NCBI RefSeq assembly: GCF_009834535.1
Contig: NC_045696.1
Span: 5,024,001-5,088,000, forward strand
Reading direction: 5' to 3'
From: Camelus ferus
Taxonomy: Eukaryota
Length of the DNA stretch: 64,000 nucleotides
Shown: positions 1 to 64,000 of the stretch, in pieces
How the letters are laid out: every line of letters begins with the position of its first letter
How positions within the stretch are numbered: the first letter of the stretch is position 1
Position numbers and translations under genes: made by a program
The notes under the pieces: model-generated
Told to the model about the DNA's origin: nothing
The model's database searches: none
What the model saw: the letters and a program-made list of their open reading frames with translations, nothing else

Positions 1-139
1 TGCTGTCATACCTGGCAGAGGGTGGTGCGTGGTCACCGCATGTCTGCCTGTGGCTGGCATGTCATGAGCTTTGGGCATGTGCCATGCAGTAGAATCAGTT
101 ATCTCCATTCTTACTCACCCTAATTTGTCTCTGCCTGGG

Positions 140-2995
140 CAAATGAGGCTAAATGGACCAATTCCTTGAAAGACTCAATCTGACAAAACTCACAACAGAA
201 GAAATAGATTATATGAGTAGACCTATATCTATTAAATAAATTGAATCAATAATTAATAACCTTCCAAAAAGAAAGCACCAGGCCCAGAGTGGTTCACCAG
301 TGCACGCAATGAAACATTGAATGAAGAAATTATACCAATTCTCCATGTCTCTTTCAGAGAATAAAAGCAGAGGGAATGCCGTACCAGCATTGTCCTAATA
401 CTAAAACCAGAAAAAGACATTACAAGAAAATAAAGCTAGTAATCAATATCTCCCATGAACATAGATGCAAAGTCATCAACAAAATGTTAGCAAACTGAAT
501 CGAAAAACTATAAAAAGAACTGTACACCATGATCAAGTGGTATTTATTCCTGGTTCAACATTTGAAAATCAATTAATGTAACCTATCACATCAATAGACT
601 AAAAAAGAAAAGTCACATCATATCAATAGATGTAGGAAAAAAATTTGACAAAAATCCAGCATCCAGCTGTGACAAAACTCTCAGTGAATCAGTAAACTAG
701 AAATAGAAAGAACTTTCTCAACTTGATAATCTATAAAACAAAGTTTTAGCCAACATCATACTTAATGGTGAGAAACTCAAAGCTTTCCCACTAAGACCAG
801 GTACAAGATAAGTGTGTCCCCTCTAGCCACTCCTGTATTGAATGTTTTAAATTATGCAATAAAATAAGAAATGGAAATAAAAGGTATCTAGATGAAGAAA
901 AAAGACAAAGTTGCCTTTGTTTGCAGATGACATGTTTGTGAAAATCTGGATGAATGGACAAAAAGAGTCCTGGAACTAATGTTATTAAAACAGGGTTTCA
1001 GGATATAAGGTTAATATACAAAAGTCATTTGCTCTCCTATATACGTAACATTAACATTTAGGAATTTAAAATTAAAAACACAGTATCATTTACATTATAA
1101 TCCAAAGAACAGAAATATTTAGGTATAAATTTCACAAAGTAAATACAAGATCTATATGAGGAAAACTACAAAACTGGGATGCACAAAATCAAAGAATTAA
1201 ATAAATGGAGATATATTCCATGTTCATGGATAGAAAGACCCAATTTTGTTAATGTAAGTTCTTCCCAGGTTGCTCTATAGATTCATTGCAATCCAAATCA
1301 AAGTCCCAGCAAGTTATTTTATGGTTATTGACAAGCGGATTATAAAGTTTATATGGAGAGGCAAAGACCCAGAATAACCGATACAATATTGAAGAAGAAG
1401 AATGAAGTTGGAGGACTGATGCTGCCTGACTTCAAGACTTACTATAAAGGTACAGTAACCAAAGCAGTGTGGTGCTGGTGAAAGAAAAGACAAATAGATC
1501 AATGGAACAGAATAAAGAGCCTAGAAATAGGCCCACGTAAATATAGTCAACTGATCTTTGACAAAGGAGCAAAGGCAGTACAATGGGACAAAGATGGTCT
1601 TCTCAACAAATGGCACTGGAACAACTGGGCATTAACCTGCGAAAAACAGGAATCTAGACACAGAATTTACAGTCATCATAAAAATTAACTCAAAGTGGAC
1701 CACAGACGTTAGTGTAAAATACAAAGCTATTAAACTCCTAAGAGATAACATAAGAGAAAATCTACATGACCTTGGGTATGGTGATGCCGTCTTAGATATA
1801 ACATCAAAGATATGAACCATGAAAATAGTTAATTGATAAGTTGGATTTTATTAAAATTAAAAAACTTCTGCTCTGTGATAGATGATATCAAAAGAATTAG
1901 AAGACAAGCCACAGACTGGCAGAAAATATTTGCAAAAATCACATCTGATAAAGAGTTGTTATCCAAAATATATAAAGAATTTTTAAAAAGTCAACGATAA
2001 GAAAACAAACAACCCAATTGAAAAATGGATCCAATATCTTAACAGGTACTTCACCAAAAAAAATATACATATGGTGAAAAGCCTATGAAAAGATTCTCTA
2101 CATCTTATGTCATCAGGGGAATTCAAATTAAAACAATGATGTGATACCACTACACACCTATTATTATGGACAAAATACGGAACACTGCCAATACCTAAGG
2201 CTGACAAGGATATGGAGAAACAGAAACTCTCATGCATTGTATGAGATGTTGATACAAAACTAAACATACCCTTAACCACACTATCCAGCAGTTGCAGCTC
2301 CTTGGTATTTACCAAAGGAGTTGAAAACTATGCCCATGCCAAAACCTGCACATGGATGTTTACAGCCATTTTATTCATAATTGCCAAAACTTGGAAGCAA
2401 TAAAGATGTCCTTCAGTAGGTGGATAGATAAACTGTGGTATATTCAGACAGTGGAATATTATTCAGTGCTAAAAAGAAATGAGCTATCAAAACATAAAGA
2501 CACAGAGGAACCTTAAATGCATATTTCTAAGTGAAAGAAGCCAATCTGAAAAAGCTAAATACTGTGTGATTCCAACTGTATAGCATTCTAGAAAAGGCAA
2601 AACAGTAAAACGTAAAAAGCTCAGTGGTTGCCGGGGTGGGCAGGGGAGAGAGATGAATGGGCAGAACACAGGATGTTTAAGGCAGTGAAAATACTCTGAA
2701 TGGTACTGTAATGTTGGATACATGTCAGTATACGTTTGTGCAAACTCACAAATGTCCAATACCAAGAGTGAACTCTTAGGTGAACTAAGGACTTTGAGTG
2801 AAAATGGTGTGTCAGTGTAGGTTCATTCTACATTTACCGATGTAGGTACATTTGGTAAAAATGTGCCATTCCGATGAGCGATATTGGTAATAAGAGAGAC
2901 TCTGCAGGTGGAAGCAGGAGGTATGTGGGGCGTCTCTACCTTCCTCGCAATTATAATGTAAACCTGAAACTCTATAAAAAGTCTCCAAAGAAAAA
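140..2995 (+). mobile_element. Ancient 5'-truncated LINE-1 (L1MC-like): ORF2 3' two-thirds plus 3'UTR, heavily decayed
   Basis: Degenerate ORF2 landmarks appear in order: MDxFLE ~153, NIDAK ~457, F/YADD ~920-930 (tttgcagatgac), CSWI ~1221 and IFDKG ~1554. They are followed by an L1MC-type 3'UTR (aagagtgaac...gtcagtgtaggttcat...ttcctcgcaattataatgtaaacc). Subfamily is from recall. Confidence 0.85.
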
Positions 2996-3959
2996 GGAAG
3001 TCACATGGGAATATTGCATTGGTAAATAAACATCCTCGTTTCTTCTCACTGCATAGCCCCCACACCACATGGCCTTGAGGGTCAGGAAAGTAAAGATAAG
3101 CAGTCATCTAGGGTCACATGATGACAATGTTTATTTGGGCATATGGATATTCATTTATTATTCTCTATTTCTTTTTATAAAAATGGAATATTTTCTAATA
3201 AATTATGAGAATACATGTAACAGCATTCAATAGAAAAATATGACAAATTGAGTGCGTGTTCATGCTGTTACAAGGAAAATGTTATCCCCCATATTCCCAC
3301 CATAGTAATGCCCAGGGAGCCATGGCTGATGTGTAGGGAAGCTGTTGATTCATCCGTGGGCATCTGGTATTCCTGAGCACTCTGCCAACATCATTGACTA
3401 TCTGAGTAGCAGGAGGCTTAGCTCAACCTGCTGCATCAACTGCTGCAATTCAAGTGCATTGAGGTCTGATAGAGCAAGTCTGTCAGATGAAGTGGATCCT
3501 TTATTACCAGAGAGACAGAGGCAGTCTTCTCCTCTTGGTAAAGAGCTCAGAAGAGCTTCGGTACCTGGAAGATTCCAAAGAACAATGTCTCTTCTTTGTA
3601 CCTCAGAGAATCTGCCACATCAGAAGCAAAAAGCCTTTGAGGAGAAAACAGTGCTTCTCAGAAATGATGGGCAAAGACATGTCAAGGAAATGAATGCACA
3701 AAAAGGCAGGCAATGCAATCTTGATTCAAACAAAACAGAATCCCAGGAAGAAAGCATTTATCTAGACAAATAGGATGGTCCTATATTGACCAAATGGAGA
3801 GCTGATAATCTGAGGGTGGTAGGAGGGCTTTATACTGACTGTGGTATCCGAACATAAGAAACCCTGCTAGAATACAACAGGAAGTCAAAGAAACAGAATG
3901 CAGAGGGGTTTCAGCACATGCCTCTCCACCTCTGACAGATCAAACTGAACAAAAATAAG

Positions 3960-4037
3960 GAAGGGGCAGGAAGCATATGGTAAATTTCTATACTCCTCCC
4001 TCAATTTTGCTATGAAACTTAAACTTCTCTTAAAAAA
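3960..4037 (+). mobile_element. Short L1MC-type 3' terminal fragment, followed by a (GA)-rich low-complexity tract
   Basis: ggggcaggaagcatatggtaaatttctatactcctccctcaattttgctatgaaacttaaacttctcttaaaaa resembles the 3' end at ~2910-2990. Confidence 0.55.
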
Positions 4038-4881
4038 TGGAGAGAGAGAGAGAGAGAAAAGAAATAGAGAAAGAGAAACAAACAAACAAAAAGAGAGAGA
4101 GGGAAGATGAGGGAGGGAGGCAGACAAGCAGGCAGGCAAAGAGGTCCTAAACAGTGTGATTAGTGAAGTTAATAGCAGAATATCAAAGATTAAGGAAAAA
4201 CTCCATTTCAAACAAGAAAAAATAAAATAAAATGCATTATATGGGATATGTTCTTTGACCACAATGTATGAAAAAATTGGATATTTGATTCCTGCTTAGA
4301 ATTCTTAAATAGATTGTCATGTCCTTCATGTTAAATCTAGACACCTTGGCCTGGCCCAGAAGGTCCTTCATGGTCTGCCCCAAGCCCCAGTCTTGACCTT
4401 TCCCAACATTTTCTCTGCAGTCCAGTTGTATGGAGCAACCTTAAGTTGCTCACATGATCCACACTGTATACCTCCGTGCCTTTGAATGTGCTGCCTTCTC
4501 TGCCTCAAACACCCTTCCTTGGACAGAAGTTCCAGAATTTTAGTCTCACATGACTACATGTATCAGCTACTACATGCCAACAATTGGGTCTACACAATTG
4601 AGACATGATCTTTGACCTCATGGAGTTCACCATCTGGAGGGGAGAGGTAGAGATGGAGTGAGGCATGGATAAAAATGTCCACTTGACAGAGTCTGAACTG
4701 AGAGGTGTGGCAGGAGTTGCAGGGAAATGCACTTGGTCCGCAGATGTTAAGGAGCAGTAGGGCTACAAAGCGCATGTAACTGACTTTGGGAGTGCTCAGC
4801 CCCCTGCCTGATTTATGAACAGACAGTTCTGCACATTGAACATGTGATGTCTTGCTACACATTTATAAGAGCAGCAGGATA

Positions 4882-5423
4882 TTTTTTTACCTTTTAAGGG
4901 TAAAATGTTATTTTTGAGAAACTTCATATTGCACATTTTCAAAGAGAGTCAGGAAAGAAAACAAAATGTTATCCTCCCCTCATCCTAGAAGTAAATAAGA
5001 AGGGCATACAATTTATTTTAAAATCACGACATTCGGAAGTTTAGCAACAGCATCCAAAATGAACAAAAAAAAAGGGGGGGGAAGAAAAACATTTAGTATA
5101 TATTTCAGATTTCTTTCACTGGGGGTCTCCCCATGTGGTGTTAATTTTTATTCTTTCAATTCATATTACCAAAACAGTACAGACCAGGGTTAAAATATAA
5201 ATCTATTGGTGGTTGAAACTGGGGTGGTTGCTCTCTTGTTCTTGAAGGCATTCCCAGGATCTCAGGTTCCTGGAAAAAATGGCTGATACTTTCCTTGTGT
5301 AGTTGTTCATTTTGTAAGGAATAATAGTAAACATTCTAATCTCCGCATCTTGGTTATTAGTCTTCCACTTCACTGCTGGACATTCCTTTGGTGTTGGTAA
5401 GGTTGTGGTCTGCTTTTTGCTTT
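4882..5423 (-). pseudogene. YBX3: Processed YBX3 (CSDA/DbpA) retrocopy, distal 3'UTR portion
   Basis: The minus strand reads gcaaaaagcagaccacaaccttaccaacaccaaag...gtggaagact...ccacatggggagacccc...gaaatctgaaatatatact...ctaggatgaggggaggataacatttt...ttttacccttaaaagg, then A7. This matches the YBX3 3'UTR as recalled. It continues seamlessly from the piece at 17541-17711 via the duplicated 13-mer. Confidence 0.8.
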
Positions 5424-5833
5424 TTTTTTTTTTTTTTTTTTTTGAGCACCTCCAGAGTCACTTTATTTTTTTTTTTTACATTTTTATTGAGTTATAGTCA
5501 GTTTACAATGTTGTGTCAATTTCCAGTGTAGAGCACAATTTTTCAGTTACACATGAACACACATATACTCATTGTCACATTCTTTTTCGTTGTGAGCTAC
5601 CACAAGATCTTGTATATATTTCCCTGTGCTACACAGTATAATCTTGTTTCTCTATTTTATATATGCCTGACTGTATCTACAAATTTTAAACTCCCAGTCT
5701 GTCCTTTCCCACCCCCTGTCCCCTTGGCAACCACAAGTTTGTATTCTATGTCTATGAGTCTGTTTCTGTTTTGTATTTATGTTCTTTTTTTTTTAATTCC
5801 ACATATGAGCAATCTCATATGGTATTTTTCTTT
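5424..5833 (-). mobile_element. 3' end (poly-A, 22-bp transduction, 3'UTR) of a twin-primed host L1
   Basis: T23 at 5421-5443, a unique 22 bp at 5444-5465, T12, then an L1 3'UTR homologous to 5840-6190. The element resumes at 12875 after the nested L1. Confidence 0.9.
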
Positions 5834-6160
5834 TTTTAACATTTTTTATTGATTTATAATCATTTTACAATGTTGTGTCAAATTCCAGTGTTCAGCACAA
5901 TTTTTCAGTCATTCATGGACATATACACACTCATTGTCACATTTTTTTCTCTGTGAGTTATCATAACATTTTGTGTATATTTCCCTGTGCTATACAGTGT
6001 AATCTTGTTTATCTATTCTACAATTTTGAAATCCCAGTCTATCCCTTCCCACCCTCCACCCCCCTGGTAACCACAAGTCTGTATTCTCTGTCTGTGAGTC
6101 TATTTCTGTCCTGTATTTATGCTTTGTTTTTGTTTGTTTGTTTGTTTTTGTTTTTGTTTT

Positions 6161-9100
6161 TTAGATTCCACATATGAGCGATCTCATATGGTATTTTTCT
6201 TTCTCTTTCTGGCTTACTTCACTTAGAATGACATTCTCCAGGAGCATCCATGATGCTGCTAATGGCATTATGTTGTCGGTTTTTATGGCTGAGTAGTATT
6301 CCCTTGTATAAATATACCACCTCTTCTTTATCCAGTCACCTGTTGATGAACATTTAGGCTGTTTCCATGTTTTGGCTATTGTAAATAGTGCTGCTATGAA
6401 CATTGGGGTGCAGGTGTCATCCTGAAGTAGATTTCCTTCTGGATACAAGCCCAGGAGTGGGATTCCTGGGTCATATGGTAAGTCTATTCCTAGTCTTTTG
6501 AGGAATCTCCACACTGTTTTCCATAGTGGCTGCACCAAACTGCATTCCCACCAGCAGTGTAGGAGGGTTCCCCTTTCTCCACAGCCTCTCCAGCATTTGT
6601 CATTTGTGGATTTTTGAATGACGGCCATTCTGACTGGTGTGAGGTGATACCTCATTGTAGTTTTGATTTGCATTTCTCTGATAATTAGTGATATTGAGCA
6701 TTTTTTCATGTGCTTTTTGATTATTTATATGTCTTCCTTAGAGAATTGCTTGTTTAGGTCTTCTGCATATTTTTGGATTGGGTTGTTTATTTTTTTCTTA
6801 TTGAGTCGTATGAGCTGCTTATATACTTTGGAGATCAAGCCTTTGTCGGTTTCACTTGCAAAAATTTTCTCCCATTCCGTAGGTTTTCTTCTTGTTTTAT
6901 TTCTGGTTTCCTTTGCTGTGCAGGAGCTTGTAAGTTTCATTAGGTTCCATTTGTTTATTCTTGCTTTTATTTCTTCTAGGAGAAAATTTTTGAAATGTAT
7001 GTCAGATAATGTTTTGCCTATGTTTTCCTCTAGGAGGTTTATTGTATCTTGTCTTATGTTTAAGTCTTTGATCCATTTTGAGTTGATTTTTGTATATGGT
7101 GTAAGGGAGTGTTCTAGCTTCATTGTTTTACATGCTGCTGTCCCGTTTTCCCAACACCATTTGCTGAAGAGACTGTCTTTATTCCATCGTATATTCTTGC
7201 CTCCTTTGTTGAAGATGAGTTGACCAAAAGTTTGTGGGTTCATTTCTGGGCTCTCTATTCTGTTCCATTGGTCTATATGTCTGTTTTTGTCCCAATACCA
7301 TGCTGTCTTGATGACTGTAGCTCTGTAGTATTGTCTGAAGTCTGGGAGAGTTATTCTTCCAGCCTCTTTCTTTCTCTTCAGTAATGCTTTGGCAATTCTA
7401 GGTCTTTGATGGTTCCATATGAATTTTATTATGATTTGTTCTAGTTCTGTGAAATATGTCCTGGGTAATTTGATAGGGATCGCATTAAATCTGTAGATTG
7501 CCTTCGGCAGTGTGACCATTTTAACAATATTGATTCTTCCAATCCAAGAGCATGGAATATCTTTCCATTTTTTAAAGTCTTCTTTAATTTCCTTCATCAA
7601 TGGTTTATAGTTTTCTGTGTATAATTCTTTCACCTACTTGGTGAGATTTATTCCTAAGTATTTTATTACTTTGGGTGCTATTTTAAAGGGGATTGTTTCT
7701 TTACTTTCTTTTCCTGTTGATTTATCGTTAGTGTAAAGAAATGCAACTGATTTTTGAACGTTAATTTTGTAACCTGCTACCTTGCTGAATTCTTCAATCA
7801 GCTCTAGTAGCTTTTGTGTGGACCTTTTAGGGTTTTCTATATATGGTAACATGTCATCAGCATATAATGACACTTTTACCTCTTCTTTTCCAATTTGGAT
7901 CCCTTTTATTTCTTTCTCTTGCCTGACTGCTGTGGCTAGGACTTCCAGGACTATGTTGAATAGGAGTGGTGATACTGGACATCCTTGTCTTGTCCCAGAT
8001 TTTAGTGGGAAGCTTTTGAGTTTTTCACTGTTGAGTACTATGCTGGCTATAGGTTTGTCATATATAGCTTTTATTATGTTGAGATATGTTCCCTCTATAC
8101 CCACTCTGGCGAGAGTTTTGATCATAAATGGGTGTTGAATTTTATCAAATGGTTTTTCTGCATCGATTGAGATGATCATGTGGTTTTTATTCTTTCTCTT
8201 GTTGATGTGATGTATTACATTGATTGATTTGCATATGTTGAACCACTCTTGTGTCCCTGGGATGAACCCCACTTGGTCATGATGTATAATCTTTTTTATG
8301 TGCTGTTGGACTCTATTTGCTAATATTTTGGTGAGGATTTTGGCATCTATGTTCATCAGTGATATTGGCCTATAATTATCTTTTTTTGTAGTGTCTTTGC
8401 CTGGTTTTGGTATCAGGGTGATGGTGGCTTCATAGAATGAGTTTGGGAGTACTCCCTCCTTTTCAATCGTCTGGAAGAGTTTGAGAAGGACTGGTATGAG
8501 TTCTTCTTTGTATGTTTGGTATAATTCCCCGGTGAAGCCGTCCAGTCCTGGACTTTTATTTGTAAGGAGGTTTTTAATTGCTATTTCTATTTCCTTTCTA
8601 GTGATCGGATTGTTCAAGTGTTCAGATTCTTCTTGATTCAGTCTTGGTGGACAGTATGTTTCCAGAAACTTGTCCATCTCCTCTAGGTTATCCAGTTTGG
8701 TTCCATATAGTTTTTCATAATATTCTTGTATGATATTCTGTATTTCTATTTTATTTGTTGTAATTTCTCCATTTTCCTTTCTTATTTTGCTAATTTGTGC
8801 TCTCTCTTTTTTCTTCTTTGTGAGTTTGGCCAGAGGTTTGTCGATTTTATTTACTTTTTCAAAAAACCAGCTTTTGGTTTGGTTGATTTTTTCTATGGTC
8901 TTGATAATCTCTATTGTATTTAATTCCTCTCTGATCTTTGTTATTTCCTTCCTTCTGCTGCTTTTTGGGGCTTTTTGTTCTTCTTTTTCTAATTCATTCA
9001 GGTGGTGGGTTAAATTGTTTATCTGAGATTGTTCTTCTTTTTTGAGGAAGGCCTGTATCGCTATAAACTTCCCTCTTACCACTGCCTTTGCTGTGTCCCA

Positions 9101-9955
9101 TAGGTTTTGAGTGGTTGTGCTTTCATTATCATTTGTCTCAAGGTATTTTTTAATTTCAGCTTTGATTTCCTCATTGACCCATTGTTTTTTCAATAACATA
9201 TTGTTTAATCTCCATGCTTTCCTTTTTTTCTCCTTTGTTTCTCTGTTGTTGATTTCCAGTTTCATGGCATTGTGGTCAGTAAAGATGCTTGAGATAATTT
9301 CTATCTTCTTAAAATTGTTGAGGTTTCTTTTGTGCCCAAGTACATGATCGATCCTGGAAAATGTTCCATGTGCACTTGAAAAGAATGTATATCCTATTTT
9401 TGGGGGGTGTAATGCTCTGAAAATATCCACCAAATCTAGTTTTTCTATTGTATTATTTAATTTCTCTGTTGCCTTGTTTATTTTCTGTCTGGAAGATCTG
9501 TCTAGTGATGTTAATGCAGTGTTAAAATCTCCAACTATGATTGTATTCCCATCAATATCCCCCTTAATCTCTGTTAGTAATTGTTCTATGTACTTAGGTG
9601 CTCCTATATTGGGTGCATATATATTAACGAGTGTAATATCCTCATCTTGTATCACTCCTTTAATCATTATAAAATGTCCTTCTTTGTCTTTCTTTATGGC
9701 CTTTGTTATAAAGTCTATTTTGTCTGAAATCAGTACTGCAACACCTGCTTTTCTGGCTTTTCCATTTGCATGGAATATCCTTTTCCATCCTTTCACTCTC
9801 TATATGTGTCCTTCTCCCTAAAGTGGGTCTCTTCTGTGCAGCATATTGAAGGTTCTTGCTTTATTATCCAGTCTGCCACTCTATGTCTTTTGACTGGAGC
9901 ATTTAGTCCATTAACATTTACAGTAATTTATGATAGATGTGTGTTTATTGCCCTT
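6161..9955 (-). pseudogene. L1 ORF2p (APE endonuclease + reverse transcriptase + C-terminal domain), disrupted
   Basis: Motifs: [41 protein letters not shown] (~7851-7868), YLGINL, CWRGC...HCWWEC. Lesions: an apparently lost ATG and a stop near 9930-9955, a frameshift near 9800, and in-frame stops at 7634 and 6725. Confidence 0.92.
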
Positions 9956-10361
9956 TTGAACTTATCTTTGCAGTTGAATTGGTATATCCTCTTTGTTCCT
10001 TTCTTCTTCCTTTTGTGGTTTGGTAATTTTCCTTTGTATTATCTTGGATTTTATTTATTTTTTGTGACTCCCTTGTAAATTTTTGGCTTGTGGTTACCCT
10101 TTTTTGTAAGTCTATTAGCCCATTACTATAACTGTTTTTATTAAACTGATAGTAACATGATCTCAAACCCCTCCTACTGTTAAAAAAAATTTAAAAAAAG
10201 AGAGAAAAAAAATATTCTATATTTCCCTGCCTCCCTCTCCCACTCTCAGTGATTTGTATGTCTTCTTTTATAATTTCGTGTTTATTTTATTTGTAATTCA
10301 TGAGTTATCACCTTTCCAATTGTGAGTTTCTCATTTCTGTAGCATCCTGCTGCTTTTCTAT

Positions 10362-11259
10362 TTAGAGTAGACCTGTCAATATTTCTTTTAGCATGGGTTT
10401 AGTGTTGCTAAACTCTTGTAGGTTTTTCTTGTCTGTGAAATTCTTTATCTCTCCTTCTATCCTAAATGATAGCCTTGCTGTATAAAGTATCCTAGGCTGC
10501 ATCATTCTTTCATTCAGGACTTTGAATATATGTTGCCACTCCCTTCTGGCCTGTAGTGTTTGTATAGAGAAATCAGCTGAGAGCCTTATGGGGGGTTCCC
10601 TTGTAACTCACTCTTTGCTTTTCTCTTGCTGCTTTTAGGATCCTTTCTTTATCCTTGACTCTGGCCATCTTGATTATGATGTCTTGGGGTGGGTCTGTCT
10701 GGGTTCTTCCTGTTTGGGACCCTCTGAGCTTCCTGTACTTGGATATCTGATTCCTTCTTTAAGTTTGGGACGTTTTCAGTCATGATTTCTTCAAAAACCT
10801 TTTCAATCCCCTTTGATCTTTCTTCCCCTTTTGGGACCCCTATTATGTGAAGATTGGCACGCTTTATATTATCCCATAGGTCCCTTATGCTATTTTCATT
10901 TGTTTTTATTTGTTTATCTTTAGCTCTTCTGATTGGGTGCTTTCTGTTGTCCTGTCTTCTAGGTCACTAATTCGTTCCTCTGCATTATCTAGCCAGCTTT
11001 GCACAGCCTTTAGATCATTCCTCATCTCAGCCAATGAGTTTACCAGTTCTACTTGGTTCTTCTTTATAGCTTCAATTTCATTTTTGACATATTTTATATC
11101 TCTAAACACTATCTCTTTTAGTTTCTTCAGTACTTTGATCACTCCTTTTTTGAAATCTTGATCTAGTAGGCCATCAATGTCTATTTCATTGATCTTTCTT
11201 TCAGGGGATTTCTCTTGTTCTTTTAATTGGTAATGCTTTCTCTCCTTCATCTTGCTCAT
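10362..11259 (-). pseudogene. L1 ORF1p (RNA-binding/coiled-coil), frameshifted
   Basis: MSKMKERKHYQLKEQEKSPERK...coiled-coil (ORF 10906..11259) ends early after a frameshift near 10910. Downstream ORF1-like coding sequence ends ...KEILTGLL* at 10362. Confidence 0.85.
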
Positions 11260-11689
11260 ACCTCTCTGGCACTGTGGTTTATGGAGTATCAGTTATCTAT
11301 TGTGGTCCTTAAGGAGTTTATCTATCTAATGAGTATGTAGGAATAAAACTTAGAAAGGAAAAAAAAAGAGAGAGAGAGAGAATTTTAAAAGAAGGGAGAA
11401 AAAAAGGTTTGAAAACAGTGTATAATGAATAATAGAAGAGCAAGTTGAAGCAGAATTTTTAAAAATAATAATAAAAATATTTTTTAAAAAATTTTAAAGG
11501 GATTAAAACTGGGTGTATATATAATTGTTTGAGAAGTAAAAATTAAAAGGGTAATACAAAATAGAACAGGTAAAACAGATTTAAAAGTAAAAGGGGGGGG
11601 GTCGGTGTTCTTCTGGAGACTGTGTGCTTTTAATGTGAAGTCTTTCTGTCTTCGTTCTGTTTTGGAAGCTCAGCTTGCTGTTTCCAGAG

Positions 11690-12874
11690 GCCCTCCATTG
11701 GCGCCCTCCTCTGTGCTGCTCCCAGTGCTGGTAGTCAAGCCGATCGCGCCTCCTCCCAACACGTGGTCAGGTGCAGCTCTCCTTTGCTGCGGACGGGCAG
11801 GTCACTGCCCCTCCCGATGCCTTAGTCAGATGTTGCAGACTGGCCAGGTAGGAGGGTGGGTCGCGCCCCCTCCCAGCACCACGGTCAGGTGCTCCGTTCC
11901 TGCCGGAAAGGCGGGGTGCCGCCTGCCCTCTCCCGGCGCCGTCGCTCCGCTGCTCTGTGCTGCTGCGCGCTCCGGGCTTTGCCTCCGGTCTGTGCTCCAC
12001 AAGGCGGGCTCTGGGAACACCAACGAACAGCCCTGTCCCTGCTCCGGGCCAAAACCCAGCTCCTTGTTTGTCTTGGCGGAGCAAGTTCTTTGAGGGACCA
12101 GGACAGAAGGATCCTGTTTGCCTCGGGCTGTAGACGAGTCTCCGTCTGGCCCTTGAGGCTGCTGAGCCCTTAGGTGCGGATGGGAGTTTTGCCCCCGCCT
12201 CCGCCTGCGTGCTCAGCGCAGGAGGATATGGCGGCTATGCCTGAGCCCCGCCTCTCTTTACCTGAAAACTTTGCACGGGTTTTCAGAGATGGGGTATGCG
12301 CCCTTACCCCTAGGGCACATCAGCCGTGCTGTTTCATGGAGGGCCCAGGTTGTTCTGGCCTGTGCACCCACAACCACGGCTCATAGCGCCCTGCGGTCCC
12401 CAGGGCTGCCTCAGTGCAGCCGTCGCCATCCTCCGCCCAGCTCGGGCAGCCTGACCCTGCCCCCAGCTGCTGGCCAGCGTCTTGGACTGGGTGTCACGGG
12501 GACCCTCTGTGCCTATTTAACTTAGTTCTGTCAGTCAAGGGCTGCTCTGTACAGATCTGAGCCTCGGAGGTTCCCCCTCCGACCCGCTGGCCTCTCGGTT
12601 GGAGAGGGGAGACCCAGCGAGCTAGCGCCAGTCCTCCTTTGCTGCTCTCTCCCCGTGGGACCCGTTCCGCTCTGTTTTGCCTTTTCTTCTTTCTTTTTTC
12701 CTTTTCTCCTACCAGATTTTTGGCGTCTTTGTCTTTTGAAGAGGGCGATGTTCTGTCGGAGTTCCGCAGGTGCTCTGGTTGGCTTAGTGGGTCTGTAGAT
12801 GTGGGTCTTGGTGTATCTGTGGGAGAGGGTGAGCCACAAGCGTCCCTCTACTCCGCCATCTTCTCCGTTCTCTC
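11690..12874 (-). promoter_or_regulatory. L1 5'UTR internal promoter region (CpG-rich) with a YY1-type motif
   Basis: AAGATGGCGG lies on the minus strand at 12853-12862, close to the element 5' end as is typical for L1 YY1 sites. CpG density is high. About 4 degenerate ~60-bp repeats at 11740-11950 share a cccctccc...gtcaggtg core. Confidence 0.8.
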
Positions 12875-13692
12875 TGGTATTTTTCTTTCTCTTTCTGGCT
12901 TACTTCACTTAGAATGACATTCTCCAGGGACATCCATGTTGCTGTAAATGGCGTTATGTTGTCGGTTTTTATGGCTCAGTAGTATTCCATTGTATAAATA
13001 TACCATCTTCTTTATCCAGTCATCTGTCGATGGACATATAGGCTGTTTCCATGTCTTGGCTATTGTAAATAGTGCTGCTTTGAACACTGGGGTGCAGGTG
13101 TCTTTTTGAAGTAGGGTTCCTTCTGAATATATGCCCAGGAGCAGGATTCCCAGGTCATATGGTAAGTCTATTCCTAGTCTTTTGAGGAATCTCCATACTG
13201 TTTTCCACAGTGGCTGCACCAAACTGCATTCCTACCTGCCATGTAGGAGGGTTCCCCTTTCTCCACAGCCTCTCCAGCATTTGTCATTGTGGACTTTTGA
13301 ATGATGGCCATTCTGGCTGGTGTGAGATGATACCTCATGTAGTTTTGATTTGCATTTCTCAGATAATTAGTGTTATTGAGCATTTTTTCATGTGCCTATT
13401 GATATTTGTATTTCTTCCTTGGAGAATTGCTTGTTTAGGTCTTTTGTCCATTTTTGGATTGGGTGTTTGTCTTTTTCTTATTAAGTCGTATGGGCAGCTT
13501 ATATATTCTGGAGATCAAGCCTTTGTCAGTTTCATCTTTTGCAAAAATTTTCTCTCATTCTGTACATTGTCATTTTGTTTTACTTTTGGTTTCCTTTGCT
13601 GTGCAGAAGCTTGTAAGTCTAATTAGGTCCCATTTGTTTATTCTTGCTTTTATTTCTATAGCTTGGGTAGACTGCCCTAGAAGAACATTTTT
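12875..13692 (-). mobile_element. Host L1, remainder of the non-inverted 3' segment (ORF2 C-terminus)
   Basis: Direct continuation of 5466-5833 (ggtatttttctttctctttctggcttacttcacttag...). It ends at an abrupt strand switch at 13692/13693. Confidence 0.92.
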
Positions 13693-14889
13693 GTACTCAA
13701 TGGTGAGAAACTCAAAAGCTTCCCACTAAAATCTGGACAAGACAAGGATGCCCACTATCACCACCCCTATTCAACATAGTCTTGGAAATCCTAGCCACAG
13801 CAATCAGGCAAGAGAGAGAAATCAAAGGGATCTAAACTGGAAAAGAAGAGGTAAAAGTGTCACTGTATGCAGATGACATGATACTGCATATAGAAAACCC
13901 TAAAAGGTCCACACAAAAACTATTAGAGCTGATTGAAGAATTCAGCAAGGTAGCAGGTTGCAAGATTAACGATCAAAAACCAGTTGCATTTCTTTACACG
14001 AACGATGAATCAACAGGAAAAGAAAGTAAAGAAACAATCCCCTTTAAAATAGCACCCAAAGTAATAAAATACTTAGGAATAAATCTCACCAAGGAGGTGA
14101 AAGAATTATACACAGAAAACTATAAACCATTGATGAAGGAAATTAAAGAAGACTTTAAAAAATGGAAAGATATCCCATGCTCCTGGATTGGAAGAATCAA
14201 TACTGTTAAAATGGTACACTGCCCAAGGCATTCTACAGATTTAATGCAATCCCTGTCAAATTACCCAGGACATATTTCACAGAACTAGAAAAAAGCATAA
14301 TAAAATTTATATGGAACCATCAAAGACCTAGAATTGCCAAAGCATTACTGAAGAGAAACAGAGTCTGGAGGAATAACTCTCCCAGACTTCAGACAATACT
14401 ACAGAGCTACAGTCATCAAGACAGCATGGTATTGGGACAAAAACAGACATATAGACCATTGGAACAGAACAGAGAGCCCAGAAATGAACCCACAAACTTT
14501 TGGTCAACTAATCTTTGACAAAGGAGGCAAGAATATACAATGGAATAAAGACAGTCTCTTCAGCAAATGGTGTTGGGAAAACTGGACAGCAGCATGTAAA
14601 GCAGTGAAGCTAGAACACTCCCTTACACCATACACAAAAATAAACTCAAAGTGGATCAAAGACTTAAACATAAGACAAGATACAATAAACCTCCTAGAGG
14701 AAAATATAGGCAAAACATTATCTTACATACCTCTCAAAAATATTCTCCTAGAACAGTCTACTCAAGCAATAGAAATAGAAGGAAGAATAAACAAATGGGA
14801 CCTAATGAAACTTACAAGCTTCTGCGCAGCAAAGGAAACCATAAGCAAAACAAAACGACAACCTACAGAATGGGAGAACATTTTTTGCA
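13693..14889 (+). mobile_element. L1 ORF2 RT segment on +: inverted piece of the twin-primed L1 / left arm of the inverted repeat, plus a ~150-bp tail from the partner L1 fragment
   Basis: Reads [11 protein letters not shown]...SLYADDM...YLGINL...EWENIF. 13693-14740 is the reverse complement of 17712-18760. Confidence 0.9.
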
Positions 14890-17540
14890 GATAAAATTCA
14901 ACATTCATTTATGATAAAAATCATGAATGTGGATACAGAGGGAACATATCTCAACATAATAAAAGGTATTTATGACAAACCCAACATAACATTCAACAGG
15001 GAAAAGCTGAAAGCCTTCCTGTTAACGTTTGGAACAAGACAAGGAGGCCCACGCTCACCGCTTCTATTCAACATAGTATTTGAATAGCAATCAGATAAGA
15101 AAAAGAAAGAAAAGGATCCAAATTGGAAGGAAACAGGTAAAACTGTCACTATATGCAGATGACATGATACTACGTATAGAAAACCACAGAGACTCCACAC
15201 AAAAACTACTAGGACTGATAAACCAATTTAAAAAGGTAGCAGGACCCAGGATTAACACACAGAAGTGCAGGACAAACCTGATTTAGGAATAAGCCAGACC
15301 AAGGAGTTGAAAGACTTACATGCTGAGGACTATAAAATACTGACAAAGGAGACTGAAGATGATTCAAAGAAATGGAAAGACATCCCATGCTCTTGGATTG
15401 CAAGAATTAATATTGTCAAAATGGCCACACTATTCAAAGCATCTACAGATTTAATGTGACCCCTATCAAATTACCCATGACATTTTTTAGAGAACGAGAA
15501 CAAACAATCCTAAAATTTATATGGAACCACAAAAGACCCAGAATTGCCAAAGCAATACTGAAGACAAAGAATGAAGCTGGAGGAATAACCCTCTCAGACT
15601 TCAGACAATACTACATGGTATTGGCAGAAAATCAGACATATGGAGCAATGGAACAGAATAGAGAGCCCAGAAATAAACCCACACACCTATGGCCAATTAA
15701 TCTTTGACAAAGGAGGCAAGTATATACAATGGAGAAAAGCCTATTTCTTCAGCAAGTGATGTTGGGAAAACTGGACAGCCACATGTAAATCAATGGAGTT
15801 AGAACACTCTCTCACACTGCATACAAAAATAATCTCAAAACAGCTTAAAGACTTGAGACTGAAAAATATTGCCTGCTATATCAGTAAACAAAGGATCTTG
15901 CAGCCGTCAAGCCACTACAGCTGTCCCCAACAGTGAGCCCTGAGGGAAATGAGGATGGAGACAAATGGGCTCCCTGTTGCCAAGCCCTCAGCCACTGCAG
16001 CCATCCCTAATGGTGCATCCAGAGGGGCTCAGAATGGGAAAGAAAGAACAGTACGTTGGCCCTGGACAGCTAAGGTGCACATCACAGGAATGATTTCAAT
16101 GAGCCCAGACTCTTGCATCTTCCTATACATAGACAAGTGCTAAATTTATTTACTTCAGATACCTGATTTTCTTTAATTAACAGTAATCTTTTGATGTTCC
16201 AACTACCTGGTCTTTGTTGCAAAAGCCCCTGTGTATCGTGGCTCCTCCCTTACCTCTTCAGAGCAGTTCCCCAGAGCTATTCTGAGAGGCTGCTTCTTGG
16301 GCCTGAAGTCCTCAGAAAGTCTGTCAAATAAAACATAATTTTCAACTTTTAGGTTGTACATTTCTTTTTAGTCAACAGACAAATATAAGACCTGACACCA
16401 TAAGCTCCTAGAAGAGAATATAGGCAAAACATTCTCTGACATATATTGTAGCAATGTTTTCTTAGGTCAGTCTCCCAAAGCCAAAGAAATAAAAGCAAAC
16501 ATAAACAAATGGGACCTAATTAAACTTATAAGGTTTTGCACAGCAAAGGAAACAATAAACAAAACAAAAAGACAACCTACGGAATGGGAGAAAATATTTG
16601 CAAATGATGCAACTGACAAGGGCTTGATTTCCAAGATATACAAACAGCTCGTATGATATAAAAAAAAAATCCAATCCAAAAAATGGGCAGAAGACCTAAA
16701 TAGACATTTCTCCAAAGAAGACATACAGATGGCCAATAGGCACATAAAAAGATGCTCAATATCACTAATTATTAGAGAATGCAAATCAAAACTATAATGA
16801 GGTACCACCTCACACTGGTCAGAATGGCCATCATTAAAAAGTCTACAAATAATAAATGCTGGAGAGAATGTGGAGAAAAGGGAACTCTCCTATACTGTTG
16901 GTGGGAATGTAATTTAGTGCAGCCACTATGGAAAACAGTATTGAGGTTCCTCAAAAACCTAAAAATAGAGTTATCATATGATCCATCAATTCCACTCCTG
17001 GACATATATCCAGAAAAAAGGAAAACTCTAATTAGGAGAGATGCATGCACATCAAGTCCATAGCAGCACTATGTACAGTAGCCAAGACATGGAAGCAACC
17101 TAAGTGTCCACTGACCAATGAATGGATAAAAGAGTAGTGGTATATTATATGCAATGGAATACTACTTGGCCATAAAAAGAATGAAATAATGCCATTTGAA
17201 GCAACATGGATGGAACTAGAGATCATCACACTAAGTTAAGTAAGTCAGAAAGAGAAAGACTAATATCACATGATATCACTTACATGTGGAATCTAAAAAA
17301 AATGACACAAATGAGCTTATTTACAAAACAGAAATAGACTTACAGACATGGAAAGCAAACTTACAGTTACCAAAGAGGAAAGGAGTCTAGGAATAAATTA
17401 GGAGTTTGGGATTAACTGACACATACTACTATGTATGAGTAGATAAACAGCAAGGACCTACTGTACAGCACAGGGAACTATATTTGATATCTTGTAATAA
17501 TCTATAATGGTATAGAATCTGAATATATATATATGTATTA
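14890..17540 (+). mobile_element. Older cetartiodactyl-type L1 (ORF2 3' half + 3'UTR), interrupted by a solo LTR
   Basis: Starts with gataaaattcaacattcatttatgataaaa. SLYADDM at ~15145, CWREC...CWWEC at ~16857-16910, and a 3'UTR with aatgagcttatttacaaaacagaaatagac...ctactgtacagcacagggaacta. It lacks the terminal ~60 nt and poly-A. Confidence 0.88.
15854..16377 (+). mobile_element. Solo ERV LTR (~524 bp, probably ERV1 class) inserted in the older L1
   Basis: TG...CA termini with imperfect inverted ends (tgagactgaaaaa / tttttagtcaaca). AATAAA at 16327-32. Apparent TSD GACT/GAC(A). The L1 sequence aaagact|aaatataagac rejoins across it. Confidence 0.8.
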
Positions 17541-17711
17541 CTTTGCAAGATGGCAAAGAGACTGAAGCAGGTGAAGCACCATATGAGGACTCTGCTCCAG
17601 CCACCAAACAGAGCAGTGCTGAGTAACACCAGGCTCCCCAGGCACCTTCATCATCAGCAGATGACCTAAAGGATTAATTACTGTTCAAAAAATGAAACAA
17701 AGAAAAAAGCA
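17541..17711 (+). pseudogene. YBX3: Processed YBX3 retrocopy, C-terminal codons plus proximal 3'UTR (5'-truncated)
   Basis: 17546-17626 translates as QDGKETEAGEAPYEDSAPATKQSSAE*, against the recalled YBX3 C-terminus QDGKEAKAGEAPTENPAPPTQQSSAE*. It is followed by caccaggctccccaggcaccttca...gacctaaag, and has no introns. Confidence 0.85.
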
Positions 17712-19472
17712 TTTCTGAGACATATGTGAGATAATGTTTTGCCTATATTTTCCTCTAGGAGGTTTATTGTATCTTGTCTTATGTTTAAGTCTTTGATCCA
17801 TTTTGAGTTTATTTTTGTGTATGGTGTAAGGGAGTGTTCTAGCTTCACTGCTTTACATGCTGCTGTCCAGTTTTCCCAACACCATTTGCTGAAGAGACTG
17901 TCTTTATTCCATTGTATATTCTTGCCTCCTTTGTCAAAGATTAGTTGACCAAAAGTTTGTGGGTTCATTTCTGGGCTCTCTGTTCTGTTCCAATGGCCTA
18001 TATGTCTGTTTTTGTCCCAATACAATGCTGTCTTGATGACTGTAGCTCTATAGTATTGTCTGAAGTCTGGGAGAGTTATTCCTCCAGACTCTGTTTCTCT
18101 TCAGTAATGCTTTGGCAATTCTAGGTCTTTGATGGTTCCATATAAATTTTATTATGCTTTTTTCTAGTTCTGTGAAATATGTCCTGGGTAATTTGACAGG
18201 GATTGCATTAAATCTGTAGAATGCCTTGGGCAGTGTACCATTTTAACAGTATTGATTCTTCCAATCCAGGAGCATGGGATATCTTTCCATTTTTTAAAGT
18301 CTTCTTTAATTTCCTTCATCAATGGTTTATAGTTTTCTGTGTATAATTCTTTCACCTCCTTGGTGAGATTTATTCCTAAGTATTTTATTACTTTGGGTGC
18401 TATTTTAAAGGGGATTGTTTCTTTACTTTCTTTTCCTGTTGATTCATCGTTCGTGTAAAGAAATGCAACTGGTTTTTGATCGTTAATCTTGCAACCTGCT
18501 ACCTTGCTGAATTCTTCAATCAGCTCTAATAGTTTTTGTGTGGACCTTTTAGGGTTTTCTATATGTAATATCATGTCATCTGCATACAGTGACACTTTTA
18601 CCTCTTCTTTTCCAGTTTAGATCCCTTTGATTTCTCTCTCTTGCCTGATTGCTGTGGCTAGGACTTCCAAGACTATGTTGAATAGGGGTGGTGATAGTGG
18701 GCATCCTTGTCTTGTCCCAGATTTTAGTGGGAAGCTTTTGAGTTTTTCACTGTTGAGTGCTATGCTGGCTGTAGGTTTGTCATATATAGCTTTTATTAGT
18801 TTGAGATGTAGTCCCTCTATACCCACTTTGGTGAGAGTTTTTATCATAAATGGATGTTGAATTTTATCAAGTGCTTTTTCTGCATCGATTGAGATGATCA
18901 TGTGGTTTTTGTCCTTTCTCTTGTTGATGTGATGTATTATATTGATTGATTTGCATACATTGAACCACTCTTGTGTCCCTGGGATGAACCCCACTTGGTC
19001 ATGATGTATAATCTTTTTTATGTGCTGTTGGACTCTATTTGCTAATATTTTGGTGAGGATTTTGGCATCTATGTTCATCAGTGATATTGGCCTATAATTA
19101 TCTTTTTTGGTAGTGTCTTTGCCTGGTTTTGGTATCAGGGTGATGGTGGCTTCATAGAATGAGTTTGGGAGTATTCCCTCCTTTTCAGTCTTCTGGAAGA
19201 GTTTGAGAAGGACTGGTATGAGTTCTTCTTTGTATGTTTGGTATAATTCCCCAGTGAACCGTCCAGTCCTGGACTTTTATTTGTAGGGAGGTTTTTTGTT
19301 GCTATTTCTATTTCCTTTCTAGTGATCGGTTTGTTCAAGTGTTCAGATTCTTCTTGATTCAGTCTTGGTGGACAGTATGTTTCCAGAAACTTGTCCATCT
19401 CCTCTAGGTTATCCAGTTTGGTTCCATATAGTTTTTTGTAATATTCTCATATGATATTCTGTGTTTCCATTT
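17712..19472 (-). mobile_element. Young L1 ORF2 internal fragment (right arm of the inverted repeat plus ~700 bp of upstream ORF2)
   Basis: Reads [17 protein letters not shown]...[14 protein letters not shown]...GTRQGCP...SLYADDM...[11 protein letters not shown]. Roughly 95% similar by eye to 7000-8750. No poly-A. Confidence 0.92.
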
Positions 19473-19640
19473 AAATGCTTTTCCTGCATCTATTGAGATG
19501 ATCATGTGGTTTTTGTCTTTTCTTTTGTTGATGTAGTATATCACATTAATTGATTTGCATATGTTGAACCAACTTTATAATCCTGGGATGAATTCAACCT
19601 GATCATGGTGTATGATTTTTTCTATGTGTTGTTGGATTCC
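19473..19640 (-). mobile_element. 5' stub of the older L1 whose remainder is at 14890-17540
   Basis: The minus strand ends ...atctcaatagatgcaggaaaagcattt, which joins without a gap to gataaaattcaac at 14890 ([14 protein letters not shown]). Confidence 0.85.
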
Positions 19641-19649
19641 TTTTTTAAA

Positions 19650-20250
19650 ATCAGTTATAATATCACATGTTGGCAAAGCTGTGGAGAAACTGGGTCTCTC
19701 ATACATTGCTGTAAAATGGTGCAACCACTCTGGCAAATAGTTTGGCAGTTTCTTATAAAACTAAGCATGCACTTATCACACAACCCAGCAATCACACTCC
19801 TGGGCATTTACCCCAGAGACATGAAAAAAATATGTTCCCCCAAAGACCTGTACATGAATGTTCATAGCAGCTTTATGTATTATAGCCAGATTCTGGGGAG
19901 AAGCCAAATGTCCTTCAAAAGGTGAATGGTTGAAAAGTCTCTGGTTCATCCACACAACGAAATACTGTTACTTAGCAGTGAAAAGAAATGAACTGTTGAT
20001 ACATGTAACAACCTGGATGGGCCTGAAAGACATGCTTAGTGAAAACAGTTGATCTCAAAAAGTTATGTTTAATCTCAAAATGACAAAACTGCAGAGATGA
20101 AGAATCATTTAACGGTTACCAGGGGACAGGGAGGGCTGGTGTGGGCCAGGTGCAGATATGAAGAGGTAGCAACAGGTGCTGCTTTCGTGGTGATGGGGTG
20201 GTTGTGTGCATTGCCTGTGGTGATGAGTTACTATCAGATAGTTACTTAGA

Positions 20251-20292
<42 letters not shown>

Positions 20293-20480
20293 TGAATGCA
20301 GGTTCATTTCAAAATGGTGAAAACTGACTACTAGTTAATAGTAACGTTCCAAAGTCAGTTTCCTGGTTCGCAGACTGACCATGGCTACACAGAATCTCAG
20401 TATTGGGAGAGGCTGGGTGAGAGGCACACGGGACCTGATACTATTTTGCAGCTCTCTGAGAGTCTGTATTTCTATAGTTC
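19650..20480 (+). mobile_element. Ancient L1 (L1MD/L1M-type) 3' fragment containing an (AC)18 microsatellite at ~20252-20288
   Basis: tggtgcaaccactctggcaaatagtttggcagtttctt...cctgggcatttaccccagaga...aatgttcatagcagcttt... and an L1MD-like terminus, gtcagtttcctggtt...ctgggtga...ctattttgca. Confidence 0.75.
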
Positions 20481-20859
20481 AGACTTCCTGTGGTTCTATG
20501 AAAATTAAATAATATTAATAAGTAATGTCCCAAATTTCCAAAATACAAAAATATATGTAAAATATGCATCACATAGACATGCCAGTGTTGTGGGAGATCA
20601 GAGAGGAGAGGTCACCTTGGAGAGGTGAGGTCAGGGGAGGCTATGGGGAAGAAGGAATTGAGCGTAACACCGAAGGACGAGTGGAAATCAAACTGGAGAA
20701 CTGGAGACAAGCAAGGCCGCACAGTGCCCCCCAGCGATGCGTGGAGAAGGGGACACGTGTTCCCAGACCACACATGTGGGATGAGAGCGGTGGAGCCACA
20801 CACACAGTGGGTCTGAGTGCAGAAGATTGTTCAGTTGAAGGAAGAGTTTGTTACTGACC

Positions 20860-21430
20860 GGAAACATCGGCTGCAGATTTTAAGCTGTGGAGACACAGAG
20901 TGGATAGTGAGAAGCCATTGTAAACTGCAAGTGAGAGACTGTCGTACGAAAAGCGGCCTCTTCAGAAGCTGAGCCTGGCAGGAATTTAGAATAAACTGGA
21001 GTGGGGAGAGAAAGGCAGGGGCAGACCAATCGATTAGAACACCGCTGCAACAGCCCAGCGCGGGCGTCCTGATTAGGGCTCGAACTACGGTGACGGTCGT
21101 GGGACGAAAAAGGACACATCTGATTTGAAAGATGATGTCATTGGGGAAGGGAAAGAACCAGGTCACTGATGGGATGTGGACGCCTGTAATCCACGCAGGA
21201 CTGAGCCTGGGGTGCGAGGACGGGGAGGGGAGTTTTGAGGAGAAGGTGCCACATCTCATTTCACCCACGTTGAGGTGGAGGCGTGCCATCCAGTGGGAAA
21301 TATCGAGCTGACTTCCAGAGATGTGAGCCCGCAGCTGGAAACAGGGTGGGTCAGGGCTTTATAATGAATTGTCAGAACAGCCCAGGCAAGTGAGATCTAC
21401 AAGGGAAAGACAAGAGTGGAGGAAGAAGGA
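20860..21430 (-). mobile_element. Degenerate L2 fragment
   Basis: Purine-rich motifs typical of L2 antisense (gcagaccaatcgattagaacaccgctgcaacagcccag...gatgggatgtgga...ttgaggtggaggcgtgccatccagtggg). Boundaries approximate. Confidence 0.5.
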
Positions 21431-22883
21431 AAGAAGTGGAAGCACTTACCTGTGTGAACACTCCTGATACGGGGTCTAGAAAGTAAGAAACAGTCTTCGA
21501 TTCGCCCTTCCTCCCCTCCTCCTTTTGTTCAAAGCCTGACAGCATCCTCGACAGGTCCAGGCTTGGCTGCGTACCCTGCAAAACCCTCACTCGCCCTCCC
21601 CACTGATTCCTTAACAAGCTCCTGCCACAGGCTGGTGTCAAGGCGGAAGCAGGTGCACTTCATCAGCCATAGCAACAGCTCCGAGCGTCCCAAATGCAGG
21701 AAGATGAGGGGAGAGCCATTCATTGTCCAAGTGGCTACAGGCAGCCTCTCCAAGCCCGCAGAGCTTTGTCTCCACAATTAATCCTGATTGCAAGTTCTCA
21801 AACGTGGGCCCCCTCATTTGGCTGTCAGCTTCCTTGCAATTAGAGCTTCCAGAATGAGACCACAATAGCTCAGACCTTGTCTTTGGGGCTGTTTACTAAG
21901 GGGCCTTCTCCCTTAGCTGGAGGTGGAGGCATGCGTGTCCTCACCAGCAAACATTTCTTAGAGCTCCCTGGAGGATTAGAGCGGCCTGTTTCCTGTTGCT
22001 GTTTGGTTCATAATAAGAGGGTGAGAAGAGGAGGGGGAGTGGGCCAGATGGGAGGTTTTCTAAGCAGGAGTCCGCAGCTGCCTCTCCATAGCTGCACGGT
22101 GCGCCCCAAGGGAATTCCGCTTGGCGCTGAATCAGACCGTCCTGTTGAGAGCATTTGCTCGGGAGAGCTTTCTGCGTGTCCTCACCATGCGCACGTGCCC
22201 CTTCACGTGCAAGAGGGAGAGAAAACGCTGCTGCTTTTCCTGGCTTTTCCCAACTGGATGAGAACCCTGACCGTTTAGCAATATGGGAACATACAGCAGT
22301 TTGAGCTCCTTGGAAAAAATGTGCAACGTCTGTGAAGCACTGTCTGAATGGGAGAGACTGTGCGACCAACCGAAAACCTTTGAGATTTGCTGCCCTTTGC
22401 ACAGACCATAGAACTATGGCCTGATTTAACCCACAGTGTAGCCTCCGGGAGAGTCTTCAGCCAGGGCTGAAAGGCATGGGGATGCATCTTTTCTCAGGGG
22501 GGCACTGTGCTGCTCAGCTATGAATCTGGGCTATTTTAATGGGACCTTAAAAGCCAGCCACTAAGCTCATATTATTATATCGAAACCAAAGAACGTGTAT
22601 GTTTTTTGTTTATAAAAGCAAATGTGTTTATTCTAACAGATGCAGACAAATCAGAAAAAATAGAATAGAAAGTGAATGTTATTCACTACTGTTAACATAT
22701 TTACTATATATTTTAAGATATTTTAATTTTTTTCCTACATATAGATGTTTAGATTTGTTTATATACAGAGAGATAGAGAGAGAGGTGAGGGGAGAGATAG
22801 GACTTTATAAATACACTTTTTTAAAACAAAAAAGATTGTGTCTTATAGACCTTTTCAGTCAATTGATGATATATTATTGGTAT

Positions 22884-23244
22884 TGTTATGGACTGAATTG
22901 TGTCCCCCAGAATTCATGTGTTAAAGCCCTGGCCCCTCATGTGACTGCATGTGGAGTCAGGAACTTTAATGAGGTAATTAAGATTCAATGAGGTCATGAG
23001 GGTGAAGCCCTGATCCAGTAGAACTGATGTCCTTGTAGAAGAGGAAGAGACACCAGGAATTCACGTGCAGAGAAGAGACATGTGAGGACACGGGGAAGAC
23101 AGCTGTCTGCAAGCCAAGGGAAGACCAAACCTGCAAACGCCTTGATCTCAAAATTCCAGCATCCAGAACTGTGAGAAAATCAGTTTTCTGGTTTAAGCCA
23201 CACAATCTGTGGTGTATTGTTATGGTAGCCCAGCAAACAATACC
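22884..23244 (+). mobile_element. MaLR solo LTR (MLT1A-like)
   Basis: tgttatggactgaattgtgtcccccagaattcatgtgttaaagcc...gaggtaattaag...ccagaactgtgagaaaat...tttaagcca...tattgttatggtagcccagcaaac. Confidence 0.85.
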
Positions 23245-23811
23245 TGTATTATGGGACTTTATATATATATATATATATAGTTTTCGGTGTTTAATGGCCA
23301 AATAATGTTCCATTCTGTGGCTATGCAATTACTTATTTAAATGATCATGAACCTCTAAGTTGTGCCTAAAGGTTTTTATTATAAACAAGGTGGCAATGAG
23401 CATCCTTATCCATAAACTGTGCACATATGTGAGATCAATTCTTAGGGTAAAATACTCGAATGGAATTGCAGGGTCAGAAGATGTGCTGGTGCCAAACTGT
23501 GTCACAGGTGGCCCAGCCAGCTTCCCAAATGGCTATACCAACTGCCATTTCCATGTGCAGGAGTTAAGAGCCAGCATCTCCACCTCCTCCCAAACTGGAA
23601 GTGCTCAGTCTTTAGCTTGCTCTGCATTTGTAGGCAAAAATGGCCATTTAATTTCATCACAGAAGGAGTTAAGTATCTTGATATTTGATTATTGAAATTT
23701 CCATTTCTTCTTTTTAAATAGCCTCTCTGTATCCTTTGTTATATTTTTCTGAGATGTTTTGTTTTTCTTAATATTTAAAAATTCCTGTTATCAGATGATA
23801 ATCCTTTCTCT

Positions 23812-23922
23812 TTTTTTAAATTTTAATTAATTAATTAATTAATTTTAATGGAGGTGCTGGGGATTCAACCCAGGACTCCAGCATGCTAAGCATGTGTTCT
23901 ACCACTAAGCTCTACCCACCCC
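23812..23922 (-). mobile_element. tRNA-derived SINE (camelid vic-1-like)
   Basis: The minus strand reads ggggtgggtagagcttagtggtagaacacatgcttagcatgctggagtcctgggttgaatccccagcacctcc plus a (TAAT)n tail, with A/B-box-like motifs. TSD ctttctct at 23804-11 and 23924-31. Confidence 0.85.
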
Positions 23923-24299
23923 TCTTTCTCTGTTATATTATGTTACAGTATCTTTTCCAATTTGCCATTTTCCTTTTCATGTTGTCTTGCTTAACTGCTT
24001 GCTTGCTTATTGCCATACGGAATTCCTAAATTGTTATATAATCAGATCCATCAAGATTTTACTTCCTAGTTTCTGGCTTGCATTCCATGCATAATGCTTT
24101 TTCTTTTCCCCAGAGTATGCACCTAAATTTCTTTTGAAAATTTTCTAAGTATCATTGGGAAAGCAAGGGTGAGGGAATGTTTTCTACACACAATATTTGG
24201 AATTAAAAGAAATGGTGTTTATGCTTTTTGATAACACATCTAAATAGCTGCATCAGAACAGGTCAGGAGATGTTTGGTGCTGGAGTCACCCATTCCTCT

Positions 24300-24480
24300 G
24301 GCTGGTGGGTCCCTATGTGTGGTCAGCAGCACCACCGTCTCATGGGAACTGTTAGACGTGCAGATCCTGGGGCCCCTCCCTGCACCTGCTGAATCAAATA
24401 CAGCAGAGCCCAGTCATCACTGCTTCAACCCGGCTGCTGGGTGATGCTGAAGCAGCTCCAGCCCAATGTGCCGCTGCTCT
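24300..24480. mobile_element. MER5A-like hAT-Charlie MITE
   Basis: cagcagcaccaccgtctcatgggaactgttagacgtgcagatcctggggcccctccctgcacctgctgaatca...gggtgatgctgaagca. Confidence 0.6.
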
Positions 24481-26430
24481 GGCTGCGGCAGACGGAGCTA
24501 CCCCCAGACCTCCCCTGTGTTTCCCCAGAGCAGCTTCCAGGGGTTAAACCTGACATTCTGTCCCTGTCACTGGGGACACACCCACTTAGAAGAGGACATT
24601 TTACTTACAGCTCATTTGCTGTTCACAAGCATGCACACAAACACACGTTTAAAGCCCTAGCTACACGCGTGCATTGACACGACTTACTCTTAGAACCTGG
24701 TGGATTTTAGAAAGAGCGCCACTGTTAACACACAGATTGAATGTTGAGTCAGAACTCACAATTCCCTCCCCATCAGGCCCCAAGGCTCTCTGGCAAGGAA
24801 GCCGGTGCTGGTGCAAGCGCCTGGAAGCCTCTGCAGGCGTGCTGTTTCCACGTTTAATACGGAAGGTCAGATGAGGCAAAACTCCAGCGCCTGTTGCATG
24901 AATGCTGCCCACGGGGGTGGGAAGAATAATGCTACAATCTTTCTTCACGGGGAACTGAAGTGATGCTGTTAAGCGTTCTTTCTTTCCTCCGCCTACTTTG
25001 AGGCATGCTTAAATGCATCCTACGCCTGTCTTGCACATGCGAACGGGGAAATGCACGATATAAATGTACATCCCCAAAGACTGTGAATTTAGGAAATCAG
25101 AAAGGAGGTGTTTTTAATTCTTGAGCATCATTTTGGCGGCTGTTCTGCTCCAATCTTGTGCTGTCAGAGCCCGAGTCACTGTGCTGACGCGTGCGCTTCC
25201 TGGCGTGAACGAGCCATGAATGAAAACCACCAACAACCCGGCATGCACTGCCCGCAGCACTCATTTCCATAGGAGCTGAGTCTTCCTGGCGGGTTTCTGC
25301 TTCATTTAGAGCCGTCAATGCCTCAATTAGTGCCTGCTCGCCTCCCCTGGGAGGGACAGTGACACATGTCCCTTCTCAAGCCTCTGAAATCTTAAAACCC
25401 CCAGAGAGCCGCTGGGTCATAAAGTATCTTCTGAGTAACAGCGCTGTTTGCCAAGAACACCTTGCTCCTTTCTGTTTCTTCCTTTGTTTAGATTTATTAG
25501 CTGCCATAAACAGGAGACACTGAGGGATGCCACCTGCCAGCAGTTATGCTGAAAATATCCCTGCAAATGTGCCAAGCGGGGGTTTACTGATGCTATGCCT
25601 GGATCTGAAGCTCATAAGCCCACAGCACAGAGCACGGGAAAGCATTGATTTTAGGTGCCTGTGTGCGAGGTGTGCGTGTGCATTTACTTATCCTGGCGTC
25701 TGGTCCTGAGCTGGGACACGATCTCCACCCCTTAGCATCATTAATCCTACAATTCAGTACGTGAGGGGAATTCTCTCCACTTTGAATTAAGAAAGAAAAG
25801 GCAGGTAGTTTGGGCTCCCACCAGGATGGGTTTAGCTGTGTTGCTGGTTCCTTCAGAAGAGGTGTTTCCCTGTCGGCAAAATTGTTGGTGATATTTTGCA
25901 CCTCCATATGGCATTCGTATAAAATTTTGCAGAAAGAATTTCAGATAATTTAAATTCTCCAAGGGCTCAGGCACTGTCCTCTGTGCCTCCAGCACACACA
26001 CGTACAGGTGTGCTCACATCCATGCACGTGTGTGACATGTGCATGCACGTATGTGCACCCTGTGCACTTACAGAAGAATACAGGCACTTGTGCACAATTA
26101 CAGGCACACGTGCACACACATGCGCCACCTGTCTGTTGATCTGCGGCAATGATCCCTTTGAAAACGCCCCTGGAAACCCTCTTCTTGGAGAGTATGCAGA
26201 CCGTCAGTCTGTTCTTTTCATACTGAGTTACCAGAATTTAGCTCTTTAAAAAAAAACAGACCTGCTTTTCCTTTTAACCTATGCTGTCAGTTTTCTAGGT
26301 GATACGAAGGATACAGCCATTATATTATTTGCCAAATTTATAAAGACTTCATTTAGAACCTGCAAAAGTGAAATTTACTTTTAAACATTTTTTTATCACT
26401 CAAGCTTTATAAAAACCATACAACATGGTT

Positions 26431-26578
26431 TTTTTAAACATTTTTTTTGAGTTATAGTCATTTTACAATGTTGTGTCAAATTCCAGTGTAGAGCACAATT
26501 TTTCAGTTATACATGAACATATATATATTCATTGTCACATTTTTTTCTCTATGAGCTATACACAATATCTTATGGTAG
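26431..26578 (-). mobile_element. Very short (148 bp) young L1 3' end with a 20-bp 5' inversion
   Basis: Matches the L1 3' terminus at 5466-5600. TSD CATACAACAT(G/T)GTT at 26417-30 and 26579-92, followed by AA (TGTT/AA site). Confidence 0.9.
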
Positions 26579-27032
26579 CATACAACATTGTTAAATCTTT
26601 AAAATCTCTAAGATCCCCTCATCGTAACACTGGTTTTGTTTTTCCCTCTGGCCCTTGCCTATAGGCATGTATGTGAAAAGCCCTTTAGCCTTGGTGGAAT
26701 GTAAGTCCAGTTGGGGAGACAAGTCATGGATGCAGATATTAGCTAAAGAAAAAGGACTAATACTACAAACCCTGCACAGCCTACAGAGGGCTTTTCACGT
26801 GTTTGATCCTTGCAGCTGTTCTGTGCTGAGGGAGGCATCACCATGGTACCCACGGAGCAGCCAGGCTCAGAGTGTAGACACTCACCTAAGTGTGTAGCTC
26901 GAGAACCAGCAGAGCCAAAACTCAGAGGCAGCTCTTCTGATTTCAGATATTGCTCTGTTTCCACAGCACCCTCACAGGATGCTCGGGGAAGGCTCTGGGT
27001 GCTTTGCCGGGGAAGGGAGAGATGACGCAGAG

Positions 27033-27188
27033 GGCAGTTCTGAGGAAGGGGTCCTCAGCCGTAAGCATGCCCCAAGTCACCTGGAGTGCTGGTTCAAACA
27101 GATTGCCAGCCCGGAAACTGGCGTTTTGAGCAAGTTCCCAGGTGACGCTTCTGCTGATCATTCAGGGACCGCCCTTGAAGAACCACTG
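27033..27188. mobile_element. MER5A-like MITE
   Basis: aagtcacctggagtgctggttcaaacagattgccagccc...gagcaagttcccaggtgacgcttctgctg...gggaccgcccttgaagaaccactg. Confidence 0.65.
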
Positions 27189-27239
27189 TTTCGAACAAAT
27201 TAGTAACAAAAATAGCTTGTAAGAATGCATATCTGTCCA

Positions 27240-27640
27240 ACTATTTTTGAAGGCTGTTTGGCACTGTCTCATAAATTTAAAGATACACATATACCTTGAC
27301 TAGAAATTTCATTCCTCTCTGTGTTCCCTAGAGAAATTCACGTACAAGGGACCAGGTTCATGTACAAAAATGTTTATGGTCGCATTGTTTGCAATGGCCA
27401 AATTCTGAAATGTTACTAATAAGTAAACCATAAATATTCATGCGAAGAAATAGCACACAGCAATGCAAATGCCTGCAGGCACCACATGTATATGTGACAG
27501 ATATAACAGATACGCGCACAAAACTCAAGCATGACGCGAAGTGAAAGCTGGAGGACACAAGACAGTGCAGCGTGATGCCACTGTAAACATAACTCAAAAC
27601 CAGGCAGGACGAAACTCAGCTATTTACGGACACATTCCCT
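27240..27640 (+). mobile_element. Ancient L1ME-type 3' fragment
   Basis: tttggcactgtct...ccttgactagaaatttcattcct...ctagagaaat...aaaaatgtttatggtcgcattgtttgcaatggccaaa. Confidence 0.55.
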
Positions 27641-27654
27641 GTATGACTGTGTTA

Positions 27655-27845
27655 AAATTTAGGCTCCACCACTTACTGTGGGGCCCAGAATGACTCATTC
27701 AGTCTGTCTAGGCCTCAATTTCTGTGCTCATAAAATCAGGATAATAATAGCACCTACCTCCTAGAGTTGCTGTAAAGATTAAAAGCTAATAAAATGACCA
27801 GCATAGGGCTTAGTGCAGGCCAGCTATAATTATCATCATTATTAC
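27655..27845 (+). mobile_element. MIR SINE
   Basis: MIR core: ggctccaccacttactgtg...gcctcaatttctgtgctcataaaatcaggataataatagcacctacctcctagagttgctgtaaagattaaa. Confidence 0.75.
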
Positions 27846-28429
27846 ACCAGGACTTTCTGTATCCCTGATACTAGCATAGTCAAATGATAAATGCAGGAAA
27901 AAATGATAATCAGAGTAAATAAGCCAGATGTTATAACCAAATCCAGATAAGCAAATTAACAAAAGCACATGGTGTATTTTTTGCAAGCTAATGGGAACAT
28001 CTCACTCGTGGCCAAATACGGAAGTGCTGTGGGGAGTGAATACTGATACAGATGAAGACCAAGTGGTCAAATTGGCTTCAGGCAAAAGGCAAAACGTCAG
28101 AAATTTTAAAATATGGTGGGGATGGCAGGGTCCACGGCAGGATCAAAGTCGTGGTCATTTGACAAGAAACTTCAAGTAGAGGAAGACCCTGGATACCCTG
28201 AAGACGGGGCTGGCATGAGCAGAACTGCCAGAAGACACGGCCCTGAACTCCAGGGAGCCCCAGGCGATGTGCCGTTGCAGCCGATACCTACAGGGTGAGG
28301 CGCAGGCCACCACCAGGAGCGTTAGTGGGATTATGGTTTATCTTCCTTCTCTTTGCTTCTCCCTGAGAAACAGTTGTGTATCAAGCACCTGCCTGTACAT
28401 TAGAACATGGCTTTGGACCGAACTCTTCT

Positions 28430-28900
28430 GTGTATCCATCCCTAAGCCATGGGAAACCACTGGTCCTGTTTCCATGGAAACTTCTTGCCTTTCAGGAATC
28501 ATATCCAAATACTTTAGAAGGGGAGGCTTGGCTGGAGAGAATCCACTTCAACAATCCTGCACCGGGTTGTTGGCTGGCGTTGGGTCCTTGCAGGTGGTTG
28601 GCCAGACACTTGCATCCCTCATGGTCCACTCTGTGGGCCTCTGGGTGTCCTGGTGACAGGTTGGCAGGCTGTCCTCAAGTGAGTGATGGGAGAGAGAGGA
28701 AGAGAGAGGGGACTCCAGTGCCCAAGATGGAAGCTCAGTCTTTTATGATCAAATCGCAGAGTGACACACCGCCATTTCTGCTGTTTTCTATTGGCACGGA
28801 GACCGACAACTCTGCGGAAATGTGGGAGGGGGCCGTAGGAGGGTTTGCGTACCAGAAGGGTGGGGATCACTGGGGACCCTCTCGGGGGCTGTCTGACACT
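28430..28900 (-). mobile_element. MaLR LTR (MLT1F/G-like), decayed
   Basis: aagatggaagctcagtcttttatgatc...gccatttctgctgttttctattgg...taccagaagggtggggatcactggggaccct...ggctgtctgacac. Left boundary uncertain. Confidence 0.55.
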
Positions 28901-29534
28901 TGGCTGATTGTTACTTTTTTTCTGATAAATTTTCTGGACCTCACTTAATTCATGATGACTTGATGGTCTGTTTTCTCACAATTTTTTATTTATTTTTTAC
29001 TATCACTGTTGGCAGAAAATCAAAGTCTACTCAATATTTGGTTTCTATCTAATTATTAGAAAGTTTTCTTTTTGGGCAAAACGTAGCATCTCTCCACATG
29101 ACCAGACGGGACAAAAAAAAAAAAAAAAAAGAACCCTAAGTGTCCTCTGTCTTTCCCCTGACACATTTAATCATGTCACGAGGCCCCAGCAAAGCGGCCA
29201 GGAAGTGGAGACATTGTCACTCTGGTTAAAGTTTAGCATCAAGTACAGCCCACTGTCGCTTGTGCTTGATTAATGGTTATAATCAAATGCAAGCATAATA
29301 ACCCAGCCGAGGAGATATTTTAGGATGCGCTAAGAACTTATTAATTCCTGGCTGGAGAAATCATTTTCTTTATGGGGATTAGAGCTGCCCAGTAGGCAGC
29401 CTCACTTGCTGAAACTTTTATGAACAACGTGGATTTGGACAGGAGGGATTTCTGATTCTGCGGCAGCGATAATGGCACTTTGTGTTTCTGCGGGGCCTTT
29501 CTTGGCGACGCACTCAGTGGGGTCCACGAACACA

Positions 29535-29660
29535 ATCTCATTAATCCTCCTCACAGCCTCGGGAGGCTGGAGGCCCCATTGTTCTTACAGATGAGGAAAC
29601 GGAGGTGCAGCTGAGAGGCAGGGACCCCAAACCGCGAAAAAGCCACTCAGCCTTTGAACG
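29535..29660 (-). mobile_element. MIR SINE fragment
   Basis: tctcattaatcctcctcacagcctcgggagg...ccccattgttcttacagatgaggaaacggaggtgcag. Confidence 0.7.
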
Positions 29661-29729
29661 TTGAGAAGAAGCAGGCACAGAATTGCAAACTGTTTTCTCT
29701 AGCAAATGGCTACTGACATTTTCAAGAAT

Positions 29730-30155
29730 AATGCTTTGTACCCCAGTGACCATCGCAGCATCATTCACGGTAGCAAAAGGTGGAAAGCAACCCAAGAGTC
29801 CATCAGCGGAAGAATGGATAAACAAAATATTGTACCTACACACAACAGAGTGTTATTCAGGCTTAAAAAGGAAGGCAATTCTGACACATACGACAACACG
29901 GATGAACCTTGAGCACATTATGCTAAGCAAAATAAGCCCGTCACAGAAGGACAAGTGCTGCGTGAGTCCACCGACATGAGGAGCTGGGGGCAGTCACATT
30001 CACAGGGAGAGTCCTGTAGAAGGGAGCACCAGGGCCGAGGGGGCAGCGGCTGGCGCTGGTGAAGGCTGCGCAGCGGTGTGGATGCACCCGACGCCACTGA
30101 GCTGTGGCTAAAATGATCCATTTTATGTTATGTACATTTCACTCCAATTTTTTGA
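29730..30155 (+). mobile_element. L1MB-type 3' fragment
   Basis: catcgcagcatcattcacggtagcaaaaggtggaaagcaacccaagagtccatc...ggatgaaccttgagcacattatgctaag...gtcacagaaggacaa...ttttatgttatgtacatt. Confidence 0.8.
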
Positions 30156-31594
30156 AAAGGAGAGGAATGCTAAGGAGAACATGTGTTTGCTGTGACTGGG
30201 AAACATGGCTGGAGGTCCTCAATGGTCCCCAGGTGATGTAAGTCTGGGAACCACAGTCACAGGGACGATCACATTGGTATGTTGCACCGTATTTGAAAGG
30301 GGTCTAACCCCTTCCCTCATTCAGGTTGCATCTGTCTGCACCACCTTTGTGATTAGAATAGAGGGGGTAGAATCATGTAGCCAGTGCTGCCGGCATCATC
30401 ACTCAAATACACCAGAGGCTTGCAGGAGAGATGCTGGAACCTTCATTCCGCAGCTGAGGACAGGGAGCCGTCAAGGATATCATGGGAAGTCTCCCCTGAG
30501 TGGGCCCAGCGCCCGATGGAGGATCTTCCAAGGAAACTCTGGCCACCCCTCGCCCCAGCAGGCAGGGTTCTGTGCGCCGAGGACCAGCCGCCTTGGGGCC
30601 TCTGCTGCAGTTTGGCAGAGGCTTTGGACGTGGGTTCAGAAGGCCCGGGTGTCCTCCTAGGTCTCCCGCTGACTGGTTGCACGGCTTCAGGCTCACTGCC
30701 TACCTCGCCTGACTCCGCGTCAGTGTGGGTGAGTGGAATGAGGCGTTCCTGCTCTGCTGAGAACACCTGTGTCTCTGTGAGATCACGCGTGTAGAAGTGA
30801 TCTGAAACTTGATGGACACAGAGGTCCAGGTGTGTGCTTTACTCTGTGTGGCTTAGCTTAGACCTGCTCTACTTCTGCAGACCCTGGAGACAGAAAGGAA
30901 GGGAGGGAAAGGGTCATCCTCTCAGGGAGTAAAGATCATTTTACTACATTACTTTTATGGCGACACTGATTTTTCTTCAGTCTTACTAGATGAAATAGCG
31001 CTTTGCGTTAGGGGAGGAGAGGGGCATAAAGGAGCAGGTGCCAGTTTAGCCAGCCTTCAACCCTCCAGTTCTCTGCTTCCTCACGTGTAAACAAAGAGGA
31101 AGGGGGCAGGATGTCAAGCAGGGAATGAATCCTAAAATTCTTTTATATTTTCATCTCAAATTTTTTTCCCTTCAAAATAGGTATTTGGAGTCTGGTTCTC
31201 TTTGATCATTTGCATATAAATTTAAATCCTATGATTCTGCTAGAAATGTTTTTTCTCCATCTCTCACACATGTTTGTAGTGTAATTTGGAACCCACTTAA
31301 AATGGCAGCTGTAAATATGTCTTGGGTCACTTCTAGGACCGGAGTTTCTATCCCATCGGGCTGTTGTGCAGAGTATATGAAAAATTTTCTAGCACGTGGC
31401 ATACATCAAAGATAAGTATTGTTATTATGGAGTGATGATCAAGAGAGAGAGGGAAGGAGAAAGAGGAAGAGGGATAAAATGAAAAGAAGGAAGGAAGGTG
31501 GACAGGAGGGAGGGGGAGTGAAGGGAAAATTAGAAAGAGAAAGGGAAGGAGAGGACGGTCAGAGCTGGAAGCACTTGGAGCTCATCCAGTCGAG

Positions 31595-31850
31595 TTGTTC
31601 CAGTCCAGGCTGTGTATTATATTAGGGTGCCTGGAGAGCTTTGAAGAAACCCATTTCTGAGCCCCGCCCCAAGAGACTCTGAGCAGTTGGTCTGGGCCGG
31701 GGCCTGGCATTGGTATATTTTCAAAGCTCCTCAGCTGATTCCCACCACTGCGATGCAGCCCGGGTTGAAGCACCTGGTCCCATTCAGCCCTCCTGTGACT
31801 CAGATGAGAAAACAGGGCCCCAGGGCAGCCCATGGTCTTGCCCACTCACA
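31595..31850. mobile_element. MER5B-like MITE followed by a MIR fragment
   Basis: cctggagagctttgaagaaacccatttctgagccccgccccaagagactctga...ggcattggtatattttcaaagctcctcagctgattc, then cagatgagaaaacagggcccc. Confidence 0.6.
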
Positions 31851-34800
31851 GCAGCGTGTCTGTGGATGGTGTGATGTTGGAGCCCAGCCTCCCAGCCCTC
31901 TTTCTCTCCTCCTCCCCTGATCGGACATGGGTGAGAGGACCAGAGCTCTAACCCAAAGCCACTAGATCCCAAGCTACACCTGCAGAGTCCAGAGCAAGGC
32001 ACTTCCACGGCTCTCCACCCTGAGCAGCAGAACTCAAGAAGACAGTGCCTGATCTTTGTGACGCTCACTGCTTCACGGTTTCACCTAAGTCTCTTTTATG
32101 TATTCAGAATAATGAAAATTATGTATCTAGCAAATTTTGATTGATGAAATAATAGCAAAAATAACTTTTGATTCAAATCTCTGTTCATTGCGGACACAAG
32201 GAGTGAGCGTAGGGCTGTTCAACTTTCTATGTGTTTGAAAATTTTTATAGTCAACTGTCGGGAAGACATAAAAAAAGAGGAAGAAGAAGTAGCTTGTAAA
32301 ATGTGCCCATGTCTCAGAGCACCTCCCTTCCTGGCCCTCCCAATAGAAACCCGAGTGTCCCTGCCTCTAGTTTCCATCTTGGGTGTTGGGGCAACCTTGC
32401 GGCCTTGTTCTTGGCCTCACACCCGCCTCTGCCACCTCTGTTCTGACCACGTGGAAGGACTGAGGGGCTTCGCAGGATGCAGGTCTTGCCTGCTCAAGCA
32501 TGGGAAGTCCGGGGCGCTCGGGGAGGCTGGCGGTCACCACTGGTGACGGCAAGGACGGTTTTCAGACAGGGCCCATTAAAGTCCGAACCTGCTTGACTCT
32601 GGTATCTGGGCCTGTGACCCTCCTTCCTCTTCTCTGGTTTTCTCTTTTTCTGCAGGATAAAGGGATTAAACAGACGATCTGGACAGGCGTAGTGCCCAGT
32701 TTATCCAAGACATTTAGTATTTCCTGTTGTTTCTTTTCAAGTGGTCTTTTAAGCAGAGCTAGGGAGGGAGAAAAGAAACAAAACTGTATTAGGCTCAGTT
32801 TTGTATCATTGGTAGAGGCATTAAAACAGGAGAGTAAAGTTTAGAAATTATCCATAATATCAGTGATTTATTAATATATGTTTTATTTTCTCTATATCCA
32901 TATGTTGAAAAATTAATATGTGCATCAATTTATTGCTGAATTTCCTGTCGAAATGTACAGTGATGTGCTGTTCCTATTTGCAGGATGTATGGTTATGAAT
33001 AAGGTTGGTTATGGCTCTTAGGTAAACTCACCATCTTCTCAGTGCCTCTGGCTTGATGGAAACATCTGTTAAAATCATTTTTGTAGCGACATACCCTCCT
33101 ACATAATGTTCTGGGAAATTCTGGGAAATGTTAAACAACTAGCTGATGGGGGTGGAGGGAGGAAAGAAAGCCCTAATTTCTCGCACTGGCCAGTTCCAGT
33201 GCTGTAACTCCTCCCACCATTGCCAGTTTCAAAATAGATGGCGTCACTGGTCTGCAGAGTTGAACTCCGCGTGCGGAACCGGCTTTCCCTGGTGGGTGGC
33301 GCGGCTCCCCTGTGCCACTGCGTCTTTACGCTGCAAGCAGGTAGGTCGGAGGAGCCTCTATACTGCAAGAACGCAGATTTGCTGAACATTAAGGTGCTGT
33401 TAGGCGATACCTGGTTTATGAAGGAAATTTATGAACTGAAATGTACCAAAGTAAAACAGCACTCTCCAAAATGGGCAGTTTTCCAGGAAAAACATGTGGC
33501 ACGCAGTCTGTGAGCAAAGCCCTCTTGGTCTGGATTTCCTTCCCTCCCCGGCCTCCCCTTGGTGCCCGTTCCCATTACACCCCCACAGCCATTCGCTCTG
33601 TATCCGGGACCCTGGCAGAAAGCACTGCTCTGCTGATGTTGTCATCTCTCAGCACCTGTGGCTGTGACGGGTGAGAAGGTCATGCCTTCAAACATGAGCG
33701 CTGCAAAGAGCAAGGGTAACAGTCACTTTCTAAAAAAAATCCTTTTGACCATTTCTTCAAAGAGCTGAAAAGACTTGGGTGGGACAGAACATGGGTTTGT
33801 CAGACCATTTCTGATGATTCACCAGAACTAAAATACCCATTTTAGTGGGGCATTTTTCCAAAGGAGAAATAGGAGTAAAAGAGAAGCTTTTTTTTTTTTT
33901 TTAGCAGAGTAAGTCAGTCAAAACATAAACCAGGGGCCCATGATTTAGTCAAGGTTATTCTCCCACGTAGAGTGCGATAAAGCTTTTCGTTGGTAAGAAA
34001 AGGAAAAAGCAAAAACAACCAAGGCTCAAAGCATTGCTGCGTTTACTTGGAGACCAGTCATGTGTTCTTCTAGCAGGACGTCTGCACACTCGGGATGAGC
34101 GCCGGCCTCCACGGTGCGTTTGCTCCCGCGCGTAGCGGCTCACGGGGTAGGGCAGCAACGCGTCCGGGCTGAGAGTGACAGAGTGCCGCGGACTAGGAAG
34201 GGTCACACTTCCAGCTCCTCACAAGAAATCTGTGTTTTTTTCATACTCTGCCATTTTACAAATTTCTTGTCTTTTAGCAAATACCGCACAGTGAGAAATC
34301 CTCTCTGAGGCCTTTAGACGCTCACGGCCCGGGAGGCATTAGCGCGGACTGATTTCTAGAACACAGCTTCGCAGCCAGAGTGTCTCCCTTCTGGGCTCAG
34401 CCCCAGGGCTTCCGGGAATCGGGCTCTTGACAGGAGGCACCAGGGGGCCACGTGCCAAAGCTAAATTGTACGTGGGTTTCATGTTTCCTGGCTTTGAAAG
34501 GAGACATGAGAAGTAGCTGTTTTCTTCTTCTTAGGCCTACAACAGGCTTATTGACACTTTTGCAATTTAGGTCACTTTTGGTGGCCTTGGGGTCCTTAAT
34601 GATCATGACCTAGTCCTCTGGCATTATGAGAAAAAAAATCTTGGTTTGTGGATTTGGTGCAAAAATGAAAATGTCTTCAGTAAAGAAGTCTCGTGAAGAA
34701 GATGTGGCCAAAGGCCTGAGCAGACCACAGCCCCCAAATCAAAGCCCAAAGCCCACTCCGTCCCCCATCTGAAGACCCCACCTCCCCTGGGGCGTGAGGA

Positions 34801-35679
34801 ATCCCCCACCATCAGACACATGGAGATGCTTGTTGTTGCTCAGGTAATGCTGACTGTGTGCTGTAGGCTGGCTTCTTTTATCCTCTCAATAATTACTTCC
34901 ATTTCCGTTTGACAAAAAATGAAACTGAGGCACAGAGTAGTTAAGTGACTGTCTAGGGCCACACAGTGAGCCAATGTCACACCTGAGGATTCAGATTCAG
35001 GCAACTACTGCGTCGTACAGGCTGATGACAACCCAACCCATCAACACTGAGCATTCAGCGGGGGCTTGTTTTGGAAACAATATGCATTGTGTACTACATC
35101 CTTCTCTGCAGAGTCATGCAATAGAAATTGTTTTCCAATGTAGAACATATGCTATATTTTCCCAAAGAGTCTAGACCTATGATTAAGGTCAGCTCAGAAC
35201 GATTCCCAGTCTCCTGTTATAGAAAAATACAAAGTAATAATGGATAAACATAATAGTTTAATTCTGTGTCATGTAAACTTTCTTTTTCTGGAGTGAGGCA
35301 GGCCAAGTTTGGGATCACAGCTTCAGAGTGTCATCAAAGACCCCAGCTCCCATCTTCAGAGTCACCTCCTGATCCAAGATAGTAGCTGCTGCTCCAGCTA
35401 TCCTGATTGCAGGTTGGCACAGGAGAAAATAGAAGAAGGAGATGTATCAGAAAAACCTCACAGATTGACCTGGCCTCTCCCCGTGACCATGTTCAGAAGA
35501 GTGATCCCAGCCATCATAGTGCACTGGGCAGGCTGGGCTCCCAGGTGGGGCTCCATGCAACAGGCGGGTGTGGCCCACTGCCCCAGGCACAGGTGTCCTT
35601 CAAACATAGAATAAGAATTTTCCTTACAGTGGCATCATTTCACTAAACCTCAACCATAGGGAATATATTAATGACAAAA

Positions 35680-36045
35680 ATGAAGCAAAATGTAGTCTAT
35701 CCATGCAGTGAAATAGTATTCAGCAACAAAAAGGGCAAAAAAAGTACTGGTATACACTATAATCTGGATGAACCTTGAAAACATGCACAGTGGGAAAAAA
35801 TCCAGAAAGCTAGACACACACACAACATTTGTCATAAGATCCTGTTTATAGGAAATGTCTAGAAAAGGCAAATCTAGATGGTTGTGTAGGACCCAGAGTG
35901 GGGAAGGAAAGTAATCCTAAATGGACAAGAGGAGTCTTTAGGGGGGGTGTAAATGCTCTGAAATTTGGTGTAGCGATGATTGTGCAGCTCTGTATTCTTG
36001 TGTTGGGTTGTAATGGTGTGTGCGTGTGTTGGATGCTGTGAATAT
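35680..36045 (+). mobile_element. L1MB/L1MC-type 3' fragment
   Basis: aaaatgtagtctatccatgcagtgaaatagtattcagcaacaaaaag...tggatgaaccttgaaaacatg...ggaaatgtctagaaaaggcaaatcta. Confidence 0.7.
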
Positions 36046-36049
36046 CCTT

Positions 36050-36478
36050 GCTTGTGGTTGAACAGTGCTCCCTCAAAACCCATGTCCATCTCAGAATATG
36101 ACTTTATGTAGAAAGAGGGCGTTGGCAGGTGGACTTAGTTAAATGAAGTCACACTGCACTAAGATGGGTCTCAAATCCAGTGACTGGTGCCCTGTAAGAA
36201 ACCCATATGAAAACACAAAGAAACGTTGGAGGAGGAGCTCCTGGTGAGGATGGGGCAGAGATGGGAACAGTGCTGCCACAAGCCACACAGTGCCAAGGCC
36301 CCAGGCACTGGAAGAGGTGAGCATAGTTCTTCCCAGCATCCTCAGGGAAGCGGGGTTCTGCTGTCACCTCAGTTCTGGACTGACCCCCAGAACCTCCAGA
36401 ACCATGAGGAGATGCAGGTCTGTGGGGGGCTGCTCAGCTCATGGTAGTTGGTCACAGCCACGCCGGGAGGCAAAGACA
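36050..36478 (+). mobile_element. MaLR LTR (MLT1B/C-like)
   Basis: tgtggttgaacagtg...tcagaatatgact...ttaaatgaagtcacactg...aaatccagtgactggtgccctgtaagaa...ccagaacctccagaaccatgag. Confidence 0.7.
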
Positions 36479-38088
36479 GTCCTCAAACCCATGACTTTAC
36501 ACTTAAAGCAGGTGCACTTCATAGTAAGTAAATCAGACCTCAGCGAAGCTGTTCATAAGATTAAAGTTTTCCTTAAACAAGCGAGAGGAAAAGAAGGGCC
36601 AGGGGAAGGTCGGAGATGGTAGGCTCGGCTCTGCTGCATCTCGGATACGCCCACCGTGGTCAGAGGCAGCTTTCTTTAAAATGTGGGATGCACGATGCTG
36701 CTTTTCCTCGGCTCCCTGTCTGTCTGCCCCACGTGCTATTCTCTCTGCCGCATGCTGCTGACTATGGAGAAATTGCAAGGTGCAGGCTCTTCCAGGGGTG
36801 TCCCGGCTACACAACTGGTAGGTCTCTGGCTGGTTGTGGTGTGTCTCCAGCCATTCGGGCCTGCCTGGGGGAGATGTGACCAGGATGTGCCAGTCTCAGG
36901 AGAAGACAATGTTTCTATGGTCAAGAGCCCAGAGGACATTGGAGGGCTCTGAGGTGGGCAAGAAAGAGCAACATGTGAGCTTGACCTTGGAAATGAGGGA
37001 GGGTCTTTGGAAAGATGAGGTTGATTGGGAAAATGAGGTAAAAAGCAGGAGGAGCTATAGATTTGTTTTAGTTCTTTTTCAAATCTTTCTCATCATTTTT
37101 GAGCATCTTGCCTTTTTATGTATAATTTAGGGTCTGTATCTGGTGATTCTAAAATCCTTGGGGCTTTGATTCTCAATGAGGGTAGATTGTTTTCTCCTGT
37201 GTTTTAGAGTTTTGGTTTGTGAGCTCATGTTTAGCAGAGCTTCATCTAGGAGAATCACGAAGGGCCTGGACGGAGGGCCCATCCCGCTACAGTGTGTTTT
37301 TGTTTGCTTTCGCTGAGTTCCTCAGGCCCTTTACCAAACTAGGTTCACCATCATATTAATCCTTTACTATGAATTTGACTCCAAACCTATGTGGAGTCAG
37401 ACCAGCTACAGATTCTCAGGGGACACATTTTTCCCTTCATTCACAGCACAAGCCAAGGCAGTTTGCTTCTCCCTTTGCCGTTGTGGGTTTTACTTATTTA
37501 CTTATTTTGGGGGATAGGCTCGCTCTGAAGTTAGAGCCCTTTGAGAAGCTTGGTCTGCAGGTTTCACTTTAATGCCCGGCCTCTCAGGTAGTCAGAGCAC
37601 CAGCATCGTGATACCCTGGGCCTTTCAGCGTCCACTTCTGTTTCTGGCTCCTGCATTTCCTCTCATTTCCGTATAAGATTAGCAGGTATTTTTAAGATAT
37701 TTGTTATACGCTGTCCAGCATTTCTTGGTGGCTGGTGGAATAGGGGTGTGGCCTCCAGCATAGCACCCAGGAGTCTAAAGATGCATTTTGAGATGGAGAG
37801 AGAGAACTGAGAAGTTTTCCAAATAAAGCTTCCTGCTCCCTCAGTGCACTGGGATGAGATCCCCCGCCTGCCATAAGCTTTGGGAGGACGGTAGGTCTGA
37901 GGTCTCCACGTGACTGCCAGAGCTTGGGCCAGCTGTGGGAGGTGGGGACGCGCAGCAGTCACTTCAGGGATTGGTTGGCGGCCGCCAGGCGCCACCCCAG
38001 TTGACTAGCAAGGTTCCTTCCCTGCTTGAAGTGGAGTTAGAAGAGTCAGAAGTGCGGGCGATCGCAGAAGGAGGAGCGGGGTTCTTCT

Positions 38089-38245
38089 CTTTAACTGCAG
38101 TGTGGTTGGTTTGCAATGTCTGTTAGTTTCTGGTGAACAGCAAAAGTGATTCAGTCATACATGTGTAAGTTCTTTTTCATATTCTTTTCCATTATAGGCT
38201 GTTGCAAGCTATTGAATATAGCTCCCTGTGCTACACAGTAGGACA
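38089..38245 (-). mobile_element. Short cetartiodactyl-type L1 3' end
   Basis: tgttagtttctggtgaacagcaaaagtgattcagtcatacat...attcttttccattatagg...attgaatatagctccctgtgctacacagtaggac, homologous to 17450-17540. Confidence 0.75.
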
Positions 38246-38559
38246 CAGTAGGACTTTGCCTCTTTGCAGTTCTTAAGGAAGCCCCCCTTTCCAGTCCAAT
38301 GAGCAAATCAAATCGCTTTCCTGTGTGTTCAGGAGCCACCGTGGGCTGTGCCCTGTGACCCACGTGTCCCCTCCTCGGGGACTGGAAGAGAGCAGCACCC
38401 CTCCAGCAGGACAGCACACGGCAGCCCCGCTGAGGGCTCATGGAGTCCAGTTTCATTTTTCTGCCACCTTCCAATTATTTTGATCATGATTCTTGCTCAG
38501 CAGTTTCTTGACTACATTTTGTTTCAAAGAACCACCCCCCACCCCACCCCGAAGTGTGA

Positions 38560-38928
<369 letters not shown>

Positions 38929-39797
38929 TGAACCATCTTTCGAAACTTATTTAAGAAGCACTCTCTCTCACCCTTCATCCAACAGGATTTCTGAGTGGCC
39001 TGCAAGACTAGTGCTTTATCGAATGTGTTATGAAGAGTAAAATTATTACAAACGTAGCAGGGAGTCCAACTGTAACCAGAACAGACGGGAGAAATAGCGT
39101 CTTTTAATGACAGTTAATCCTGGAGGAATGACAGCCTATGCTGGGCACCTGCTTTAACTTCCTGTAGAAGGAAAAATTAGATGGGCTGTGGGATAAAAAA
39201 TATGATAAGGAAAATATTTTGCTTCTTTAGAAAAACTCAACGACAAAAATATTGCAGTCTCTTATAGTGGTAGTTAGCTGAGTGACTCCTTTAACGTGGG
39301 GGAGAAATGGTGCTGTAACACACATGGGGAAAAAAACCTTGTGTTTGAAATGCTTCTATTGATTCGCTCCCAGGGTCCAATCCCAGAGTCCTGGGAGATC
39401 AGACCTCAGTTGCAGTATTTAAAGATCTGTGCTTTTTAACAAGGGTTGGTTTGGATGCTTTAAAAATTCACTATGAGAAAAAAAATATGCGTGCAATATA
39501 TATCAACCTGACCATGAGACTCTGCAGAAACTGCACACCTAATTTAACGAGCTGGCAACAGACATGGATGATGTACACTGAACCCATCCACCTGCACATT
39601 TACAGTGATGCTGAAATCATTTGCTCTTAGAACTGTGTGTCCGTGTACGTCCGTGTGTGTGTGTGCGTGCGTGCGTGCAATTATGGGTGGGAGGAGGGTG
39701 AAAGCAGACAGAAGATTTTTACAGCCCAAAGCCTGTTGAGTTGTTCCGTCACCCCGTTCTACTGGATAAGACGGATTTCTTTCTGCTTTACATGTAG

Positions 39798-39911
<114 letters not shown>

Positions 39912-40309
39912 TAGGGGACAGACAGCTATTTTCGGGCAGTAAGTGTGTGCCCAGGCTCGGGCGCCTCCCAAGCCCTCAGGAAAGCCTGAAAGCCACAGAG
40001 TTGGCACTGCTGCAGTGTTGCGCTCGCCTTGGGGCCGTGTCGAGGTGCAGCCCCAGAGCAAAGCCCACGAAGGGGCCAGGCTGGACCGCGGGGCTTTCTT
40101 GCCACCTTCCTTGCTCAGTTTTGGGGATCCTTACACTAGGTGATCCAAGTTGGGAGTTTAACATTTGGGGCCAAAATAATCTTTGGGTTAACAGATTCCA
40201 AGTCAGAAGAGTGGCATTTAAACCCTCCAGGTTTGGTCCAGCTTTATAAATGCTGTGAAAATTGGCAGATTTGGAAAAGTGAAATTTTTCTGTCTTAAAA
40301 TGGGATTAG

Positions 40310-40702
<393 letters not shown>

Positions 40703-42539
40703 TGACCAGCGCCCCTCCTTCCTTGCACGAAGAACACCCACGCTCCCTTTGCTGTGCCGAGATGGCCCCGCCGGCTCAGCTCTGCCTCCTTTCTCTTCGA
40801 GCCAGCAGGACCTCAGTCTTGCTCCCCGTGGGCCACTTTTGCATTCTTGCCTCTGATTGGCACGTGGGCTGCTGTGACCAGCCCTGGCCACCGTCACTAT
40901 TTTTTCTGCCTCCCCTGCTTCTCTTTGCTTCCTTTGGGTCCGAACCCCTGAGCGCCAGCTGTGTTCAGTGCCAAGCTGTGCCGTGGCTCTGGCGCCGAGA
41001 AAGGAGGGCCATGTCTTGCAAGGCCAGCACCGACTCTGCAGGGCCCTCCCGGACGTCCAGGGACTGGCCCATGGCACGAATGGCACCTCGAGCCCTCGTG
41101 TACCGCCTCAGGGCCGGCAAGTGGCCAGCCCCATAAATGAAGCAGACCCAGCTGTCAGGCCCATGACAGGCCTGTCTATTTATCGTCTTAAAGTGACAGT
41201 GATAAGGCCACCTTGAACGTTGTGACCCTGCAGGCCGAGGGTAGGATACCACTGCCGCTGTGACTTCTAGTCTGGACTTTTACACAAAAGAGACAAGGAA
41301 GTCGAGCGCCGTCAGCACGTGAAGGGTTAACAAACATCTCAGAGGCCATGGAAGTCAAGTGACCGCTTTCTGGGTACCAAGCGAACTTAGCTTCAGGTCC
41401 TACTGTCCTGACTCACATAGTATCTTTTGAGGTGAAGCTGGAGTGAAAAATGAAGCAGAAGGTGGCTGGGAAGGCGGGTCGGGAGGGAGGAAATATTTCA
41501 GTGAGAGCCTGCAAGGGGCAGAGAAGGCAAACGGTGCGAGACGGGCCGAGGGCGGCCCCCGGGGAGAGCGGGTGGTGGTAAGGAACGCAGCACAGGACGG
41601 TGAAATCAGCCGCTATCAAACCGGGAACAGAGGTTTCGCAGCAGTGCCCAAGACTTGCAATAAGCAGTGGATTGGAAATGGGTAAGAAAAGACAAATGGG
41701 ACGGCTCAGCTGCATCCCTTGAGTCGCAACCAGAGACCCAGAAGGGAGGTGACGCTTACACAGAACCTGAGGAAGCTCCCAGAGAGGGGCCCGGTGGCTG
41801 TGGTCACAGGGTCCCTGGAAACGTGGCATGTGGTGCAGGTGAAGGGGAGGGACCCGGGGCCCGGTGAGCAAGCTCAGGGCAGACCCCATGAGGCTCTTCC
41901 AGGAACCAGGACCAGCGGGCTCGCCCAGGGCCAAGGGAAGAGAGGAGGCCCTGCCTTTGCCCTGAAGAAATAAGGTCAGGAGGGAACCAAAGAGCTACAG
42001 GTTCTGAGATCTGGGTCTTGAAGTAAAGGAAGCAGTTCTTAGGTGAGGCAGGCACGTTCCTGCAGAGAACGACCCGGAAACTGATAGTAGCGATGAAAAT
42101 GCGGCGTGAACTTGGAGTCCCCAGAGTGGGGCAGGCCCCGCCAGTCTCTCTGGCCCAGCGCTGACCAGAGGACTTTGGGTCTTGGAGCCCAGGGACCTCT
42201 CAGGGGAGCAACTTGGTGCCTCCCTGTCTTAGGGCATCGCTCATTTCTAGGTACTAGTGACGACACGGTGGTTCCCCAAGGAGGGCTGGGGTCCAGCCCG
42301 TCCTGGCTCAGCAGCTGCCCTGTCTCTTGCCTCCCTTCGCCTTCCTCCTCTGGGAAATGGGATAGCACAGTGTCTCCCTGTGACAAGGGCCTCTCAAAGG
42401 CTGCCTCCCTTACCTGGGCCACATGGTTACTGTGATCACATCTACCTGTTCCTCAGCCCTACTTCCCATGTCACCTCCTCAGGGACACATCCCTGGTCCA
42501 AGTTTGAAGCCAGGGCTGTTGGGGTTTTTGTTTGTTTTT

Positions 42540-43150
42540 GTTTGTTTGTTTTTTCAAATTTATCACTATTTTCTTTTACTATATCTGGGTTTTGAGTCAA
42601 GTTAGAAAAGGAGTCTGTACACTCTGGCCATAAAGTAATTCAGCCTTTTGTGTTGTTTCTCTTTCTCTCTCTTTTCACAATTTAGATTTCCAGTCCGTTT
42701 GGAATTTATTCTTGTGTATGCTGGGAGAGATAGATCTAGTGTCATCTTCCCCAGATGGGACCCCGCTGCCCCAGCATTGCTTATTATAAACCACCTTTGT
42801 TCGGTGACTTCCGTCGCCGCCTTTGTTGCGCACTGACTTCCCCTGTGTGTCAGCCTGTGTCTGGGTTTGTGGTTCCAGTCCGTCCAGTTGGTCTGTCAGT
42901 GCTCCAGTACCACAGTGTTTTAACCATGCAGGCTTTGTGTTTTCGTATCTGACAGGCCTAGTTTCACCCTCGCAGCTTTTCCTTCTCCATGTTTCCTTAG
43001 TTTTCCACACATAACTGAAGGATCAACCTGTTTAGCTCCATAAAATCATTTTCTGTTCTTGTTAATGGGACCACATTAAATGTGTTCATTGACTTCAGAG
43101 AAAACTGACATTTTTGTGATGTTGCCTTGGGCTGATTCGATCCATCAAAA
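42540..43150 (-). mobile_element. Ancient L1 ORF2 fragment (L1ME-like)
   Basis: tttagatttccagtccgtttggaatttattcttgtgtatg...cagtaccacagtgttttaacc...gggaccacattaaatgtg...gaaaactgacatttttgtgatgttg. Confidence 0.6.
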
Positions 43151-44139
43151 ATGCACATTGAAGTTCTAGCCCCTGGTACCAAAGAATGTGACCTCGCCGG
43201 GGAACAGTGTCACAAAGCTGTGACTGTTGAGGAGCGTGTCCCCTGCACAGACTGGGAGCTTCTTGGGCCCCTGGGCCCAGCCCGCCCCCCGGCACCTGGA
43301 GCGGGACCAGCGCAGGGTCCACGCCCAGTGGATATTTGGCGAGCTCTCCTTAAGGAGGGTGTGCTTCCACCACACTTGACCCCGTGTCACCCCAGGGCAC
43401 ACATCTAACAGGCGTGGCTCTTAGTCTTACTCCAGCACGCTCACATGGCAAAGGCCTCTAGAACTGTCTGTGTTTCTTAAATGATTTGCCCCGTTCAGAG
43501 TCCTCAGAAACTCCCAGCTTTCCCAGGAGTTTCCCAAAGACAGGACCTCTACTGCTGAGCGTCCCCAGCACCTGGCGTAGCACCTGCGTGAAGGAAGCGC
43601 TCTGTCGTGTTTGTGGCATTCAGTCGACACGCGGTCCAAATCAGAGAATTATCCTTATTGCCAGCCGTGTTTTCAGATGTGTAAACTGATTGGACTCTAC
43701 GCAGCCAAATCAGGAAAGCTCCTCATCTGTGAAGCTGGGCACAGCCAGAATCAAGGGGTGTATTGCCATCCTTCCTACTCCTCTTCAGCCATACGCAGGG
43801 CCCCCTGCATTCTTGCAACCCTGGGGCCCAGCCGTCTGAGGGGTAGAATGAGTGCCAGGAGGCTCGCTGGGGAAAACCCATGGCCAGGCCAGGCCCAGCT
43901 CCACGGCCTGTGGTCTCCACCAGGGCCCTCCAGGGCCTCCATCGCTTTCATTCTGAGTCTGAAAGTCCAGGGAGGCGATGCTGGCGGCAGGAATCCTGGT
44001 CACTTGCTGTAGGAAATGTGTTAGTCAGCATTTGCATGTGTTCGTTGCTCTCTCAATAAGTTTTGAATGTATAAACAGTCCAGCCATGATTTAAGTGAGT
44101 GCAGTTCATAGGCAGAGTCCATAGAGAACTGATCCTTCA

Positions 44140-44430
44140 AGTCACAGCTTTAATGTCACCTCCTCCAGGAAGCCTTCCCCGACCACCCATTTTTTTTATG
44201 ACATGGCCCTCCTCTACTCATATAATGCCCTGTATGCCTTGGAACATGTGGTGGGCTTGGGACTGTTTATTTAATATCTGTCTCCACTGCTGGGTACTTG
44301 TCCTTCTGAAGGATCTAGTGACCGCTCAGGGCAGCTACTACGTCTGAGGAACCCTGTGCCATGTCCCTGCGTCCCCTGCAGCACCAGCACACATACTAGA
44401 CTCGTAAGACACGTCTGTTGACTGATTGAC
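44140..44430 (+). mobile_element. L2 3' fragment
   Basis: cagctttaatgtcacctcctccaggaagccttccccgacc...tctgtctccact...ccctgcagcaccagcacacatactagactcgtaagacacgtctgttgactgattga. Confidence 0.6.
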
Positions 44431-47242
44431 TCTCAACCTGTGTTTTAGGCAATGAAATCATCCCCCACAAAGGTGCCGCCTTCTACTTTGTTGTCAATTG
44501 TTAAGAATACAATGTATTACCATACGTCACATTCCTAATGAAGAGGGTCCCTGCAAGCAATCGTTCAGTCTATGTTTGAACCGGCGGGCAGCAAAAACTC
44601 ATCAGCCCCAAGAAAGGACGAGTCTGTCTTGAGCCAGCCTTGACTGTTAGAAGTTCTTACATTTCTTGCACCAAAAGAGACCTTCCTATATCCAGCAGCC
44701 CTCTTCCCACCCCTGTGGTCAAATTACATCCCTCCCAGGATCTGAAAACAGATGACACTCCTTGGCTTTCTATTTACCAAGAAAAAGAAAATATCCCAAG
44801 TTTCTTTGCTAGTATCTCCTATGACGTCTCCTGGCCATCTCTCTCTGATCACGCCCAGTGGCAAGACCCCACGTGCCATCTGACCAGGCACAGGTGCAAG
44901 GGAGCCATTGCCCCCTCATCTGGAATGTTCGACCTTCTTCGTGCAGCCCGCATCCCGCTGACTGCCTCGGCTGCCAGACTTGGATCCTAGCAACCCCTGC
45001 TTCTCCTCCAGGTGACGCCAAGAACCCCCACGACAGCCCCTGCCAGCATCCTGCCCCGTGCGCACTGCTGGCCATCAGCCTGCAGTCTGCTGCGTTCACG
45101 TCCTTCCCCCCGAGGGCAGCCTGCCATGTCCCCCGTCCCCTCTGGGGGGCCTCTTCCCTTCTCCGCCAGGCCTCTCAGGTCACCTCAGCACCCTGACACA
45201 AGCCCCTTCTCCTCTCTCGGGACCCCGTCCCCACTTCACCCGAAGGCTCTTCTCCGAGGGGAAGACAGAGCCGAAGCAGCTTTCCCTGCGTCCTGATGCC
45301 TCCTTCATGTTTGTCAGCCAGTAAGTCTTGTCCATCTTGGAGCCGCCTCCTCTCTTTCTGCCTATTGTGTAGCTTTGTCCCTGGAGCGCTGGGTGCCCCG
45401 CACCCACTCTAGCCTATGTCAGCCCTTCTTCAGATCAGCGTCCCTCTATTCCATCTGTCCCTGGTGATCTGCCATCTGTCTGACTTGAGGTGTCTGACCC
45501 CCAAGCTGGGCTCGCCAGTGAGCACCCAGTGTGACCACACTGCTCCTATAGGCTCCCCAGTCCTTTCCCACAGGGGACCATTGGAATTTCAGAGGCAGGA
45601 ATGCGGTTCTGAACTGCTCCGTTCTCTTCTATGTCCCTCTGGGGCGGGACATGGAGTCCTACCTACTTTTTCAACAAATGCTTCTGACAGCTTCTTTCTA
45701 AACCAAGAGACAAATCTGACTGTTCACCTACCCTTGGTTCCTACAAACCCAGAGTATTTACCATAACTCTTGGCCAACATTTCCCTCTCTTGCCTCCTCC
45801 TCGTCAATCGGCCAAGTCAAAACCCGGCACCAGTCTTCCTCTAAGGATGTGAGCCTCTCAGCAGGTGCCTGGAGGCTGAAACCCGGTCTCCGTGGGCATC
45901 CTGCAAAGACTGTGGGGAAGTCACGTGCTGCAGGAAGATGGCCCCAGGCATGCAGAGAACGCAGGTGAGGTCAACTCCCAGCCCTGCTTCTGATCAGCTC
46001 TGTAACAGGGTCTGAGTTTCTTGACCTTCACAATGAAAATAAAAATCCCCACCTCACCAGGATGTTGTAAGAATCCAATCGAACAAAGCAATCTGTCCAA
46101 ATCTCGCTGTGCATCAGAACGACATAGAGAGAGAGCTTCATCAAAGCACGGATGTGGGGGTACCATTCCCCAAGGAGATTCTGATTGCGTTGCTCTGAAA
46201 GTGCAGTTGTCAGAAAGCTCGGAGGTGTTGGCCATGTGCCCACAGGTTTGGGGGCTGCCGGAGTCACATTTGTGAAGTGCCCAGCATGGCGCCAGCAAGC
46301 AGATGCCCCTGCAAAGCCTGAGTTCCCTTTGCTGCTGGTATTTCTCTGACCACCGCCTTGACTTCCACCACAGACCCACCGTCTCCTCCTCCCACGGCTC
46401 GCACCACTCAGGCTGTCTTGCCCTCTGACTTCTAGCTGGGTTCCCCCGAGGGCAGACTCAGAGTGATTCAGACAAGGGCCCTGAAGAGGCTGGGTTCTGT
46501 GTGCCTAGCTTCTGTTGGGCTCCTGCTCCGAGGTTCCAGCCCCATCAACACCCCAGAAGCACCGTCCCTTCCCTTTGGCCCTTCCGGCCCCGAGAAGGAG
46601 AAGCCCCCACTCTTGCTCAGCGTCTGCTGCAGGCTCCCTTCGCCCAGCCCGCGCCTCGGTGGGTGGAGCCCTTGGAAACCGTCTTCCAGCATGGCTTAGA
46701 ATCCCCCCCTTGGTGCTGCATGGACTCTCCACATCCAGAAACCACCAGCGCCTTCCTCCACTGGGCAGAGAGACCGGCGATCAGCCCTCACAGCCATATC
46801 GTTCCTCCCCTGGCCCTTCCTTTCACCCAAAGCCTCCCCATTCACGCTCGCATCCGCTAGCTCTTGGATTTCCAGGCACACCTCTCTGTGCCTCACTCCT
46901 CCTGAGGAGCTTCTGTATCTTGTCTATGGCTTATTCTTGCTAGTTATATTGGTATTTCAATTTGCAGGTTCACCCCCACCCCCGCGCCAAGTGTCAGGGT
47001 CTCTCTGTGATTGTTTCTCACTCCCAGTGTTATATTCTCAAGCACACTTTGTGATCCACGATCTGCCCGTTTGCATGTCAGCATCTGAGATCAGAAGTAG
47101 CATTTTCAGTGCCTGTCTCACTCTCCTCCTGGGTCACCACTCACTGCCCCGTTGGTATTCTTCCTCTGATGCCTTACCACTTGGGAGACTGCATTTGGGG
47201 ATTAACTAGACTTTTCCAATCAGTTTCTTTAAAATCCTTCCA

Positions 47243-47359
47243 GGGAGGAGGGTATAGCTCAAGTGCTTAGCATGCACAAGGTCCTGGGTTCAGTCCCCAG
47301 CACCTCCTCTAAAAATAAATAAACAAACCAAACTACCTCCCTCCTAAAAAATAAAAATA
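47243..47359 (+). mobile_element. tRNA-derived SINE (camelid vic-1-like) with an internal deletion
   Basis: gggaggagggtatagctcaagtgcttagcatgcacaaggtcctgggttcagtccccagcacctcctct plus an A-rich tail. TSD AAAATCCTTC(C/T)A at 47231-42 and 47360-71, at a canonical TT/AAAA site. Confidence 0.88.
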
Positions 47360-48133
47360 AAAATCCTTCTAAATAGCACATTCTTTCTCTCTCCTCCTCT
47401 TGACCTCTGGCTGAGGAATCCACCCTCCAGCGTTTTGAACCCTATTCTAATAGTCTTGATCACTGGCATCATCTCTTTCTTTCAAAACATAATCAGTAAA
47501 GGATTTGAGACTAAATGATTTCAAAAAGTAGAACTGAGAAGTCCATCTGATGAGCAGTGTTGATGCTGGAGACTGAGACTAGAGTTTCTGTAAGTGTTTC
47601 ATTGTCAACGCTCTCCTTTTGGAGAAGAAGGGATCTGACCTGCTCCAGGTGTCGCTGGTTTTCAAATACCTTTTAGAACAAGGGTTTTGTTTTTTTCTTT
47701 GTTTTTTTTTTTTTTTTTCCTTTTGGGTGAAGGGCTGTTCAAATGGTAATTTCTTTTATTATCTTGTACAATGAGTGCTCAAAAGTGGCTGTTCTTCAGT
47801 TTCCTGGCCTGAGATCCCCTGCTTGTATTCTCCTCTGAGATCTCTGCCAGGAGGTCTGTAGTGTTGCCTCAGATGTCCCTCCCTGAACTCAGCTGCCCCC
47901 AGCACTTGTCCCCCTCCGCATGGATAATGAGTGTGTGGTGTCCTGCCCCCTCTGATGGCCAGCCCACCTGAACACTGGGAGCATTGCTTTGAGAATTCGC
48001 TTTGAGTTGTAACTTTTTTTCTTTCCTTCTTTCTTTCTTTCTTTTTTTTAAATTCCTACTTGTGAACTTTCAAAGGCAGAGGGAAAAAACTCATGTCTCT
48101 ATCTCTTCTTTTTTGAAAAACAAAACCCAAAAG

Positions 48134-48301
48134 ACTCCTGGGATTCCGCTCAGAGAACCAAAGATGTTTCCCCTCAGCTGAACTCGGCCACCATCATTGA
48201 TATCCACCCTTCCTCCACCTACAGCATCCGCATGTACGCCAAGAACCGGATCGGCAAGAGCGAGCCCAGCAACGAGCTGTCCATCACTGCGGACGAGGCA
48301 G
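48134..48301 (+). CDS. DSCAM: DSCAM coding exon (168 nt; C-half of FnIII repeat 1)
   Basis: Encodes (D)[55 protein letters not shown]. Acceptor aaAG (48132-33), donor CAG|GTGGGT. Phase 1/1. Confidence 0.96.
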
Positions 48302-50648
48302 GTGGGTCTGCCGGCCAGGCAGGGCCCAGGCGCCGGGAGCTGGCTCGCGGGGCTCAGGCGGTCAGTGCGGGACCCCACCTTTGATGGCTGCTCCCCACGG
48401 CTCCATGCCCAATCAGAAACATAGACGGCGCTCTGCCTCCTACTGGGAAGGCTCTGCTCGTCAAACAGGACTTAGGCCAAGGTTCTCATAGCTAAGACTT
48501 AAAAGAAAGACATACGAGGCTAATAGTCTGGTGAGATTTAAGAACCGTGCTGTTCTCATGGTGCCTGGTCTGGATGCATGGAGAACCATGACCGTATGTC
48601 TTGTCCGAGTCCCTGTGCAGCCTGCTGAGGGAGTGTCGCATAACTAGGGAGCAGCAAGAACATTCTCTGTGTGGGGAGTTGGGGACGGTAGCACTGGTTA
48701 TTTTGTTGACTGGAAATGTCAGTATTCCTAGAATAAACTGTATTGCTCTTTTTCATGTTACAAAGTATTTCGTATTCAGTGTCGAAAACTTAGAAGATTT
48801 TGAAGACAAAACAGCTTACAGTCCTACCACCAGGAGTTACCCTGAGCATGTCGATGTCACTAACTTGTTCAGCACACACGCATGCGTGCACGCTCACCCG
48901 CGCAGACACACAGACAGGCGCGCGCACACACACACACGCCCTTCAACACGGGGGTCCGCTCATGATTACGCGGTGACAATAGCCTGTTTGTGGAGGACTG
49001 AGCGGTTAGGCAGAGGCAGTGACTGCTGACTGTCAGCCCTCCTCCCGGCAGGAGAGGAAGAAGCAGGTTGCCCTTGGGCTTCTCTGGGGCAGAAAAGGTC
49101 AGGAACCAAGGCCTGGCTCATCTCTAGGGGCAGAAGAGTGTCCAGCCCCAAACCTAGCTTTTCTTCTCCTGCCCCTAATCAGGGCTTCGTCAGCCAGTCC
49201 CTGCTGTGGAGGGGAAGCTGGAAGCCTAGTCTCAGATCCATAGCTGCCCATCTCCAAGACTAACGTGATCGCGCCTAAATGACGGAGCTTCCGCAAGAGG
49301 CCAGATGCCTCCTTCACCTGGGGTCGTCCTTGGTGCTCCCCCACCAACTTCTCAGTTACTCTCATCAATGGACTTGGAATAGGTGTCACTCTTCCGTATC
49401 TCTTAAGTGCTTCCTACAACTTGTGTTCATACCTTCCAGCATTTCATTCAAACAAATCCCATATCGTTAAGTAAGTCAGTTATCTTCTATTTTTCATAAT
49501 CATCAGCACTACTGCAGTGAACACCCTTGTGATATATCTCTTACCATTTCCGGCATGATTTTTCATGTAAATTCCAAGACGTATGATGGCTGGATCAAAG
49601 CAAATGCAAAAATGACTCTTTTGATAGGCATAGTCAACATGGTCTTCAAGGATGTAGGTTAAAATTTACTGTTTTTCCTGTATCCATTTCTCAACTCTGG
49701 AACTTGTCGGTTCTTGAAAATTGTTTCCACGGGCAGGTGGCAGGGTAGCTGCGCCCTCCTGTGTCCGAGGGTGAGCCGCTTCCAGCACTTGGCAAGCCTG
49801 CGTGGCTTCTCATCCTGCAGAATGAGCGTAATGCCTCTCTCCTCCTCACCGCACGCAAGTTGGAGAACTGAAAAAAACTCCAGTCTCCGAAAGTCCTTTG
49901 CATGCTCAGAAACAAGTAGGAAATGAGTGTTCATAGGCTTCTGCAAAAACAGAGTATTATTTAAATATTTATGTAAACAATGCACTCACGTCCTGGAATT
50001 TCATCATGCTGGAGATTTAGGGAGAATAAGCCGCCTCCGAAAGGAAAACGCTGGCTCAGAGCTGAACCTTCTTCCTTTACCCACTTTTCCACTCTTCCCA
50101 TCTCGACAACCTTCTCAAGGTAGCCCTGTTTTCCCGGCAATGCCTTTCGAGCTGCTTTCCCAGTCGCCATGACAAAGGCAGCTGTGGTTGCTTTTCCTGC
50201 TGTCTCTTCGGTGACCTCCCTGCAGCCAGCTGTTGCCATGGTAACGTGCTTTTCTTCAGCCAGGAGGCAGGTGAACAGCCGCGCCTGGTCGCTGGGCACC
50301 AGCATGCAGTCCACTCCCAGCATCTCCGCAGACACACAGATGCAGAGCCACTTCCTTGGCTCCGGGGCCGGCCTTCTGGGTTTTCCCCAGGTGCTGGCTG
50401 CTGGCGGCCGCACAGCCCCTCTCATTTACTACTCAGATGAGCTAAGGGAACATGCAAGGAAAGGAAAGGCTTGAGCAAAGGAAAGCTACAAAGCAGAATT
50501 TGGCTTTGTCTGGGTGTGTAGCTTTGTGTGATAGAAATGAAAAAGTTTCCTCTGACTCATAGAACAGAGGGGAGCTCTCCTGACCAAAGACACCCTCTCC
50601 AGAACTTCCCACAGGTGTTGACCACACATTGCTCCTGCCCTCTCCTGG

Positions 50649-51195
50649 TGTTATCGAACTTAGGCTCCACTGCTTGCTGCTCAAAAACCACTAATCAAGA
50701 GGCAAGTGTCGGTAGAAAGAAAAGGTGCTTTAATCAGAAAAGCGAGCAGTGTGGGGAGAAAGTGGACTCATGTCGTAAGATCACCTCCAAAGATTCTGCT
50801 CAGTCATGACAATTTTTAAAGGAAAAAAAGGGAAACAATCTCAGTTAATCATTGAGGTAGGAGGTCAAATTCCTCGTCACTGTTCCACTGCGTGCAGACC
50901 CATGGGCTCCTCCTGAGCTTCCTTTGGATGCTGTCTGGCCCACGTGGTCCACCTGCAGATTTGCTAAGGGAGAAGCTGGGAGTAGAGAATCGGTTACTCT
51001 TAACTACTTAATTCTTCATTCTTACACCTTTTAATCCAGGAAAAGAATCAGCAAGTTAGGCCAGGCATGGTGTACATTCGGTAAAGCAGAACTCAGAAGT
51101 TAGGTGCAGTGTTACCTAGTGATCTCATTTTTCTGATTAAGGTCTGAGGAAAACAGAGCCAAAAAAACAGAAAAGGGGTCAAAGAGCTGCTTACA
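50649..51195 (-). mobile_element. Solo ERV LTR (~547 bp, ERV1-like)
   Basis: Termini tgttatc...gcttaca (TG..CA). ATTAAA-type signal on the minus strand (+ tttaat ~50729-34) near the 3' end. The flanks ctgg / ccag are compatible with a decayed 4-bp TSD. Confidence 0.65.
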
Positions 51196-52060
51196 CCAGC
51201 CAGGATCCCCAAAGGCACACCTTTAGGGAGCCGTAGGCATCTCGAGATAACCGTTCCTGCTCTTACTGCCCCCTTTCCCTAAAGAAATGAGGCCTGTCTT
51301 TTAAGCAGTGAGAATCCTCAGAGGGAAGCTCCTGGAAGCTGTAGACCCACTCATTTTTATGGTAATGGCATCCTCAAGTCCCCAGCACCTGAGGGTGCCT
51401 CTCCCTCCCTGTGGCCCAATGAGAGATGAGCCTGCCCCTTCCTGCCCACTCCTATGCCTGCACACTGTGCCGACCGCTGTCTGGAGGGCCCTCCGAGGTC
51501 CGCATCTCCTTCTGTGCAGATCAGCCATGCCCCCCAGTGCCGGACCTTCTCCAGTCTCCCTGGATGACATTGTGCCTTGTCCCCCAGCACCAAGGAGAAA
51601 CCTTTCTGACAACAGCCTTTAAGCCATATCGTTACTTCTCCCCAGGGCCACATGCTCCTCGCGTCTCTACCCCTCGTGTGTGTCTGGTACAGGGAGAGGG
51701 CTCAGTACACATGGGAGAATTGTTCATAAACATACCTGGTAGGATTGTCTTAGGACACAGACAAATAGCAGTGTGTGTGTGCATGTGTGTGTGTGTGTGG
51801 TGAGGAAAATCTATGGAGGGTTAAAACCACACTGACGTGAGTGGCATCATAAAGAGAGAAAGGTAGGGAAAGGCAAAAGGGTAGATCTAGAAGGTGGGGG
51901 GAGGAAGGAGGCAAGAGAAGGAAGAAGGTCCACCCATCAGAACTCTAGCTGGGACCAAAGGAGGCATCCGAGCTGGCAGCCGGAGCCACGCGGATGCTGG
52001 TTACCCTTTAGGCTGGCCATGCACCCCGATTAACTGTCATCCCCACCCCTCTTTCATGTA

Positions 52061-52235
52061 AGGGTTCAGTAAACCACAACCCATGGACCAAATTCCACTT
52101 ACAACTCTCGAGCTAAGAACAGTTTTTACATTTTAAAAAGAAGAAAAAGAAGAATAGGCCACAGAGACTGCACATAGCTCGCAGAGCCTAAATCTTTACA
52201 ATTTGGTCCCTTACAGGAAACGTTTCCAGATTCTT
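52061..52235 (+). mobile_element. MER58-like hAT MITE
   Basis: agggttcagtaaaccacaacccatggaccaaattc...gagctaagaacagtttttacatttt...acagagactgcacatagctcgcagagcctaaatctttacaatttggtcccttacaggaaacgtttcc. Confidence 0.7.
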
Positions 52236-53329
52236 AACTCGGGTCTTGCCACAGAGGGGATTTGGGTTTCGGATTCCCATTGTATCATCCACTGCAAAGC
52301 TGAGGGAAGAAGGAATCTCTGCCATTCACAGAGCATCCCCACCTAATGCTGGAAAAAGCATTGTTCCAGCTGCACAGCAGTGCAGTTAATTTCACGTTAG
52401 AGTCACAAGGGCATCATCAGACCCTCTGATGCACTTGACCTCAGGAAATAGCCATGAAGCACAGATCACACTGCCCAGCACACCTTCTGACTCCCCTCAG
52501 CAATCCTTAGTCCGCTGGAGAGGAGAAATCAAGAGAGAAAGTGGAGACACGGTCAGGAGTTAAGGAGATTAGCTCCTAGAGGACTAGAAGAGCCCTGAGA
52601 CGCCCGGTTTCTTTGACACCAAGCAGCAGGTCATGTCCGCAGCTGACCCTCACCCAAGACCAGCCTCCCCGTCAGCAGCGGCGCCCTGAAGGTCAAGTGT
52701 CACTTAGTGTGGTGACCGAGTTGGGGTGGCTGATCTCTTCATCACTTTTATGAACCTGCCCCGAGACCGTGAATGTTCAGTGATGCCGAAGCTCATTGAA
52801 TAACCAGTGAGTTTTCAAACTCATCAGAGAATGGAAGATCAGGACTATGGAAGGGTCACCACATGGAGGGGATGGGTTTGCATTGGATCCCGCACTGAGT
52901 GGACGAGTCTTGCATCATCTTGCATCACATTCCAGAATAGCTGGTCTGATCTATAAGGAGAGTGTCCTGTGTGCTGAGCTGGAGGCAGAGGGGGAGGGAG
53001 TGTGACGATGGCTTAGTGAATAAAAGGCATCAACATGTAACAGCAGACGCGAGGGCCCAGTGTGGTGCCATCTGTGTTCAAGGAGAGGGTCAGACACACA
53101 GGGGGTGCCCGCCGAGAAGCAGGAGTCCCTGTGCCTTCAGCATCCTGCTTCCGTAGGTGTTGCTGTGCTCCAGCCTCTATTTAGAGATGCTGGAAATTAA
53201 GCCAAAATAATCACTGCCCTCCTCACTGCTCCTCATCCATGCCCAGTGCACTCCTGTCAGCCGTCGTTCTGGGATACTCTGGCATTATTCAGGAATGCTT
53301 TGGAGCGTCCTTTCCCTCCTCCCCTATTT

Positions 53330-53632
53330 CCTTCACACCTTTGCTCCAGGATCACCTTCTCAGTGAGTGCTACCCTGACCACCCTATTTCATGTCAACCC
53401 ACCGCCCACTCAGGTCCCCTCCCTCCCTCAACACCTTCCTTGCAAAAAATGGAATCCATCTCCGTCAGCATACCATACGGTTTGCTGACGTATATTGTTT
53501 ACGACCTGTTCTTGGTCCCTCCGTCCCTCAAAGGCAGGCAGAGCTGCCTGTTTTGTGCACTGCTATTCCCAGACACGTAGAGCAGTGTCTGGCACATGGC
53601 AGGGCCTAAATAAAGAAGAGTTTAAATGAATA
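53330..53632 (+). mobile_element. L2 3' end
   Basis: tcaccttctcagtgagtgctaccctgaccaccctattt...ctgttttgtgcactgctattcccagacacgtagagcagtgtctggcacatggcagggcctaaataaa...aatgaat. Confidence 0.7.
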
Positions 53633-56557
53633 CACTCTTTATTTGAGAAATCATTATTAAATGAATTCATCTTTTCCCAGTTGAGGCGTCAACTGTTCTT
53701 GGTTTTATTTTAATTTTTACTGAATGGCATCTTGGTCTCCTTGCCCAGCAAAGAACATTCTGCTCACCCAGGCTATCAGAGATGAGCGGGAGGTCGGAGG
53801 TCATGCAGGGGCACCGCAGGCTTTTTTTTTTTTTTTTTTTTGCCCACTTTTACACCCCAGTCTTTGCCCAGTTTTGGATCTGGCGCACGAGAGGCCCTCA
53901 GTAAATTCCTCAGAAAGGAACCAGAGAGAGAAGTTTGGGAGAGCTTCCTGCTGGGGTGGCTCAGCCCAGCTCCCTGAGCAGTTACGCCCCAAGCCTCTGG
54001 GTGGAGCCAGGAGACAGATATGTGGAGGAGAGGGTATCTGGGGGCTGAGGGGAGTGCTGAGGCTTGAGTCTTGGCGTTTGTTCCCTGGTTAGAAACGAGA
54101 GAGGACCATCGTGGGTTTGGCAGTTAGAATCTGTCATCGCTGTGTTTTTAGCCAAAAGGAATTCGTGAAAGTTGCCTTGCCCAGAAAAAAACATTCAGGA
54201 ACTGTAAATATAGTCTTCACTTACTACTCTTTTACAGATTGAGTAGTTTTGGCTTCTGTAGAAATGCAGAGATTATTTATTTTGGAAAATCACATTCATT
54301 GTTAATTCTTACCTCTAGCCATCTCCTTTTTCCCGCCAGAAAAAGCTAAACGTTCTGATTTTAAAAAAGGAGAAGAAACTAAGCTTTCTATTTATAGCGC
54401 AGCTTCAATTCAAGAGCATGTAAATAAATTCTGAAATGTCAAATGTCAACACAATTTTCAAATTTAGTTAAATAAATGGATGCCTAATGGTTGATCTTCA
54501 GCCATTTTAGCGTTGGGAATTCAGTCTGCCTTGGATTATAATTTTACAGAAATTGTCCTTCCGCAATGAAATGAGGACTCATGAAAAAATTATAGCTAAG
54601 GAGTTGGAAGAAAAGCACTACAATTCTGAAGCCGACTCATTTTTCATATCATTTAAAAGGTTTTCCTTATAATGTTTTAGAAATTTAGAGTGGAAAATTC
54701 AGTGCCCAAACTGACAAAGACTCTACCCAGTTATATTGGGCACAGCCCTAATGTGTGTTTATGGGCTATAATATTTTAGCCTCTGCCATTTTTTTTAATT
54801 AAAAAATTTTAACACCTTTATTGTAGTATGATTCCTATACAGTAAACTACACATATTTCAGATGTACAATTTGATGGGTTTTGATGGATGCATATAGTTT
54901 CTGTCACTTCATTTTTAAGCGAGGAAAGATCTGAATGCGCTCACTTCAGAGACGAGGCCGACTAATAAAATATTACTGACAAACCACTGAAGTATTGCTA
55001 GTCTAAGTGGAAAAGGTCTTGGGTTCTTAAAAGTGGTCTTGGAGACAGGGACTGTTCCCCCCATTTCATAGGGGGCTTTCATAAAATGCCAGCCGAGAAA
55101 CAAATTGTCCCCAAGTCGTAATTGCATCGTTGACTTTGTTTTCTCATAGAATTGAAAGCGCTTTTTAGAAACACTCTTCTAGTGCCTTGTCTGTGATTAT
55201 GAATGTATCTCAACAAGAAAATAAAGGCTGTGCCGGTGGCTCCGCTCCCCCAGAGGGTGCCCCAGCCTTGCCCCCGCTTCTGAGCAAGCAGGCTCCTTGT
55301 TCAACTGGATTTAGCAAAATTAAGTTAAAATAATCTGGCATCGGTATAGCTGTCAGACCCTCAAAATAATTCTCCCAAGGGTTCTGTGGATGAACTGCAT
55401 GCTTCTCCGCGACCGCAGGATTATCTGTGCGTGAGGGAAATCTGTCCCACGTGTTTTCACTGGATCTGATAAGGGGCTTGACCATGTGAGCAGAAATTTG
55501 GTGCAGGGCCGTAACAATGATCACAGTTAGCTGAATGCCAGCCTCTCCCTTGGTTACTGTTTAGAAATTAGCTTCAGTGCCTAGCACAGCCTTTTAGCCT
55601 GGAGAATCAATAAACCTGAGAGGCTGTGGGTCCCCCAGAAAACTGTCCTCGTGACCTGCTGGGGGGACAAGCTCTGAGTTTCAGCTGCATGGCCATGCTA
55701 CTCAAAACTTCTTTGTCTGAGAAGAGGAAAACGTGTTTCCCTTGCTCTCGCCTCTCCCCTAAAATGACGTTTCTCTCTTCCCTTCCTCTCTCGCTGCCAA
55801 GCCCCTCAGGCTGGTTTCCCTCCATCATTCTTGCTTTTTTGTCACCCACATGCTCCTGACCCTCGTGCAAACTGGCATCCAGAGAAGTGGCCCTTTGTGC
55901 AGCTCAGCAGTGACTGAAAACGTTGTCATCCAAAGGGGTCTCTCCCTGCTGGCCCCTGGGTGACCACTGCCTTCAGCTCCCAGAGACACTTGGGCATATG
56001 CTGTGTTGTGTCTTCATCCAGTTGTTCAGATGAGATTAGACTCTTGCTGGCCAGGGATGTCTCCTCTCTCTAAGCTCTGCGTTGCGTGCGCAGACACGGT
56101 CTGCCCCTAGTCCCGAGGGCCTGGCTGTGCCTGGGGCGTCATCGGCACCTGCGCAAGCACTGGGAGCGGGTGTGTGAGAGTCTCTACTTTGCTTTACCCT
56201 TCACCTCTGCTTCTGCCTCTGGCTGCAGCCCCGGGTCAACAGGAGTTTTTAATTGAAAAGAGTGGAGAACTAAAGCAACCAGAGAGACTCAAAGACAGAG
56301 AAATCTTTTTTTTTCCCCTCCCCAAGTAGTTGTGAGCAACCCAAGGACCTCAGCATGTCCCTACACAAGGCTTCAAAGGAGCGAGAAGGGCCTCCTATAA
56401 GCACTGCATAGTGATCCCAGAGACAGGTTGTGTGACAGCCTCCTGGCCCACCGGTTAACGTGCTCAAACTTGGGGTTTATTCATCAAGGTGTCAGAGACA
56501 AGGGGAGGAAAGCACGAGGACAGGTCCTGAAACTTCATTTTCTCTCGGCATGAGTGA

Positions 56558-56869
<312 letters not shown>

Positions 56870-57304
56870 TAAGTGTTCTGATGCCCCGACAGGAACATTC
56901 TATGAAGCTTTCATTTTGCAAAGCTAGATGAAAAGCCCTCTTACTGAAATCCGACATGTGTATGCACACAGGAATACTTCCACAGCAGTTCTGTTATCTG
57001 CAGAGCGTGGAGTTGTCATTGGTGTCTGGTTTTTTGTCTTTCAGTCATGATTGGGTCCTAAGTGTCGGTCTCCACAGGAGTAGTGCAGGGGATGTGCATG
57101 ACTCTGTGGGTTCATTTCAGCCCAGCGGAAACTTTCTAACGGCTTTTTCTAAATGGCAAATCCTGGCATGGTAGCCAGTCCACCAAGTGGCAGAAAGGAG
57201 AGAAGTGCTGGCTGAGCCCCAGCTAGCTCTGCCCTCGCACATGCCCGGGGGCGGGGGCGGGGGTGCTGACGGGCCGGCTGCCGTCGGAGGCCGTGGTGCC
57301 CCCG

Positions 57305-57515
57305 GCATGGCCAGCAGATGCAGACAGGCTGCTGGTGAGCGGAAAGCTTGTCACCCGCTGCGGGGAGAAAACCTGCCGCAGTGCAAAGGACCACACCACT
57401 CAGCACGCGGCTCTGAGTCCGGCCGACGGGTTTTCCGTGGTGTGACTGAATCCACACGCTGTACACCGGAGACTAACGTGGGACCGTCCACCAACTGTAC
57501 TTCAGTACAAAAGAG
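57305..57515 (+). mobile_element. Strongly GC-shifted remnant of a cetartiodactyl-type L1 3' end
   Basis: cagcagatgcagac... and tgtgactgaatccacacgctgtacaccggagactaac...ccaactgtacttcagtacaaaag align with the L1 termini at 38089-38165 and 5466-5560. Confidence 0.55.
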
Positions 57516-60500
57516 ATCATAGAATGAATAGACTTTCTCAAGGAAGGAAGCGACGCTGATTTATATTCTGGCCCAAGTTCATTGCAAACCAGCACACTCG
57601 GCGCCACTGCCCCAGGGGTCTTGAAGTCCCTCGGCTGGCGGCGAAGCTGCCTGGGGAGCCGGCCACCTCCTTCCTGTGCTCCCGCGCAGGTTCCACGTCA
57701 TCTGGAGTGCCGTGGCTGGGTCGGGACTTCTGCAGAGGTGCGCTTGCTTTTCCGGTTCTGGGTTTCTCTCACTGCACGTTTTCTTCTTACCTCCTTCCTC
57801 ACCCTTTTCCGCTGCGCTCTCCCCGAAGAAGAAGGTGGCAGCCGGAGTGAGGTCTTCAAACCACACTCCTCTTGTCCCCCGGAAAACCCTCGCCCGTTGC
57901 GCCTGTTGTTGGTTGAGCCTCAGCTCTTTCATAAAACCACCAGCCTCTGTAACAACAAAAAGGGGGTTTTCCTGCTTGGGGTGGACACCACCTTTGGTGC
58001 TAACACACACTACTGCAGCAAGCCGCTTTGTGCAGTCTCACAGCCCAGCCAAGGAGCTGTGATGCCAGCGGGTGGCAGTCTGTGTCTGTTCAGGGCTCAG
58101 ACAGGGCAGGCTGAGCCGTGTGGGGAGGGGCGCCGTCCGTCTTTGTGAGCGCGTCCGCCAGCTGCGAGCATCACATACCCTGCGAGAAACGCACTCAGCG
58201 AGCCGCGGCCCCGCACGCGTCTCGGCCGCTCTGCCCGGGGAATGCTGACTCACTCCGCCTGGAGTTAGACGGGGAGTTTCGCCCACATTCCGTTGCACTG
58301 TCTTTTCATGCACTTTCTCGCACGACAAGACCAGCTATTATGGTGGCCCCTGGAGCTTTCTGTGTCCTGCACCAGAGACGTGTCTGTCCACAGAGCTCTT
58401 ATATCTAAAAAGTGGAAACTCTGGAGGCTTTAAAAGGCAGGGAATCCTTTCTGTCTCCATAGAAAAGCAGCAGGAAGTCAGTAGGTTGCAGTTAAATTTC
58501 TTCTTAGAGTCAAAGGGAGGAACAAGTGGTGGGCTGTCAAAAAAGAGGCCTTGTCTCCTTTAGACGGTGAGCGGATTGTAACGTCCTGTTTGTGGACAGT
58601 GAGTTACCTCGGGGTGGCGGGCTGCCGGCGTTGCCCGGCCTGTCAGAACGCAGGCAGGTGTGTGGGTGATTGAACCACTGAGTGACATAGGGCTGCCGTT
58701 GACGGGCTGTCGTTTCACACTGGCCTGATCGTGTAATGACAGCGCGTCGCTGATTCAACCAACCTGCATACAATTCTAGGTAATCCAAGTACAATATGTT
58801 GCCTAAACCATGCTTTTATTTTATGGTGTAAAAATTCCAGATTTATGCTTTGTGTAATTAGCCTCTTTAGGCTGATAGGAAAGGAGGAAAAAGAAGAAAG
58901 TAAAGAAAGACAGAAATGGCATTAGTCCAAGGAAGAGGCCGCACATCCATCAGCCAGGATGGAAATATCGGGGAGAAGGAGGCGGAAACTCATTTAGGGT
59001 CACGAGACAACCCATCAGAAGTAAAAGATGCTCCCAGTGGAGAGGCAGGACGTAGAGGGCAGAACAGCTCCGGGCTTTGGGTGGGAATCCAGCCCTTTAA
59101 GAAACTAACCCTCTTAAAGGTCAGGGGCACGTTCTTGGCCGTTTCCTGCCACCAGTGAGCCATGTTCCATGAGTTTAATTCTCACTGACCCAGCAACACT
59201 TCTGTAACGCACACCTTCCAGTGAACAAAATAACAGCTTTCCCTGGTTATCTTGGTTATTTCTTTCACCAAAGAAAAGTGTCAAATGTTTCCATTTTCAT
59301 GTTCGGCAGAGGTTCCCCGCGGCTTGCTGGCTACAGGCCAAGCCCCAGAGGACAGCCTAGCCACCAGCACCAGGTCACAGCCCCTGTTTCAGGTTTGCTG
59401 CCCTCTCCTTCCCCAGGTATATGGGACCCCCTGGTCTGTCATCTCCTCTCCTCCACTGACATTGCTGCTCACCCTGTTTGTAGCACCCCACCCTCCTACC
59501 CGTGCGGTCCCACCCATCTGGTCCCACCCGTCCGGTCCCACCTGACCCCTCTATGAAGATGTGAAGACGCGTGAATCTCCAAAGTGGAATTAACTCTTCC
59601 ATCTTTAGCTACCCTGACCCCGGCGATGGCTCCACGAAGTCCCCAGCTCACGCGTTCTGTGGTCCCGTCAGTCGCATCTCCTCTGCTGTTCTGTGAGCTC
59701 CTTAGGGACAGGGAGTGTCTCAGTTGTCTTTGGTCCCCACGCCTGGCGGTTCTGCGTGAATGAATGAGTGCATATGTGAGTTGGAAATGACAAGTGTTCT
59801 TGTCACACTAGCCTCTGCAGCACATGTCTTTCAGAAGCTGCTGTGAGGAAGGCACCCTAGCTTTCAGGCTCTCCAAACACCAGGCTGTAACACGGCGAGG
59901 GTCTAGTTCACACTGCAGGAAACAGAGTGGGGCGTCCAGTGGTGGACGCCCAGCGGCGCGACCCACGCTCCGTGCACCAGGCAGACCGGCCGTTTACATG
60001 TGGGTTTCTACTATAATTTATTGGGGAAAAAATGGCAATAATTATCTAATAAGTGTGTGATAAATTGTAGGGAAAATGGGCATCAGCAGCATATCACTTA
60101 AGTGTGAGCCCCCAGGAAGATGGCCAGGAACCAGGAATTAAATTGTCTGTATTTTATAAGCTCAGAAACCTCCTCAATACTGTTACATATTTTGAGTCAA
60201 AAATGCTAAGCCATGCCTTAACAAAAGCTCAAGATATAAAGCAAAGGGTTCTAAGTAAAACAAAGATAAAGCAAATGAAAATAAAGTTTCCCTTTGTAAC
60301 TGTTGCTCCACACCCCGTGAAAAACAGAAGGGTTCGCATAAGCAGATATAGTTTACTGTATGTTTCTGCTGGGGTTATTCAAAATCAGAGAGAATATTTA
60401 AAGCTACAGATTATTGATAACAATATATTTGATTAAGTCCCTGAAAATTGTAAAACTAAAGGGGAATTCTCTGTTCTTTTCAGAAAATTCTGATTTTAGT

Positions 60501-63471
60501 CCCTCTCCTAAGTGTAAAAACACTGACAGAACGTGTTTCTTTTGACAGTTCCTGTCACCTAATCTGGTCACTCTCAGAATCAACTGATCCTGTTTTATGC
60601 AGATTAAGGATGGTTTGATAACTATTCACATAAGCTCATGGGACATTCAGAGTTTAGACTGTTCAATTACTCTAGATATCGCAAAACATTTACCAGAGAA
60701 CGCAATTTTAAGGCAGAGACATTCTTTCCTGTAGACCTCAATGTTGTGTTGTGTTTTGTTTTGAGTGAGAACTCTTTTTAAAGCCATGGGCTATCCCGAA
60801 AATATGAACCTTTCAATTGTTCAAATAAAACTGAGAATTATGGAAATTTTCCATTGCTTTGCTGAAAACAATTGTCAAACTGACGACTCAGGGTAAAAAT
60901 CCTGATAATGAGGTGGCCACTTTCTTATTCTTCTGTATCCTAGTCTCTGACTGGGATTTTATTTAGAATAAACAGTGTTGCAGAAAAGACACATGCTGTC
61001 CATAAAATATTAACGTTGAATATTTGGGGATTTAGTTCAATTTTAGTAATCTGAAGAGTACTTTTAACTGGAGTGCCGCATCTCCACAAGGCACAATAAT
61101 TCCAACTATTTGAGGACTCATTTCAATGTTTCAGAGACGAGCTCTTACGATGGGAAAACAGCCTAGTTTATCATTTAAAAATAAAGCCGCTTATTACCTG
61201 TGACCTTCATAGTAGTGATGTAATAAACTTCCACCTGCCTTAGACACCCGCGTCCCTCCACCCGCAGGGTAAGACGTGCCGCGCGGGAAGGGTGACTTAC
61301 AGGCAGCGCTGCTCGTTTCTGGCTGGGGTTCCTGGGAGACCTGTCCTCCTGAGTCCTCGCTCACTGGCCGGCTCGCTGCTCAGCCCTGACATGCTTTTTA
61401 CCCTGAGGTCTGTGCGCTAGGTAGACCTAGTTGTGTACAACCTCCAAAGTTGGAGGGACTTGCCCAAGATCTGAGGGCTTGTGACTATCAGATGGAGAAG
61501 CCCTGCCTACCCTGGCTGCCTGGCTGCCTGCCTGCCTGCTCTTCCAAGCAGTTGCTAAGCTAATGCGCGTGAAGTGAGCTTGTGCGCGGAAAGGTCAACA
61601 AATATTATTTCCGTTTCCTTTTCCTTCCAACCTCATGCTATAAATTTTACCCATCCCCATTAAAGTTAAAGAAAATAGGTAACATGCACATTTCTACCTA
61701 CTGCCACTTTCTTTCCAAATTGTAGACTTCACCTGAGCATAACTTGAGCAGTCAGCCCACACCCTTCTTTCCTAAGTCAGTTGAAATTCAGAAGTGTTGC
61801 CTTGGAGTTAATTTTACTTAATTTTTGACCTCTCGCTTTCATCCTTAGGCTGTGCAAAATTACAAAATTTACATTTCTTTTATGAGCTAATCAATTGGTT
61901 CTAGAGTTGGATTTTCAACAGTTTTATTAAAAATCCTGACAACCAACATGCCTTACAAATATTTAAGGAATTGTCAGCCCTTCTCATGTTAGCAAGTCTA
62001 AGCTCTTCCCCTTATAATGAGAGAAGGAAAATCCAAACTGATTTCAGAACTTCTTGGTCGTCCACATGGAGGACTGCCCTCCCTCAGCTTCTTTCAGTTG
62101 ACGAGACCGTGAGCTCAGGGAGGGTAGAGGGCCTATGTTGTTCGTTCGCAATATCCCAGTAGAAGAGCAGTAGATACCTGTTAAATAAATACAGGAGCCA
62201 CTTCTCCCATTGTTCACGTTCAGATATGCGTATCTAGAAGGGGCGCCTTTCCTTTGGAGACCTCGGGGCTCCATAAAAAGCCCTACATGACTATATTAGC
62301 ATCCTACTTTCTGGCACATACGTAAAACGTACAGATCCTTTTCATAAAACCGTTCATCACTTTTTTGCTTCATTTAGAATACAGTCTACATCTCTCCCCA
62401 TGTATCCACTGGATTAGCCCTCTTGGTTTAACCCTGTGATCGGTCGGTCTTTTCCTGGGGTCCTCGGAGTTGGGACCCCATTTCTCTGTCCCAGAGCAGA
62501 ACTGCCAGCCTGCCTGCCCAGAGGGTCCCGGCTGGCCCCCCACCCTAAGCAGGCTGTCTTTCTGGCTCCCAGCCTTCAAGTGCAGGGAAAAGATGCTGGC
62601 CACCTTTCCAAAGGCTGCTTGGCGCCAAGAGTGTGGGACCCAGGTCTACGCCTGGGCGTGCTGGGAAGACAGGCTGGCTGGGACCCAGCCTAGGAGGGGT
62701 GGCTCCATTCAGCCCCAGAGCAAAGGCTGTGCCTCTCAGCTGACTCACCCTGACAGGGTGTAAACTGAACTTGAATGAAGGGCTAAGATCACGGCCAACT
62801 CCGTTCATCAGCTGGCAGTCCTTTCGGATGGTTTCCTCTGAAAGCTTCACATTGAGCCTGGATGAACCTGGCATAATGCAAGGTATCTGAGGACAGACAC
62901 TTGCATTGTTCTGATTATAAACAAGTTATGAACTGTTAGGTTACAACAGGTTAGAAGGTTAGCATCGTTATTTTTGCCTTGACTGACGGAACGTATTATC
63001 AGAAATGCAAATAGGGGTAATGAGTAGAAACCATGAGGCTGGAACTGAAGCAGCATTTTGGACATTTGCTAGTGACCAGCCGTGGGTCTCTGTTTAGTAC
63101 ACCAACCTCAGGTTTTGTAAGTGGATTGGCTTCTAAAGTTGGGACATTAGGCTAAAAATTGCTTATAGTCAGGATCAAGTTAAATATATTCAATTGTGTA
63201 TCTAGTACACGGCATAATTTAGTGATGAAAACCTACAGTGTCATATATTTATGAATATATGATATTTGCATTGAAAATAAAGTGTGCATGTAAAAGTATA
63301 GCTCGACAGCATTCCATGGCATTATGGGTAAAGTAGGAGCCACGTAAGTTAAATGCATCTACAGCAGGTAAATTACAGATAATAAGAATACTTTGGTACA
63401 GTATGAAAAGTACTGGATTAGACTTCAGCATAATTCAGTATTGCTCCTGTCTCTGCATTTAATAAAAACAA

Positions 63472-63515
63472 TCTTTGTCATGCAGACAAGTAACTTTCTT
63501 TGTCATGCAGACAAG
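63472..63515. repeat. Short tandem duplication (19-bp unit, period 25)
   Basis: tctttgtcatgcagacaag at 63472-63490 and 63497-63515. Confidence 0.85.
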
Positions 63516-64000
63516 AGACTCTCCTTAAACAGTTTGCAGGCGCAGTGCCGCCGTGCAGTGACGTCGTCACTAGTGTGCACCTGGCAGACACCAGTCCATG
63601 ACCAGAGGCCAGCTGGTGCTCGCACCCCTTGTCCTCCAGTTGAACGGATGCTCGGGTTTTGCCATCCTGGCAAGGAGGGGAGCTGACTCTCATTTCACCC
63701 AAACCCTGGCCTCTCTCTGCCCCTCCTCTCCTCGCCCTCCTCCTCCCCCTTCCCTCCCCGCCCTCGGCCTCCAGCCAGCCAGTGAATCCCACCTGCAGGG
63801 GCCAGTCCACAGCGCTGTGTCCTCCAGGGGTCTGCACCCTGGCTCTGTCAGGGGCCAGAGGGCAAATACTCCAGACTTCGGGGCCCAAAGGTCTCTGTCA
63901 CAGCCATGCTCCTCTGCCGCTGTAGCCCCGAAGCAGACATGGCATGTGCGTGCTTAAGTGGGAGCGTCTGGGCTCCAGTACAGCATACTCAGGTCCAGGG

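What the first reader, a model, noticed from the sequence alone, without database searches (positions are those of the whole stretch)
13693..18760. ~3 kb intronic inversion between two inverted L1 arms, shown by four junction markers
Seen in sequence: (1) The YBX3 retrocopy is cut in two with opposite orientations, 5' part on + at 17541-17711 and 3' part on - at 4882-5423. (2) The TSD pair of the L1 that split it is in opposite orientation: TGCTTTTTGCTTT at 5411-5423 (+) and TGCTTTTTTCTTT read on - from 17711 to 17699. (3) The older L1 is also split and opposed: the stub 19473-19640 (-) ends gatgcaggaaaagcattt and continues exactly as gataaaattcaac at 14890 (+). (4) The twin-priming breakpoint of the host L1 (aaaaatgttcttctaggg at 13692) matches the end of the right arm (tctcagaaatg at ~17710), not the left arm. 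Inference: flipping ~14.7-17.7 kb restores all four continuities, as expected for non-allelic recombination between inverted L1s inside a DSCAM intron. The inversion may be polymorphic or recurrent.
Basis: partly seen in the sequence, partly recalled or inferred. Interest (0 to 1): 0.75.

Follow-up and report, generated by a model that had tools for sequence, protein, structure and literature searches.

The report
Small inversion between inverted L1 copies
A 3-kb piece of a DSCAM intron lies flipped between two nearly identical, oppositely oriented LINE-1 fragments, a well-known kind of rearrangement that this locus lets us reconstruct base by base.

Summary
All four junction markers are in the sequence at the stated coordinates. 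Two 1,048-bp L1 arms (13694-14741 +, 17711-18758 -) are 98.57% identical and bracket 2,969 bp. Reverse-complementing 14742-17710 in silico does three things at once:
- It makes an old L1 collinear, joined exactly at L1 positions 4724|4725.
- It fuses two L1 pieces into one 1,910-bp alignment.
- It puts both halves of a processed Y-box retrocopy on one strand.

The parent gene on another chromosome shows that the two retrocopy halves are contiguous, with a 13-bp overlap that is the target-site duplication (TSD).

The arms have been homogenised. Eight of 15 mismatches lie in the terminal 32 bp (P about 4e-9). No other scored genomic copy exceeds 95% identity to the arm.

My best reading (0.55) is non-allelic recombination between the inverted half of a twin-primed L1 and a second, 3'-truncated L1 fragment, followed by gene conversion. 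The rivals are a single L1-insertion-coupled inversion (0.2) and assembly mis-orientation (0.15).

Orientation in the animal, polymorphism and recurrence are therefore untested. This is a known kind of event (retrotransposon recombination-mediated inversion) and of modest interest. The scan earlier noted an analogous retroelement nest, which I judge non-orthologous, in a DSCAM intron of another genome.

The parts
4882..5423 (-). 3' part (3' UTR and short poly(A)) of a processed retrocopy of a Y-box gene. Its last 13 bases (5411-5423) are TSD copy 1 of the L1-X insertion.
   Evidence: 83% identity to the last exon of the parent on G000:C34. TSD read.
5424..5833 (-). Tail of L1-X: poly(A), a 22-bp insert between two A-runs, and the L1 3' end.
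   Evidence: 5466-5833 aligns to the 3' end unit of L1A (5827-6202). It continues at 12875 once the nested L1A is removed.
5834..12874 (-). L1A, a full-length younger L1 nested in L1-X. It has a GC-rich 5' UTR and its ORF2 is broken into several frames. It is not part of the inversion and was used as the coordinate reference.
   Evidence: 14-bp TSD TGGTATTTTTCTTT at 5820-5833 and 12875-12888. Sequence; ORF list.
12875..13692 (-). L1-X 3' segment, L1 reference positions about 5880-6692. It ends at the twin-priming junction.
   Evidence: 89.7% identity to L1A. It begins at AAAAATGTTCTTC.
13693..14741 (+). Left inverted-repeat arm (L1 positions 4833-5885).
   Evidence: 98.57% identity to the right arm.
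14742..14888 (+). 3' continuation of L1-Y (L1 positions 5886-6014), carried with the flipped segment.
   Evidence: it fuses with 17711-19472 into one 1,910-bp alignment after the flip.
14889..17547 (+). Main body of the old L1 (positions 4725 to near the 3' end). It holds a solo LTR at 15854-16380 and lacks about 55 bp of the family's 3' end.
17548..17711 (+). 5' part of the retrocopy: the last 25 codons ending QSSAE*, plus the start of the 3' UTR. Bases 17699-17711 are TSD copy 2.
17711..18758 (-). Right inverted-repeat arm (L1 positions 5885-4833).
18759..19472 (-). 5' continuation of L1-Y (L1 positions 4832-4121).
   Evidence: 95.6% identity to L1A.
19473..19639 (-). Stub of the old L1 (positions 4724-4558).
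   Evidence: The junction at 19472/19473 is unique in the genome.

Best explanation
The 2,969 bp at 14742-17710 are inverted relative to the arrangement in which the local retroelements originally inserted.

Inferred history:
1. An old L1 lay on the minus strand, with a processed Y-box retrocopy next to its 3' end.
2. L1-X inserted into the retrocopy by twin priming. It has a poly(A) tail, a 13-bp TSD, a 3' segment, and an inverted 5' segment covering L1 positions 4833-5885.
3. A second fragment, L1-Y (positions 4121-6014), was copied into the old L1 exactly between positions 4724 and 4725. It was probably primed internally on the L1 RNA from a T-rich nick. It has no poly(A) and no detectable TSD.
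4. L1-Y and the inverted part of L1-X were then 1,048-bp inverted repeats about 3 kb apart. A crossover between them (non-allelic homologous recombination) flipped the DNA in between.
5. Gene conversion between the arms, before or after the flip, made their interiors 99.3% identical and left only the arm edges diverged.

Shown: the flip, the junctions and the homogenisation. Inferred: the order of events, the crossover, and that the assembled orientation is the animal's.
For: - Arms: 1,033 of 1,048 identical.
- One in-silico flip turns 5 old-L1 alignments on + and 1 on - into 6 on -, in monotone order 7156 to 4558. It merges L1-Y into one 1,910-bp alignment and puts both parent-gene matches on -.
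- Old-L1 pieces abut at 4724|4725.
- Retrocopy halves are contiguous in the parent gene with a 13-bp overlap, and the TSD matches 12 of 13. Chance is about 3e-5 under a crude model.
- The L1-X 3' segment starts within about 6 bases of the point where the right arm ends. That is the relation twin priming predicts.
- Arm edges are diverged and interiors are not: 8 of 15 mismatches lie in the terminal 32 of 1,048 bp, P = 4e-9.
- The non-repeated overlap of L1-X and L1-Y is only 87.5% identical (19 of 152 mismatches), against 15 of 1,048 in the arms, P = 1e-9.
- All 38 other scored genomic copies are 91-95% identical to the arm.
- Junctions 14885-14889 and 19472/19473 occur once among the 40 scored hits each.
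- This class of event is documented: 49 RRMI loci (21 L1-mediated), sizes 166 bp to 81 kb (PMC2603318, sections read).
Against: - No outgroup or second individual was examined, so the ancestral order is inferred only from internal markers.
- L1-Y is non-canonical: 3'-truncated, no poly(A), no TSD. Such insertions are rare, and finding one exactly where an arm is needed favours a single-event origin.
- L1-X and L1-Y are about equally diverged from 27 younger copies once regional variability is allowed for (92.4% against 93.6-94.7%). Two independent insertions are therefore not demonstrated.
- Which arm departs from the family majority shows only a non-significant trend (6:2 outer against 2:4 inner, Fisher P = 0.28). 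The crossover point is not located.
- The model needs an added assumption, gene conversion, to explain 98.6% arm identity.
Confidence: 0.55

Rival explanations
1. One complex L1 retrotransposition event made the inversion. Target-primed reverse transcription at the retrocopy site produced a double-strand break. A second break occurred in the old L1 3 kb away. The freed 3-kb fragment primed L1 cDNA synthesis from both of its ends and was religated in reverse. L1 pieces therefore sit at both inversion junctions from the start, and the arms were later kept alike by gene conversion.
For: - It explains in one step why the L1 at the old-L1 site has no poly(A), no TSD, a 3' truncation and microhomology (GAT.AAA) at the junction.
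- L1-X and L1-Y have similar divergence from 27 other copies.
- L1-induced genomic inversions of about 0.9-3.3 kb at insertion sites, and twin-primed cDNAs on separate break ends, are reported in cell models and tumours (bioRxiv 10.1101/2024.12.14.628481, passages read).
Against: - It needs three cDNA pieces whose L1 ranges overlap (5880-7447, 4121-5885, 4833-6014). That means at least two RNA templates and two breaks.
- The second 'twin-priming' pair would overlap by about 134 bp, whereas the first overlaps by about 6 bp.
- L1-X on its own, after the flip, is a textbook twin-primed insertion.
- I saw no germline example of this form. Only the cited preprint's passages were read.
Confidence: 0.2
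2. Assembly mis-orientation. The animal's DNA is collinear, and the assembler placed the 3-kb piece backwards between two arms that share a 516-bp identical stretch.
For: - The sequence of a mis-oriented assembly would be identical to that of a true crossover product, so nothing in the window can exclude it.
- The arms are 99.3% identical in their interior.
- No reads could be laid.
Against: - The 64-kb window has no N.
- It carries a 7-kb full-length L1 that is 96-97% identical to at least 13 other copies over 2.6 kb. This suggests long-read contigs, and reads of that kind would span the whole 5.1-kb structure.
- No alternative contig holding the inner segment exists in the 2,043-contig assembly. 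The LTR and the retrocopy 5' part each have one 100% hit.
Confidence: 0.15
3. Duplicative inversion by staggered breaks or template switching. Only L1-Y existed, and the left arm is an inverted copy made during the inversion.
For: The arms are far more alike than either is to any other scored copy.
Against: - A fresh duplicate should diverge evenly, but mismatches pile up at both arm edges (P = 4e-9).
- One break would have to fall exactly at the L1-X/TSD boundary.
- The other break would have to fall within about 6 bases of the homologous L1 position. Twin priming explains that coincidence and this model does not.
Confidence: 0.05

Closest known systems
Retrotransposon recombination-mediated inversion (L1-RMI), Lee et al. 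2008, PMC2603318
   Same: Inverted L1 copies span both breakpoints. Each arm is a chimaera of two elements. No sequence is gained or lost. The size is within the reported range (166 bp to 81 kb).
   Different: - The event is inferred here from internal markers in one genome, not from a two-species comparison.
- One parent element is only the inverted half of a twin-primed L1.
- The other parent is a 3'-truncated fragment without TSD.
- The arms have since been homogenised.
Twin-primed (5'-inverted) L1 insertion (Ostertag and Kazazian 2001; cited in the reference list seen, paper itself not read)
   Same: After the flip, L1-X has a poly(A), a 13-bp TSD, a 3' segment and an inverted 5' segment. 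The outer end of the inverted segment abuts the start of the 3' segment in L1 coordinates.
   Different: In the present sequence the inverted segment's two ends sit on different arms 4 kb apart.
Inverted-repeat-mediated polymorphic, recurrent inversions (Aguado et al. 2014, PMC3961182, abstract read)
   Same: Highly identical inverted repeats flank a short segment, and exchange between arms is evident.
   Different: The human cases had 1.6-24 kb repeats and were genotyped in populations. Here the arms are 1.05 kb and no population data exist.
L1-induced inversions by exchange or remodelling of ORF2p-made break ends (bioRxiv 10.1101/2024.12.14.628481)
   Same: A kilobase-scale inversion adjoins a TSD-bearing L1 insertion, with L1 sequence at both junctions.
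   Different: Those events are somatic or experimental. The form needed here (three cDNA pieces) is not among the passages I read.

Membership tests
L1 recombination-mediated inversion (RRMI) | Homologous L1 sequences in opposite orientation span both breakpoints | tested here: met
   13695-14741 against 18758-17711: 1,033 of 1,048 identical.
L1 recombination-mediated inversion (RRMI) | The segment between the arms is inverted relative to the ancestral order | tested here: met
   Three internal markers become collinear after one flip: the old L1, the retrocopy with its TSD, and L1-Y. The parent gene serves as an independent reference. No outgroup genome was available.
L1 recombination-mediated inversion (RRMI) | Arms are chimaeras of two pre-existing elements, with the flanks of one element split between the arms | tested here: met
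   The twin-priming junction is on the left arm's outer edge. The TSD junction of the same L1 is on the right arm's inner edge. L1-Y continues from the other two edges.
L1 recombination-mediated inversion (RRMI) | The two parent elements inserted independently before the inversion | tested here: inconclusive
   Their unconverted overlap is 87.5% identical. Both are about equally far from 27 other copies. A common origin in one event is not excluded.
L1 recombination-mediated inversion (RRMI) | A pre-inversion allele exists in a sister taxon or population | not testable with these tools
No vertebrate relatives are held. The metagenome scan was empty.
Twin-primed L1 insertion (L1-X) | Poly(A) tail, flanking TSD, and an inverted 5' segment whose target-side end abuts the start of the 3' segment | tested here: met
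   Poly(T) at 5420-5445. TSD 12 of 13. Overlap of about 6 bases at L1 positions 5880-5886. This holds only after the flip.
Endonuclease-independent or internally primed 3'-truncated L1 insertion (L1-Y) | No poly(A), no TSD, 3' truncation, microhomology at the junction | tested here: met
   L1-Y spans positions 4121-6014 of a 7,447-bp reference. The old L1 is continuous at 4724|4725. Family homology runs 8-13 bases past 14885. Whether the endonuclease made the nick cannot be told.
Processed retrocopy of YBX3 | Intronless copy of the YBX3 mRNA | tested here: inconclusive
   The copy is intronless and matches a multi-exon gene on C34. That gene has split cold-shock-domain exons. The name YBX3 rests on my recollection of the C-terminal ...QSSAE. 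PF00313 gave no hit on C34 among its 15 matches.
DSCAM intron | The locus lies between DSCAM exons on the gene's strand | tested here: inconclusive
   The Ig exon ORF at 38560-38928 (+) matches PDB 6zr7 'Down syndrome cell adhesion molecule' at E = 2.4e-41. Fn3 ORFs lie at 40310-40702 and 48052-48381. No upstream exon was located, so 'intronic' is inferred from the matched residues being internal to the protein.

The most novel reading that the evidence does not exclude
The locus is a germline fossil of a single L1-retrotransposition-coupled inversion. Two breaks 3 kb apart exchanged ends while L1 cDNA was primed from both ends of the freed fragment. That would give evolutionary evidence for a mechanism so far described in cell models and tumours. 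The resulting inverted L1 arms have since been kept alike by gene conversion and could still toggle the segment.
Probability: 0.2. Interest if true: 0.55.

Novelty: new member of a known kind. Interest (0 to 1): 0.3.

Why it matters
It is a clean, fully reconstructable example of how nested retroelements record a small inversion. Four independent junction markers, one of them checked against the parent gene, agree on the same flip.

It also shows concerted evolution of short (1-kb) inverted L1 arms. Such arms are the substrate for recurrent flipping.

The segment holds only dead repeats in an intron and no exon was seen in it, so a functional effect on DSCAM is unlikely. Its main use would be as a phylogenetic or population marker in this lineage. 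With related genomes, it could also serve as a test case to separate recombination-mediated from insertion-coupled inversions.

Tried and rejected
- **Read evidence.** Nothing was laid. I also judge that k=31 contigs could not have linked across the 516-bp identical stretch.
- **Fifth marker.** I asked whether the missing 55-bp 3' tail of the old L1 lies beyond the retrocopy at 4770-4890 (-). In an alignment with 19 family copies it did not align. No support.
- **Crossover mapping.** I tallied which arm departs from 28 other copies at the 16 differences. The trend is not significant (Fisher P = 0.28).
- **Age difference between L1-X and L1-Y.** None is clear after allowing for regional variability.
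- **Old-L1 split as the old L1's own twin priming.** I rejected it because the stub lies on the wrong side of the main body for that, and because it leaves the retrocopy halves unexplained.
- **One long L1 (4121 to poly(A)) interrupted by a 4-kb block.** Rejected because it makes the retrocopy overlap and the 4724|4725 adjacency coincidences.
- **Paralogue or alternative haplotig with the other orientation.** None was found.
- **Host contigs in metagenomes carrying the TSD/arm junction.** 0 matches.
- **Sampling 200 kb of flanks for gaps.** Not pursued.
- **PF00313 search to name the parent.** 15 matches, none on C34. The parent's cold-shock exons were found instead by tblastn.
Full report
**What is there.** A self-comparison of the window shows an inverted repeat: 13695-14741 (+) against 18758-17711 (-). 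It is 1,048 bp long and 98.57% identical, and it encloses 2,969 bp (sizes). I used the full-length L1 at 5424-12870 (minus strand, 7,447 bp, 'L1A') as a coordinate ruler. On that ruler the local pieces are:

| Window | Strand | Piece | L1 positions / note |
|---|---|---|---|
| 12866-13657 | - | L1 3' segment ('L1-X') | 5897-6692; sequence extends to 13692 |
| 13693-14885 | + | L1 (left arm plus continuation) | 4833-6011 |
| 14890-15256 | + | older L1 | 4725-5111 |
| 15283-15854 | + | older L1 | 5214-5809 |
| 16381-17383 | + | older L1 | 5810 onward; split from the previous piece by a solo LTR |
| 17711-19472 | - | L1 (right arm plus continuation) | 5885-4120 |
| 19473-19639 | - | older-L1 stub | 4724-4558 |

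**Check of the four markers.**

- **(1) and (2), retrocopy and TSD.** The two retrocopy halves were searched separately in the window's own genome. Both hit one locus on contig C34. Base-level BLAST places window 17658-17711 on L012 1459-1512. It places the reverse complement of the other half on L012 about 1490-2038. The halves are therefore contiguous in the parent with about 13 bp of overlap. The overlap is the duplicated target: AAAGAAAAAAGCA and AAAGCAAAAAGCA, against parent TAAGCAAAAAACA. A parent intron is missing from the copy, so the copy is processed. The parent has split cold-shock-domain exons. The encoded tail ...QSSAE* fits my recollection of YBX3, but no database call named it.
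- **(3), old L1.** The old L1 pieces abut at 4724|4725 on opposite strands.
- **(4), twin-priming point.** The L1-X 3' segment starts at AAAAATGTTCTTC. The right arm ends at TCTCAGAAATG. The two overlap by about 6 bases in L1 coordinates. The left arm instead continues for about 147 more bases of L1.

**The flip.** I reverse-complemented 14742-17710 in a script and repeated the BLAST. This gives:
- all old-L1 alignments on the minus strand, in monotone order from 7156 down to 4725;
- then a single 1,910-bp alignment of a second L1 ('L1-Y', positions 4120-6011);
- then old L1 4724-4558;
- both parent-gene matches on the minus strand.

One operation therefore removes three discontinuities. It also turns L1-X into a standard twin-primed insertion, with a poly(A), a 13-bp TSD, and an inverted 5' segment whose target-side end meets the start of the 3' segment.

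**Context that had to be cleared first.** The 7-kb L1A is a later, separate insertion inside the tail of L1-X. It has a perfect 14-bp TSD at 5820-5833 and 12875-12888. That explains why L1-X's poly(A) (5424) and its 3' segment (12875-13692) are 7 kb apart.

The junctions of L1-Y with the old L1 are unique in the genome. In each of two searches, only the self-hit among 40 scored hits crosses the junction.

An Ig-domain ORF at 38560-38928 (+) matches a solved DSCAM chain at E = 2.4e-41. Two Fn3 ORFs follow it (150 of 739 ORFs were scanned, the longest ones outside 4800-19950). The locus lies upstream of these exons. An intronic position is likely but was not closed by an upstream exon.

**The arms have been homogenised.**
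- Of the 15 mismatches, 4 lie in the outermost 14 bp and 4 in the innermost 18 bp. The central 1,016 bp are 99.3% identical (binomial P = 4e-9, or 2e-7 with wider edge windows).
- Where L1-X and L1-Y overlap outside the repeat (positions 5878-6011), they are only 87.5% identical: 19 of 152 mismatches, against 15 of 1,048 in the arms, P = 1e-9.
- The 38 other scored genomic copies are 91-95% identical to the arm.

The arms' likeness is therefore due to exchange between them, not to common descent from a recent source. An even-aged duplicate would not show diverged edges.

**Mechanism.** The conventional reading is non-allelic homologous recombination between the inverted half of L1-X and L1-Y. 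This is the class called RRMI in human-chimpanzee comparisons: 49 loci, 21 by L1, 166 bp to 81 kb, with chimaeric elements at the breakpoints (PMC2603318, abstract and two Results sections read). Every defining feature that one genome can show is met.

The weak point is L1-Y. It is 3'-truncated at position about 6014, has no poly(A), and sits in the old L1 with no duplication or loss. The sequence at the junction allows priming of an A-rich internal site of the L1 RNA from a ...TTTT(ATC) 3' end, with 8-13 bases of imperfect homology. That makes it a possible, though rare, insertion.

A rival that absorbs this oddity is a single insertion-coupled inversion by exchange of break ends. Such events were recently described in cells and tumours (bioRxiv 10.1101/2024.12.14.628481, passages only). 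It needs three overlapping cDNA pieces and two breaks. Divergence data do not separate the two models: against 27 other copies, L1-Y scores 93.6-94.7% and L1-X 92.4% in a more variable region.

**What could not be tested.** It is unknown whether the assembled orientation is that of the animal, and whether it varies.
- The runs on offer were k-mer contigs, which in my judgement could not bridge the 516-bp identical core anyway.
- A mis-oriented assembly and a true crossover give the same letters.
- Indirect points against an artefact: there is no N in 64 kb, a 7-kb young L1 is assembled through, and no second contig holds the inner segment.

**Earlier scan note.** Note e1-665505 describes a nest of an old twin-primed L1, an LTR and a full-length L1 in a DSCAM intron of another genome. 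Its elements are primate families, so I judge it non-orthologous. It led me to test whether the old-L1 split here is itself twin priming. I rejected that on geometry.

**Verdict.** The inversion relative to the ancestral order is strongly supported. NAHR is the most likely mechanism but is not proven. Polymorphism and recurrence are open. It is a new member of a known kind, of modest interest.

Noticed in passing
5834-12874 (-): A full-length L1 (about 7 kb) with a GC-rich 5' UTR and a perfect 14-bp TSD (5820-5833 / 12875-12888), nested in the tail of L1-X. Its ORF2 is split into at least three open frames (721, 302 and 187 aa), so it is broken. It is 96-97% identical to at least 13 other copies over 2.6 kb.
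   Followed up: partly
5420-5479: The L1-X tail has two A-runs (26 and 12 bases on the L1 strand) separated by 22 unrelated bases. This looks like a very short 3' transduction or a tail rearrangement.
   Followed up: no
38560-38928, 40310-40702, 48052-48381 (+): ORFs with Ig and Fn3 domains. The first is near-identical to a solved DSCAM chain (6zr7). The third has a sub-threshold match to the DSCAM/DSCAML C-terminal Fn3 family. They are probably consecutive DSCAM exons.
   Followed up: partly
17480-17547: The old L1 stops at TACTTTGC, about 55 bp short of its family's 3' end, where the retrocopy begins. The missing tail was not found on the far side of the retrocopy.
   Followed up: yes
15854-16380 (+): A solo LTR (TG...CA) inserted in the old L1 between L1 positions 5809 and 5810. 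The family has 4,078 first-look candidates in the genome, and 40 scored copies are 76-85% identical.
   Followed up: partly
G000:C37:2527118-2527321 and 2548717-2548920: Two cold-shock-domain hits with identical scores, each in a 377-aa open frame, 21.6 kb apart. They may be a tandem pair of intronless Y-box-like genes, distinct from the parent on C34.
   Followed up: no
19664-19929 (+): A further, much older L1 fragment (67% identity to L1A) directly right of the old-L1 stub.
   Followed up: no
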